Source: Piromyces finnis finn
Lineage: Eukaryota > Fungi > Neocallimastigomycota
DNA length: 64,000 nt
Direction of reading: 5' to 3'
Assembly: GCA_002104945.1 (NCBI GenBank)
Contig: MCFH01000003.1
Span: forward strand, 496,001 to 560,000
Part shown: positions 1-64,000 of the stretch, in pieces
How the letters are laid out: the number at the start of each line of letters is the position of its first letter
How positions within the stretch are numbered: position 1 is the first letter of the stretch
The notes under the pieces: generated by a model
The model's database searches: none
The model's input: the letters and a program-made list of their open reading frames with translations, nothing else
Told to the model about the DNA's origin: nothing
Program-made: the position numbers and the translations under genes

Positions 1-1279
1 CTTCTGCTTCAATACGATCACCTAATTTTGTACCTGTACCGTGACCTTCCATATAGTCAATGTCACTTGGATTAACACCAGCCTTTTTTAAAACTTGTTT
101 ATGAATATTGGTTTGACCAATAACAGTTGGAGAACTCATAGAAGCTCTAGAACCACTTTGACCAACAGCAGCAGCATTAATTAAACCATAAATTTTGTTG
201 TGATCACGAATAGCATCATCTTTTCTCTTTAAAATGATAGTGACACAACCTTCACCAGGAACATAACCATCAGCAGCTTCATCATAAGCAGCACATCTAC
301 AGTTTCTTGAGACCATCTTTGCGACAGATAAAAGACTGAAACCGGAGCTCATGAATGGACAGTGAGCGGCATTAACAATAGCAAGATCAGTTTCACCAAG
401 GTTTAAGTCCTTGACGGCATCATGAGTAGCAACTAAACCGGAAGAACAAGCAGTATCAACGGTGTGGGCAGCACCAAGTAAATTATACATGAAACTGATT
501 CTACCAGGTAAAGAAGCAGCAGCACAACTATGCATACTCATACCATTAAGAACACTGAAGCCAGTATCAGAAGCAAGAATAGCATATCTATTCATTTCAT
601 CGACTTGACCTGGAGCAGTGTATACACTAGTATTAGTTCCAGAAAGGACATCTGGATCAATACCTGCATCTTGGAAGGCTTCATAAGTAGTTTCTAAAAC
701 CCAACGGAACTTTGGATCAAGAGCAGAGGCTTCATTTGGGTTCATGTTGAAGAACATTGGATCAAAGTCAGAAATTGGGGCAGCATCTGGGGTAGAATCA
801 TAACGACCATAGTTGTAAATATAATGTTCTCCTGGCTTTAAGTTTTCTTCTTTAGACATGTAGTGGTGAAGGTGACGATTTGTACCAATTGGTGAGATAC
901 AGAATCTACCATCAACTAAGCTATTCCAGTATTTGTCAACAGTATTTATACCTCCTGGAAGTCTTAACGCAATACCAACAACAGCAATTTGAACTTGATT
1001 TTGGTATTCTGGATTAACACTTGGTTTTTGAACCATTTGATTCATTGTCATTAAAAGTTGACTAAGAAGTTCTAATGAAGATTGTTGGAAAAATGGGCTT
1101 AAGTCAATAGAAGTGGTAGGGGCAATACCAACAACTTGACAAAGTTGATTTTGGAAATCAGAAAAATCTTGGGCTTTTAAACCTAAGCTAACAACAGTTT
1201 CATTAGAAGCTTGAATATCTTTTAATTCCTTAAGATTTGGAACAAAGTTTTGTAATTGATTATAAATTATGCTAATCAT
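1..1279 (-). CDS. Type I polyketide synthase, 5' portion (N-terminal ACP-like segment plus ketosynthase domain); runs off the left edge
   Basis: Hand translation from ATG 1279 is open to base 1 (426 codons). KS motifs: IAVVGIALRLPGG, FDPMFFNMNPNEASALDP, active-site DTACSS (440-457), GYVPGEG, EGHGTGTKLGDRIE (47-49 onward). No intron in this part. Confidence 0.95.
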   Translation of the reverse strand, partial: MISIIYNQLQNFVPNLKELKDIQASNETVVSLGLKAQDFSDFQNQLCQVVGIAPTTSIDLSPFFQQSSLELLSQLLMTMNQMVQKPSVNPEYQNQVQIAVVGIALRLPGGINTVDKYWNSLVDGRFCISPIGTNRHLHHYMSKEENLKPGEHYIYNYGRYDSTPDAAPISDFDPMFFNMNPNEASALDPKFRWVLETTYEAFQDAGIDPDVLSGTNTSVYTAPGQVDEMNRYAILASDTGFSVLNGMSMHSCAAASLPGRISFMYNLLGAAHTVDTACSSGLVATHDAVKDLNLGETDLAIVNAAHCPFMSSGFSLLSVAKMVSRNCRCAAYDEAADGYVPGEGCVTIILKRKDDAIRDHNKIYGLINAAAVGQSGSRASMSSPTVIGQTNIHKQVLKKAGVNPSDIDYMEGHGTGTKLGDRIEAE

Positions 1280-4200
1280 TTTTATTTTATTTAATTATAT
1301 AAAATAACGCTTTTAAAATATATAGCTTTTTAATTTAAAATCTTTATTTATTAATTAAAATGGTTAATTTAGTTAGAATAAATGTAGTTTTTAAATTATT
1401 TATTTAATTGTTATTCTTATTATTTATATTATAAAACTTACTTAAGTATATGTACGTTTATAATAGTTTTAAAATAATATCTTTTTCAATTTTAATAAAT
1501 ATTCTAATAAATATTAATAAATATTTATATATCTAGTCTTTTAAATTTTACTGTATTTTATTAAATTAGTTTTTTCCTTAATATTTACAATAAAAAAGGG
1601 ATAATGAACCTAGTAAAATATATAATATATATTAAAGAAAAGGAAAATTAATTAAAAACAGTTATATTATTATTCTATTATTATTATTCAATTTTTTTTC
1701 TCAATATCATGTTTTTATTATAAAATAATATATAAAAAAAGAAAAAATTTTTTTTTTTTTTTTTTTACAAATGAATAATATTATCAATTGTTATCTATAT
1801 TTTAATAATAACTTTTCTAAAAAACTTGACTTTTTTGATATTACTATTTTTATATTATTTCTATTCATTAATTATTAAAAAATAAATACTAATATCATAG
1901 TTTCTAACTTTTTTACTATAAAATATGAAAATAAAAAAGGTTGATAAAATATATTATTGTTTATCTATTTTTTTATCTATTTTCTTTAAATTCACTTTTT
2001 AAGAATTACCTTTCTTAAATGTTGTATTCTAAAAAGTTACTTTTTATATTTTTTATTTTCTTTGTTTTTTAGTAATATATATATAGATAAAAGTCAATAT
2101 ATATATATATACTACATAAAAATAAACAATAATAACATATTATAAAAAAAAAAAAGAGTTAGTTATTTGTTTTTGATATATTATATCATATATTAACTAT
2201 TAAAGTTCTTTTCATATTAAATATTTATATCAATTTTTTTCTTTTTTTTTCTGCAGTAATAAAAAAGAAATACATAATGGATAATTATCAAAAGTTGTAA
2301 AACTAATGTACTACTAATAATAACACCTATTACTAAATATTATACTGTTTATTTTCTATTTTTTTATTTATTGTTCTTTTGCTATCTTTATTATTTAACC
2401 TCTTAAAAATAATTCTTTATATAAAATTTTATAGTTAAAAGAAATATATTATTTATATGTTTTAATAGTTTAATTACTTTAATGCTTGTTTCTTAAAAGT
2501 ATTTATTAATAAATAAATATTGTTGTATTTCTATACTATTATATATATTACTTTTATTTATTAAATATTTAAAAAAAAAGTAGAAGTAAAGTAAAGAAAA
2601 GAAAAAAAAAAATTTTTAAAAAATCTTTTTATATATTTTTATTAGTAATTTTAATTAATTATTTTATTCCATTTTTACTAAAGGTTAATTATAAATTAAT
2701 ATATTGAAGTATAAAATAAATCATATATTATTTAATATATTTCATAATTACGTTTCATCCATTATACAAAAGTAAATAAGAAAATTAACATCATCTAAAA
2801 ATTAATATATTTAATATATAAAATTTAATATAATAACATATATTCATTTACATTTATATTAAAATAGCAATAAAAATTAATGATGAAGTAATCATTATAC
2901 TAGTGAAAAAAAAAAGTCTAGAAAGTAAATAAAGTGGGTTTTTATCAAAGTCTCTATATAATTCATGATATTTATAATCAATATGTAATAGGCTTGTATA
3001 TCATAATAGAATTACTTTTATTAATCTAATGTTATACTTTTCTTTTTTTAAAAGAAATTAACTTTTATGAAATAGCAAAGTAAAAGTATGGCATATATGA
3101 AAGAAATGCCTTTATTTATTGGTCTTTTATTGAATATTGAATATAAAATATTTTTTCATTATGCTTTTATTGAAATATTATAAAAACAAATATCTATTCT
3201 AATTTATTATTAATACTTTTTATAATAATGCATGCTAACAAAAGTATCATTAACATAATAATTTTTAATATCTTTTAATATTATACTCTCATTTTTTTTT
3301 TACTTATGCCATTATTATAATGATATATACTTTTAATTAAACTTTTTTTGTCATTCATTCATCATCATAACACTAATAATAGTAATGATGACGATGACAT
3401 TATTTTCATTTCCTAACATTTTACCTATCTGCTTCTATCTACTTTACCTAAAAAATTTTTAAGGTTCATAATAAAATTATACTTTTTATATTTATTAAGA
3501 TTTATCGACCATTACATAAAATAATAATAAATTAGGTTTATTAAAAAATTAATTTTAAATTAATATAATATTACAAAATAAAATAAGCTTTATAAAGTTT
3601 TTCAAAACTTCGATTCAAAACAAAAGCAACAGTAAATAAATAAATAAATAAATAATAAATAAATAATAAAATAGAAATGTTTATTTATTATGATCCATTT
3701 TAACAAAATGAATTCAACATATTTATTTTTTTTTTGTATGAATGATATCAAAAAGTATTCAACATTAAATGTGTTCAATTATATATTGCTTTTAATAATT
3801 TGAAACATTTTTTTTCTGAAATAATATTGTTATTTAATAAGGTAGAAGTTATAAATTTTTAGATACACACATTTTACTTTTTAATTATTAATTAATAAAA
3901 AAATTTTATTTATTTAATATAAATATTCCTGTATTACCCATATAAATAGAGCTCTTTTTTTAAAAAAAAAAATAAAAAATAAAAAAACAAACTAAATAAT
4001 ATAAATATGGTTTATTTTGTTTTAGAATAAATGGAAAAATTGACATCAAAAACATGGTTATATAATAAAATATTTCATATCAAAAAGGAAAGAAGTTTTT
4101 TTTAGTAGATATAATAAATGCTTATTTTCATAAAATATAAAACTATGCATAATTATTTCATCATTGATTTTCTTTTTTAAAACTGGTCTATTTTCATAGG

Positions 4201-6767
4201 TTATAAAAAAAAACCAGAACTTGTTACAGAAAATCAAATTAAATATATTTATTATATGGATTATATATATTTAATTAATTTTGAATTTTATCATTTAATA
4301 ATTTCGTTTCTATTTAATTTCTGTAATTTATTTTTTTAAAAATGAAAAGAAAAGAAAATAAACCTTATTTAATATAATTTGTAATTATTTCTAACAAAAA
4401 ATAATCCACAAGATAAATATATAAATTAAATTAAATAGAATATAATTTTATTAATTTTATTTCATGGTAATATGGTAATAGTTAATCAATTAAATTTTTC
4501 ATATGAATCTTAAACTTTTTTTATTTTGTTTTTATATTACTTTGTAACACATTAAGTCATAAAGTATTGGTTCAAATTTATATTATCTAATTATTTCTTA
4601 TTTTATTAAAAAAAAATATTAAATTTAATTTTATATAAAAAAAAGTAGCAATGATAAAAATAGAGTTATCAATAGGAAAACACAAAAGAGAAATATTATA
4701 TCATCATAGGTCTTATTTCAATAAGTAGATTCAGAAAAAATATTAATAGTAGAGAAAGAAATTTTCATATAAATATAGAATTTATATGTAGTGAGAACAT
4801 TGAACATTTTATAATTATGTTGAATTATTAAATTTAATTTAATTGTTGGACCAATGATATTAAAATATATAAGAAATAAATAAAATGGAAAATTTTTTTT
4901 TGATCTTTTTTTGTAACCATTTTAATAAATCAAAATTGTTTTTTTTTTTAAAAAAAAAAAGAAAATTAAAAAAACAACTTTAGATTGATTTCTACATCAA
5001 AGTTATATTATAATTATACATATAACGTATGTATTACTACTATTTTATTTATTAAAATAGCATAAAAGTTCAAAATATAATAAAAGAATGCTATTACTAA
5101 TTTTTAAATATGAAACTATTTCTTTTGTGATGTATAAATAATTATAATTAAAATGTTTTAAATAAAATATTTTAATTTAAATATTAAATTAAATAGAATA
5201 ACAAAAAAATAAAGTTTTTGCTTAATTTTTCTAATTTAATTAAATTGAATACAAAAAATTAAAAAAGAAATATTTATATGCAAGCAATGTAAATATAAAA
5301 TCATAAAAAAATAGAGATTTACTTTTACATATCATGAAACTAATTTTATAGGAATTAAAATCATGAAAGTCATTTAAATAATTTAGGTAATTCAAAATTA
5401 AAAAGAGTAGATGATTTAAAAAATCATGAATTAGTAAAGAAGCTTATTTTTTTATTTTGCATTCATGAAAGCACTTAGTTTAAAAAAAAAAAAAACATAA
5501 ATGCATGCAAAAATTATATGATAAATAATATATTATATGAAATTAATAAATATATTACAATTTACTGTAAATGAAAAGGTTTCATATTAAATAAAACTAA
5601 AATATATAAAGTAAGAAAAGGAGTAAGTTATTTTAGGTACAATTAAATTAAAACTTTATATACTATTTATTTTTTTTTCTAAAGGTATAAATTAGGCAAA
5701 ATTGAAAAAAATTTTTCTGAAACATAATCAAGTTTATTCTAAAAAAGAAACTGATAAATACTTTAATTTATATTATTTAATACATTTATAAATTAAAAAA
5801 TAAACTTAAAATATGTTTTTTTTTTTTTTTATTTTTGTTTTTTTCTAAATACAGTAATACTTAATATATTAATGTAAACATCATTAATTGATGTAATTAT
5901 TATATAACAATCCAATGGATTAGGTATATTTTATAATTTTTTGAAAAAGAGAAACCTAACCATAACTATATATAATATCGAATAATAAAAAAAAAGTATT
6001 ACAATGAACCAGTATATATTTTATCAAAAAAATTAACGATACTTTTAATATAGTGTAATAAAATAATAAAATATGAATAGAATGTTTTGTACTGTACTCT
6101 TGGTTTAATATTTCTATTTTTTAATCTTAGATACTATTGATTATTTTTATTTAATCCCAAATACTATTTAATAGTCTTTTAGTTTGATTTATATATTTTT
6201 ATTTATACTTTTCATTATATATGTATTAGTCTTTATATTCAATGATCTAACAACTACTCAATAAAAAAAATAAAAAAAAAGGGCTTAATTAATTGATATT
6301 AACTATATTTATACATAAATGAATGAGTATCTAATAATACATTCAATAGTATTCAATTAGAAAGCAGAATCACAACCAACACACTAATAATAAAAAGCTT
6401 AGCATTCCATAGTATATCTGAAACATAAAAAAAATATTTATTTATTTAAACTGAATAAAGTTATATATATATATATATATAAATAAATAAGCGCATATAT
6501 ATAACGTGCTATATATATAATTAAAATTAGAAATATAATAAACAAACAAACCAAATATATAAACAGTAAATAAATAGATATAAAAATAAATATATTGTAA
6601 TATATTTAAATAGTTTAATGATATTAATTAAAGTTGTCGAGAAAATCCTAGATAGGAATAATCTATTATATATTATTATAAATATGAATATTAATACATA
6701 CTTTTTTTTTTAGTAAATTATTCGTTACTTAAGAAATATAAATAATAAATATTAAAATGACTAACGA

Positions 6768-9731
<2,964 letters not shown>

Positions 9732-10496
9732 GAAGTATATCATATTCACTTTTTTGTTTTGCTTTCCCTGCCATATTACTTTTCTAATTATTATTCTTAC
9801 TATTTCAATTTACTTATACTATTATATTATTTTTTATTATATCATTTATTCTTTTGGTCTTGGTTTTATATATTGTATTGAAATAATAGAGAGGAAAACT
9901 TTTTTTTTATAAATAATTTAAAGTAGCTTAATATTTATTGATAGAGAATATTTGTTACTCTATATTTATTTATGAAGGATTTCGAAGCTTAGTCAATCAT
10001 TAAAATTTACTTTATATATTGATTAAAATAGATAATAGAAAATAGTATTAAAGTTCTTTTTTTTTTTTTTTTTAAAGGCTTTTTTTTTAATATTTTTTAT
10101 TATAATTTTTGAAAATAATTGTCCATATAAATTAAATTAATAAATTAACAGTTAATTTTAACATATATTAAATATATATTTATATAAATATATCCATTTT
10201 TAAAAAATCATTTTTTTTATAAAATTTTATTTTATATAAATATAATTAGATAAAATAAAATTTAAAAAAAAATTAAGTTCATTATATAGAACAAAGAGCA
10301 ATTTTTAATGTCAACGTTTAAATAGATATTTTAAAATAATAATAGTTTTATATTTATTAAATAGATTAATTTAAAAAAAGAAAACATTTAATTTTAAATA
10401 TCCTTATTATTACAACACTGAAGCAACAACAACAACAACAATAATAATAATAAAATCGTTAGTAGTGACAAAGTACAACTAAACTATTTATGCAAA

Positions 10497-11117
10497 ATGA
10501 GTAAAGAAATTTGGATTATTCGTCATGGACAAAGTTTAGCTAATAACGGTCAAAAAACATCAATCCCTTCTACAATACCTTTATCCGAATTAGGCCATCA
10601 ACAGGCCGAAAATTTGACCACTCAAGTAATTAATAGACCTGATTTAATTATTGTTTCACCTTATTTAAGAACTCAAGAAACCTCACAACCTGTACGTAAT
10701 AAATTTAAAGATGTACCTGTTGAGACATGGCCAATTCAAGAGTTTACATATATAGAACCCTCCAGGTGTATTAATACTACCACAGAGGAACGCCGTCCAT
10801 TAGTTTTAGAGTATTGGAAAAGAAAAGATCCTTATTATAAAGATGGTGAAAATGCAGAATCTTTTGCAATGCTCTATGAACGCGTTCGTTCTATGTTTAA
10901 AAAATTGAACCAACTAAATAAAGAAAACTATAAATTTATTGTAATATTTTGTCATGGTCAATTCATGAAAGCTGCTCAAGTCTATGTAAGTAATCCAAAG
11001 TCAACTATTGAGGAAGCCATGGACCATTTTATTGATAAAAATTTAAATAATGAGATAAAAAATACACAAATTGATAAATATTCTATTGTTGATAGTGAGA
11101 TTATGAAAATAAATTAA
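10497..11117 (+). CDS. Histidine phosphatase (phosphoglycerate mutase-like) family protein, intronless
   Basis: 206-aa ORF with RHGQS phospho-His motif, LSELGHQQA, SPYLRTQET, AESF and a second His in CHG. Confidence 0.92.
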   Translation: MSKEIWIIRHGQSLANNGQKTSIPSTIPLSELGHQQAENLTTQVINRPDLIIVSPYLRTQETSQPVRNKFKDVPVETWPIQEFTYIEPSRCINTTTEERRPLVLEYWKRKDPYYKDGENAESFAMLYERVRSMFKKLNQLNKENYKFIVIFCHGQFMKAAQVYVSNPKSTIEEAMDHFIDKNLNNEIKNTQIDKYSIVDSEIMKIN

Positions 11118-12063
11118 TTCCAAATTTTATAATTTTATTTATATTTTGTTTATTAAATGTAATTTCAACATTTTATTTATATTGTAAAAAGAATATTGAA
11201 ATATAAATATTCATTTTATTAAAAACCATATATTTAGTTTTTTTAATATAGATGAAATACGCATAATTATATTGTCATTTTAACTTTTATAAACTGACAT
11301 TGTTTATATTATTGTTATTATCCTAATAAATAATAAATAGTAGTATAACCCTTACTTTATATAATAAAAATTTTCCAATATTTATGAAATATAATTTATA
11401 ATTTTTTTTATTATTTATATAATTAAACTTTTATTACATTTTTATATATATAAATTTTAAAATGATTGGTCGGTTTCAAAAAATCTTTAATTCAATTTTT
11501 TTTTTTTTTTAAAGATTATTTTAAAGATTATTTTTCAATTTACGAATTTTAATAATAAAAAAAAACTATAAAGGTTTATTTTATATTGAGAAATATAAAA
11601 TTTAAAGTCTTTATAAAGTTTTGATAGATTAATATAAAATGATTATTTAGTTGTTATTAATTTATTCATATATAATTATAAAACCATTAATTTATTTATC
11701 TTAATTTATTTTAATTTATTTTTTTCATCTTATACTTCATTTGTTAGATTTTATTTAATTTAATATAGAGATTTCATCACATTTCATCACATTATTATTT
11801 AAGAGAAAAGTATATCAATGTAAATATTTTATTTAATATCTTTATAATTTCCATTATAATAAAATAATGAATGATTTTTTAATAATGCTTTAAGAAAATT
11901 AAATTACTAACTACTAAATATTTTATATCTTCTATTTCTATCTCATATCATAATTGAAATATTATATAATATTAACAACAATTTTTTTTTCTTAAAAAAT
12001 GTTCACAATATATGAAAACCAAAAAAATAAAATAGTTATTAAAAAGTATAAATATTAATCAAA

Positions 12064-15000
12064 ATGTCTTCAATAGCTTCTCAATTACAAAAAATTAGAA
12101 AATCAAAAGGAGTTGAAAAACTCCAAATCAAATATAAAGATTCTTATCTTTTTGATAATAAAGTAGCAGCTGATTATGATTTAGATACTATATATTCAAT
12201 TGGTAAATCAGGTTTAGAATCTTTAAAGCAATATGAAAAACGTTTTGCTAATTATGAAAAAACATTATTTTCATTGACAATGAAGAATATTAATAGACTT
12301 CAACAAACTAATGCAGAAAATGAAAAATTAGATGATAGTATTAATATGTTTTTAAGACTTCTCTCACCACACTTTTTAGATAATGCTGCTGGAAAAGCTT
12401 TAGAATGGCTTATTCGTAGATATAAGATTAACATTTATAATATTGAAGGTATTATGGAATGTATTTTACCATACCATGAAACTCCTCAATTTCTTAACAT
12501 GGTTTCAATTTTAAAACTTGAAGAAGAAAGTACTTGGTATTTCTTAAAGGCATTAAAGGCTCCATTAGACAGAAAAACTTTAGTTCAACGTTGTATTAAG
12601 GATCGTGCTGTCATTCAAAAATTATATAAAATGGTTCATAATTCCATTAGAAATCAAATTAAAAATACTACTCTTTGGATTACTAACACTTTAGTTACTA
12701 TTCAATATTTACAAGCTTTACCTGAAATTCAAAGTGATATTTTAACTTTTATGCTTCCAGGTCTTATTGAATGTGCTAAAACTAAAAAGCATCAAGACTT
12801 ACAACTTTCTGCTTATATGATTATTTGTCAAATTTGTAATCTTTCTAACCTTACTATGAATGCCTTAAGTGGTTTAATGGAAGTTATTGCTAGATATACT
12901 ACACCAGAATTAACTAGTCAATCCCTTATGACTTTAATTCGTATTTTCCAATCTCAAGAAGTTATTACTTCCTTCCCAAAATCTACTTTTGAATATGTTT
13001 CCAAATTTAAGCAATTAGAAGAACATTTAGATACTATTGCTGAACAATATAATACTGAAAAATTTGTTAAACTCTTTATTAATTGTTTAATTGAAAATGC
13101 TAATGAAAAGCAACATTTATCCTTTTTATTTAAAAAAGTAGTTTCAAGTGAAAAAACTATTACTGAAGGTATAAAGTCCGAATTCTGTAATACCTTACTT
13201 AAACAAGTTATTTCCTTAAATCATGAAAAGCAAGAACTTTCTGATAATTACAAGAATATGATTAGCTTTATTCAAGCTCGCTTTTCTTCTGAACTTCATG
13301 CTGCTATTCAATCCATGTTTGCTTCATTATCTGAAGACGATAAGAAGATATTATTCGATATGTCCACAATTATCTTCAAGGGAACTCAATACCAATTTAT
13401 TAAGGACGATAATACCAGTATTTTCATTGGTCTTCAAAGTCCAGAAATTTCTATCCGTATTATGGCTTTAGATAAATTAATTAAGATCATTAATTCAAAA
13501 CAAGCTAATAAACCATTAGAGTATATTGAAGAAGTTATTATTGATACTTTACATAATGATGAAGATGCTATGGTTAGTAAAGTATTAGACATTCCAAATA
13601 TTTCCAAATATGTTGAAAAGAATAAGTTAAATAAGGCCCTTTCAAATGTAATTTTCTCTACTAAGCTTTCTATCAAAAATAAGGTTAAGGCTGTTTCCCT
13701 CTTTTCTGGAATTGATAAGAATATTGAAAATTTACTTTTCTCATTCCTTTTATACACCTATAAGACTTGTGATTTAATTGACAGTTCACTTGCTATTCTT
13801 TCTTCAAACCCAGGTACCAAGGCTATAGTTAAAGACGTTAGTAATGTTTTAGCCGATAAGGCCAAGTCTAAAAAGCAAAAGATTACCAGTCCAGAAGTAA
13901 TTACTGAAATTGTTAACAAATTAGCTGACAATATGATAGAACAAAATTTATTAGAAGAAAAATTACCAGAATTCGTTGAAGTTCTCAACAAAAATGAATC
14001 CAAGAACTTATCCGTTTTAATATTACTTATTGTAAGTCGTATTATTTATAAGTTAAAGGATAACGCCGCCTCTCAATATAAGGTTATCCTTCAATTCCAA
14101 GATGTTATTCTTTCTTTTGCTGATGAATGTAGTGACAACAAATTGAATGAAAAATACTTTGCAATCAATGATGGTGCTATTTCTTCCTCATTTGGTCAAG
14201 ATATTTTAAAGGATGAAGCCAAGAACTCCAAAACTTTTGCTTATGCTGTTTTATACACTATTAATATGATCATTACTTATATGACCAAAGCTACTGATAA
14301 GGATGCTATTTCATGGTTAGGCATTGAAAGTGATATGACTGAAAATGGTAACCAAGCCAAAACCATTATTACAAAGCTTTTCTTATTCTTCTTCTCTGGT
14401 AAAATGTACATTAACCATCAAACTATGATTACAAAGATGTTCAACGAACATATTGGTGATGATTCCATTCCATGTGCTTGTTCATTCTGGATTAAGGGTG
14501 ACTTTAATGTCGTTACTCGTCTTTCTAGTTTATTCATGACTGGTTCATGCATTAGCTCTTACGGTAATGCTAAACCATTAGATTTCCAATTAGTTGTTCC
14601 AAATCTTTTAATAACTTTAATGAACAAGAATAAGGAAATCCGTCAATCTGGTCTTCAATGTTTTAAAGCAATTCAAGATAATTATTCAAAATTAAAGGAA
14701 GATCCAAAGGGATGGAAGGTTATGAGCTCAGATAAGATTTTCAAATATGATGTATTCTATGGTAGTAGTTCCTCAGAACTCAAATATTTAGAATCTGAAG
14801 ATATCTCTGGTTTTGTTGATGATATCTTAAAGCATCAAAGTGAATTTATTGCTGATGTTAATTATGTTGAAGCTTATATTACTGATGCTCTTCAAAAGAG
14901 CAACAATGATAATCGTTCTAAGGCTAAGGTCAAGAACTCCTTATTAGAATTTTTATTAACAAATATTCTTGTTGTTAATTCTGTTTATGCCAAGGTTAAA

Positions 15001-18000
15001 CTTTTACAATTATTAAAGAATATTGATTCCTCTAACAAGATTAAGATTTTAAATCCATTATTAGAATCAACTTTAGTAGAATTAAAGAATTACACTGGTG
15101 AAATCAAGAACCGTGAAATTGACAATAAATTAACTCTTGTTAAATTATTAGTTAACTGCTTCACTATTGAATCATTAGAAAAGTCAAAGTATCTTAAACT
15201 TTACCTCAACCTCTTTAATTATGATATTTCCTCTGAAAACAATGCATTTGAAAGTGACGTTATTCCATTAATTGCTTTAAATATGCTTACTCCAGAATTC
15301 TATGCTTCATTAAGTGCCTTAAAGCAACAAACGCTCTTCTCTCAAATGATTTACTTAATTGTCAATGGCGAACATAATCTTATTCTTAAGACTAAGGAAG
15401 TTATTAAAACCATTACTATTCAAGCTGAACATATTATTACTGAATTAACCTCTGCCAACTCCAGAAATGAAACTGAACCACGTGCTAAGAAGAGCAAGAA
15501 GGAAGATAATCAAAATATGGAACGCTTAAACTACATTACTGCTATTTTAGAATTATTAAATAGTAAAGCTAATATTAAAAACGCTCAACTTTTAATTCCA
15601 GTTCTCTTTAACCTTTTATCTATTCTCAATACTTCTGAAATTTCCTACGCTGCCGGTACTTTAGAATATTTAAAACAATTAGCTCTTGATGCTTTATTAG
15701 AAGGTATTCGTGATGCTAAGGCTAAGAATATAGCTATTAATGAATCATCTATTCGTATTGAAATTATTGTTAATTGTATCAGAGTTACTGATAATCCACA
15801 AACTCACAATTATGCTTTACTTTTAATGGCTGAAATTGCTTCAATCTTCCCAGATCGTGTACTTTTAAATATTATGCCAGTATTTACTTTTATGGGTGCT
15901 AATATATTACATCAAGATGATAACTTCAGTTTCCATGTCATTAAGCAAACTCTTGAAACTATCATTCCACCATTAGTTGAAAAGAATGCTGCTTCTACCA
16001 CCACAAAGGAAGAATTAGATATTAAGATGAAATCTGTCATTGGTGTCTTCATCGATGCTCTTATTCACATTCCAAAACATCGTCGCTTAAGATTATTTGA
16101 AATTTTAGTTTCCACATTAGGTGTTGAAAAATTCCTTGACACCATTATTATATTATTATTGGAAAAGCATGTCATCTTTAGAAATAGTACTAAGACCAAG
16201 TCTGAAAGTAATGAATTAGAAAACATTCCAGAATTCTGTATTGCTTTAGCTAACTGCTTCGATGCTGTTAGTCAAATTAAGACTGTTTTCAATATATTAA
16301 ACTTTACTTTGAATTTATCAAATGAAAAAATTATCATTGAAGAAGATGACATAGAAGCTAAGGAAAAGGCAGAAAATTCATTAATCAATGTTTCCAAGAT
16401 CTCTAGCAAGATGATTCGTCAATTCAAAATGGAATCTACTCACTTTGTTGGTAAACTTTTATCTAGTGAATCCTTCCTTGGTGCCATTGCTGTTATGTCC
16501 AGTGAAAATGAAGATTACGAAAGTGTATTGGAACCAACTATTTTGAGTATTGTTGAAGTTTTAATTAAGTTAATTAATAACCTCAGCTCATACAACAATG
16601 TTAAGGTTACTGCTACTAAGTTCTGGAAGATTTTATTAAAGACTTCTTACAGTGTTTTAGATAAGGTTAACAATCTCTTATCATTACGTTCTATTCTTAA
16701 TGTTATTTTAGATTTATTAAAGAATGAAAATCCATTAATTCGTCGTAAGGCTGCTGTTCTTCTTAACGATAAGATCTTAAATGATAAACAAGAATACAGT
16801 GAAGAAGAAATTGTCTTCTTTATTCCAACCATTGAAGAACTTGGTCATCTCTTATTAACTGAAAATGATAAGAGTGAAGATGGTGCTATTAATAAGCAAA
16901 CTATTCTTTTATGTATTACTACTCTTACTCAAGTCTTCTCCAAGAAGGAACCAAAACTCTTTATGTCTATTCTCAACAATGTTATCAGCCATTGTATTAC
17001 CTCTGAAAATCTTCAAGTTTGTGCTTCAAGTATCGTTTGTATTACCAGTGTTTGCCGTGAATTAGGTCCAAGATTAGTTCCACTCTTACCAAAGTTCATG
17101 CCAATTCTCTTAAAGAAATTAGAAGGTACTTTAGAAATCGAAGAAGAAGAAGGTAACTCTTCTAAGATTATCTTCCAATTAAGTGCTATTTCCTCTCTTG
17201 AAATTATTGTTCAATCCATTCCACAATTCATTAGTTCCTACTTGAAGACTATCCTTTCATGCGTATTACATCCATCTTTAAGAAGCGATGAAAATGAAAT
17301 GATGAAGCAAATTATGGAAAAAGATAACAGTTTAATTGAATCTATTGGTGTTAATATTCCAGCAAGAGTTATTGTTGCCAATTTAATTCCAATGCTTGGC
17401 AAATGTAAAGAATATGGTTCAGTGTCTATTGAAGCTCTCTTCCAAATGGCTGAAATAATGATTGTTAATATTAAGAGAGAAGATCTTTCCTCACTTCAAA
17501 AGGCTATTGTTAAATTCTTCCAAAGCTCCTTTGAAATTCGTGAAACTGTTAAGGATATGCAAGAAGAAGAACTTAATACTGTTGAAGATGTTGTTATTAG
17601 TACATTTATGAAGTTAGTTATGAGAATGAATGAATCTATGTTCAAGCCAGTTTACGTTAAGATTTTAGAATGGTCTACTTCTGAATTCCTTCAAAAGCAA
17701 GGTTTATCTATTGAAGTTTTAGAAGGCAGATGTCTTATTCTTTACAAGATTATTGTTAAGATGTTTGAAAACTTAAAGTCACTCTTTGTTCACTACTTTG
17801 GTAATCTTATGGACTTTACTATTGAAAGATTAGAAATCTTCTCACAAAGTGAAAATGAAGACTTTGAAAGTTCCTGGAAGTATGTTATTTTAACCTTGAG
17901 TAAATTATTCCTTTACGATAATGAAGGTTTCATGAATGTTGAAAAGTTCGACCGTCTCTGCAAACCATTGGTTAGTCAAATGTTAATGAAAACTGATGAT

Positions 18001-18487
18001 ATTGAAGGTTACAGAGAAGCTATGAATACCTACTTAGTTCCATGTCTCGGAGAACTTGCTGTTAATGTTAAGAATGAAGATATGTGGAAGTCTTTGAACA
18101 AGCAAGTTATGATGCAATCTCGTCATGAAAACCCAGAAGTTCGTATTATTTCATTAAAGGTCTTGGAAGAATTCTATAAGAGATTAGGTGAAGAATTCTT
18201 AATTCTCTTACCAGAAACTGTTCCATTCTTGGCTGAATTAATGGAAGGTAAATATTTTAAATTCATTACATATATCTATAATGCATATCTTTCTATATGT
18301 ATTACTTTTAGTACTCTATGATAATTATTATTAGATAGATTAAAATTTATAAATAATGACTAAAATATTCTTATTTTTACTAAATTTATTTATAGATGAT
18401 AACGAAGATGTTGAAAAGTTAACTCAAAAGGTTCTTAACCAAATCCAACAATACTTGGGTGAAGATATAAGCAAATACTTCCAATAG
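12064..18487 (+). CDS. UTP10: U3 snoRNA-associated protein 10 (UTP10/HEATR1), 2 exons (12064-18247, 18396-18487)
   Basis: N-terminal SSIASQL..SYLFD..AADYDLDTIY, LSPHFL..AAGKALEWLIRRY. C-terminal BP28CT region: RLGEEFLILLPETVPFLAELME, then GT-AG intron 18248-18395, then DDNEDVEKLTQKVLNQIQQYLGEDISKYFQ*. Confidence 0.96.
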
Positions 18488-19065
18488 ATTAATTAATTTA
18501 TGAATTACACATTAAAGTATCTGAATAGAATATCAACTAAATAACTAAATATCTAAATAATAATCTCTCAATAATCATATTTTTTTTTATTATTTTATTT
18601 TATAATTATATTTAACGTTACGATTTATCAAAAATAATCATTTTAATATACTTTTTTTTTATAATATTCTTTAAATATTTAACAACTAATAAAGAAACAT
18701 ATATATAATTAAAAAAAAAGAGGAATATAAAAATGTCATAATTTTTAAAGTGTTTTTTTTTTTTTATTTTATTTTTTTTTTATTTCTAAAATTTTTATTA
18801 ATTATTTATGATAATAGATTTTTATATTACATTTAACTTTTTTTTTTTTTTTTTGTTATTATTATTTCTTTTAATTTCTTTGAATTGATAATCGCATTAT
18901 TTTTTTAAGATTACAAGCGTTTTTTTTTTTTTTTTTTATTTTACTAATTGAAATTTTGCAATATATATAAATATAAATATCGTTTATTTGATTTTATTTC
19001 ATATCCATTTTTCTTTTTTCCATTTTTTAAATAAATTTATTTTTATATATATATATTTTTTACTT

Positions 19066-19932
19066 TTAATTCTTTTTCTTATTTAAAATTCCGAAAATGG
19101 AAGTAACGAAATTGTAGAAACCAGAGGTGAAAGATTCACAGTCATGGTCACCGTCTGGAATAGAATACCAAGCATGTGGTTGTTTGTTAGCTTCTAATAT
19201 TTTATGGTATTTTTCTGGTGCGTCACCAGCAATGAAATCATTGGTACCACCACTAATTAAAGTAAGATTTGGAGTAAGTTTTTCATCTTTAACACGGAAT
19301 TCACTTTCTTTAAACAAACCCTTAAGTTCATTGTAAATATCACGACCTGGAGTGACACCAGCAAATGGTGAAAAAGCACCAATATAACCGAATAAATCTG
19401 GTCTAGAGTAACCAATGTAAAGACTATTTCTTCCACCCATTGAAAATCCAGAAATAGCAGTATTGTTTCTACCCTTTGCAACTGGATAGTTTTTTTCGAC
19501 AAATGGCATTACATCATTTACTAAATCATTAATAAAATTATCATAACCATCATAGTGCTTTTGGTCAAAAGCTGGTGTGAAAGCTTTACCGTTAACTGGA
19601 GTATATTGGTCTGGAAGAGCAAGAATCATTTCTTTGGCCTTCTTTTGATTAATTAAATTGAAAAGAATATTATCAGCATTGTAACCATCTTCTAAAAAGA
19701 CTTCTTCATGACTTAAAAGTGGATGTAATAAGTAAAGAATTGGATAAGTTTTGTTTTCTTTGTAATTTTCTGGAAGAATGATACTAATTGGTTTAATACC
19801 ATTAGCTGTTTTGGATTGATATTTATCTCTAATAATATGACCATAAGAAACTCCAGCTTGTCTCATTAATAAATTAGCTGGACATTGCTTAACAATATTT
19901 ATTTTTTTTAAATAATTCTTTGCGATTTCCAT
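19066..19932 (-). CDS. Carbohydrate esterase family 1 (feruloyl/acetyl esterase-like alpha/beta hydrolase), intronless
   Basis: 288-aa ORF with YPILYLLH, nucleophile elbow GFSMGG, GTND acid and GDHD catalytic His. XynZ-type FAE architecture. Confidence 0.88.
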   Translation of the reverse strand: MEIAKNYLKKINIVKQCPANLLMRQAGVSYGHIIRDKYQSKTANGIKPISIILPENYKENKTYPILYLLHPLLSHEEVFLEDGYNADNILFNLINQKKAKEMILALPDQYTPVNGKAFTPAFDQKHYDGYDNFINDLVNDVMPFVEKNYPVAKGRNNTAISGFSMGGRNSLYIGYSRPDLFGYIGAFSPFAGVTPGRDIYNELKGLFKESEFRVKDEKLTPNLTLISGGTNDFIAGDAPEKYHKILEANKQPHAWYSIPDGDHDCESFTSGFYNFVTSIFGILNKKKN

Positions 19933-20150
19933 TATTTTATATATATATATTTTTTTTTATAATAAATTGAATTTCTTATTCCGAAAAAAAAAAAGATAGT
20001 TTATAAAAATTTTTTTTTGGTAGATTAATAAAAAAATTCTAATACATTCTATCATTATATCACGATATTTTTTTTAATATGTAGCAACCATTTTATTTTT
20101 TCGTACAACATTGAAGTTTAACCAGAAAAATAATTTTTATGATAGGTTTA

Positions 20151-20604
<454 letters not shown>

Positions 20605-21625
20605 TAATACTAATACTAATACTACTAATAATATTAATAATAATAATAAAAATAGTTAGAATAATAATAATAAAATATAATTAAAAAATATAAGAAACTG
20701 TTTTTTCTACATATTTATCTTTATCCAAAAAAATGAAATTATTATATTTAACATTTCTTTCCATTCAAATATATACAGGAATAATAGTTGATCGTATTAT
20801 TATATTTTATTATATTTATGGATAAAACCCATATTTAACACCTTTTTTTTTTCTTTTTTATTATTGTTTTTTTTTACTTAACAAAAAATAATAATTAATT
20901 TAAATTTACTTTTTATTCAAAATCAACAATATTATTGGCTAAATTTTAATAAAGGTCTGGTTTAATTTATATAAACCATTGGAATTTTATTTATTATTCT
21001 TTTCTACCTACCAAAAAAATGAAATATTTAATATTGAGAATAAAAATAAAAATATTAAGGAAATATAATTTCTAAATGTTTATATAGATTTTATATATAT
21101 TATTATTGAATAATAGTAAAAAAAAAGTTAGATTAGAAGTAATATCATTTTATAAAATATAAAAAATTATAGAATTATAACTTGAATTAATAATTGCTAC
21201 TGTTTTCTATTTAAAAGATTTCGATGTATTCATTCCGTTTATTCATTTAACTCCTCTTTTTCCTTGCGATGAATTAATAAAATAAAGAATCAAAGTCAAA
21301 TTCCTATAAGAAAAGAAAAGAAAAAAAAAAGATGATTTGACCTATAAATATTATTATTATTATTGTTTTTTTTTTTTATAAACATTTAAATATAAAAATA
21401 ATTAAAAATTTATCTTTATTGGTCTAATTTAAAATGTTATTCTATATTAAAATTTAATTTATTAAATTAAAAAATATAAAATCCATCTATATCCTATTTA
21501 TAATAAAAACCATTATTAAAGTAGATTCATCTCTTTGTTATTATAAAATAGTTCATTTTCCCTTCTTTCAAAAAGATTATATTTTTAAAAAAAGAAAAAA
21601 GAAAAAATATAAATATAATATAAAA

Positions 21626-23455
21626 ATGAAATGTTTAATATTTATATGGTATATATTTTCTTTGACTTTAATCGGTGATGCTAGAAAGAGATCAAAAAAT
21701 GATAATTATTATTTAATTTTTGTAAACAACACAAGCGGAAACTCTTCATTCTCTGGATTTAATAAGCGTCAAGAAAATAGTAATGAAACTGTGTATACTG
21801 TTCTTGATGAAATTCATAATTTAATTGTAAATAATATAGATACCTATTACCATCCAGAAATTCTTGAAACTATGGAAGAATATGACACTAAACTAAAAAA
21901 AAGGGATGATCATGTAACTTATTTGATGGATTATGGTCAATCTAGTTATGTTTATCCCATCTCATCGACAAAAGATAAAACAGTTCTTTTTTCCTATCTT
22001 TCAAGTGATTTAGTTGAGGTTATTGAAACCATTCCAAATGTTTTAAATTGTCGTCCGGATCAAAAAAGAAAACGTCAAAATTATTATGATATTAGGAAAA
22101 TGAAAGAAGAAACTAATTGGAAAGATTTAAAGATTAAAACAAATGCAGATCTTCATCTATCTCTAATTTCTCAAGGAAAATATAATAGTGAATTAGTTAG
22201 TCAATACGATACAAATTATTATTATCCAAAATCTTCTGGTGAAGATATTGATTTATTTATTATTGATGGGACTTTCAATTTTAATCATCCAGAGTTTAAA
22301 AATAGAAATAATCGAATAGCAAAATGTGCTGCTAATGTTGTCAACGGAAAGGTTTTATCTCCAGAATCTGAAGATTATTGTTATGATATATATGTTGATT
22401 TCCATGGTGCAATGGTGTCAGATGCAGCAGCAGGCTTAATCCATGGTGTTGCTAAAAATGCTAATATTTATGGTATTAATCTAGAGGATGATATTTCTTT
22501 TTCTAATGAATTTGCTGCAATGCAATACATTAAGGATAATTTATTTAGAGCAAATAAAGCAATCATTAATATGTCTTTTGGTGGTGAATATTCAATTAAA
22601 CAATTAGATGAAGATCCATCAGTTATTTATGAAAGAGAATTGATAAATGAATTAACTCATCAAGGTGCAATTTTTGTTTCATCAGCAGGTAATGATAATA
22701 TGCTAGTTTATGATGAAGAAAATGATAGTGTTTATTTACCATGTGCCTATGATGATGTTATTTGTGTTGGTGCCATCAAAAATTGTGATATTAATGATGT
22801 TACCGATAATAATTATTTCTATAGAGCAAATTGGTCAAACTATGGTAAAGGAATTGATATATGGGCTCCAGGTTGTACTTTATTAAGTTATCAAGATGAA
22901 GATTTTACTGATGTTAATGAATTAGTAGAGGGTACATCATTTTCATCTCCTATTGTTGCTGGGGTGATAGCAACTATTTTAAGTGAAAATAATGACATTA
23001 TCTTTACTCGTGATAGTATGATGGATTATTTGGATAAAATCGGATCACATAATATAATTAGTGGTATATTAGAGGAAGAACAAGACTATGGACCGCCTAC
23101 TGAAGATGAAGTTTCACTTTTTATTAATAATGGAAAAAGAGTTGTTTATTCTATGGATGAAATATATTATGGATGCGGTCATTCGGCTGGAGATAAAAAA
23201 TGTTCTAAAAATGAATGTTGTTTATCAAATGGAAAGTGTCAATCATCTTTTCTTGAAAATGGATGCAGTTCACAAGAAGGATGCCAAGTCAACTATGGAC
23301 TATGTAAAATTGAATATAGCTTAATTGAAGAAAGATGTGGTAATGGATTTGGACATTGTAAAGAAGGATATTGTTGCTCATTTGACGGATATTGCGGAAC
23401 AAGCAGTGATTTTTGTGGCGTTGGCTGTCAACAAAATTATGGAATATGTAATTAA
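21626..23455 (+). CDS. Secreted subtilisin-like S8 peptidase with two C-terminal hevein/CBM18 chitin-binding modules, intronless
   Basis: Hydrophobic N-terminus, prodomain with KR sites, triad IIDG / FHGAMV / GTSFSSP, oxyanion SAGND. C-terminal module CGNGFGHCKEGYCCSFDGYCGTSSDFCGVGCQQNYGIC. Confidence 0.93.
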   Translation: MKCLIFIWYIFSLTLIGDARKRSKNDNYYLIFVNNTSGNSSFSGFNKRQENSNETVYTVLDEIHNLIVNNIDTYYHPEILETMEEYDTKLKKRDDHVTYLMDYGQSSYVYPISSTKDKTVLFSYLSSDLVEVIETIPNVLNCRPDQKRKRQNYYDIRKMKEETNWKDLKIKTNADLHLSLISQGKYNSELVSQYDTNYYYPKSSGEDIDLFIIDGTFNFNHPEFKNRNNRIAKCAANVVNGKVLSPESEDYCYDIYVDFHGAMVSDAAAGLIHGVAKNANIYGINLEDDISFSNEFAAMQYIKDNLFRANKAIINMSFGGEYSIKQLDEDPSVIYERELINELTHQGAIFVSSAGNDNMLVYDEENDSVYLPCAYDDVICVGAIKNCDINDVTDNNYFYRANWSNYGKGIDIWAPGCTLLSYQDEDFTDVNELVEGTSFSSPIVAGVIATILSENNDIIFTRDSMMDYLDKIGSHNIISGILEEEQDYGPPTEDEVSLFINNGKRVVYSMDEIYYGCGHSAGDKKCSKNECCLSNGKCQSSFLENGCSSQEGCQVNYGLCKIEYSLIEERCGNGFGHCKEGYCCSFDGYCGTSSDFCGVGCQQNYGICN

Positions 23456-24893
23456 TTTTCACACTTTCTGATTCATATGTATAAAATGTATAATAAAGCT
23501 TTAAAAATTATTCCTATCAAATTAGAGTAAATATTTAGGATTTAAGTTATTTTTATATTTATATAGAAATTGAAAAAATCAGTTATTTTGTATTAGAAAA
23601 ATAAATGTAAATAAAACAATTATAAATAAATTAAAAATATTTTTCTTTCATTTCATTTTTCGTTAGAGAATTTCATAAATTTTTATAAAAACTATATTTA
23701 TAAACTATAGTATTTCTTTTTTCTTTATTTTTAAATTCAACACACACTCAAATTTCTTATTAAATAATTTTGGTATTATTATGTTACACGAGTATGATAG
23801 ATACTTTAAAAGGCACACCCACTTTAAAAAAAAAAAAAACGATTATTTCTTGATATTAATACTAGAAATATCATATTTACAATACGTATGGTTTATTAAA
23901 GTACCTATATTATATTTTTTATGTTATCCTTTATTCATTTTACTATATTATTTCTATATATAAATCATTTTTTTATTATGATACTATTTAAAATATTGGT
24001 TAATTTTAATATACAATAATATTTATAATAATTATAATGATACTAACAATAATATCATTCATATATTTATTCATTTTTCTATTTTATTTTTTATATAGGA
24101 ATAACTTGGTAGAAATCTAAAGATGCTATTCATAATTTGCATTTGTTTTTATGGGAAATGGATACAAATCAATTTTTAAGATTTTTACTTTAAAAGTTAA
24201 GTTTTAAATTTTTATAAATGATGATTGGAATGATTTTCCGAAATTGGTTTGTTACACCAAACTTTAAAAAGTTGTATTTAAAAAATAAGAGCTTTTTGAT
24301 AGATTCAGCAGTCCATCAATTAAAATAATATAAATATAATATAAATATATATAAATACTATTTATTATTAATATAATAATAATAATATTCATTTATTTTT
24401 AAATTGAATAATAATGCTTTTTTTTTTATTTTTTTATTATTTTTAATTGAAAAGATAGCAAAAAAAAGAATTTTAATTTTTATTAGTTCATTTTCCTAAT
24501 TTAGAAATTTTAATTTATAATTAAAAAAAAAAAAAATTTTTTTTGAAGAGTTTTAAATCTTTTTTTTTTTTTTAAATTCAAACTTTTAAATAAAAAAAAG
24601 GATTAATTACAAATAACTAACTATATAAATATAATATCAATACATGTACGAAAAATAAAATAAAGCAAACAACATAATTTAAAAATAATAAAATATCGGC
24701 AATATCTATATTACTTTATATAAAACTGATTACAACAAAAAAAAATTTTTTTTTTTTTCAAATAATAAAAGAAATACTTTTTTTTCATCAGTGTTATTTT
24801 AATAATAAACATAAAATAATATATTATTATTGTATTATTAAACCAAAAAGGAAAGATAAAAAAATAAAGGATATAATATTTTCATTAAAAAAC

Positions 24894-26089
<1,196 letters not shown>

Positions 26090-26303
26090 TAACAGCAACA
26101 ACAACAATAATAATAATTATAATAGTAAAAAAAAAAACATTAATATTTTCTATCTATCTGTTTACCTGTTTATATTTATAGAATTTTCAAATCTTTAATT
26201 TATCAATATTTAAAATATTTATGTATTTTATTTTATTTAAAAAAAAAATGTAAACTGAATTAAAAACTATTACCAATAAAAATTTTTTGGATATAATTAA
26301 TAA

Positions 26304-26374
<71 letters not shown>
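26304..26374. repeat. (TAAA)n microsatellite
   Basis: Read directly. Confidence 0.9.
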
Positions 26375-26577
26375 AGAATAATTCTGAATTCTTTAAATGT
26401 TGTTCTAAAAAAAAAAAGAAAAAACTTTTTTATTTAAATTATATATAATGTATATATAAAAATGGTATCTTTATTTAAATTAAATTATGATTTTGTTTGT
26501 TGAAAAGCAAACAACAATAATAAAAACAATATTTTGTACAATATTATATTGTATTTATAAAAAGGAAAAAAAAATTT

Positions 26578-34358
<7,781 letters not shown>

Positions 34359-35554
34359 AATGTCTTTAAATTTCTCCTTTTTTTTTTATATAATAAAGCA
34401 AAAGTATAAAAAATTAATATAATGATATATTGATATGAATATGCACAAACATACACACATATATGTGTATTAAAAAATAAATGATATTTAACATATCTAA
34501 AATATATATATGTATATTTGATAAAATTTTTAAATGAAATGATTTTATAAAATGTATTAATAATTTTATATACATTTAATTGTAAAATTAATTTTTATTA
34601 TTATTAAAATAAAAATATACACTATATATATATATATGTGTGTGTGTAGTATGTATATTTTACAAATAAACAAAATATTACTTTATAATATTTAATTCTT
34701 CTTCAGTATTATTGAATTTTAAATTAAAAAGTATTATTTAAGAAACCTTCTACATCAAATATTGGTCTTATTCATATACTTATTATTATTTTATATATAT
34801 ATAATTTTCCTTTCTTTCCTTTTTTTATTTTTTATTCTTAGAAAAAAAAAAAAAAAAAAAAGAATTAAATACTTGGGTATATATAATATAAATAAAGAAA
34901 AGTAAAAAAGGTCAAAGTTCTACAACAAAAAAAAAAATTTTTTTTATCCTTTTTTAAAGTATTACCAAAACTTTATTTTTTTTTGCATGATTTTTCCCTT
35001 ATAAATTTATGGTGATGGTAATGGGTATAGTTTAAATTTCTTCTTGTATGTATGAATTCCTTTTTATTTTACTTTGTATTAATATATGAAAATTATAAAA
35101 AGCAAAAAACAAAACAAAAAAAAAAAAACAAAAAAAAAAAAAAAAAAGACAATAACAACAACAAAAAAAAAACAAAAAAAAAAAAAAAAAAGACAATAAC
35201 AACAACAAAAAAAAAAACTATATAGTTACTAATTAAAATCCTAATTTAGGTGAAAAGAAAAAAAGTGACTTCATTTTTATTATTGTGTTTATTATTGGGA
35301 ATAGTTAAAATTAATGGTTTTCTACTACATAAAAAAAAATAAAGAGATTAAAAAAATAATAGAAATATATAGGTAGTATAGGTATAAAAAAGATATCCAA
35401 AAATTTTATAATATATATTCTTTCATTAGGATTTTGCATATAATGTATATAATGGTGGTCAATAGTTTTAATATATATTCCAGTTGAACTGGTATATGAA
35501 TTATTAGAAACACTATATTTATCGAGTATTTCTTTTTTCTTGATGAGTATTTTG

Positions 35555-36650
35555 TTATAGTTGTTCTATATATTATTATAATTGTTAATAATAATAATAA
35601 TAATAAATATATTAAAGGTTTATAATAAAGAATTATAAAAAAAATATAGAAATTTAAAACGTTTTTTTTTTTCTTTTTACAATATTTACCAATTAACCAA
35701 TTGAATCCTGTTAGTATACCGTCACCCGTTAATCCATTACATGAACTTTTTTTTTATTAAAAAAAAAAAAAAAATCAATAGTGTAAATAAGTTATATGTT
35801 TGTGATACTTTGAATACCAAAATATTCTATTATTATTTAACGATAGTAATATATAGAGGAAAAAAAAAAAAAAGCTAAAAGTTACCAGATATACCAATTC
35901 TTAGTTTTAACATTATTTAAGCCAAGAGCATTTGAACAATCAGCAACACTCATACCATCTTCAATATCATTTTTATTAGCAAAAAATAAAATTGGAATTT
36001 TTCTTTTCTTTAAATCTTTATATATATATATAAATATTTTTTTTTTTTTTTTCATATTTAAAAGAAAAAAAAAAAGTTTTATGGAATTAATATCCATTTA
36101 GAAAAGAAAATGATAATAAAACATTGATTCCTAATAATATATATAAAAATATATATATATTTTATTAAAACCTTTATGATTTAACATTTGTTCTAATTCA
36201 TCTTTTGCTACGCAAGTTCTAATTTTATCGGATGAATCTACTACATATATCACGGCATCAACATCAGCATAATAATGTTCCCATAAATCACGATAACGTC
36301 CTTGTCCTGACATATCTATAACTGTTAAATTTAATTTAGATTTTGAAAAAGTTTCTATTGAAAAACCTATTGTTGGTACAATCATTGAATTATCCACCTG
36401 ATGTAATATATATATATATATTTATCCAAATTGTATTACTTTGTATTAATAATAGAATATAATTATTTTATACACATATTTATCATCATAAATAGTAAAT
36501 ATTATGTTATATTATTTTTATTTTTACTTTATTTGGATTTAATGTATTAATGATAGTTGTTTTTCCAGAGTTATCCAAACCAACACACAATATATTTACT
36601 TTTTTTTTCATGAAGCCTAAGGCAATTAAAAAATCACTGAATCTACCCAT
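35555..36650 (-). CDS. ARL6: ADP-ribosylation factor-like 6 (ARL6/BBS3), ciliary small GTPase, 5 exons
   Basis: [100 protein letters not shown]. The [16 protein letters not shown] and PILFFANK signatures are ARL6-type. Confidence 0.92.
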
Positions 36651-36904
36651 TTTTCACTTTCCTTTATATACAAATTATGATAGGTAATAATAATATATGT
36701 ATATCAAATTCTTTAAAATTTTTTTTTATTATTTAAATATATAATAAAAAGAAAAAAAAAATGGATGACTTTTTTTTTTTATTTTTATTTTTTTCAAAAG
36801 TGTGTGTGTGTGTGTGTATGAAAAAATTCTATATAATAATAAAATAAATTTTTTTAAAGTTTATTTTTTTTTTTCAAATTATTAAATTAACATCAAAACT
36901 TTAA

Positions 36905-36935
<31 letters not shown>

Positions 36936-37330
36936 TAAATTATAATAATAAAACGATGAAATAAAAAAAAAAAAAAAGAATTTTTATAATCCAGAAATTT
37001 TTAAAATTTTGAAAAATGAACGTTTCTTTTTCTTTTCCTTCTACCTTACTTTATTTCTAATAAATATCAAAATATTATTTAAATTGGTTAAATTTTAAAT
37101 TTTACATCCATCCCATCATAATATTTATATAAAAATTAACTTTTTTTTTTATTTATTTAATTGAATATTGGATATAATAAATATACAAGAGATGTCATAT
37201 AAATAACTAAATAGATATATATAGATATATAGATATGTTAAAATGGCAAACTAGAATTTCCTTTTTTAAAAGAAAATTAAATTGTAACATATTTGATTAT
37301 TTGATAAATAAAAATATTAATAATAATAAA

Positions 37331-37381
<51 letters not shown>

Positions 37382-37472
37382 AAAAAAAATCGAAATTATA
37401 AATTAAAGCTATATATCAGAAATGTATATAAATGATAGAAGGATCATGCTAATACTATAAATTAATATAAGT

Positions 37473-38006
37473 TTAATTATTAGTGTTTCTTTTTTTATTA
37501 GATCCTTCAATATTCATATCATCAGCTTTTCTTTTTTTATTATTTGATTTTGTAATATCATCATCTAAACTTGATTCTGAATCAGAAATGGATTCAGAGG
37601 TAGTACTGGAATTTCCTTCGACATCAGAAATAGAAAATGCTTCAGAATCTGATTCTGTAGCTAATTTTGAATTAGACTTTTTTGGTTTTTTTCCTTTACT
37701 ACTTTTAATAGCAGGTTCTTTACTAGATTCTTTTCCCTTTTCTTTTTCTTCTCCTTCCCCTTCTTCCTCATAATCATCTTCAATATTAATATCTGTATCG
37801 TTATCAGAATCAATTTCTAAATCTTCTTCATTTTCCATTTCTTCATCTTCTTCCATTTCTTCATTATCTTTATCTTTTCCCTTATTTTTTGGTTTTTTAG
37901 TATCATCCTTATTTTCCTTTTTATTTGGTTGAACACGTTTTGACTTTAATTTTTGAATTTTTCTATATTCTTTTGATAATGTAATTATAAAAATAATATT
38001 GTAAGG

Positions 38007-38058
<52 letters not shown>

Positions 38059-38174
38059 TAGAGTAATAATAATGACAATAACAAGAACATATAAATATAT
38101 TGAAAAATATAAAGAAATCAATGAAATTGACGAATTTCAAATTTGATTTCGATTTTGATTTTGATTTCAATTTC

Positions 38175-38229
<55 letters not shown>

Positions 38230-38889
38230 TAAAATGTTTTAATTAATCTACCTTCTAAGGCATCCTTTAATTTATCAGAAAATTCGTCAAATTCTAATGT
38301 TTCTAAAGCAGAAAAAATATCATTGGCAGATAAAATTTTTTTATTAGTTGATTTTGTTACGTCATTAGCAGTAGCTGTTAAATAATTAATGAAAATGGTA
38401 GCACTTTTTGTCATAACTACTTTTGCTTCTTTATTAATTAATGCATTGTCTGGAAGCTATATAGACATAAAATAGCATAATAATAAGATAATATTTTAAA
38501 AAAGAAAAATAAATTAATAAACCTTTTTTATATATAAATTTTTGCAGAAAATCTATTTATTATATGGTGAATTTTATTTAATTGAAATTTTATATAGATA
38601 TATGAACACTATCATTCGTATAATAATAACAATGATAACAATGATAACGATAAAAAGTATATCTTTATTTATTTTCTTTTTTTTTTTTTTTTTTTTTTTT
38701 CAAATTTATGATGATTGATTAATAAATTGAGCCATCATTTAAAAATGAAATTTCATTTTATTTAATATCTTTTGAATATACATATGTAATATATTTTGTT
38801 AATTATGATATATATAATATATTTACAGCTGCTTTAATAACTCTCATAACACAAGCCTTTGGCAATTCAAATTCATCGATAGATGTCAT
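37473..38889 (-). CDS. DPB4: Histone-fold protein POLE3/DPB4/CHRAC17 with an acidic/basic tail, 3 exons
   Basis: MTSIDEFELPKACVMRVIKAA|LPDNALINKEAKVVMTKSATIFINYLTATANDVTKSTNKKILSANDIFSALETLEFDEFSDKLKDALE|EYRKIQK.. matches the POLE3 pattern (LPxAVITRIIKEALPD..SKEA..A..VF..Y..S.AN). Confidence 0.88.
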
Positions 38890-39762
38890 TTTTTGAAATT
38901 TGGTATATAATTTCTTATTTAATAATTTTTTTTTATTATTAGTTTAAAAATTTTCAATACATTAACTATAAAATAAGATACAATGTAATACATTAAGAAT
39001 AATGTATGTATTGGATAAAGAATAATAAAAAATGATATTCTGATATTATTTTACACCTTTTTATATTTATCATAGAATAGAAAAAAAAAAAAAAAAGTAA
39101 TTTATAAAGAATTTCATATTAATATATATAATAAAGGTTTTTTTTATTATTTTATTTTAATTATCTTTTTTATTAAACTATGGTAGTTATTAGAAAGTAA
39201 AAATCAATAATTTTTTTTAGTTTAAATGTTATTACTTTCATTTATAAAATAATAATATTTTAAAAGTCCCTTTTCTTTACCCTACCATTTCTTAATACTA
39301 TTATTTGATAAGAATACAAAAATGTATAGTGAATATGACATACTTTTTATACTCTACATATTGTCAACTAATTTTATAATTTTATAAGTTTTTTATATAT
39401 ATAAAATAATAATAATAGTAATATAGTTTTTTAACTCTTTGTATTTATTATAAAAAAATTTTTTTTTATTAATGTAAAATGGTAAAATGAAACTCAAAAA
39501 ATATATATGTTTTTGAATAGGAAAAAAAATAAAAAAAAAATTTTTTTATTTTTATTTTTTTTTCAAGTTTTAATAATAATAACAATATTAATATATAAGA
39601 AATAATTATAATTTGATAATCTTCAATTTTATTTAAAATTTTACAGAATTAAACAAATAGAAAAAGACAGTCATCTTTTAACAACAACAATTTATAATAT
39701 AAATTACCAAAATCTTATAGACATTTCTTATATTTTTTTTAAAAAAAAAAAAAAAAAAAAAA

Positions 39763-40808
39763 ATGCAAACAATAAAAATTGTTATTATTGGTGATTCCCA
39801 AGTTGGAAAAGTAATTATTTTATTTTATTTTATTATACCAATAAAAAAATCTATTCTATTCATTATCTTTTTATAATAATAAAAATTAAAATTTTAAATT
39901 AATAATTATATATATTTAATACTAACGTTTGATGGATGCTTCATTTATTATACTTTTTTTTTTTCTCTCTAGGATTTATTAATTTTTAATTATACAACGA
40001 ATAAAGGTATAAAAGATTATAAACAAACAGTTAAGAATCAAATATTTCTCATTTATTTTTCTTTTTTTTTTTTTTTATATATATATAAAGTAATTTTCTT
40101 TTTAATAATTAACCAAATTATTTTTTTTTTTAAATGAAATTCTTTTTTTTTTTTTTTAAATAAAAATATATACTATTATATATATAATAAAATAGTCCTA
40201 TGATAATTATGAGGTTACTATAAACATTTCAAATCATCCATGTAAATTAGAGCTTACTTCCGTTTTAGGTAAATTATCATGGGAATAAAAAAAAATATAG
40301 GATAAAAAAAATAAATATCTAAAAAAAAAAAAATTATTATCAATAAACTTTTTTTAATATTAATATCTAATTATTATCATTCAATATATATTCTATACCA
40401 CCACTATCACTATTATTACTACTAACACTTAACAATAACAACAATAAAAATAACAATAAAATAATTATTTTAAATAGCCTCGGCTGAATACGAAAGATTT
40501 AGACCATTATCTTATGCAAATACTGATGTTTTCTTAATGTGTTATAATGTCAATGATGAAGAAACCATGAATAGTGTTCGAAACAAATGGTACCCGGAAA
40601 TTCATAAATTTTGTCCCGGTACTCCTTATATTTTAGTTGGTACTCAAAAAGATCGTATTAAAGATGAAAAAAAATTAGAAGAAATAGATAAAGCTGGAAA
40701 GAAACTTGCAAAGGAAATTAAAGCAGTTAATTTTATTTCATGTAGTGCTGATACTGGAGAAGGAATCAAAGATGTTTTTAATAAAGTAATGCTTAAAGAT
40801 TAAATATT

Positions 40809-40848
<40 letters not shown>

Positions 40849-40974
40849 TTTTCTTTTTTTTAGAAATTAAAAATATTAATATATAACTATCTATTAATTT
40901 TATTATAGGCTATTATCGCAGCATTAGACCCAGGAACTGATGCACCAGATAATGACAATTGTATTATTCAATAA
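39763..40974 (+). CDS. Divergent Rho-family (Cdc42/Rac-like) small GTPase, 183 aa, 5 exons (39763-39810, 39973-40029, 40196-40268, 40478-40785, 40909-40974)
   Basis: All introns are GT-AG and the reading frame is preserved. MQTIKIVIIGDSQVGK|DLLIFNYTTNK..YDNY..RFRPLSYANTDVFLMC..KWYPEIHKFCPGTPYILVGTQKD..CSA..GIKDVFNK|AIIAAL..CIIQ*. Confidence 0.9.
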
Positions 40975-41670
40975 GTACAAGATAATAAATTATCATAAGA
41001 GCGCCATACCTATTTTTATATTTTCTATTTTTCGAAAATATATATTGATTAAAAAAAAATAAAAGTTTTATTAAATAATAATAAATAATAAATAATAATA
41101 AATAATAATAATAATAATAATATCATTGATAAAGCAATTATTATTATTAGTAGTAGTATTAATTATTATTAATTATATCTAAAGTAGTTCTTTTTTTTTT
41201 TTTTTTTTTCTTATTTAACCTCCCCAATATACCAAAAAATAGTTTTATCCAAAGTATATATAATGATATAGAATATTAATAATTACATATAAAATAATCA
41301 TAATCATAATTAAAATAAATATTGTTTAAAATAAATATTATTTAAATAAAATAGGGATAAACACATTTAAAAATTTGATATAATTTTTCATATTAAAGCA
41401 TTTTCAATTCTCTTTTTTTTTTTTTTTTTTTTTTTTAAATTATAAAACTTTATATCATCATTAAAATGTACAAATAACTATCTACACCATATATATTATA
41501 TAATTATTTTAGTTATTTTTATTTATTTATTTATTATATAAAGAAGTTAGTTCTTTAAATACAATAAGGAATTAGTTATTATTTTATTTTACATATATAA
41601 AATATTATATATTATATTTATTATATTAGTTGTTGGTAATATTATATTATATAAAATGTTATTAATATAA

Positions 41671-41702
<32 letters not shown>

Positions 41703-42004
41703 CAAAAGATAAATACCTTTTATATAATTCTCTTTCTTTTCTTTTTTTGATATATTTACTAGAGAAAAATATAAAATGATATTTTCTTTGATAAAAATTA
41801 AAACTATTTTTTTTTTTTAATAATTAATAGATAATAATTCTATTTAGTTTAATTTTTAATTTCTATGATATAAATTTCTATATATATATGTGTGTATTGT
41901 ATTGGTATTTTTTTTTTTAAGTATTTCTGTATAATTTATTTTTTATATTTATATTGAAAAAAAAATAGAGGGTTATCTTTTATTTATAATTATAAATGTT
42001 TCCT

Positions 42005-43770
42005 TTATTTAACATTCATAAAGTAAATTTGATCGTATTTATAATTCTTTGGTATGTTAAATAAATCGTCTGGAATATCATCTGGATTAATGCTACAATC
42101 AGTGACTCTAAGTTGAGCCTTAACAGTAGCTAATATTGGAACAATAATCTTTAATGGGAATTTTTTGTTACTATGAATCATTTTTTGAATACATTGAATT
42201 CCGTAACGGTATTCATCTCTATCAAAATGATCTTCTTCATCTGTTTTATTAACTTGATCAAAGAACATTAAACTGACATAATCAATTAAAGGTTGGAATT
42301 GATCTAAGCATACTGGGAAAGTATGTTCTTGGGACATCCAAAGTTTAATAGCATTATTGAATGATTTTCTTTCTTCATCAATACTCATAATACGACCCAT
42401 ATGTAAAATATCAGCATTTACTTCATTAAAGTATTGTTCTTCATTAACCTTACTATTTTCCCAATCAAAATCTTTAAGTCTTGCAACTTTTTCTTCCCAT
42501 TCTTTTTCCTTTCTAGCTTTTTCAATATTGGCTGCAGTTTTAGCAGCTTTTTCATGACGTTCATAAGCCTCGTCCCAATTTAATGTATCCTCTATACCAT
42601 CAGTAACTTCATAGTTGACAGTCTTTCCATTTTTATTGACGTCGGATGATGCTTTATCTTCATCACATATATTTTTAAATTCATCAATAAATTCAATCAT
42701 TAAATATTCAATATATCCTGGATACATTTGTTTCAAGTAAAGCATATCCCTTTCTGTAATGACATTACCATCATTATCTTTACCACGAAGAATCATATCA
42801 TTAATATTTTTACTGACGTATATATCAATATCTTTATAATCAACAATACTTTCATCAAGGTATTTTTGGAAAACACTTTCTGTTACTCTTGGTTCATTGG
42901 AGAAGGATTGACGAGAACTAGAAGTTTTAGTATTGTTATCATTCATGGAAGCGATAGATTCATCATCACTATCATCATCACTATCATCGTCGTCTTCCTC
43001 CTTGGAGTATTTTCCTTTATTTTTGAAAATATTACCTTTAAAGTTTTCTTTGTGGGATGATGCTGAATCGATCATGAAGGATTTTTCAATATTCATAAGT
43101 TTATTTGAAACAAGTTCTGATTCAGTAAAAATGAGACCTCCACTATCTCTTTTCATAGTTTTATTTCTAGATTGTTCAACATTTATAATTTTTGTTCTGA
43201 TATCACTTTTACGATCACCAATGGTTGTTTCATTTGTTCTTTTACGAATAATAAGTTTAAAATCTCTTGCTTTGTATAAATCAGATTTATATGATTTACC
43301 ACCTTCCATTTGAAGGGTTTTCTTTGTCTTTTTTAAGAGACCTCCCTTTTTTTGTTTAATAATGAAATTAGAAGTATCAACAAAAACTTTATATAATGTT
43401 TTAATGTCAACATTAGACATTAAAAGATTGTTGATTAACCATTGTGGCATTTCTGGATATAATTCTTGATAGGTTTTTTTCTTGTGATCTAATACAACAA
43501 TATTACACATACCATCAATTTTAAATTTTGCAATCACTGACATATTACCTTTAATGGCTCTTGGAATACCTCTAGTATCAAATCCAGCAATAGTAGTATC
43601 AAGTCTAAAGAAATTTCCTTTTTTATAGAAATGTATGGTATCTTTTGGGCATATTTTAGAAATCATTGGTACTATTTTTTTTTATTGAAAAAATAAATAT
43701 ATAAATTAGTAATTAGTATTAGTATCAAATATTTGTATTGACATTATTCCTACTTCTACTACTACTATTT

Positions 43771-43841
<71 letters not shown>

Positions 43842-44402
43842 TATTATCTATTATCTATTATTGTTTTCATTTCAATATGATTTTTACCTTGACTTTTACA
43901 CTTGAATTTTATTTTCATGTGAACATTTGGTAATACTTCATTCCATTGTTCTAATTTACCACCACTTACAGCAAAGCCTTTAATATAATCTCTGTACTTC
44001 ATTAATATAATTTTTTCAATAATATCAATATCACCAAGCCTAATAATTTATTTAAATTTTTATATTATTTTATTAGAAAAATGAGGAAAAACAATCTATA
44101 CACTAATCTATCTTTTATCTATATTTAAACTATATTTATGTGTGTAATATATACATGAGAGCTTCATCTAACGGATTCCAGTTATATGTATTTCTAGTAA
44201 TAACGTCACATCCATTATTAAGAAGAGCTATAATACAGTCTCTACGATCTAACATAAGGGCTAAATGAATTGGTGAGTTACCATGATGGTCTTTTTCATT
44301 GATACGTTTTTTCATTTCATTATCTTTTAATAATTCCAAAAGTGCTTTTCGGTCATCACGAAAAACACAACGATGAATTGGATAGGATTCAAATATAGTC
44401 AT
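42005..44402 (-). CDS. ANKRD13-like protein (N-terminal ankyrin repeats plus GPCR-chaperone-type C-terminal domain), 3 exons
   Basis: YPIHRCVF..DHHGNSPIHLALML..NWNPLDEALM|LGD..; VPMISKICPKDT..FRLDTTIAGFD..; C-terminal FPLKIIVPILATVKA and PDDLFNIPKNY. Typical ANKRD13 motifs. Confidence 0.85.
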
Positions 44403-46884
44403 TTTTTACTTTCTTTTCTAAGACTATTTATGTATTTTAAGAGATTTTTTTTATTTCTATTTCTATTTATTATGTTATATTATCTTTATTATTATTACTT
44501 TTTAAAAATATTTTTTTTTAGTATATTTAATAAAGATATCTTATAATATTCCTTTTTACCTGCTATATTATAAGATATAGTTATAATTTTTTTTTTTAGT
44601 GTATTGAAAAAGTAGCCAAAAAAAAAAAGGTATACTTTATGAATCTTTATATAATAATTAATTTTTTTTTTTTAATTATCGTTATTTAATTTTCTGTCAT
44701 CATAAATTAAAAATTTAATCTATTTTCAATTGATATATCATTAATATTATAAAATAATATATTACATTGAATAGAATAAGGTATTTATAATATATATTTT
44801 TGATATATTATCTATTATACATTATATATTATGTATATATGGATAAGTTTTGGAGTATATAACATTTTCTAAAGACGAAAACAAAAAAACACCAATATTC
44901 TAATTTTATTTAAAACAATATATATTATATAAATAATATATTATTAAATTAAATAAAGGAACTTCTTATTTAAATGAATATATTCAAGTTCTATTTATTG
45001 TAGTTTAAAAATTGTTAACTACAATAAATAACACTGTATATAAACAATATATTATAATAAATTAATATTATAGTATTTTAAATATTTTAAAAATTTTAAT
45101 TTTTTATATTAAAAAATAAATATGATTTTAATTAAATTTAAATTAAATTTTATATTAAAAGGATTCGATAATTTATATAATACATTTTTTTAATTGGCCA
45201 AAAAATTAACACAAAAAAAATGATGCAGATGCAAAAAAATGAAGGCAAGAAAAATAAATAAACAAGACAAATAAAAAGGCACTTTTAATTTTTTTTTCTT
45301 TTAAATAATTGAGGAAGAAGGAAAAATAAAGAAAAGGAAAAGAAAGGAATCATTTTATATTTTATTATAAAAAAGAAAAATTATTTAAAGTAACTTTTTT
45401 TTTGAAATAATCATAATTTCATTATTTATAATTCTAAAAAATTTTAAATTTTTACAAGGGATAAATTAATATTTATTAGATTTCTTTAAGATAAATCATA
45501 CTGATTGTTTTTATTAGTTTTATTATTATTTTATTTAATTCTACCTTATTATTAGTACATTATATGTACTTTATTAATAACTAATAATTATTATTTCATT
45601 TATATTATTATTTTTACTACAACAATATTCTTTTCTTTTTTTCTTCTTCTATAATCAAATTATTTATAATTAATTAAAAAGTAATTAAAATTTAATCATT
45701 TTCTTTACTTATTCATTCTTATTCATTTCATCATAATGGAAAAACTTGCTTTTCTCAATATTAAAAAATTTTTCTTTTTTTTGATATTGTTTTTTTTTTT
45801 ATTTAAAAGTTCACATGGTTTTGAAAAAAAAAGAAAACATTGGTCATTCTTTTTTGTTATTCTAGATTTTCTTTTAAATTACTTTTACTTTTGCTACTTT
45901 CCTCATTCTTCATTTTGAATATATATATATATATCTTTTTATATCAATACTATCATCATCAATTTTACAGTTTATTTTTTTTTAGGCATTATTCTAGATT
46001 TTTAAATAATATTTTTTTACTTTTTTTTAGGGATGACAAAAATGGATACAAAAAATTTTATATTAAATAAAGTTTAATATCAATATTTTTTATATTAATT
46101 TTTTTTTCTTTTATCCATTTTAAGTAAATGCAAATGCATGGCTTAAAACTTTAAATTATATTAATTTTAAATTCTTTTTTTTATTATTATAGTTTTAAAC
46201 ATATTAAATCTTAAAGGAATAGACCTGATAAAAGAAAGTAGTGTTCTTGCTGGTATTATTATTATTGTTTATAGTTATTAGTATTAGTATTACTAGATGC
46301 TAAAAAAAAAAGTTATGGAAGAAGTGTCATGATGTATTCCTCCATTTAAATCATAGTTAGTGAGACTCATAAAAGTTAGAACATTCCTTTCCAAGGATAA
46401 ATAAATTAATAGTTTATTTAATATAAATAAATTTATTTTTATTTTTTATAAAACATTGACAAAAGAAAAAAAAAACATTTGTTAATAATGAAATATATAA
46501 AATATAATTAATCGTTGAGTTTTGAAAGGTAGATATGTAACATAAATAAACATTACATATAATATAGCATAATAATTTTTATATCGTTTTTTTTGTTTTT
46601 TTATAATAATAGAAGCTTAAATTTTTTTTTTTTTTTTTCAGTCTATTAAATTCATTTCATATGTTATTTTGGTTTCTAGACCTTTTTTCTTAATAAAAAT
46701 TAATATATTAGAAAAGAAGTCGGCTATGACCTACTTATATATAAAACATTTTTAATATAATAAATGTTTTATATAAAAATTTTAAAACCACCTCCTGAAG
46801 ATGTCATTCTAATAGATATATTTGTACTTTTTATTTTAAAAAGTAGTGTATTATTTTTTAATTAACTAACAAAGAAATAATAGT

Positions 46885-47040
46885 AAAATGCATCTATAAA
46901 ATATAAAATGCATCTATAATAGATAAAATACATCTATAATAGATAAAATCATCTATAAAATATAAAATGCATCTATAAAATATAAAATGCATCTATAATA
47001 GATAAAATACATCTATAATAGATAAAATGCATCTATAAAA
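46885..47040. repeat. Intergenic 20-bp minisatellite, 8 units (AAAATGCATCTATAA[A/T]A[T/G]AT)
   Basis: Units read directly at 46885, 46905, 46925, 46945, 46964, 46984, 47004 and 47024. Confidence 0.92.
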
Positions 47041-47999
47041 ATGATGTGCTTTGCACGCACCTTCCTTCATTCAATTTTGTATTTATCTTTAACCCTTAAA
47101 TCAATTTTTTGTGTAAAAAAATTTATTTGAAACTAAAAAATTAACCATTCAAATTAAATAATAAATTAAAAAAGTAATTATTCATAAAAAAATACAGAAA
47201 TGTAACTATTCAAAAAGGATAGGAATGAAAAAATTTTAAATGGCATATTTTAACCACTGACTAGAAAAAAGTAGTGGTTAATCATGGCTTATTTTTTTTA
47301 TAGTTATAATGGTTAACTTTATTTTTTTTTTAAACATAATTATATAAACTTTTTTATTATTTTAATTGTATCTATTTACATAAAGTATTTTATGTGTGTG
47401 ATAATTTATATATCTGTATTATATATATTTTATTTTTTTAGAAGGAAAAGTATTTGTTTTCTATTAAAATAGTTTTTTTTTTTTTTTATTTTTTTTAACT
47501 AGACATGATAACGAAAAGATAGTAATACTATTGAAAAAGAAAATATATAATAATTATGAAAAAGTAATAAACTCTTTTTTTTTTTTTTTCAAGAGGCTAT
47601 TTTTTAACTATATAAAAAACTTTTTTCTAATTATATAAAACTCTTTAGGAATAAAATTAGGTTGACTTTATTTATAATCATAATTAAAATTATCAACCTT
47701 TTACGAATGTGTATAATATCTATACCTTTTGTATATATATATATTAAAAAGAATAATTTATAAATAATAATTGTAAAAAAAAAAACATTGTTTTATATAT
47801 TTGAAATATATATCTATATTATTAATATTATAAGATTAATTTTGTTTGTTTTTTTGTTTGTGATTCTTTATAAAATGAATATTGCCTTATTCTTAATAAT
47901 AATGGATAATAATAACCTTTGTTATTCATTTAATATTCAACATTAATATAAATTATTCTTAATGGTATGAAAAGAACATTTTATAATTTAAGGTACGCT

Positions 48000-49220
48000 T
48001 CAAATCACACCAAATCCAAAATTGTCATCATTAGAATTGTTGATATTGATATTACTAGTAGAGCTATTAAATGTAGGTAAAAGTTCCCAATATTCTTCTT
48101 CTTGATATTCATTCTCACGTCGTTCATTATTATTAAAAATAAATAAAGCCATAATAACCGACATAAAAACAGTAAATATTGAAAATAATAGCCATATAAT
48201 ACCCCATAATTCTGGTGATAACCATTTCATTCCAGGAAGATTTGCAAATCGGGAGGCATCGGAAGATTCGATGCGACGTTTAATAAGATCTTCAATGATA
48301 TCCCATAATGAATATAAACCAGACATTATACTAGAAAATAATAATAAAAAAAAGTTTAATAATTATATAAATATTAATAATCTCTTAGGATTGTATCTCA
48401 TTAATTAATAAACAAAAAGTATAAATAATATAACTAAATAATATAGACTTTTAAATGTGATAATAATTTAATATTAAAAAAATTACCCGATAAACAAGAC
48501 AAAATATTGAATAATATTAATTTTCTTTATATATAATAACATCATCACAACGATAATGACAGCGATTGTAAAAACAAAAGTAAAGACACCAGTTGAATAA
48601 AACAAAGTACATCCCATACATAACACTATATTTCCATTGAATTATATATATATAATGTTTAATATATTATTTCTTTTTTTAAAAATATTTATCCTATTTT
48701 ATATCTTACTTATAATAAGTGAAGCAACTTTCGAAGTATTCTGATTAAATCCACAAAAAATGAGTAAACTACCAAATAAAGTACTATATCCATGAAAATT
48801 GCATATATATTGCATAATAATTTATTGATTAAATAATGATAATTATTATATTTAATAAATGATTGAAAAATCTTACATTTAAATTTTTGAAAATTTGTAA
48901 CATTCATCAATATATATATAATACTTTGAAAAAAATAATACTAACCTTCCAATGTATCCTGAAGGTATAATCAAATATGGATTTCCTCCTGCATACACTG
49001 TTTGACCACCTTGATTGGGATTAATAACAATTTTCTTTACAGATGCTTTGGTACATATAGCCATTAAAGCATGTGAGAGTTCATGTAAAGCAACTGTCAT
49101 TATCTTTAATAAGAAAAACGTTTTTATGATTTATATTTCGAATTAAATATCATGTAGTAAAAAAAAAAAAGGTATATTATTTTAATTTCTATTTTTTTTT
49201 TCTCATTTAATATATCCATT

Positions 49221-49255
<35 letters not shown>

Positions 49256-49399
49256 TTTAAAAGGCCATAATATCCAAGAGAGTGATTTTTGATTCCATAA
49301 AACACATATTAAAATGGTATATATTAAAAGTGTAATGATAATTTTAATTTGATTTCTTGAAGGTTTTAACCTTGACTTTATACTTGAAGGTATTACCAT
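48000..49399 (-). CDS. Peptidase M50B-like intramembrane metalloprotease, about 5 exons
   Basis: MVIPSSIK..LWNQKSLSWILWPFK|IMTVALHELSHALMAICT..NPNQGGQT..GGNPYLIIPSGYIG|SLVFGSLL.. then SLWDIIEDLIKRRIESSDA. HExxH lies in a hydrophobic segment, with a downstream SDA. Confidence 0.85.
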
Positions 49400-49869
49400 T
49401 TTTCTTTTTTTTACAAATATAATAAGAAACCAAAGACAATAGTATTTTTTTTTTTAAATATATAAAATAATTTTTTTTTTTTTTTACTTTTACTTATTTT
49501 ATACTTTGTTTTTATTATTTTTGTTGTTGTTATTGTTGTCTTGTAACAAAAATTGTTTTTTATTTTTAATATAATAAAAATATTAATAATAATAGAATGT
49601 TTAAAATTAATAGTAGTAAATTGGCTTATTTACAAAGATATACAATCATTAAAATGGACAATAGATATATTTTAAAGCAAAGTAATCAATTTCTATGTTT
49701 GAAAATAGTGTAATTTAGGAGATGTTTATAATATATACAAGAAGTCAAATTAATGTATGTATGAATATACAAACTTTATTTTTGAAAATGGAAATATAAT
49801 TTTCCTGTTTTATGATAAGCAATTAATAAAAATAATGAGAATGGAGATTACATTGACACTACTTGAATA

Positions 49870-49905
<36 letters not shown>

Positions 49906-51349
49906 AAGTATATTTTATTTTTAATTTATCAATACAATTTTGAAACTTTTTTTAAAGTTTTTTTTTTTTTTGAGAAATAATATTTTATATATTTTATATT
50001 TTATATATTTTTATATTATAAATTTATATTAATCTATAAAAAAATATTTCTTTTTTTATTATATGAAATTTTAAATATAAAGTTGTAAATAACCACACTT
50101 AAATATCATCTTTATATTGAAATGATATATTCTTTAAAAGAAAATAAAAAAGAATATACTATAAAATATTTATCTTATTATTAAAAGAAAAGGAAAAAAA
50201 AAAAAAGTATTACAGTAATAATAAAAACAACAATAATAATAATATAGAGTGAATGATATTAAATAAAATAATAAAATAATAATAAAAATAGTAATTAGGA
50301 TAATAATGATAATAACAAATAGTTATATGTAATATTCTTTATATATATATTTTTTTTGCCAATACAAATGATAAAAAGCAAGTAAAACAAAAGAACAATG
50401 CTAAAACCACACATACACACACAAACACAGATTTTTCTTTTAATATAATAAAATTAAAACGTGGTGCTTAAACTTTTATCAAGTAGTGTTTAAACCTTTT
50501 TTTTTTTTTTTTCCATTCCATTCTTATTTAAATATATATTAACAAAACCAATAATTGAGTAACAATTATATTGTAAAAATTTATTAACACCTTTTTTTTT
50601 TTATTTTTTTTCAACCATGGTCGACAATATTTTTATTTTTATTGTATAGAAAATAGTATGGGGGTTCCTTGAATGAATTAAGACTTGTATGGTATGGGCT
50701 AATTTTTATTTATTTATTTATTTATTATTATTAGATTAATTTATATCTTTTCCATTAATGAATAATTATCGCATTTATACTTACCTTTTTTTTCCTCTTT
50801 TTTGTTAGAGAATGTAACATTTTATAATGGCTTTTAACCATCATTCTTTTTAGGTAAAACCCTCCCAAAGTCTTTTTTTTTTATTGTAATTAAATGTAAT
50901 AAATCTTTTACATTAATTAAATTAACGTATTTAAATATTAATTAATGAATTAATTAATTAGTTAATTCTTTCTTTTTTTTCAAATGATGTAATCCTCATT
51001 CAATATTCCTTTATTTCCAAAGTTATTTTTATATAATAGGGCGATACTTTAAATATCCCCTTTTTTATTGTTATTATTGTTTACTTTCTTTTTTTTTTAA
51101 ATCATGCTAATTTATCTTTAAAAAGTTTTTTTCTCAATATTTAATATTTTTAAAATCAAGATATATTAATAAAAATTGTTATTAAATGTATGCCATGATT
51201 TATACTTTAAATGAAAGGTGTTAACTACAAATTGGTTAATCATTTTACCACTATTTTTTTTTCCTTTTTTCTATTTTTGCATGGTTTTACAATTGTTTGG
51301 ATATTCATTGAGGTTAACAATAATTAATTAATTAATTAATAAATGAATA

Positions 51350-51383
51350 AATAAATGAATAAATAAATAAATAAATAAATATA

Positions 51384-51453
<70 letters not shown>
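51350..51453. repeat. (TAAA)n microsatellite
   Basis: Read directly. Confidence 0.9.
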
Positions 51454-51457
<4 letters not shown>

Positions 51458-52363
51458 TAATTTCAGTATTTTTAAATGAAATAGTTTGATCACTTTATTA
51501 AATTAAATATATTACATTATATTATAATATATAAGGTTTAATAATAGTCTTTCTCATCTATCAAAAAAAAAAAAAAGTAAAATTTTTTGATAAGTAACAA
51601 AAAAAAAAAAAAAACCCACCACACCAACCCAAAAAAAATACATAAAAAAATCGAAATCTAAATTAAATTTCAATTTATTTTAATATATTAAACTTTCATA
51701 TATTATTTTATTTTATTTTATTTTATTTTATTATCATTCTTTTAAATAAATAAATTTTTTTTTTATTTTTTATTTTAAAAGAATTAGTGTACTTTATTAA
51801 AAAAAAAAAAAAAAAGTAATTATAATTATTTGTTAATACTTTGAATAAATAAATAAAAAAGAATATTATTCTATATTAAAACCATTAATTATAATTGAAT
51901 TTAATGTTCATTAAAAAAAAACACATTTTAAAAGTGAATGGGAATAATTATAAGAATAATTTCAATAGATGATAACTATTCAATACATTTTAAATGGATC
52001 AATGTTTTTAAAATACATGAATATTAATATTATTAAAGTAAAGGAGAGAGAGAGAGAAAAAAAAATTTAAAATTATATCATAGTAATAACACAAATATAC
52101 TATTCAAAATTTGTACTCTTGTAAACTTTTTCAAAAACTTGGCATCATTTTTATTATAAATTCAAATTAACAGGAAAAAAAAAAAAAGGAAAAATTATTT
52201 TCTAGTATATATATTTTATATTCATAATGTATCATAGGAATATACCTTTTGAAATAAAATGAAAAAAGAATAAACAAACAAAAAAAAAATAGTCACATAT
52301 AATTGCATTAGATTAAAAGTAGGAAAGATTTTATATGTAAAAATTAATATGAAATTTAAATTC

Positions 52364-52396
<33 letters not shown>

Positions 52397-52919
52397 TTAG
52401 GATGATATTGATATATATGATAGTTGAGTAAAATATGAGATAAAAACAATACTATAAATTTTTTTTTTTTATTCAGAAAAAAAGAATTTGAATGAATGTT
52501 TTTAATTATTTTTTAAAATGTATCATAAAACTATTATATCATATTAATAAATAAATATACAGTAATAATAAATATCATAATAATAAATTACAAAAAAAGA
52601 TAAAAAAAAATATATATTACATTTACAAATTATATTAAATAATAAATTGTGTCAAGTATAAAAGTGATAATAATAACAATTTTTAATATTTTGAAAATTA
52701 TATAATTAATATAACACTTGATTAGAAAAATTAAATATATTCACTACTCATATATTCTATATACTAATTTTATACCTTTTTTTTTTTTTATAAAATATTT
52801 ATATAAATAATATAATGTTATACTACTACTACTACTACTAATAATAATAATAATAATAAAAAACTTTTTTATAATTAATAATACTATTTCAATAATACAA
52901 TAATGAAAAATAGTAAAAA

Positions 52920-55076
52920 ATGGAAGTTATTGGTAAGCTTTTTTCCATTATTTAACATGATTTTTTTTTTTAAAAATAAAGCATATTTTCCCCCCTCAAT
53001 GTATTATTGTACTAAAATCTATACCTGCCTATATTAATTAAATATATATATTTACCATAAATATATTTATATATCTATAAAAAAAGATCCATCTGAGTAT
53101 TCTCATCCATTCTTTCATCTTCCTAACAATCAAACTATTGTTAGAATCCCGGATTTTGAATTAGAATGCGGAGAGGTATTAAAGAGACCACAAGTTGCTT
53201 TTAAAACTTTCGGTAAATTAAATGAAACAAGAGATAATGTTTTAGTTATTTGTCATGCTTTATCTGGCTCCTGTGATGTTGAAGATTGGTAATTTTTAAA
53301 ATGTCAAATAATATATAAATAAATATTACAAATATTGAGAAGATTTAAATTTTTTCAAAAGAATATAAAAAATGATAGATAGTTAGATCGATTGATTATT
53401 AATAATATATGTTTTTTATTTTCAATTATTTTTAATAAAGGTGGGGTCCATTACTTGGTCCAGGAAAACCATTTGACCCAACTATTTTCTTTATTTTCTG
53501 TGGTAATGTTCTTGGTTCACCATATGGTACTGCCTCACCAATTACAATTAATCCAGAAACCGGACGTCGTTATGGTCCAGAATTCCCATTAACCACTATT
53601 CGTGATGATGTCAGAATCCACAAATATGTTTTAGATCAATTAAATGTTAAATCTGTTGAATATGTCATTGGTGGTTCTTTAGGTGGAATGCAAGTAAGTT
53701 TTTTAAATTGAAATATAACATATTACATATAATGCAAGATGTCATTTATTTGTGAGAATTTTATAGTTAATAGTCATTAAATATATATATAATGATAATA
53801 TATAATTTTATAATTATGATTAAATGATAGGCTTTAGAATGGGCATTCTTTGGAAAAGACTATGTTCATAATATTGTTGCTATTGCTACTGCTTCTTATC
53901 AATCTGCCTGGGGTATTTCATGGAATGAAGCTCAACGTCAAGCCATTTTCTGTGATCCAAATTATAGTAATTTTTTTAATTTTATTTTGTATTTTATATA
54001 TAAAATACAATATTAAAATATATTAACTATTTTTTTTTTTTTTTTTTTCATTATTATTAATATAAATATATTTTTTAATATATAAGAAAATGGTTATTAT
54101 ACCGAAGATAAAGTAAATATTTATTATTATTATTATTATTAAACAATTTAACATATCATAAAAAGTATGTTTATTAATTTTAATTTATCTTTTAAATATA
54201 ATTCAGCAACCTGAATTTGGTTTATCAAATGCTCGTATTCAAGCTTTATTAACATATAGATCAAGAAATTCTTTCCAAAAAAGATTTGGTAGAAAATTAA
54301 TGCCAATTAAAAACTCATATCAAAATAATGGAACAACACCTTCAAATTCATCCTTAATTCATAATGAAGGTAATGGTTCTCTTCGTTTAAACGATCCAAA
54401 AATAAAAAAACCATTACCAATGGCCAATTGTAATAAAAAGACACTTCTTCAACAACCATCTGTTTATTCTGCCCAAAGTTATTTACGTTATCAAGGAGAT
54501 AAATTTGTAAAAAGATTTGACGCTAATTGTTATATTGCACTTACTCGTAAGTTAGATTGCCACGATATTGCTCGTGATCGTTTTGATACTATTGCCGAAG
54601 CTTTACGTTCTATTCAACAAAATGTTTTAGTTGTTGGTATTGAAACTGATGGTCTTTTCAGTATTTCAGAACAAAATGAAATAGCAGCTAATATTATTAA
54701 AGCTGATATGCATGTTATTCAAAGTGATGATGGTCATGATGGATTTTTATTAGTAAGTTGAAAAAAAAAAAAAAAAAGCAATTATAAAATGATCATAGTT
54801 TTTTTTTATACATATAATGCATTAATACTATTGTAATTTTAGTAGTCATACTTTTTATAATATTAATAATTATATATATATATATATGTTTTTTTTTTTT
54901 CTATTCTTATTTAACCCTAGGAATTCCAACAAATGATTAATTATCTTATAGAATTCATGAAAAACTTTACTCCAAAATATCCTGTTGGTTTATACAATTT
55001 AACAATAGATGATAAACCAAATAAATCCAGTACTTTTGGTGAAATAGAAATAGAAGAAGATGATGATGAAGAATAA
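52920..55076 (+). CDS. MET2: Homoserine O-acetyltransferase (MET2/MetX family), multi-exon
   Basis: MEVI|DPSEY..FELECGEVL..TFGKLNETRDNVLVICHALSGS..DW|WGPLLGPG..FCGNVLGSPYGTASP..YGPEFPLTTIRDDVRIH..IGGSLGGMQ|ALEW..KFVKRFDANCYI..SDDGHDGFLL|EFQQ..STFGE. Catalytic Ser/Asp/His are present. Confidence 0.94.
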
Positions 55077-55636
55077 ATAAGCAATAATAAGCATTTCGAA
55101 ATTAACGAATTAAATAATAATTATAATCCATAATTCACATTGTAATCATAATATGAAATTATTTATATACACCATTCTTATTTTCTTATAAATAAATATA
55201 TATAATAATATTTATATATGTATGCCTTTTTTTATATCTTTTTTTTTTTTTTTTTTTTTTAAATAAATATTTATTAATTTTTTGAAACAAATTAAAAATG
55301 ATACTAATAAATAGGTGTAATAAAAAATAAAAAAAATAATAATAATGAAAAAAAAAAAAAGTTTTATATTTACACCGTTATTTATCAATAATAAAAAGAT
55401 GTATAATAATACAAATGAAAAAAAAAAAAAAAAAAAAAAAAAAAGAAAAAGAAAAAAATTGATAAATCATTTTTTCTTTTCATTTTTCTTTTTTAAACAA
55501 TAATAATAATAATAATACAAAAAGATTCCTTCCAAACAACAAACAAAAATAATTTTGAAAAATAAAATAAAATAAAATGTAAATTGATTAAACTATTAAA
55601 TTACAAATAATATTTATATATATATATTTTCTCCAT

Positions 55637-55669
<33 letters not shown>

Positions 55670-56082
55670 AAAAACATAAAAATAGCAAAACAAGCAAACA
55701 AACCAAAAAAAAAAAAAAAACCAAAAAAAAAAAGAAAAAAAAATAGAAAGCATTTCGTTATATAATTCTTTATATTGTAAATTCTTTATTAAATAATAAA
55801 ATAAATAAAAGAATTTTCTTTTTCTTTTTTCTTTTTTTTTTTTTTTTCCTTTCTCTTTAAAGATTATCATTCAATTCTAGATTATAATTATAATCCATTT
55901 TTTATTATTATTTTTTATATATTGCAATAAAATTTTATTTATTAATTATTATTTCTAACTTTTTGACAATGATAAAATTATTCTATTTATTTTATTAGTG
56001 AATTAATAATAATAATTGAAAATAATAAAATAAAAATAATATAAAATTAAGAAAGAAAAAAAAAATAGATTATGGATATAAA

Positions 56083-56127
<45 letters not shown>

Positions 56128-56205
56128 GATATTGTGAAATTGGAAAATAAAAAAAAAAAAAGGATTTTTTTTTCTAATAGTTGATTTTTAGCATATCTAT
56201 TGTAT

Positions 56206-56730
56206 TTAAATCTTCTTTAAACTAATCTTAGTAGCACCACTCTTTGTTTTAGTTTGAGTAATTTCAGCATTATTATCCAAGGTATTATCAATAACTTCGG
56301 TTGGAATGGTTCTAAGAATATAATTTACAATATCTTGATGACCTTTAAGTTCGGCATAATAACCTGGTTCTTTATCAGCATTATTCTTAACATTACCAGA
56401 GGCACCAGCAGTAATTAAAAGTTTAACACCATCGAAAAATCCATTAAGGGCAGCCCAATGTAATGGAGTGTTACCTTCTTCATTCTTAATTTCAAGTTCT
56501 TTCTTGGTAAACATACAGTCATTAATAAGATATTCCATAATATCAAGGTGACTATTGGCAGCAGCCATATGTAAAGCAGTTGAACCATAAGCATTCTTTT
56601 TGGAAGCAAGATTACAAATATTGGCGTCTGGATGACTTTCTAAATAATTTTGCATCATAGCTTTCATATCGTCAAGTTCGCCATATCTGGCACAAATTAC
56701 AAATTCTTCAAAATCAAATTCTTCTGACAT
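56206..56730 (-). CDS. YAR1: Ankyrin repeat protein, YAR1-like (Rps3 chaperone)
   Basis: ARYGELDD..GSTALHMAAANSHLDIMEYL..NEEGNTPLHWAALNG parallels yeast Yar1 (ARAGDLD..STALHMAAANGH..GNTALHWASLNG). Confidence 0.8.
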   Translation of the reverse strand: MSEEFDFEEFVICARYGELDDMKAMMQNYLESHPDANICNLASKKNAYGSTALHMAAANSHLDIMEYLINDCMFTKKELEIKNEEGNTPLHWAALNGFFDGVKLLITAGASGNVKNNADKEPGYYAELKGHQDIVNYILRTIPTEVIDNTLDNNAEITQTKTKSGATKISLKKI

Positions 56731-58027
56731 TTTTTAATTTATTAAAACTATGGTTGATTGTTTTTATTTTATTTTATTTTATTTATTTATTTATTTATTA
56801 TTATTATTATTGTTGTTGTTGTTATTGTTTTAATTGAAATTTAATAAATAATATATGTATATTTTTTTGTTTCAAGAGTATTGATAAAAAACCATTGAAA
56901 ATTTTAAATTTTTTTGATATTTTTTTTTAATGATTATTATTATTAAGAGTAGATATTTTTTTTTTTACAGATAAATATATATATATAAATATATAATAAA
57001 AATATTGTATAGAAAAGTTAGTGTATTTTATTTAAATTGTATTTCATTTTAATTTTTATTTTTTAGATTTCAAAGATTTATAAATTTTGAAATTTTATTT
57101 CTCTCTCTTTTTTTCTTTCTTTCTTTCTTTTTCTTTTCAAAAATTAAATATTCATAAAATATTATATTTATAATATTAATAGTATAGCTGTAACGTATTT
57201 TACATTTATTAATTTCTTTTTGATATTTCTTTCTTTTTTTAAAAAAAAAAAAATATTCATTTGATATTGTATATATAATAATAACAGTATATAATTGTAT
57301 AGTTGTTTTCTGTAATATATTATATTTATTAATTTCTTTTTGAAATTCCTTCTTTTCCTTTCCTTTCCTTTCCTTTCCTTTTCTTTTTTTTTTTTTTTTT
57401 TTTTTTAGAAAAAAAGGGAATTAAATTTTTATCCATTGTAAAATATAGAAAATATTGAAACTGTATATCTTTATATAGTTATCCATTTTACTGCTTTTAA
57501 TTAGAAATAAATATATGTTGATACACTTTTTATTATTCTATTTTAATAGACTGAAATATCCCTTCCTTCTCATTTTAAGTTTAAATTTTACTTTTTTTTT
57601 TTTTTTTTTTTTACTTTATTTTTTTTTCATTTCATTTTCAAAATTTACCTTTTCTATTCTTTCTATTAATATTTAAAAAAGATAAATTTTTTTTTTAAAA
57701 AAAAAAATATTTAAAAAAAAAATTAAAAAAATCAATATATTTTAATATATAAAATCAATATATTATACTAAATTAAAATTAGCTATTATCCAATTATTTT
57801 GTTATAATTATTTAATTATAAAATGTTAAAAAAAAAAAGTGTGTTGTTAAATGAAGTTAAAATCATAAACCCCGAAAAAAAGAAAAAAATTACTCAAAAT
57901 AATTAAAAAATATAGATTTTTTTTATGTATTTATGTTATTCTATGAATTTTATTTGTAATATAATGGTATAAAATTAATATAAATATAATATATTTACAG
58001 ATTCTTAGAAATTATGAATAAAGAATT

Positions 58028-58119
58028 TTATTTACTTTGTTCTTTTTTCTTCTTTCTAGTTGAAGTACTTTTATAACTTCTTTTTCTATTATTACTATTA
58101 CTACTACTAATGCTATTAC

Positions 58120-58150
<31 letters not shown>

Positions 58151-58196
58151 GTTATTATTGTTATTATTGTTATTATTATTATTATTATTGTTATTA

Positions 58197-58275
<79 letters not shown>

Positions 58276-60534
58276 AGTTGTTGTTGTTGTTGCTGCTGTT
58301 GCTGCTGTTATTGTTATTATATATATAGCTATTAGAGTATTGGGATATAGAATTTGACCCTACATTATCATCCTTATGATGAATTAGGGAAAGGCTCTCA
58401 ATTGAAAAACTATTGTTGTTTCTTTTGGATTCTTTTTTTATTGTTATTTTTTTCTGTACATTTTCTATTGAATTGGTTGTATTATAATAATTATTTGTAT
58501 TATTATTGTTGGTAATGGAGGTAGACTCCTTATTGTAATAATTATTAGTATTATCTTGAATATCTTTATTATTGTTATTATTATTTATATTGTTACTATT
58601 ATTTATACTGTTGGTATTATTATTTATAGGATTACTATTATTTATACTGTTAGTATTATTGTTATTATTATTTTGATTTTGATTTTGATTTTGATAGGTA
58701 TTATATTTTATATTTTCAAGTTCATCTTCTTCACTTAATTCTACTTCTATTTCATCTTTTTCGGATTCCGTTTCTATTTCTTGTTTTATTCTTTTAACTG
58801 ATTCGTTTATTGTTGGAGAAGAATTACTTTCAATTTTTCGTTTTTCCAATTTCATACAATCTTGATTATTATTATTATCATTAGTATCATTATTACTATC
58901 ATTATTACTATCATTATTAATATCATTATTAATATCATTATTATTATTATGGTTATTATCATTACGATTGTTATTATTATGATTATTATAGGAAGAAGAA
59001 ATGGTTGATAAAGGTATTGAATTTGATATGATATAATTATACGACCTATAATAAATTAAAATATTTTATTGAAATTATTTTAATTTAATTTTGCCTTTAT
59101 TTTTTTTTTTTACTTTAATATTTAGAGAATATTACCATGAATTATATCCAGGAATAGATCCCATATTTTCGAAATAATTACAAAAATCAATAATATTTTG
59201 ACCCCTAAAACGTAAAAAAAAATAAAATAAAATAAAATAAAATAAAATAGGAAATATAATATTAATTTATATTTTATCAATTCTATGAAATTACTTTTAA
59301 TTTTGATTTATCATTATTAAAACTTATTAATACTATTATTGATGATATATGTTAATATGATTGATTAGTATTTAGGTAAAGTTTCAAAATTTACATATAA
59401 ATGAGCATATGAGAAGAATCCTGTATAACTTTTTCTCTTCCTGTTGGTGTAGCAAATGGTACTTTTTTATTAAATATACAATGGGGATATTTTAGGGTGT
59501 CTAGAAACCAGCTCTTTCCAAAATCTGTTTTTAATAGAATGAAACAAGAGGAAATTTCATTACGTTGAAAACGATCTTGAGCAGATTTAAACCATTGTTC
59601 TTGAAAATTTCCATTTTTACTAATTTTATCGGTATGATTTGGAGGATGAAGCCATATATCTCCATACCATGGTTGCTGTAATCCATTCATTTGCTCTGTG
59701 AAAAAGGTTTGTGCTATTTTATTCTCATGTAAATCATTGGCAAATTCACAAGAAGCCGGATCTAAATCAAAACAATTTTTTCTTATTACTTTTTTTGCTG
59801 CTAGAATAATATTTTTGGGGGTGTATAGTTCATTATTTAAATTGGTGAAGGCTACGCCTGTTTCATATTTAATGGTCATCGCAACAACATTTTCTTCAGT
59901 AATATTTTGTCCACTATCACAAACTTGTTTCCATATATATCGTCGTACTTCGGCTGGAAATTTATGTAGACTTCTAATATGCGATATATTCACTGGTATA
60001 GGTAATGTATTATCTTCAACAATTGATTCATAGACACTCCTGTTGTTGTTGTTATTATCCAACATTCAAATAGGTTTTTATATATTATATATAATTTTCA
60101 ATATTCATTTATATTTATTATAGACAAAATAAGAATATAAAATGGTTTTAACAATTATTATTATTATTTTTTCTTTTGTATTTTGTTAAAATTATACTTA
60201 TTATAAATATATATATATATATTATTCTATCTTTTTTTTTTTTTTTTTACTAACGCTGAACATAAATAAGTATTTGTAGTTCTCCTACTAAACATAAATT
60301 TATTTTTTGCATATGTATAAATGGATTTTTCAGGTTCTAATTACCAATTATTTTAAATAATTTATTTTTTTTTAATAAAAAATAAAATTGTTTTATTGAA
60401 TTACTTGTTTTTAATTTTATAAATGATTGCTTACTGTACAAATGATATTCATCAATTTCACGTAATGCAGCAGCTTAAAACAAATAAATAATAAATATAA
60501 AATAGATATAGAGTTATACGTTAAATAATTTTAT

Positions 60535-60567
<33 letters not shown>

Positions 60568-60931
60568 CATTATCTTAGTTATTATATTATTATAAATGAT
60601 TATTTATAAAATTTAAATTTAAAAAAAAAAAAAAAAAAGATAATAGTTATTTAGAGTATTAAATTTAAATTGAAAATTAAAATAACTTATATATATATTA
60701 TTTATAATATAGGATAATAGTCAATGTACATTTTATAATTTTACAATTTTTATTATTTATATATATATATATACAAAAGGTTAATTCCATTTTAAAATAT
60801 TAAAAAAAGTAATTTTAATTACCAACTAAAAAAAACTTTCCAGAACCCAAATGTTCACTAATTATTGCTTCCAGTTCCATTAAACGAGTTTTATTAACAT
60901 CTTCTTCAATCCAATTTCTTTTTTCATCCAT
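58028..60931 (-). CDS. ParB-type HTH fused to a phage-Dam-like N6-adenine methyltransferase domain plus an Asn-rich tail; 653 aa, 6 exons (60931-60823, 60473-60435, 60336-60255, 60039-59395, 59204-59136, 59045-58028)
   Basis: Exon lengths sum to 1962 nt, in frame, with all GT-AG introns. N-terminus: LMELEAII..FFLVAAALREIDEYHLY..SIYTYAKNKFMFSRRTTNTYLCSA. MTase: FDLDPAS (59751-59771), FFTEQMNGLQQPWYGDIWLHPPN, FILLKTDFGKSWF, MLIYMGQNIIDFCNYF. Confidence 0.85.
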
Positions 60932-61583
60932 ACTTTTATTATTATTTAAATATTATATTATTTATTTTTTTAATTAAATATATAATAAAAAGGACTTTAT
61001 AGCATTGCTTTAAATAAATTATTACTGATATAAGTATATTTATTTATCTTATTTTCTATCTTATTATTTATTCTATTTGAAAAAAAAAAAATAAAATAAA
61101 ATAAAAAAAAGAATTATTTATCTATTTATTAAATTCAAAGTTAAATAACTATTTTAATTTATTCATCTGTTAAAAAAAAAAAAGAAAGAAAAATAAAAAA
61201 ACTATTTTTTTATTTATTAAAATAAAAGGATTTTAACCTTCTTTCCTCATCGACATAAAGTACATATCTTTAATAAATATAATAAATATTTATTACACTT
61301 TCAAAACTCAATTATATTACATATATTTTTACACTAAAACTTTGTTAAAAAAAAAACACCATTTTTCTTTTTTAAATTTTTTTATTTATTTTTTTTTACA
61401 TTTACATTATTTCATTTTACAATTTTTTTAATATAAATATTTTATTTATATATTCATGGCTTTACGTATTTAATAGACTTTTTCACCTTACCTAATAAAT
61501 TATTAATATAAAAATTATAAGTATATTGTAAACCAATTTTATAATTTTTAATAATTAATATGTTAAATATAACATTTTAAAAA

Positions 61584-61663
61584 CCGTCAGTAGGTGTGGA
61601 TTATTTGTCTCATTGGGGAGCGACCCCCTCTGAAGTAGCAAATATTTTTTAAAACATCACTCT
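61584..61663 (-). ncRNA. Box C/D snoRNA, U24/SNORD24-like, copy 1
   Basis: Minus strand reads: box C GTGATGT (61660-61654), D' guide ATATTTGCTACT plus CAGA, hairpin GGGG-TCGCT-CCCC, C'-like AATGAGA, box D CTGA (61590-61587). The D' guide is complementary to the conserved LSU rRNA segment GUAGUAGCAAAUAUUC. ATATTTGCTACTTCAGA and AATGAGACA match yeast U24 as I recall it. Confidence 0.85.
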
Positions 61664-61857
61664 TATTTTTAAAATAATATATTTTACTTTAAAAAATCAG
61701 ATATATTTACCTTATGTTTTATTGCAAATTTTTTACTTTCTTTTTTTTTTTTTTTGATAAATAGACTAAATATCAATCTATAAATTTTAAAAAATAATTT
61801 TAGTTTTATATTCACTTTATTGTTAAAATATAATTATTCTTTTAATATTTTAAAAAT

Positions 61858-61939
61858 TCGTCAGTAGGTGTGGATTATTTGTCTCATTGGGGAGCGACCC
61901 CCTCTGAAGTAGCAAATATTTTTTTAAACATCACTCTGA
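61858..61939 (-). ncRNA. Box C/D snoRNA, U24/SNORD24-like, copy 2
   Basis: Near-identical copy 274 bp away: box C at 61934-61928, box D at 61864-61861. Confidence 0.85.
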
Positions 61940-63071
61940 TTTCTAAAATATTTTTTTGATCAATTTTATTTCTTTTTCATTAATTCTTTTATATTTACCT
62001 TTTTAAAAATAATTATTTCCTTTTTACTATTTATATTCTTAATTATTCTTAAAACAACTTTTCTTTTACTCTTTTCTGTTTTTATAATTTTTTTTTTTTT
62101 TAAATGGAATGTTTAATTTTTTTTTAAAAAATTAATAATTAAATATAAAAATAATGAGAGGAAATGATTGGCTAATTCAACAAACAATTAATCATTTTTT
62201 CTGGATCAAAAATAAATAAATTTATTACAATTAATGATTTATGTAGATGGATTGTACATAAATGTAAAAATTCAATATAATAAATATTTTTTTTAAAAAA
62301 AGACATACTTTTTGGTGTGTGTGTTAAAATTGTTAATAAATAGATAGATAGATTTTGATTTAATAAAAACTAATAATGGGATTTTCTTTGAAGTATATCC
62401 ATTTATTTTTTAAATAGTGTTATAAATTTGATCTATTTGTATATTTCCTCTATATTGATATTTATCTTCTTTTATTTTGTTAATAATTTTCAATAGCATT
62501 TTAAAGAAATTAATAAAAAATTTGTATTTTTTTAAATAATTTAATATAAAAATATAAAATATATTTTTTAACCTCTATATCATAAAAATGATTTTAACTT
62601 TTTTGTTATTGTTATTTTTTTATATTTTTTTTATTAATGTTTTTATTTTATTTTTTTTTTTGTTATTGTTTTTAATTTGACTTTTTTTTTTTGTTATTGT
62701 TGTTGTTGTTAGTGTTGTTATTAATTTTTATCAAAAAGGAATAATTAATCTAAATTAATATAAAAGAAAGACAAACTTTAAATTATAAAAAATTTCAATA
62801 AACTTTAAAAACTATTTTCATCAATTTTTCACAGCAGTAAAACCTTAAAAATCATTATTCCAAAAAGTTTTATTACACTATTTTCATTCAAACTTACACT
62901 TTTATTTTTTAATATTAGTGAACAATGATAGTAGTGTTTTAATAAAATTATTGTTTTCTTATGAATTAAATTATATAATAAATACATATATATAACCAAC
63001 AATAAAAAAGTTTAAGCAAACAAAAAAATAATAATAATAATAATATTATTCCAAACTTATAATTTACAATA

Positions 63072-64000
63072 ATGACAGAAATAGATACTAATCCAAATAA
63101 AACTACTATCATTGATGAAGAATTTCATTGTGAATTAAATTTTCATTCCCTTTTTGCTGAAGGTTCAAATTTAACACGTCAAGGAAACTATATTAAAGCT
63201 ATTGATGCATATACAAAAGTAAATTAAAATAAAATATACTTATAATATTTATATTTATAATTTTTTTAGTTAAAATAAACCAGGTTTTGTTTTAAGGCTA
63301 ATTAAATACTATTTAAATATTATTTATCTTTCTATTTTTAAATATAAAAAGGCATTATCTATACGATATGAAGACAAAAATAGTTTAGTAGCAAGATCCT
63401 ACTGTTATTTACAAAGTGGTGATATAGAAAATGCCTTAGATGATGCTAATACTGCTCTTAAAAATGATAAAGACTTTCCAAAGGTATATCTATGAATTTA
63501 ATATTATAATTTATAATTTAATTCAATATTTAGTCAAAGATTATAATTAATATTACTTTTTAATTTAAAAAGGGTATCTTAAGAAAAGCAGAAGCATTAT
63601 ATGCTCAAGGTGATTTCGAAATGGCTTTAGTATACTTTCATAGAGGTAATAAATTACGTCCAGAAATTGAAGATTTCAGACTTGGTATACAAAAATCTAA
63701 AGAAGCAATTGATAATTCCATTGGAGGTATGTTAAAATAATATAAGATCTTTTTTTTTTTTTAAAAAAAAAAAAAACTAAATATAATGCATTTTTATATT
63801 GAAAAATAATAATTAAATTCATTTCATTTTTTTTAAATATATATATTAATTCATAAATGCCTTTTTTTTTCCCCTCATTTTCATTAATAGATCCAAAATT
63901 ATATAAGATCCCAGACTTTAAAAAAGAAAAAGATGTATCACCAACATCTTCACATATACCTTCAACAGCAAAGTTAAAAAATTTATCAGGCAGAGAAAAA
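63072..64000 (+). CDS. TTC25: TPR protein TTC25/ODAD4 (outer dynein arm docking complex subunit 4), 5' part; runs off the right edge
   Basis: FHSLFAEGSNL..AIDAYTK|ALSIRYEDKNSLVARSYCYLQSGDIENALDDA..DFPK|GILRKAEALYAQGDFEMALVYFHRGNKLRPEIEDFRLGIQKSKEAIDNSIG matches TTC25 (DKNCLVARS..KGILQKAETLYTMGDFEFALVFYHRG.KLRP..FRVGIQKAQEAINNSVG). Confidence 0.88.

Follow-up and report, generated by a model that had tools for sequence, protein, structure and literature searches.

In a canonical Rho GTPase (Cdc42 numbering is used throughout), Mg2+ is bound by T17 and T35 and is held through a water molecule by D57, the γ-phosphate is bound by G60, Q61 and G12 serve catalysis, and F28 stacks on the base. Changes at T17 or D57 give dominant negatives that have poor nucleotide affinity and hold exchange factors, and Ras G60A is a dominant negative as well. 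T17N forms of Cdc42 and Rac1 have been crystallised with DOCK GEF domains, as recorded in the titles of PDB entries among our Foldseek matches, and Rac2 D57N, with its lower GTP binding, is a dominant negative that inhibits wild-type Rac (PMC5927519). Rnd and RhoH are described as proteins that bind GTP but, owing to changes at G12 and Q61, do not hydrolyse it (PMC11733253, PMC5927519). PseudoGTPases form a recognised class that is still small and centred mainly on animals, and their way of signalling without a switch has been called an open question (PMC11733253).

The gene described here is a genuine one, conserved in anaerobic gut fungi, and it encodes a Cdc42/Rac-like protein that is predicted to be lipid-anchored. 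It lies on the forward strand at positions 39763-40974 of a 64,000-nucleotide stretch of contig MCFH01000003.1 in Piromyces finnis assembly GCA_002104945.1 (the window; 19.7% G+C, in a very A+T-rich genome). Exon-wise reading and translation give five exons and a protein of 183 amino acids, the exon translations in order being MQTIKIVIIGDSQVGK, DLLIFNYTTNKGIKDYKQT and SYDNYEVTINISNHPCKLELTSVL, then a fourth that runs from SAEYERF to FNK, and finally AIIAALDPGTDAPDNDNCIIQ and the stop. Exon 1 (39763-39810) encodes residues 1-16 and carries the P-loop remnant GDSQVGK (39790-39810) with G12S and A13Q; intron 1 (39811-39972, GT..AG, 13% G+C) separates K16 from residue 17. Exon 2 (39973-40029) encodes residues 17-35. 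Here Asp replaces the Mg-binding Thr at position 17 (39973-39975) and Gly replaces the base-stacking Phe at position 28 (40006-40008), and the switch I residues Y32 and T35 are retained (the latter at 40027-40029). Exon 3 (40196-40268) encodes residues 36-59 and the first base of codon 60, with the conserved β2/β3 segment DNYEVTINI and the G3 remnant T56-S57-V58-L59 (40256-40267). Codon 60 is divided between exons 3 and 4 (G + CC, Ala), and exon 4 (40478-40785) supplies its remainder and residues 61-162, with S61, the switch II tail EYERFRPLSY, the G4 motif TQKD (40642-40653), the G5 motif CSA (40741-40749) and a shortened insert fused to helix 4. Exon 5 (40909-40974) encodes residues 163-183 and the stop (40972-40974), and comprises the end of helix 5, the acidic tail DPGTDAPDNDN and the CaaX box CIIQ (40960-40971). 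All four introns are bounded by GT..AG and have 8-14% G+C, compared with 16-36% in the exons. The exon-wise model, exon 1 included, agrees residue for residue with a 183-residue NCBI protein of Piromyces finnis (P0001), annotated as "P-loop containing nucleoside triphosphate hydrolase protein". That protein came up when the open frame around exon 4 was used in a word search, and it served as the whole-protein query; its gene occupies the identical 1212-base span, and from 38763 on its locus (L021) agrees with the window letter for letter. The exon translations and the identity to this protein bear out the five-exon model with an intact frame that a preliminary description had proposed from the DNA alone. 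Upstream and divergent, at 37473-38414 on the reverse strand, lie open frames that by eye look like a histone-fold protein of the Dpb4/POLE3/NC2 type with a long acidic and Lys-rich tail.

Full-length orthologues, also of 183 amino acids, are found in Anaeromyces robustus (P0003), in Neocallimastix californiae, N. lanati and Neocallimastix sp. JGI-2020a (P0126), in two environmental lineages (P0002, P0123) and in one uncultured lineage on metagenome contigs (L004-L009), and Pecoramyces ruminantium has an orthologue fragment. The four introns occupy identical codon positions in every genomic copy, that of intron 1 being shared with L001 and L004-L009. The convergent downstream neighbour, a three-exon gene for an ankyrin and ANKRD13_C protein of ~690 amino acids located by tblastn (42008-44402, reverse strand) and not part of the gene, is conserved in Anaeromyces (L001), Neocallimastix (L013/L014) and the L004 lineage, with 67-81% identity in tblastn. 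Because they share length, intron positions and downstream neighbour, these relatives are orthologues rather than look-alikes. Neocallimastix californiae encodes an identical 183-residue protein on two scaffolds (L014, L015), either through recent duplication or as uncollapsed haplotypes. As far as public data show, the family appears to be confined to the Neocallimastigomycota, since in a HMMER search of 1.84 billion cluster representatives only the cluster of the Anaeromyces protein exceeded 50% identity; nothing outside the group exceeded 48%, and the next single-domain matches in that library were canonical Cdc42 proteins at 47%. A scan of metagenomes for additional orthologues returned two contigs already known and one unrelated match of 35%, and full-text literature searches yielded no paper mentioning the gene. 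The closest canonical match in the word search (P0007, 48%) was rejected as a fungal parent, since it derives from a ctenophore data set.

Could the odd motifs be artefacts, either of a mis-spliced annotation or of a decaying pseudogene? Neither GK[ST] nor DxxG occurs in any frame of any of the four introns, so that alternative splicing has no canonical P-loop or G3 motif to restore, which disposes of the objection that real splice sites might bring GKT or DxxG back. The P. finnis junctions themselves are backed indirectly, since four other genomic orthologues have them at the same positions and three orthologues have what appear to be spliced transcripts. The coding regions of P0002, P0123 and the Neocallimastix protein are uninterrupted by introns on contigs of ~0.95-2.2 kb with UTR-like flanks, from several JGI samples, and these contigs (L002/L003, L016, L017-L020) translate exactly to the orthologues. 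Because genomic fragments of the same lineages carry introns (P0124 and P0125 run into an intron after FNK), the intronless contigs look like assembled spliced mRNA, and the gene looks to be spliced and expressed in these three lineages. On the mRNA-like contigs the exons join precisely at GK|D and SVE|D, which argues against mis-splicing as the source of the altered motifs.

Two of these contig sets have peculiarities of their own. The P0123 contig L017 has a 102-nt direct repeat, 97% identical, at 1-102 and 829-930, flanking the coding region; it is absent from the sister contigs L018 and L019, and may reflect a tandem copy of the gene, a repeated element or an artefact of assembly. The P0002 contigs hold two more open frames (L002:3-1061 and L002:1680-2204; also L003:1064-1531), lying 43 nt before and 25 nt after the gene; neither has a counterpart close to the gene at the other loci or in the window, and the two may represent overlapping transcripts or a chimeric assembly.

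The gene is clearly maintained under purifying selection. Nei-Gojobori dN/dS, totalled across the exon blocks without the split codon 60, is 0.04-0.23 in all 15 pairs from six lineages, and these ratios, though approximate because synonymous sites are near saturation in some between-genus pairs (dS 0.5-1.2 overall), are all far below 1. Taken by part, residues 1-59 have a ratio of 0.12, exon 4 one of 0.13 and the tail exon one of 0.17. The preliminary description had asked whether the gene evolves neutrally and whether orthologues carry the same losses; it does not evolve neutrally, and the relatives, in at least four genera, all lack the G1 Thr and G3 DxxG of the canonical motifs, as well as Q61. 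Changes private to P. finnis, among them SVLAS, Q34 and K117, are what a decaying copy might display; against decay stand the intact frame, equal length and shared intron positions in six lineages, together with the low dN/dS, and the artefact explanation in either form is close to refuted.

Alignment of the P. finnis protein to Cdc42 runs without gaps through residue 131, and ten positions of the nucleotide site and its surroundings differ from the canonical state: G12S, A13Q, T17D, F28G, F56T, D57S, T58V, A59L, G60A and Q61S. G1 therefore reads GKD for GKT and G3 reads SVLAS for DTAGQ. Retained are G10, G15, K16, Y32, T35, D38-N39-Y40, Y64, R66 and R68-P69-L70-S71-Y72, together with T115-Q116-x-D118 of G4 and C-S-A of G5. 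The tail is acidic, with neither a polybasic run nor a second Cys before the terminal CIIQ. Every substitution and retained motif listed in the preliminary description (G12S, A13Q, T17D, D57S, G60A and Q61S; T35, TQKD and CSA) is seen in the translation, as is the acidic tail ending in CIIQ, which lies in exon 5; F28G, the shortening of the Rho insert by nine residues and the closer likeness to Cdc42 than to Rac come in addition. The losses are those of the family as a whole. In place of the G1 consensus GxxxxGK[ST], GK is followed by D, K or N, and SVLAS, SVEDS or TVKES stands where DxxG and Gln61 would be; T17, F28, D57, G60 and Q61 are absent from all orthologues, and residue 28 is Gly in every one. 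K16, T35 of G2, TQ[KI]D of G4 and CS[AS] of G5 are invariant across the orthologues, and all full-length members end in CIIQ or CVIQ, a predicted prenylation site, behind the same kind of tail.

The lost-ligand positions also drift. Residue 17 is D/D/D/K/N across the orthologues, residues 59-60 are LA/ED/ED/ED/KE, and residues 13 and 62 have three states each. A ranking of the protein's sites by variability puts four of the nine lost-ligand positions in the top 20 (hypergeometric p = 0.009). The pN of the lost-ligand positions is 0.228, compared with 0.063 for the other codons of residues 1-72 (~3.6-fold), at similar pS. Since these positions vary more than the rest of residues 1-72, the former Mg/phosphate site is relaxed, whereas constraint persists in switch I, strand 2, the distal half of switch II, G4, G5 and the CaaX box. 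An unconventional working switch, in which other residues would bind Mg-GTP and the protein would cycle normally, might draw on the intact G2, G4, G5 and P-loop Lys; it is very improbable, with five separate ligand or catalytic residues gone and with a replacement at position 17 whose charge differs between genera (D, K, N). Lacking all these ligand residues, at positions that drift, the P. finnis protein is very probably not a normal Mg-GTP switch.

By profile match and predicted fold the protein is a small G domain of the Ras superfamily. Exon 4 alone matches Pfam Ras (PF00071) with E 9.4e-19 and 68 bits against a cut-off of 21.6, and Ras/Roc are the only Pfam matches of the protein, which has no BTB or BACK domain. 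AlphaFold2, with a 72-sequence alignment, predicts a confident G domain (pLDDT 86.9, pTM 0.84) whose last 12 residues are disordered, and the top Foldseek matches are Cdc42 and Rac structures, with TM scores of 0.80-0.86. The very top match, Cdc42 T17N with DOCK8, was set aside as evidence, the first 50 scores being nearly equal. In the model one continuous helix (123-139) replaces the insert helix, linker and helix 4 of Rho proteins, and the Rho insert, ~13 residues between strand 5 and helix 4, has a nine-residue gap against both Cdc42 and Rac1; the remnant is presumably ~4 residues longer than the corresponding segment of Ras.

All best matches of the protein are Cdc42 or Rac, which places it in the Rho family. 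Human Cdc42 scores 160 bits and Rac1 142 in a PDB sequence search, and BLASTP gives 166 bits (45% identity) for Cdc42 and 152 for Rac1. Group profile scores differ by just 2-8 bits, and of eight signature positions three are Cdc42-like, two Rac-like and three neither. All members have T56, a non-Trp residue, and Q116; Gln in G4 and non-Trp at 56 are treated as derived Cdc42 states in a recent survey (PMC13393502). In the tree the family forms a 100/100 clade on a stem of 1.87 changes per site, and its placement among Cdc42 and Rac is left unsettled by the free tree: neither a tree constrained to join it to Cdc42 (lnL +3.77 relative to the free tree, p-AU 0.62) nor one constrained to join it to Rac (lnL -0.98, p-AU 0.50) is rejected. 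The family thus appears to be Cdc42/Rac-derived, leaning to Cdc42, with trees that do not separate the two ancestries. The independent origin suggested earlier is in keeping with a fully supported clade found only in the Neocallimastigomycota; the family appears to have arisen in fungi, separately from Rnd and RhoH, and not to be orthologous to them.

What might such a protein do? The best explanation, to which we give a probability of about 0.6, is that it is a prenylated Cdc42/Rac-type pseudoGTPase, kept since the ancestor of the Neocallimastigomycota. It combines a G-domain fold with loss of essential G-motif residues, conserved in the orthologues, and the label of candidate pseudoGTPase given earlier is a fair one for a gene that is intact and under purifying selection and whose every orthologue is without the G1 Thr, DxxG and Q61. 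A Cdc42/Rac-type Rho GTPase would have become, in that ancestor, a stand-alone small G-domain protein with a farnesyl-type CaaX box, and without the Mg2+ and γ-phosphate ligands the normal Mg-GTP/GDP switch cycle could not run. The protein would reside at membranes, probably endomembranes: its acidic tail, without a polybasic run or second Cys, suggests these rather than the plasma membrane, by analogy with farnesyl-only proteins. There it would bind a Rho-pathway partner constitutively, through the conserved switch I/β2 and distal switch II surfaces, and is most likely a permanent binding partner rather than an on/off switch.

The main rival to this reading is an always-active protein of the Rnd/RhoH kind, which would hold guanine nucleotide, weakly or without Mg2+, would not hydrolyse it, and would signal constitutively to effectors, with output set by expression and farnesyl-dependent localisation. 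Rnd proteins too have a CaaX box of the farnesyl type, to which one ending in Q belongs. Alongside the invariant K16, T35, TQxD and CS[AS], the effector strand D38-N39-Y40-x-V42-T43 has been conserved. S/A12 and S61 fall at the two positions that are altered in RhoH, Rnd and RhoBTB1/2 (PMC5927519; PMC13236570). GTP binding by RhoBTB2 has been reported even though its G3 region carries a deletion (PMC4931677); sequence alone therefore does not prove that binding is lost, and the invariant K16, TQxD and CS[AS] could allow residual guanine-nucleotide binding here. However, Rnd and RhoH keep T17, D57 and G60, all of which are replaced in this protein, and the base-stacking F28 is Gly in every orthologue. 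Moreover, replacements that differ between genera (D/K/N at 17, A/D/E at 60) argue against any specific phosphate or Mg chemistry at the old ligand site. Constitutive signalling of this kind is possible but unlikely.

For the pseudoGTPase reading, the partner we favour is a Rho GEF, which would be held as it is by the T17N, D57N or G60A dominant-negative alleles, and the GEF-bound protein, itself encoded in the genome, would damp or localise Cdc42/Rac activation. The protein could then be viewed as a farnesylated natural "dominant-negative" Cdc42, a nucleotide-free GEF trap that unites lesions of the T17, D57 and G60 type in a built-in brake or localiser, for example of zoospore versus rhizoid stages; this full picture is tentative and, taken by itself, rather doubtful. 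No single mechanism or partner is likelier than a GEF trap, although its odds are themselves low; the preliminary description proposed a nucleotide-insensitive scaffold or GEF sink, and the GEF sink is a plausible idea. Position 56 is a known determinant separating Cdc42 from Rac (PMC13393502), and T56 together with the variable residue 62 is not what would be expected of a well-kept GEF interface.

The family would be an independent fungal case of a pseudoGTPase within the Rho family, in which the residues lost are exactly those that laboratory dominant-negative alleles destroy while the stand-alone prenylated format is kept. Its six natural dead-site variants offer a comparison series for what a Rho G domain does without Mg-GTP, and the gene is a clean marker limited to the Neocallimastigomycota. 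Anaerobic gut fungi are hard to manipulate.

Compared with Cdc42, the family shares the fold, the MQTIK start, V42, I46, a TQxD G4 motif and AIxAAL[DE]P at the end of helix 5, but it lacks G12, A13, T17, F28, F56, D57, T58, A59, G60 and Q61, its insert is nine residues shorter, and its tail joins an acidic stretch to a farnesyl-type C[IV]IQ where that of Cdc42 is polybasic with a geranylgeranyl-type CaaL. With Rnd1-3 and RhoH it has in common the absence of Gly12 and Gln61 (PMC5927519, PMC13236570), as well as a small, stand-alone, prenylated format in which control by a GTPase cycle is not expected. The analogy to Rnd/RhoH that was drawn earlier holds for S/A12 and S61, and fails at the Mg and phosphate ligands, which Rnd and RhoH retain and the P. 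finnis protein has lost (T17, D57 and G60, with F28); it does not show the pattern of those proteins, in which 12 and 61 are changed and 17, 57 and 60 are intact. Because T17, F28, D57 and G60 are lost as well, it is closer to the engineered and disease dominant-negative alleles than to Rnd/RhoH.

The likeness to T17N, D57N and G60A is in places literal: Neocallimastix has N17, P. finnis has A60, and D57 is lost in all orthologues. Those alleles, however, are single engineered or disease mutations, whereas the family combines several such changes in a gene under selection, along with changes at 56 and 62 that possibly alter GEF contacts. In RhoBTB, too, the G domain derives from Rho, its G3 region is damaged and Gly12 is absent (PMC4931677). 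RhoBTB proteins carry BTB/BACK domains and a longer insert (PMC4931677), unlike the P. finnis protein with its single domain of 183 amino acids and shorter insert. An unrelated Cdc42-like protein of 190 amino acids from a JGI metagenome (P0220), 36-39% identical to the family, has N17, K57, a full-length insert and a CVIV end, and is an independent case of the same type of decay, so that degenerate Cdc42/Rac-like proteins arise elsewhere too. With Rnd, RhoH, RhoBTB and this metagenome protein, the kind is thus already known; what appears to be new here is an independent fungal variant in which, judging from its sequence, an unusually complete loss of the Mg/phosphate site is combined with a minimal prenylated format.

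Follow-up and report, generated by a model that had tools for sequence, protein, structure and literature searches.

The window analysed here is a 64-kb stretch of contig MCFH01000003.1 of the anaerobic gut fungus Piromyces finnis, and on its minus strand at 58028–60931 lies a gene that appears to join a ParB-type HTH domain to a Dam-like N6-adenine methyltransferase domain in which motif IV, canonically NPP[YF], reads HPPN. The question raised by this locus is whether such a protein still methylates DNA and, if not, what it is kept for. Since the catalytic motif has decayed in every flagellated-fungus orthologue, we consider that the product most likely binds DNA and does not methylate it. 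The architecture itself was described computationally in chytrids in 2016 (Iyer, Zhang and Aravind, PMC4738411); the main text of that study counts this family as one of the candidate N6-adenine methyltransferases without calling it inactive, and makes no mention of a clade-wide catalytic decay.

The gene is real, expressed and composed of six exons, all of whose borders are GT-AG and whose 1962 coding nt give 653 codons plus a stop, with no internal stop. Transcript support came from contigs of four public runs (X1–X4) belonging to three studies, among which a single contig (X3 record 12) chained exons 1 through 6, and tblastn searches using two chytrid orthologues (P0003 and P0005) matched exons 1–5 colinearly (70–93% identity in the micro-exons). 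An earlier note on this DNA, made from the letters, had proposed a spliceable 653-aa gene with micro-exons missed by the open-reading-frame track, and both the spliced contigs and the colinear chytrid homology bear this out; splice joints were seen in contigs of all four runs. The three micro-exons were also correctly taken to build the HTH, which is encoded by exons 1–3 and the start of exon 4. Exon 1 (60823–60931, minus strand as for all features below; 109 nt) carries the ATG start and the first HTH helix (MDEKRNW...LGSGKFFLV), and is covered by spliced contigs and by tblastn with P0003 and P0005. It is preceded by a 5′ untranslated leader of at least 60932–61059, X1 record 1 running unbroken over 60823–61059 and extending in the other direction into exon 6 as far as 58351. 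Exon 2 (60435–60473; 39 nt) encodes AALREIDEYHLY, and its joints 60473>60823 and 60336>60435 were each found in three runs. Exon 3 (60255–60336; 82 nt), which is present in X3 record 12 and has 89–93% identity to the chytrid orthologues, encodes the HTH core PEKSIYTYAKNKFMFSRRTTNTYLCS.

Exon 4 (59395–60039; 645 nt) supplies the remaining half of the HTH domain together with most of the Dam-like domain, and is the part matched by PF05869 and PHROG 111. It contains motif I, FDLDPAS (59751–59771), the presumed S-adenosylmethionine-binding loop; motif IV, HPPN (59637–59648), within WLHPPN (59637–59654); and a TPTGREK loop (59430–59450) whose conservation is confined to the fungal clade, the prokaryotic relatives varying at this place. 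The intact FDLDPAS and the altered WLHPPN had both been reported in the earlier note and are present as described. Contigs of X1, X3 and X4 showed no differing letters over 59394–60039; because the letters at HPPN are identical in three runs, a sequencing error, which had been considered, is ruled out. Exon 5 (59136–59204; 69 nt) encodes the C-terminal methyltransferase helix (GQNIIDFCNYFENMGSIPGYNS), is represented by pieces at 59134–59203 in X2, X3 and X4, and its product matches the C-termini of the orthologues. Exon 6 (58028–59045; 1018 nt including the stop), joined by 59043>59134 in four runs, encodes a low-complexity tail of 338 aa, 42% of which is Asn, ending in the basic stretch RKRSYKSTSTRKKKKEQSK (58031–58087). 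The Asn-rich tail with a basic end was thus also correctly noted; it is not conserved among the orthologues. A 13-letter insert placed by two runs between 60952 and 61837, and absent from the window, was taken as an assembly chimera in low-complexity sequence, as were long 'skips' with 21-letter sides in the contigs. No paralogue was found by tblastn inside the window.

The Dam-like domain was recognized by Pfam PF05869 at 28.6 bits against a curated cut-off of 28.1 (E = 1.4e-6), that is, barely at threshold, and the orthologues P0003, P0005 and P0009 fell under the same cut-off. NCBIfam TIGR01712 (phage N-6-adenine methyltransferase) gave 24.5 bits against an equivalog cut-off of 97.05, and PHROG 111 'DNA methyltransferase' matched at E = 1.6e-15. 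Structural comparisons were made with models of the orthologue P0003, which is 61% identical, and not of the Piromyces finnis protein itself. The AlphaFold model of the P0003 core (pLDDT 95.8) matched over residues 139–313 PCIF1 (Z = 10.4), E. coli Dam (8.6), M.TaqI (8.5), T4 Dam (8.3) and DpnM (7.9); by this model the C-terminal domain is a Rossmann-type N6-adenine methyltransferase fold. The N-terminal domain (pLDDT 96.2) matched, over nearly its full length, Spo0J (Z = 9.0, 106 residues, 2.6 Å), ParB-parS (8.4), KorB (6.8) and SopB (6.2), and its top structural match was the alpha-domain of the Rubisco chaperone Raf1 (Z = 10.5). The Z scores behind the ParB-type assignment are moderate, the domain being a helical one. 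At E up to 1 no ParB, KorB or HTH model of Pfam or PHROG matched it, and both a profile search over all PDB sequences and a tblastn search of annotated phages with the HTH domain came out negative; Foldseek with the HTH domain alone returned nothing at E < 0.001, the ParB and Raf1 rows lying at E 0.1–4. The proposed architecture of a ParB-type HTH followed by a Dam-like domain was upheld by the structural matches of both domains.

The predicted HTH domain has the same size and topology as the helical DNA-binding domains of ParB/Spo0J, KorB, SopB and Noc; unlike members of the ParB/KorB superfamily, the protein begins at this domain and has no N-terminal ParB CTP-binding domain. With PF05869 and TIGR01712 it shares the fold, motif I (DLDPAS), the WxG-x-WL-xPP context and the C-terminal Y-x-G...F...F...G helix, and with Vibrio phage 'DNA methyltransferase' genes 37% identity, whereas it carries HPPN instead of NPPY and is a eukaryotic protein with introns and a 338-aa tail. 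The same N-terminal ParB-type HTH with a group-2 (M.EcoKI/M.TaqI-like) Dam domain characterizes the 'chlorophyte-type Dam' ParB-HTH-fused family in the main text of PMC4738411, as does the occurrence in chytrid fungi and, among prokaryotic relatives, in phage terminase loci, as in the bacterial locus L004 here. The difference from the family as published there is that no fungal member has the Asn of motif IV and very few have its aromatic residue.

In order to place HPPN within the family, motif IV was compared in 39 fungal rows (37 for position 4) and 73 non-fungal, prokaryotic-type rows. The family-specific form is Asn followed by PP and Tyr or Phe (in general [DNSH]PP[YFW]), a pattern from which HPPN departs. 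Position 1 was Asn in 73/73 non-fungal relatives and never in fungi, where it was Ser (28), Phe (8), His (2) or Ala (1). Position 4 was Tyr or Phe in 68/73 non-fungal rows but aromatic in only 3/37 fungal rows (SPPY in Chytridium lagenaria, SPPF in P0036 and FPPF in Paraphysoderma); it took 14 residue types in fungi with an entropy of 3.3 bits, and only 9 of the 170 columns of the domain were more variable. The two relatives with 87% and 85% identity to the Piromyces finnis protein, each from a further species, read HPPN (P0030) and HPPC (P0001), respectively. By this alignment HPPN represents, in this gene, a decay common to the whole zoosporic-fungal clade and is not a lesion peculiar to it, since Asn is missing from position 1 in all fungal orthologues. 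The accompanying view that the motif is non-canonical and the protein probably inactive for adenine-N6 methylation is supported by the census. W147, T149, G164 and R266, fixed in the prokaryotic relatives, were likewise relaxed in fungi. By contrast with these, the Asp and Pro of motif I, N177, G195, W200, G202, the PP pair, Y288 and G290 were invariant in both groups (39 fungal and 73 non-fungal rows), and in exon 3 the stretch FSRRTTNTYL (60263–60292) was near-invariant within the fungal clade, its FSRRTTNTY portion being variable in prokaryotic relatives.

Orthologues numbered about 40 and came from Chytridiomycota, Neocallimastigomycota and one blastoclad. They comprised at least 20 named chytrids, Paraphysoderma, which we take to be the blastoclad, and three Neocallimastigomycota sequences; the latter have 85–87% identity, and the best-matching chytrid orthologues 57–62% over approximately 210 aa. 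By these searches the ParB-HTH-Dam family is newly extended to Neocallimastigomycota and a blastoclad. The orthologues have basic patches of the KRKR type in extensions at the N or C terminus, and HTH-only paralogues (P0047 and P0062) were found in a chytrid. A literature search on the orthologue of Spizellomyces punctatus, SPPG_01607, and on BATDEDRAFT_85509 found no paper. The fungal clade was monophyletic (SH-aLRT 99), with a long stem (1.07 changes per site) and short internal branches, and apart from the decayed positions its sequences are highly conserved. The complete HTH-Dam architecture was present in diverse bacterial genome bins, and in L004 the HTH-Dam gene lies between an HNH gene and the genes for the small and large terminase subunits. 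Judged from these sequence relationships, the two domains are together of prokaryotic origin; since the closest relatives outside the fungi (P0046, P0073 and others) are metagenomic proteins, no donor lineage can be named.

The reading that we favour, and hold to be probable, is that a prophage HTH-Dam protein was domesticated and is now a non-catalytic nuclear DNA-binding factor. The gene would be the Neocallimastigomycota orthologue of a single-copy zoosporic-fungal family descended from a prophage or bacterial two-domain protein, with a ParB/KorB-type HTH followed by a PF05869 Dam-type methyltransferase. On the stem of the fungal clade, constraint on the methyltransferase active site would have been lost, so that the Asn hydrogen-bonding the target amino group gave way to S, H, F or A, and the position of the aromatic residue stacking the flipped adenine was left free to vary. 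The HTH, the fold and the motif that binds the cofactor would have become subject to very strong purifying selection. The protein would bind DNA sequence-specifically in the nucleus through its invariant HTH, the Dam-like domain being retained as a second module that binds nucleic acid or S-adenosylmethionine, and the species-specific low-complexity tail may act as an interaction or activation region. The logic, though not the family, would resemble that of mitochondrial transcription factor B (TFB2M/Mtf1), in which an adenine methyltransferase fold of the unrelated KsgA/Dim1 family is kept for non-catalytic nucleic-acid binding and transcription. A fuller history can be offered only tentatively: a packaging-associated prophage HTH-Dam gene may have been captured before the chytrid/blastoclad split, its product may have lost catalysis and become a sequence-specific nuclear regulator of flagellated fungi that still binds S-adenosylmethionine, and the HTH-only paralogues may have been derived from it as a small transcription-factor family. 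If this were true, a pseudo-methyltransferase that binds S-adenosylmethionine would tie gene regulation to methyl-donor supply.

Among the other explanations, the least improbable, though still unlikely, is that the protein serves a fungal 6mA pathway as the non-catalytic partner of an active methyltransferase or as a reader of 6mA or ApT, as the earlier note had supposed. In METTL14, which is inactive and has EPPL as its motif IV, and in ciliate and fungal MTA9, motif IV is likewise degenerate with the fold preserved; the present protein differs from them in belonging to another methyltransferase clade (not MT-A70), in having its own predicted sequence-specific HTH, and in that no active paralogue was found among the named fungal matches. 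The parallel of a degenerate motif in a kept fold, both with inactive METTL14 as treated in the main text of Iyer et al. 2016 (PMC4738411) and with the non-active partner Mta9 (Lax et al. 2024), speaks for a partner role, and the 1.68% 6mA of Piromyces finnis suits a partner or a reader alike. However, searches limited by length and word matching found no NPPY paralogue among the named fungal matches, so that a METTL14-like pairing is left without a same-family partner among them. A protein that reads flipped 6mA should retain or acquire aromatic residues, and here the stacking residue has been lost. Nor did the presence of orthologues track 6mA levels across species when our orthologue searches were compared with Supplementary Table 1 of Lax et al. 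2024: orthologues occur in Chytridium lagenaria (6mA 'ND') and Cladochytrium replicatum (0.21%) as well as in Powellomyces, Fimicolochytrium and Piromyces finnis (1.4–1.8%), and none was found in high-6mA Mucoromycota in the searches made. The proposal of a component of a non-MT-A70 6mA system finds no support in this range of 6mA levels among orthologue bearers. Moreover, the MT-A70 complex already accounts for the symmetric 6mA of early fungi (Lax et al. 2024).

Slightly less probable again is that the protein is still an active methyltransferase, using another stacking residue or acting on another atom or substrate such as N4 of cytosine or a conserved RNA. Neither motif I and the PP pair nor the fold and many core residues vary, and the invariant prolines and motif I would also fit an enzyme of altered chemistry; the Dam-like domain is so strongly conserved, its fungal-specific TPTGREK and YPHC motifs included, as to suggest a precise ligand. 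F140, F166, F224 and H260 (P0003 numbering) are invariant and fungal-specific, and one of them could stand in for the lost Tyr, which would count against the pseudoenzyme reading and, in the case of F140, F224 or H260, could compensate within an active site. Ser at position 1, found in most chytrids, is a hallmark of N4-cytosine enzymes in the main text of Iyer et al. 2016 (PMC4738411). Against this, position 1 is also occupied by Phe and Ala, which are unable to hydrogen-bond an amino group, and position 4 ranges over its 14 residue types. We also know of no characterized amino-methyltransferase of this superfamily that lacks an aromatic residue. A decaying relic, whether a pseudogene or a piece of a DIRS retrotransposon that has been domesticated, is very improbable and was rejected: although fungal DIRS elements carry a PF05869-like domain, whose methyltransferase is considered inactive in the main text of Iyer et al. 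2016 (PMC4738411), the 653-codon frame is intact, with five correctly spliced introns and transcripts in three studies, identity of approximately 60% is maintained across fungal phyla, the HTH and Dam domains are both shared with bacterial two-domain proteins, and nearby there are only short open reading frames and no relative of a reverse transcriptase or recombinase.

The preferred reading, a domesticated and probably non-catalytic DNA-binding factor, bears on DNA 6mA, for which early-diverging fungi are the main fungal model. Because both catalytic residues of motif IV appear to be lost clade-wide and the presence of the gene does not follow 6mA, this family can be taken off the list of likely writers, on which the MT-A70 complex and the clade-4 enzyme remain as candidates. 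It would also provide a clean and very conserved case of a phage DNA-modification enzyme that became a pseudoenzyme of eukaryotes and brings along a DNA-binding domain of its own, an idea that can be tested through SPPG_01607 in Spizellomyces punctatus, which is a transformable chytrid.

The gene lies on the minus strand from 60931 to 58028, in strongly AT-rich surroundings (GC 14–31% in 2-kb bins, about 18% near the gene). Six exons were initially picked by eye on the reverse complement of the window, all with GT-AG borders: E1 (60931–60823, 109 nt), E2 (60473–60435, 39 nt), E3 (60336–60255, 82 nt), E4 (60039–59395, 645 nt), E5 (59204–59136, 69 nt) and E6 (59045–58028, 1018 nt, stop included). 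When joined with a local script, they gave 1962 nt, i.e. 653 codons and a stop with no internal stops, identical to the spliceable 653-aa product proposed in the earlier note; as was also stated there, only the two large pieces of the gene were visible in the six-frame ORF list.

Four public sequencing runs from three studies (X1–X4) contained 40–48% of the locus words sampled, approximately the exon share, and their contigs were spliced when placed on the window, indicating that the runs, whose type was otherwise a guess, derive from RNA. One contig (X3, record 12) joined E1 to E6 in a single chain, and the joints 60473>60823, 60336>60435 and 59043>59134 were each supported by three or four of the runs and had CT..AC at their ends, corresponding to GT..AG on the minus strand; the junctions, for which RNA validation had been proposed, were thus borne out. 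The 5′ leader reached 61059 in X1 record 1 and was unbroken only to that position in the contigs viewed. By tblastn, the chytrid orthologues P0003 and P0005 matched all five conserved exons in colinear order. Over 59394–60039, contigs of X1, X3 and X4 showed no differing letters, so that the HPPN sequence of motif IV is not a sequencing error, the objection which had been foreseen. A single X2 contig (depth 6) carried an extra T behind 59775, which would cause a frameshift immediately upstream of motif I; none of the other three runs had it, and it probably reflects misassembly of a T run or a rare allele.

Along the product, the HTH sequence FSRRTTNTYL (60263–60292), motif I (FDLDPAS, 59751–59771), WLHPPN with motif IV (59637–59654) and the TPTGREK loop (59430–59450) were located on the minus strand, followed by a C-terminal tail of 338 aa (Asn 42%) with the basic end RKRSYKSTSTRKKKKEQSK (58031–58087, minus strand), so the intact FDLDPAS, the altered motif IV and the poly-Asn tail with its basic end are all as first described. 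The low-complexity tail was lineage-specific and unconserved among orthologues, whose tails were 7–519 aa long.

In a motif table and column census of a 117-row alignment, the catalytic motif was degenerate across the whole fungal clade. Position 1 of motif IV was N in 73/73 non-fungal rows, whereas the 39 fungal rows had S (28), F (8), H (2) or A (1); position 4 was Y in 59 and F in 9 of the 73 non-fungal rows, whereas in fungi it took 14 residue types, most often L (12), with aromatic residues in only 3/37 (entropy 3.3 bits; just 9 of 170 domain columns vary more). Within Neocallimastigomycota, HPPN was shared by the window gene and the orthologue P0030, and P0001 had HPPC. Several near-fixed non-fungal columns were also loosened or replaced in fungi (P0003 numbering: W147 in the NEWYTP motif, T149, G164 and R266). 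Invariant in both groups were D169 and P170 of motif I, N177, A185, G195, W200, G202, both prolines, Y288 and G290. An enzyme with altered chemistry is a less probable, rival reading, to be weighed between this retained set and the variability of position 4. Other positions were invariant in fungi only (E135, G137, F140, E191, F224, H260, the TPTGREK loop, C297 and the IPG motif), and the HTH core (FSFSRRTTNTYLCSASVYES...ISHIRSLHK) was near-invariant in fungi and variable among non-fungal relatives.

A quick maximum-likelihood tree (30 fungal and 46 non-fungal rows, 315 columns) recovered the fungal rows as a single clade (SH-aLRT 99) nested among relatives bearing NPPY, with a stem of 1.07 changes per site and short internal branches; the three Neocallimastigomycota rows formed a clade (SH-aLRT 100), and the members with an aromatic position 4 were dispersed (Chytridium SPPY, P0036 SPPF, Paraphysoderma FPPF). 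A long stem followed by conservation reads, in these sequences, as the signature of a shift in function on the stem, after which purifying selection was strong but left the two catalytic positions unconstrained.

Exon 4 barely reached the threshold of Pfam Dam PF05869 (28.6 bits, gathering score 28.1), matched TIGR01712 far under its cut-off, and matched PHROG 111 ‘DNA methyltransferase’ at E 1.6e-15. A word-indexed protein search gave orthologues in the chytrids Spizellomyces (SPPG_01607), Powellomyces, Fimicolochytrium, Geranomyces, Rhizophlyctis, Borealophlyctis, Batrachochytrium dendrobatidis, B. salamandrivorans, Homolaphlyctis, Globomyces, Boothiomyces, Cladochytrium, Dinochytrium, Phlyctochytrium and Blyttiomyces, one in Paraphysoderma, which we take to be a blastoclad, and two more that were Neocallimastigomycota-like (identity 85–87%). 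An exhaustive HMMER search extended the set to Chytridium lagenaria and Polyrhizophydium; neither search gave a named match in Mucoromycota, Zoopagomycota or Dikarya. The HMMER relatives numbered 8325 at E ≤1e-3, many of them 300–360 aa long and matching both the HTH and Dam parts of the profile, and the scores fell into two sharply separated sets, the fungal group at 223 bits or more and all others at 190 bits or less. A literature search found no paper on any orthologue.

The non-fungal relatives compared were mostly metagenomic proteins. Full-length HTH-Dam genes were found in bacterial bins of Chloroflexota, Arenicellales, Burkholderiaceae, Planctomycetota, Bacteroidetes, Treponema and Selenomonadaceae and in one Thermoplasmatota bin, and the Dam part without HTH was much more widespread, cyanobacteria included. 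The Dam part of the window gene was 37% identical to Vibrio phage ‘DNA methyltransferase’ genes. On the Burkholderiaceae contig L004 (296–6231), the order was an HNH endonuclease gene, two unknown ORFs, the HTH-Dam gene (2906–3811, 301 aa), a small ORF and the genes of the small and large terminase subunits. This cluster is a prophage packaging module, and the neighbourhood resembles the prophage-type ParB-terminase loci described in the main text of Iyer et al. 2016 (PMC4738411). The HTH-Dam architecture is already in that paper, and so is not new; the [DNSH]PP[YFW] rule is set out there too, with the functions of its first and last residues. The inactive domains named in the main text are METTL14, the DIRS1 domain and the second domain of clade 4, and the HTH-Dam family is not among these.

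For structure, the core of P0003 (Blyttiomyces, 316 aa; 61% identical to the window gene in exon 4) was modelled from a 117-sequence alignment (pLDDT 95.8, pTM 0.85). Foldseek matched it to type I HsdM enzymes and the cap adenosine methyltransferase PCIF1, and a VIA-align comparison covering 48,161 chains gave, for residues 139–313, PCIF1 (Z 10.4), E. coli Dam (8.6), M.TaqI (8.5), T4 Dam (8.3), CamA (8.1) and DpnM (7.9); these matches of the model fit the placement in group 2 by Iyer et al. 2016. Residues 1–138 folded alone at pLDDT 96.2 and matched Spo0J (Z 9.0, 106 residues, 2.6 Å), the ParB DNA-binding domain on parS (8.4), KorB (6.8 and 6.6) and SopB (6.2), values that are moderate for a helical domain, with lower matches merely partial (about 65 residues). 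Profile searches (Pfam, PHROG, PDB sequences) gave no ParB or HTH match for this domain; we accept it as a ParB-type HTH, a structural assignment from the model, because all near-full-length matches except Raf1 were ParB-superfamily DNA-binding domains. The alpha-domain of Raf1, a Rubisco accumulation factor, was the best match (Z 10.5 and 10.2), outranking Spo0J, which suggests that it may itself have a ParB-type HTH fold.

The most economical reading of the sequences is that the protein would be a pseudo-methyltransferase. Its HTH, with an invariant recognition region, would bind a conserved DNA target, and its Dam-like domain, having kept the fold and cofactor loop and presumably lost the residues that hold and activate the flipped adenine, would act as a further surface for binding or as a cofactor-sensing module. 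Basic patches adjoining the core (N-terminal in most chytrids, C-terminal in the window gene) suggest import into the nucleus. Two Rhizophlyctis rosea paralogues, P0047 (955 aa) and P0062 (605 aa), contain the HTH only (profile positions 16–142, E ~1e-40), set within long proteins without a Dam domain, suggesting that the HTH may be a self-sufficient functional unit.

The other rival reading, also less probable, a partner or reader inside the 6mA pathway, is close to the component of a 6mA system envisaged in the earlier note, and presence of the gene did not track 6mA. Lax et al. 2024 (PMC11258239) attribute the symmetric 6mA of early fungi to the MT-A70 complex and report 6mA of <0.3% in most chytrids versus 0.8–3.8% in Neocallimastigomycota and Mucoromycota. 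The orthologue is present alike in Chytridium lagenaria (ND), Cladochytrium replicatum (0.21), Powellomyces hirtus (1.43), Fimicolochytrium jonesii (1.84) and Piromyces finnis (1.68; PMC11258239, Supplementary Table 1), and therefore is not sufficient for high 6mA; nor is it necessary, given the high 6mA of Mucoromycota, where neither search gave a named orthologue.

Several long skips in the transcript contigs were flanked by no more than 21 letters per side (57903>60361, 59117>62078 and 60386>62080, within 57903–62100), and there were inserts absent from the window; instead of real splicing, both look like de Bruijn chimeras arising in low-complexity, A/T-rich sequence. Upstream of the gene, two near-identical C/D-box-like units on the minus strand (61590–61690 and 61870–61950; gagtgatgt...ctacttcagagggggtcgctccccaatgagac...ctga) were covered by transcript contigs, and one run had an intron-like joint at 61489>61572.
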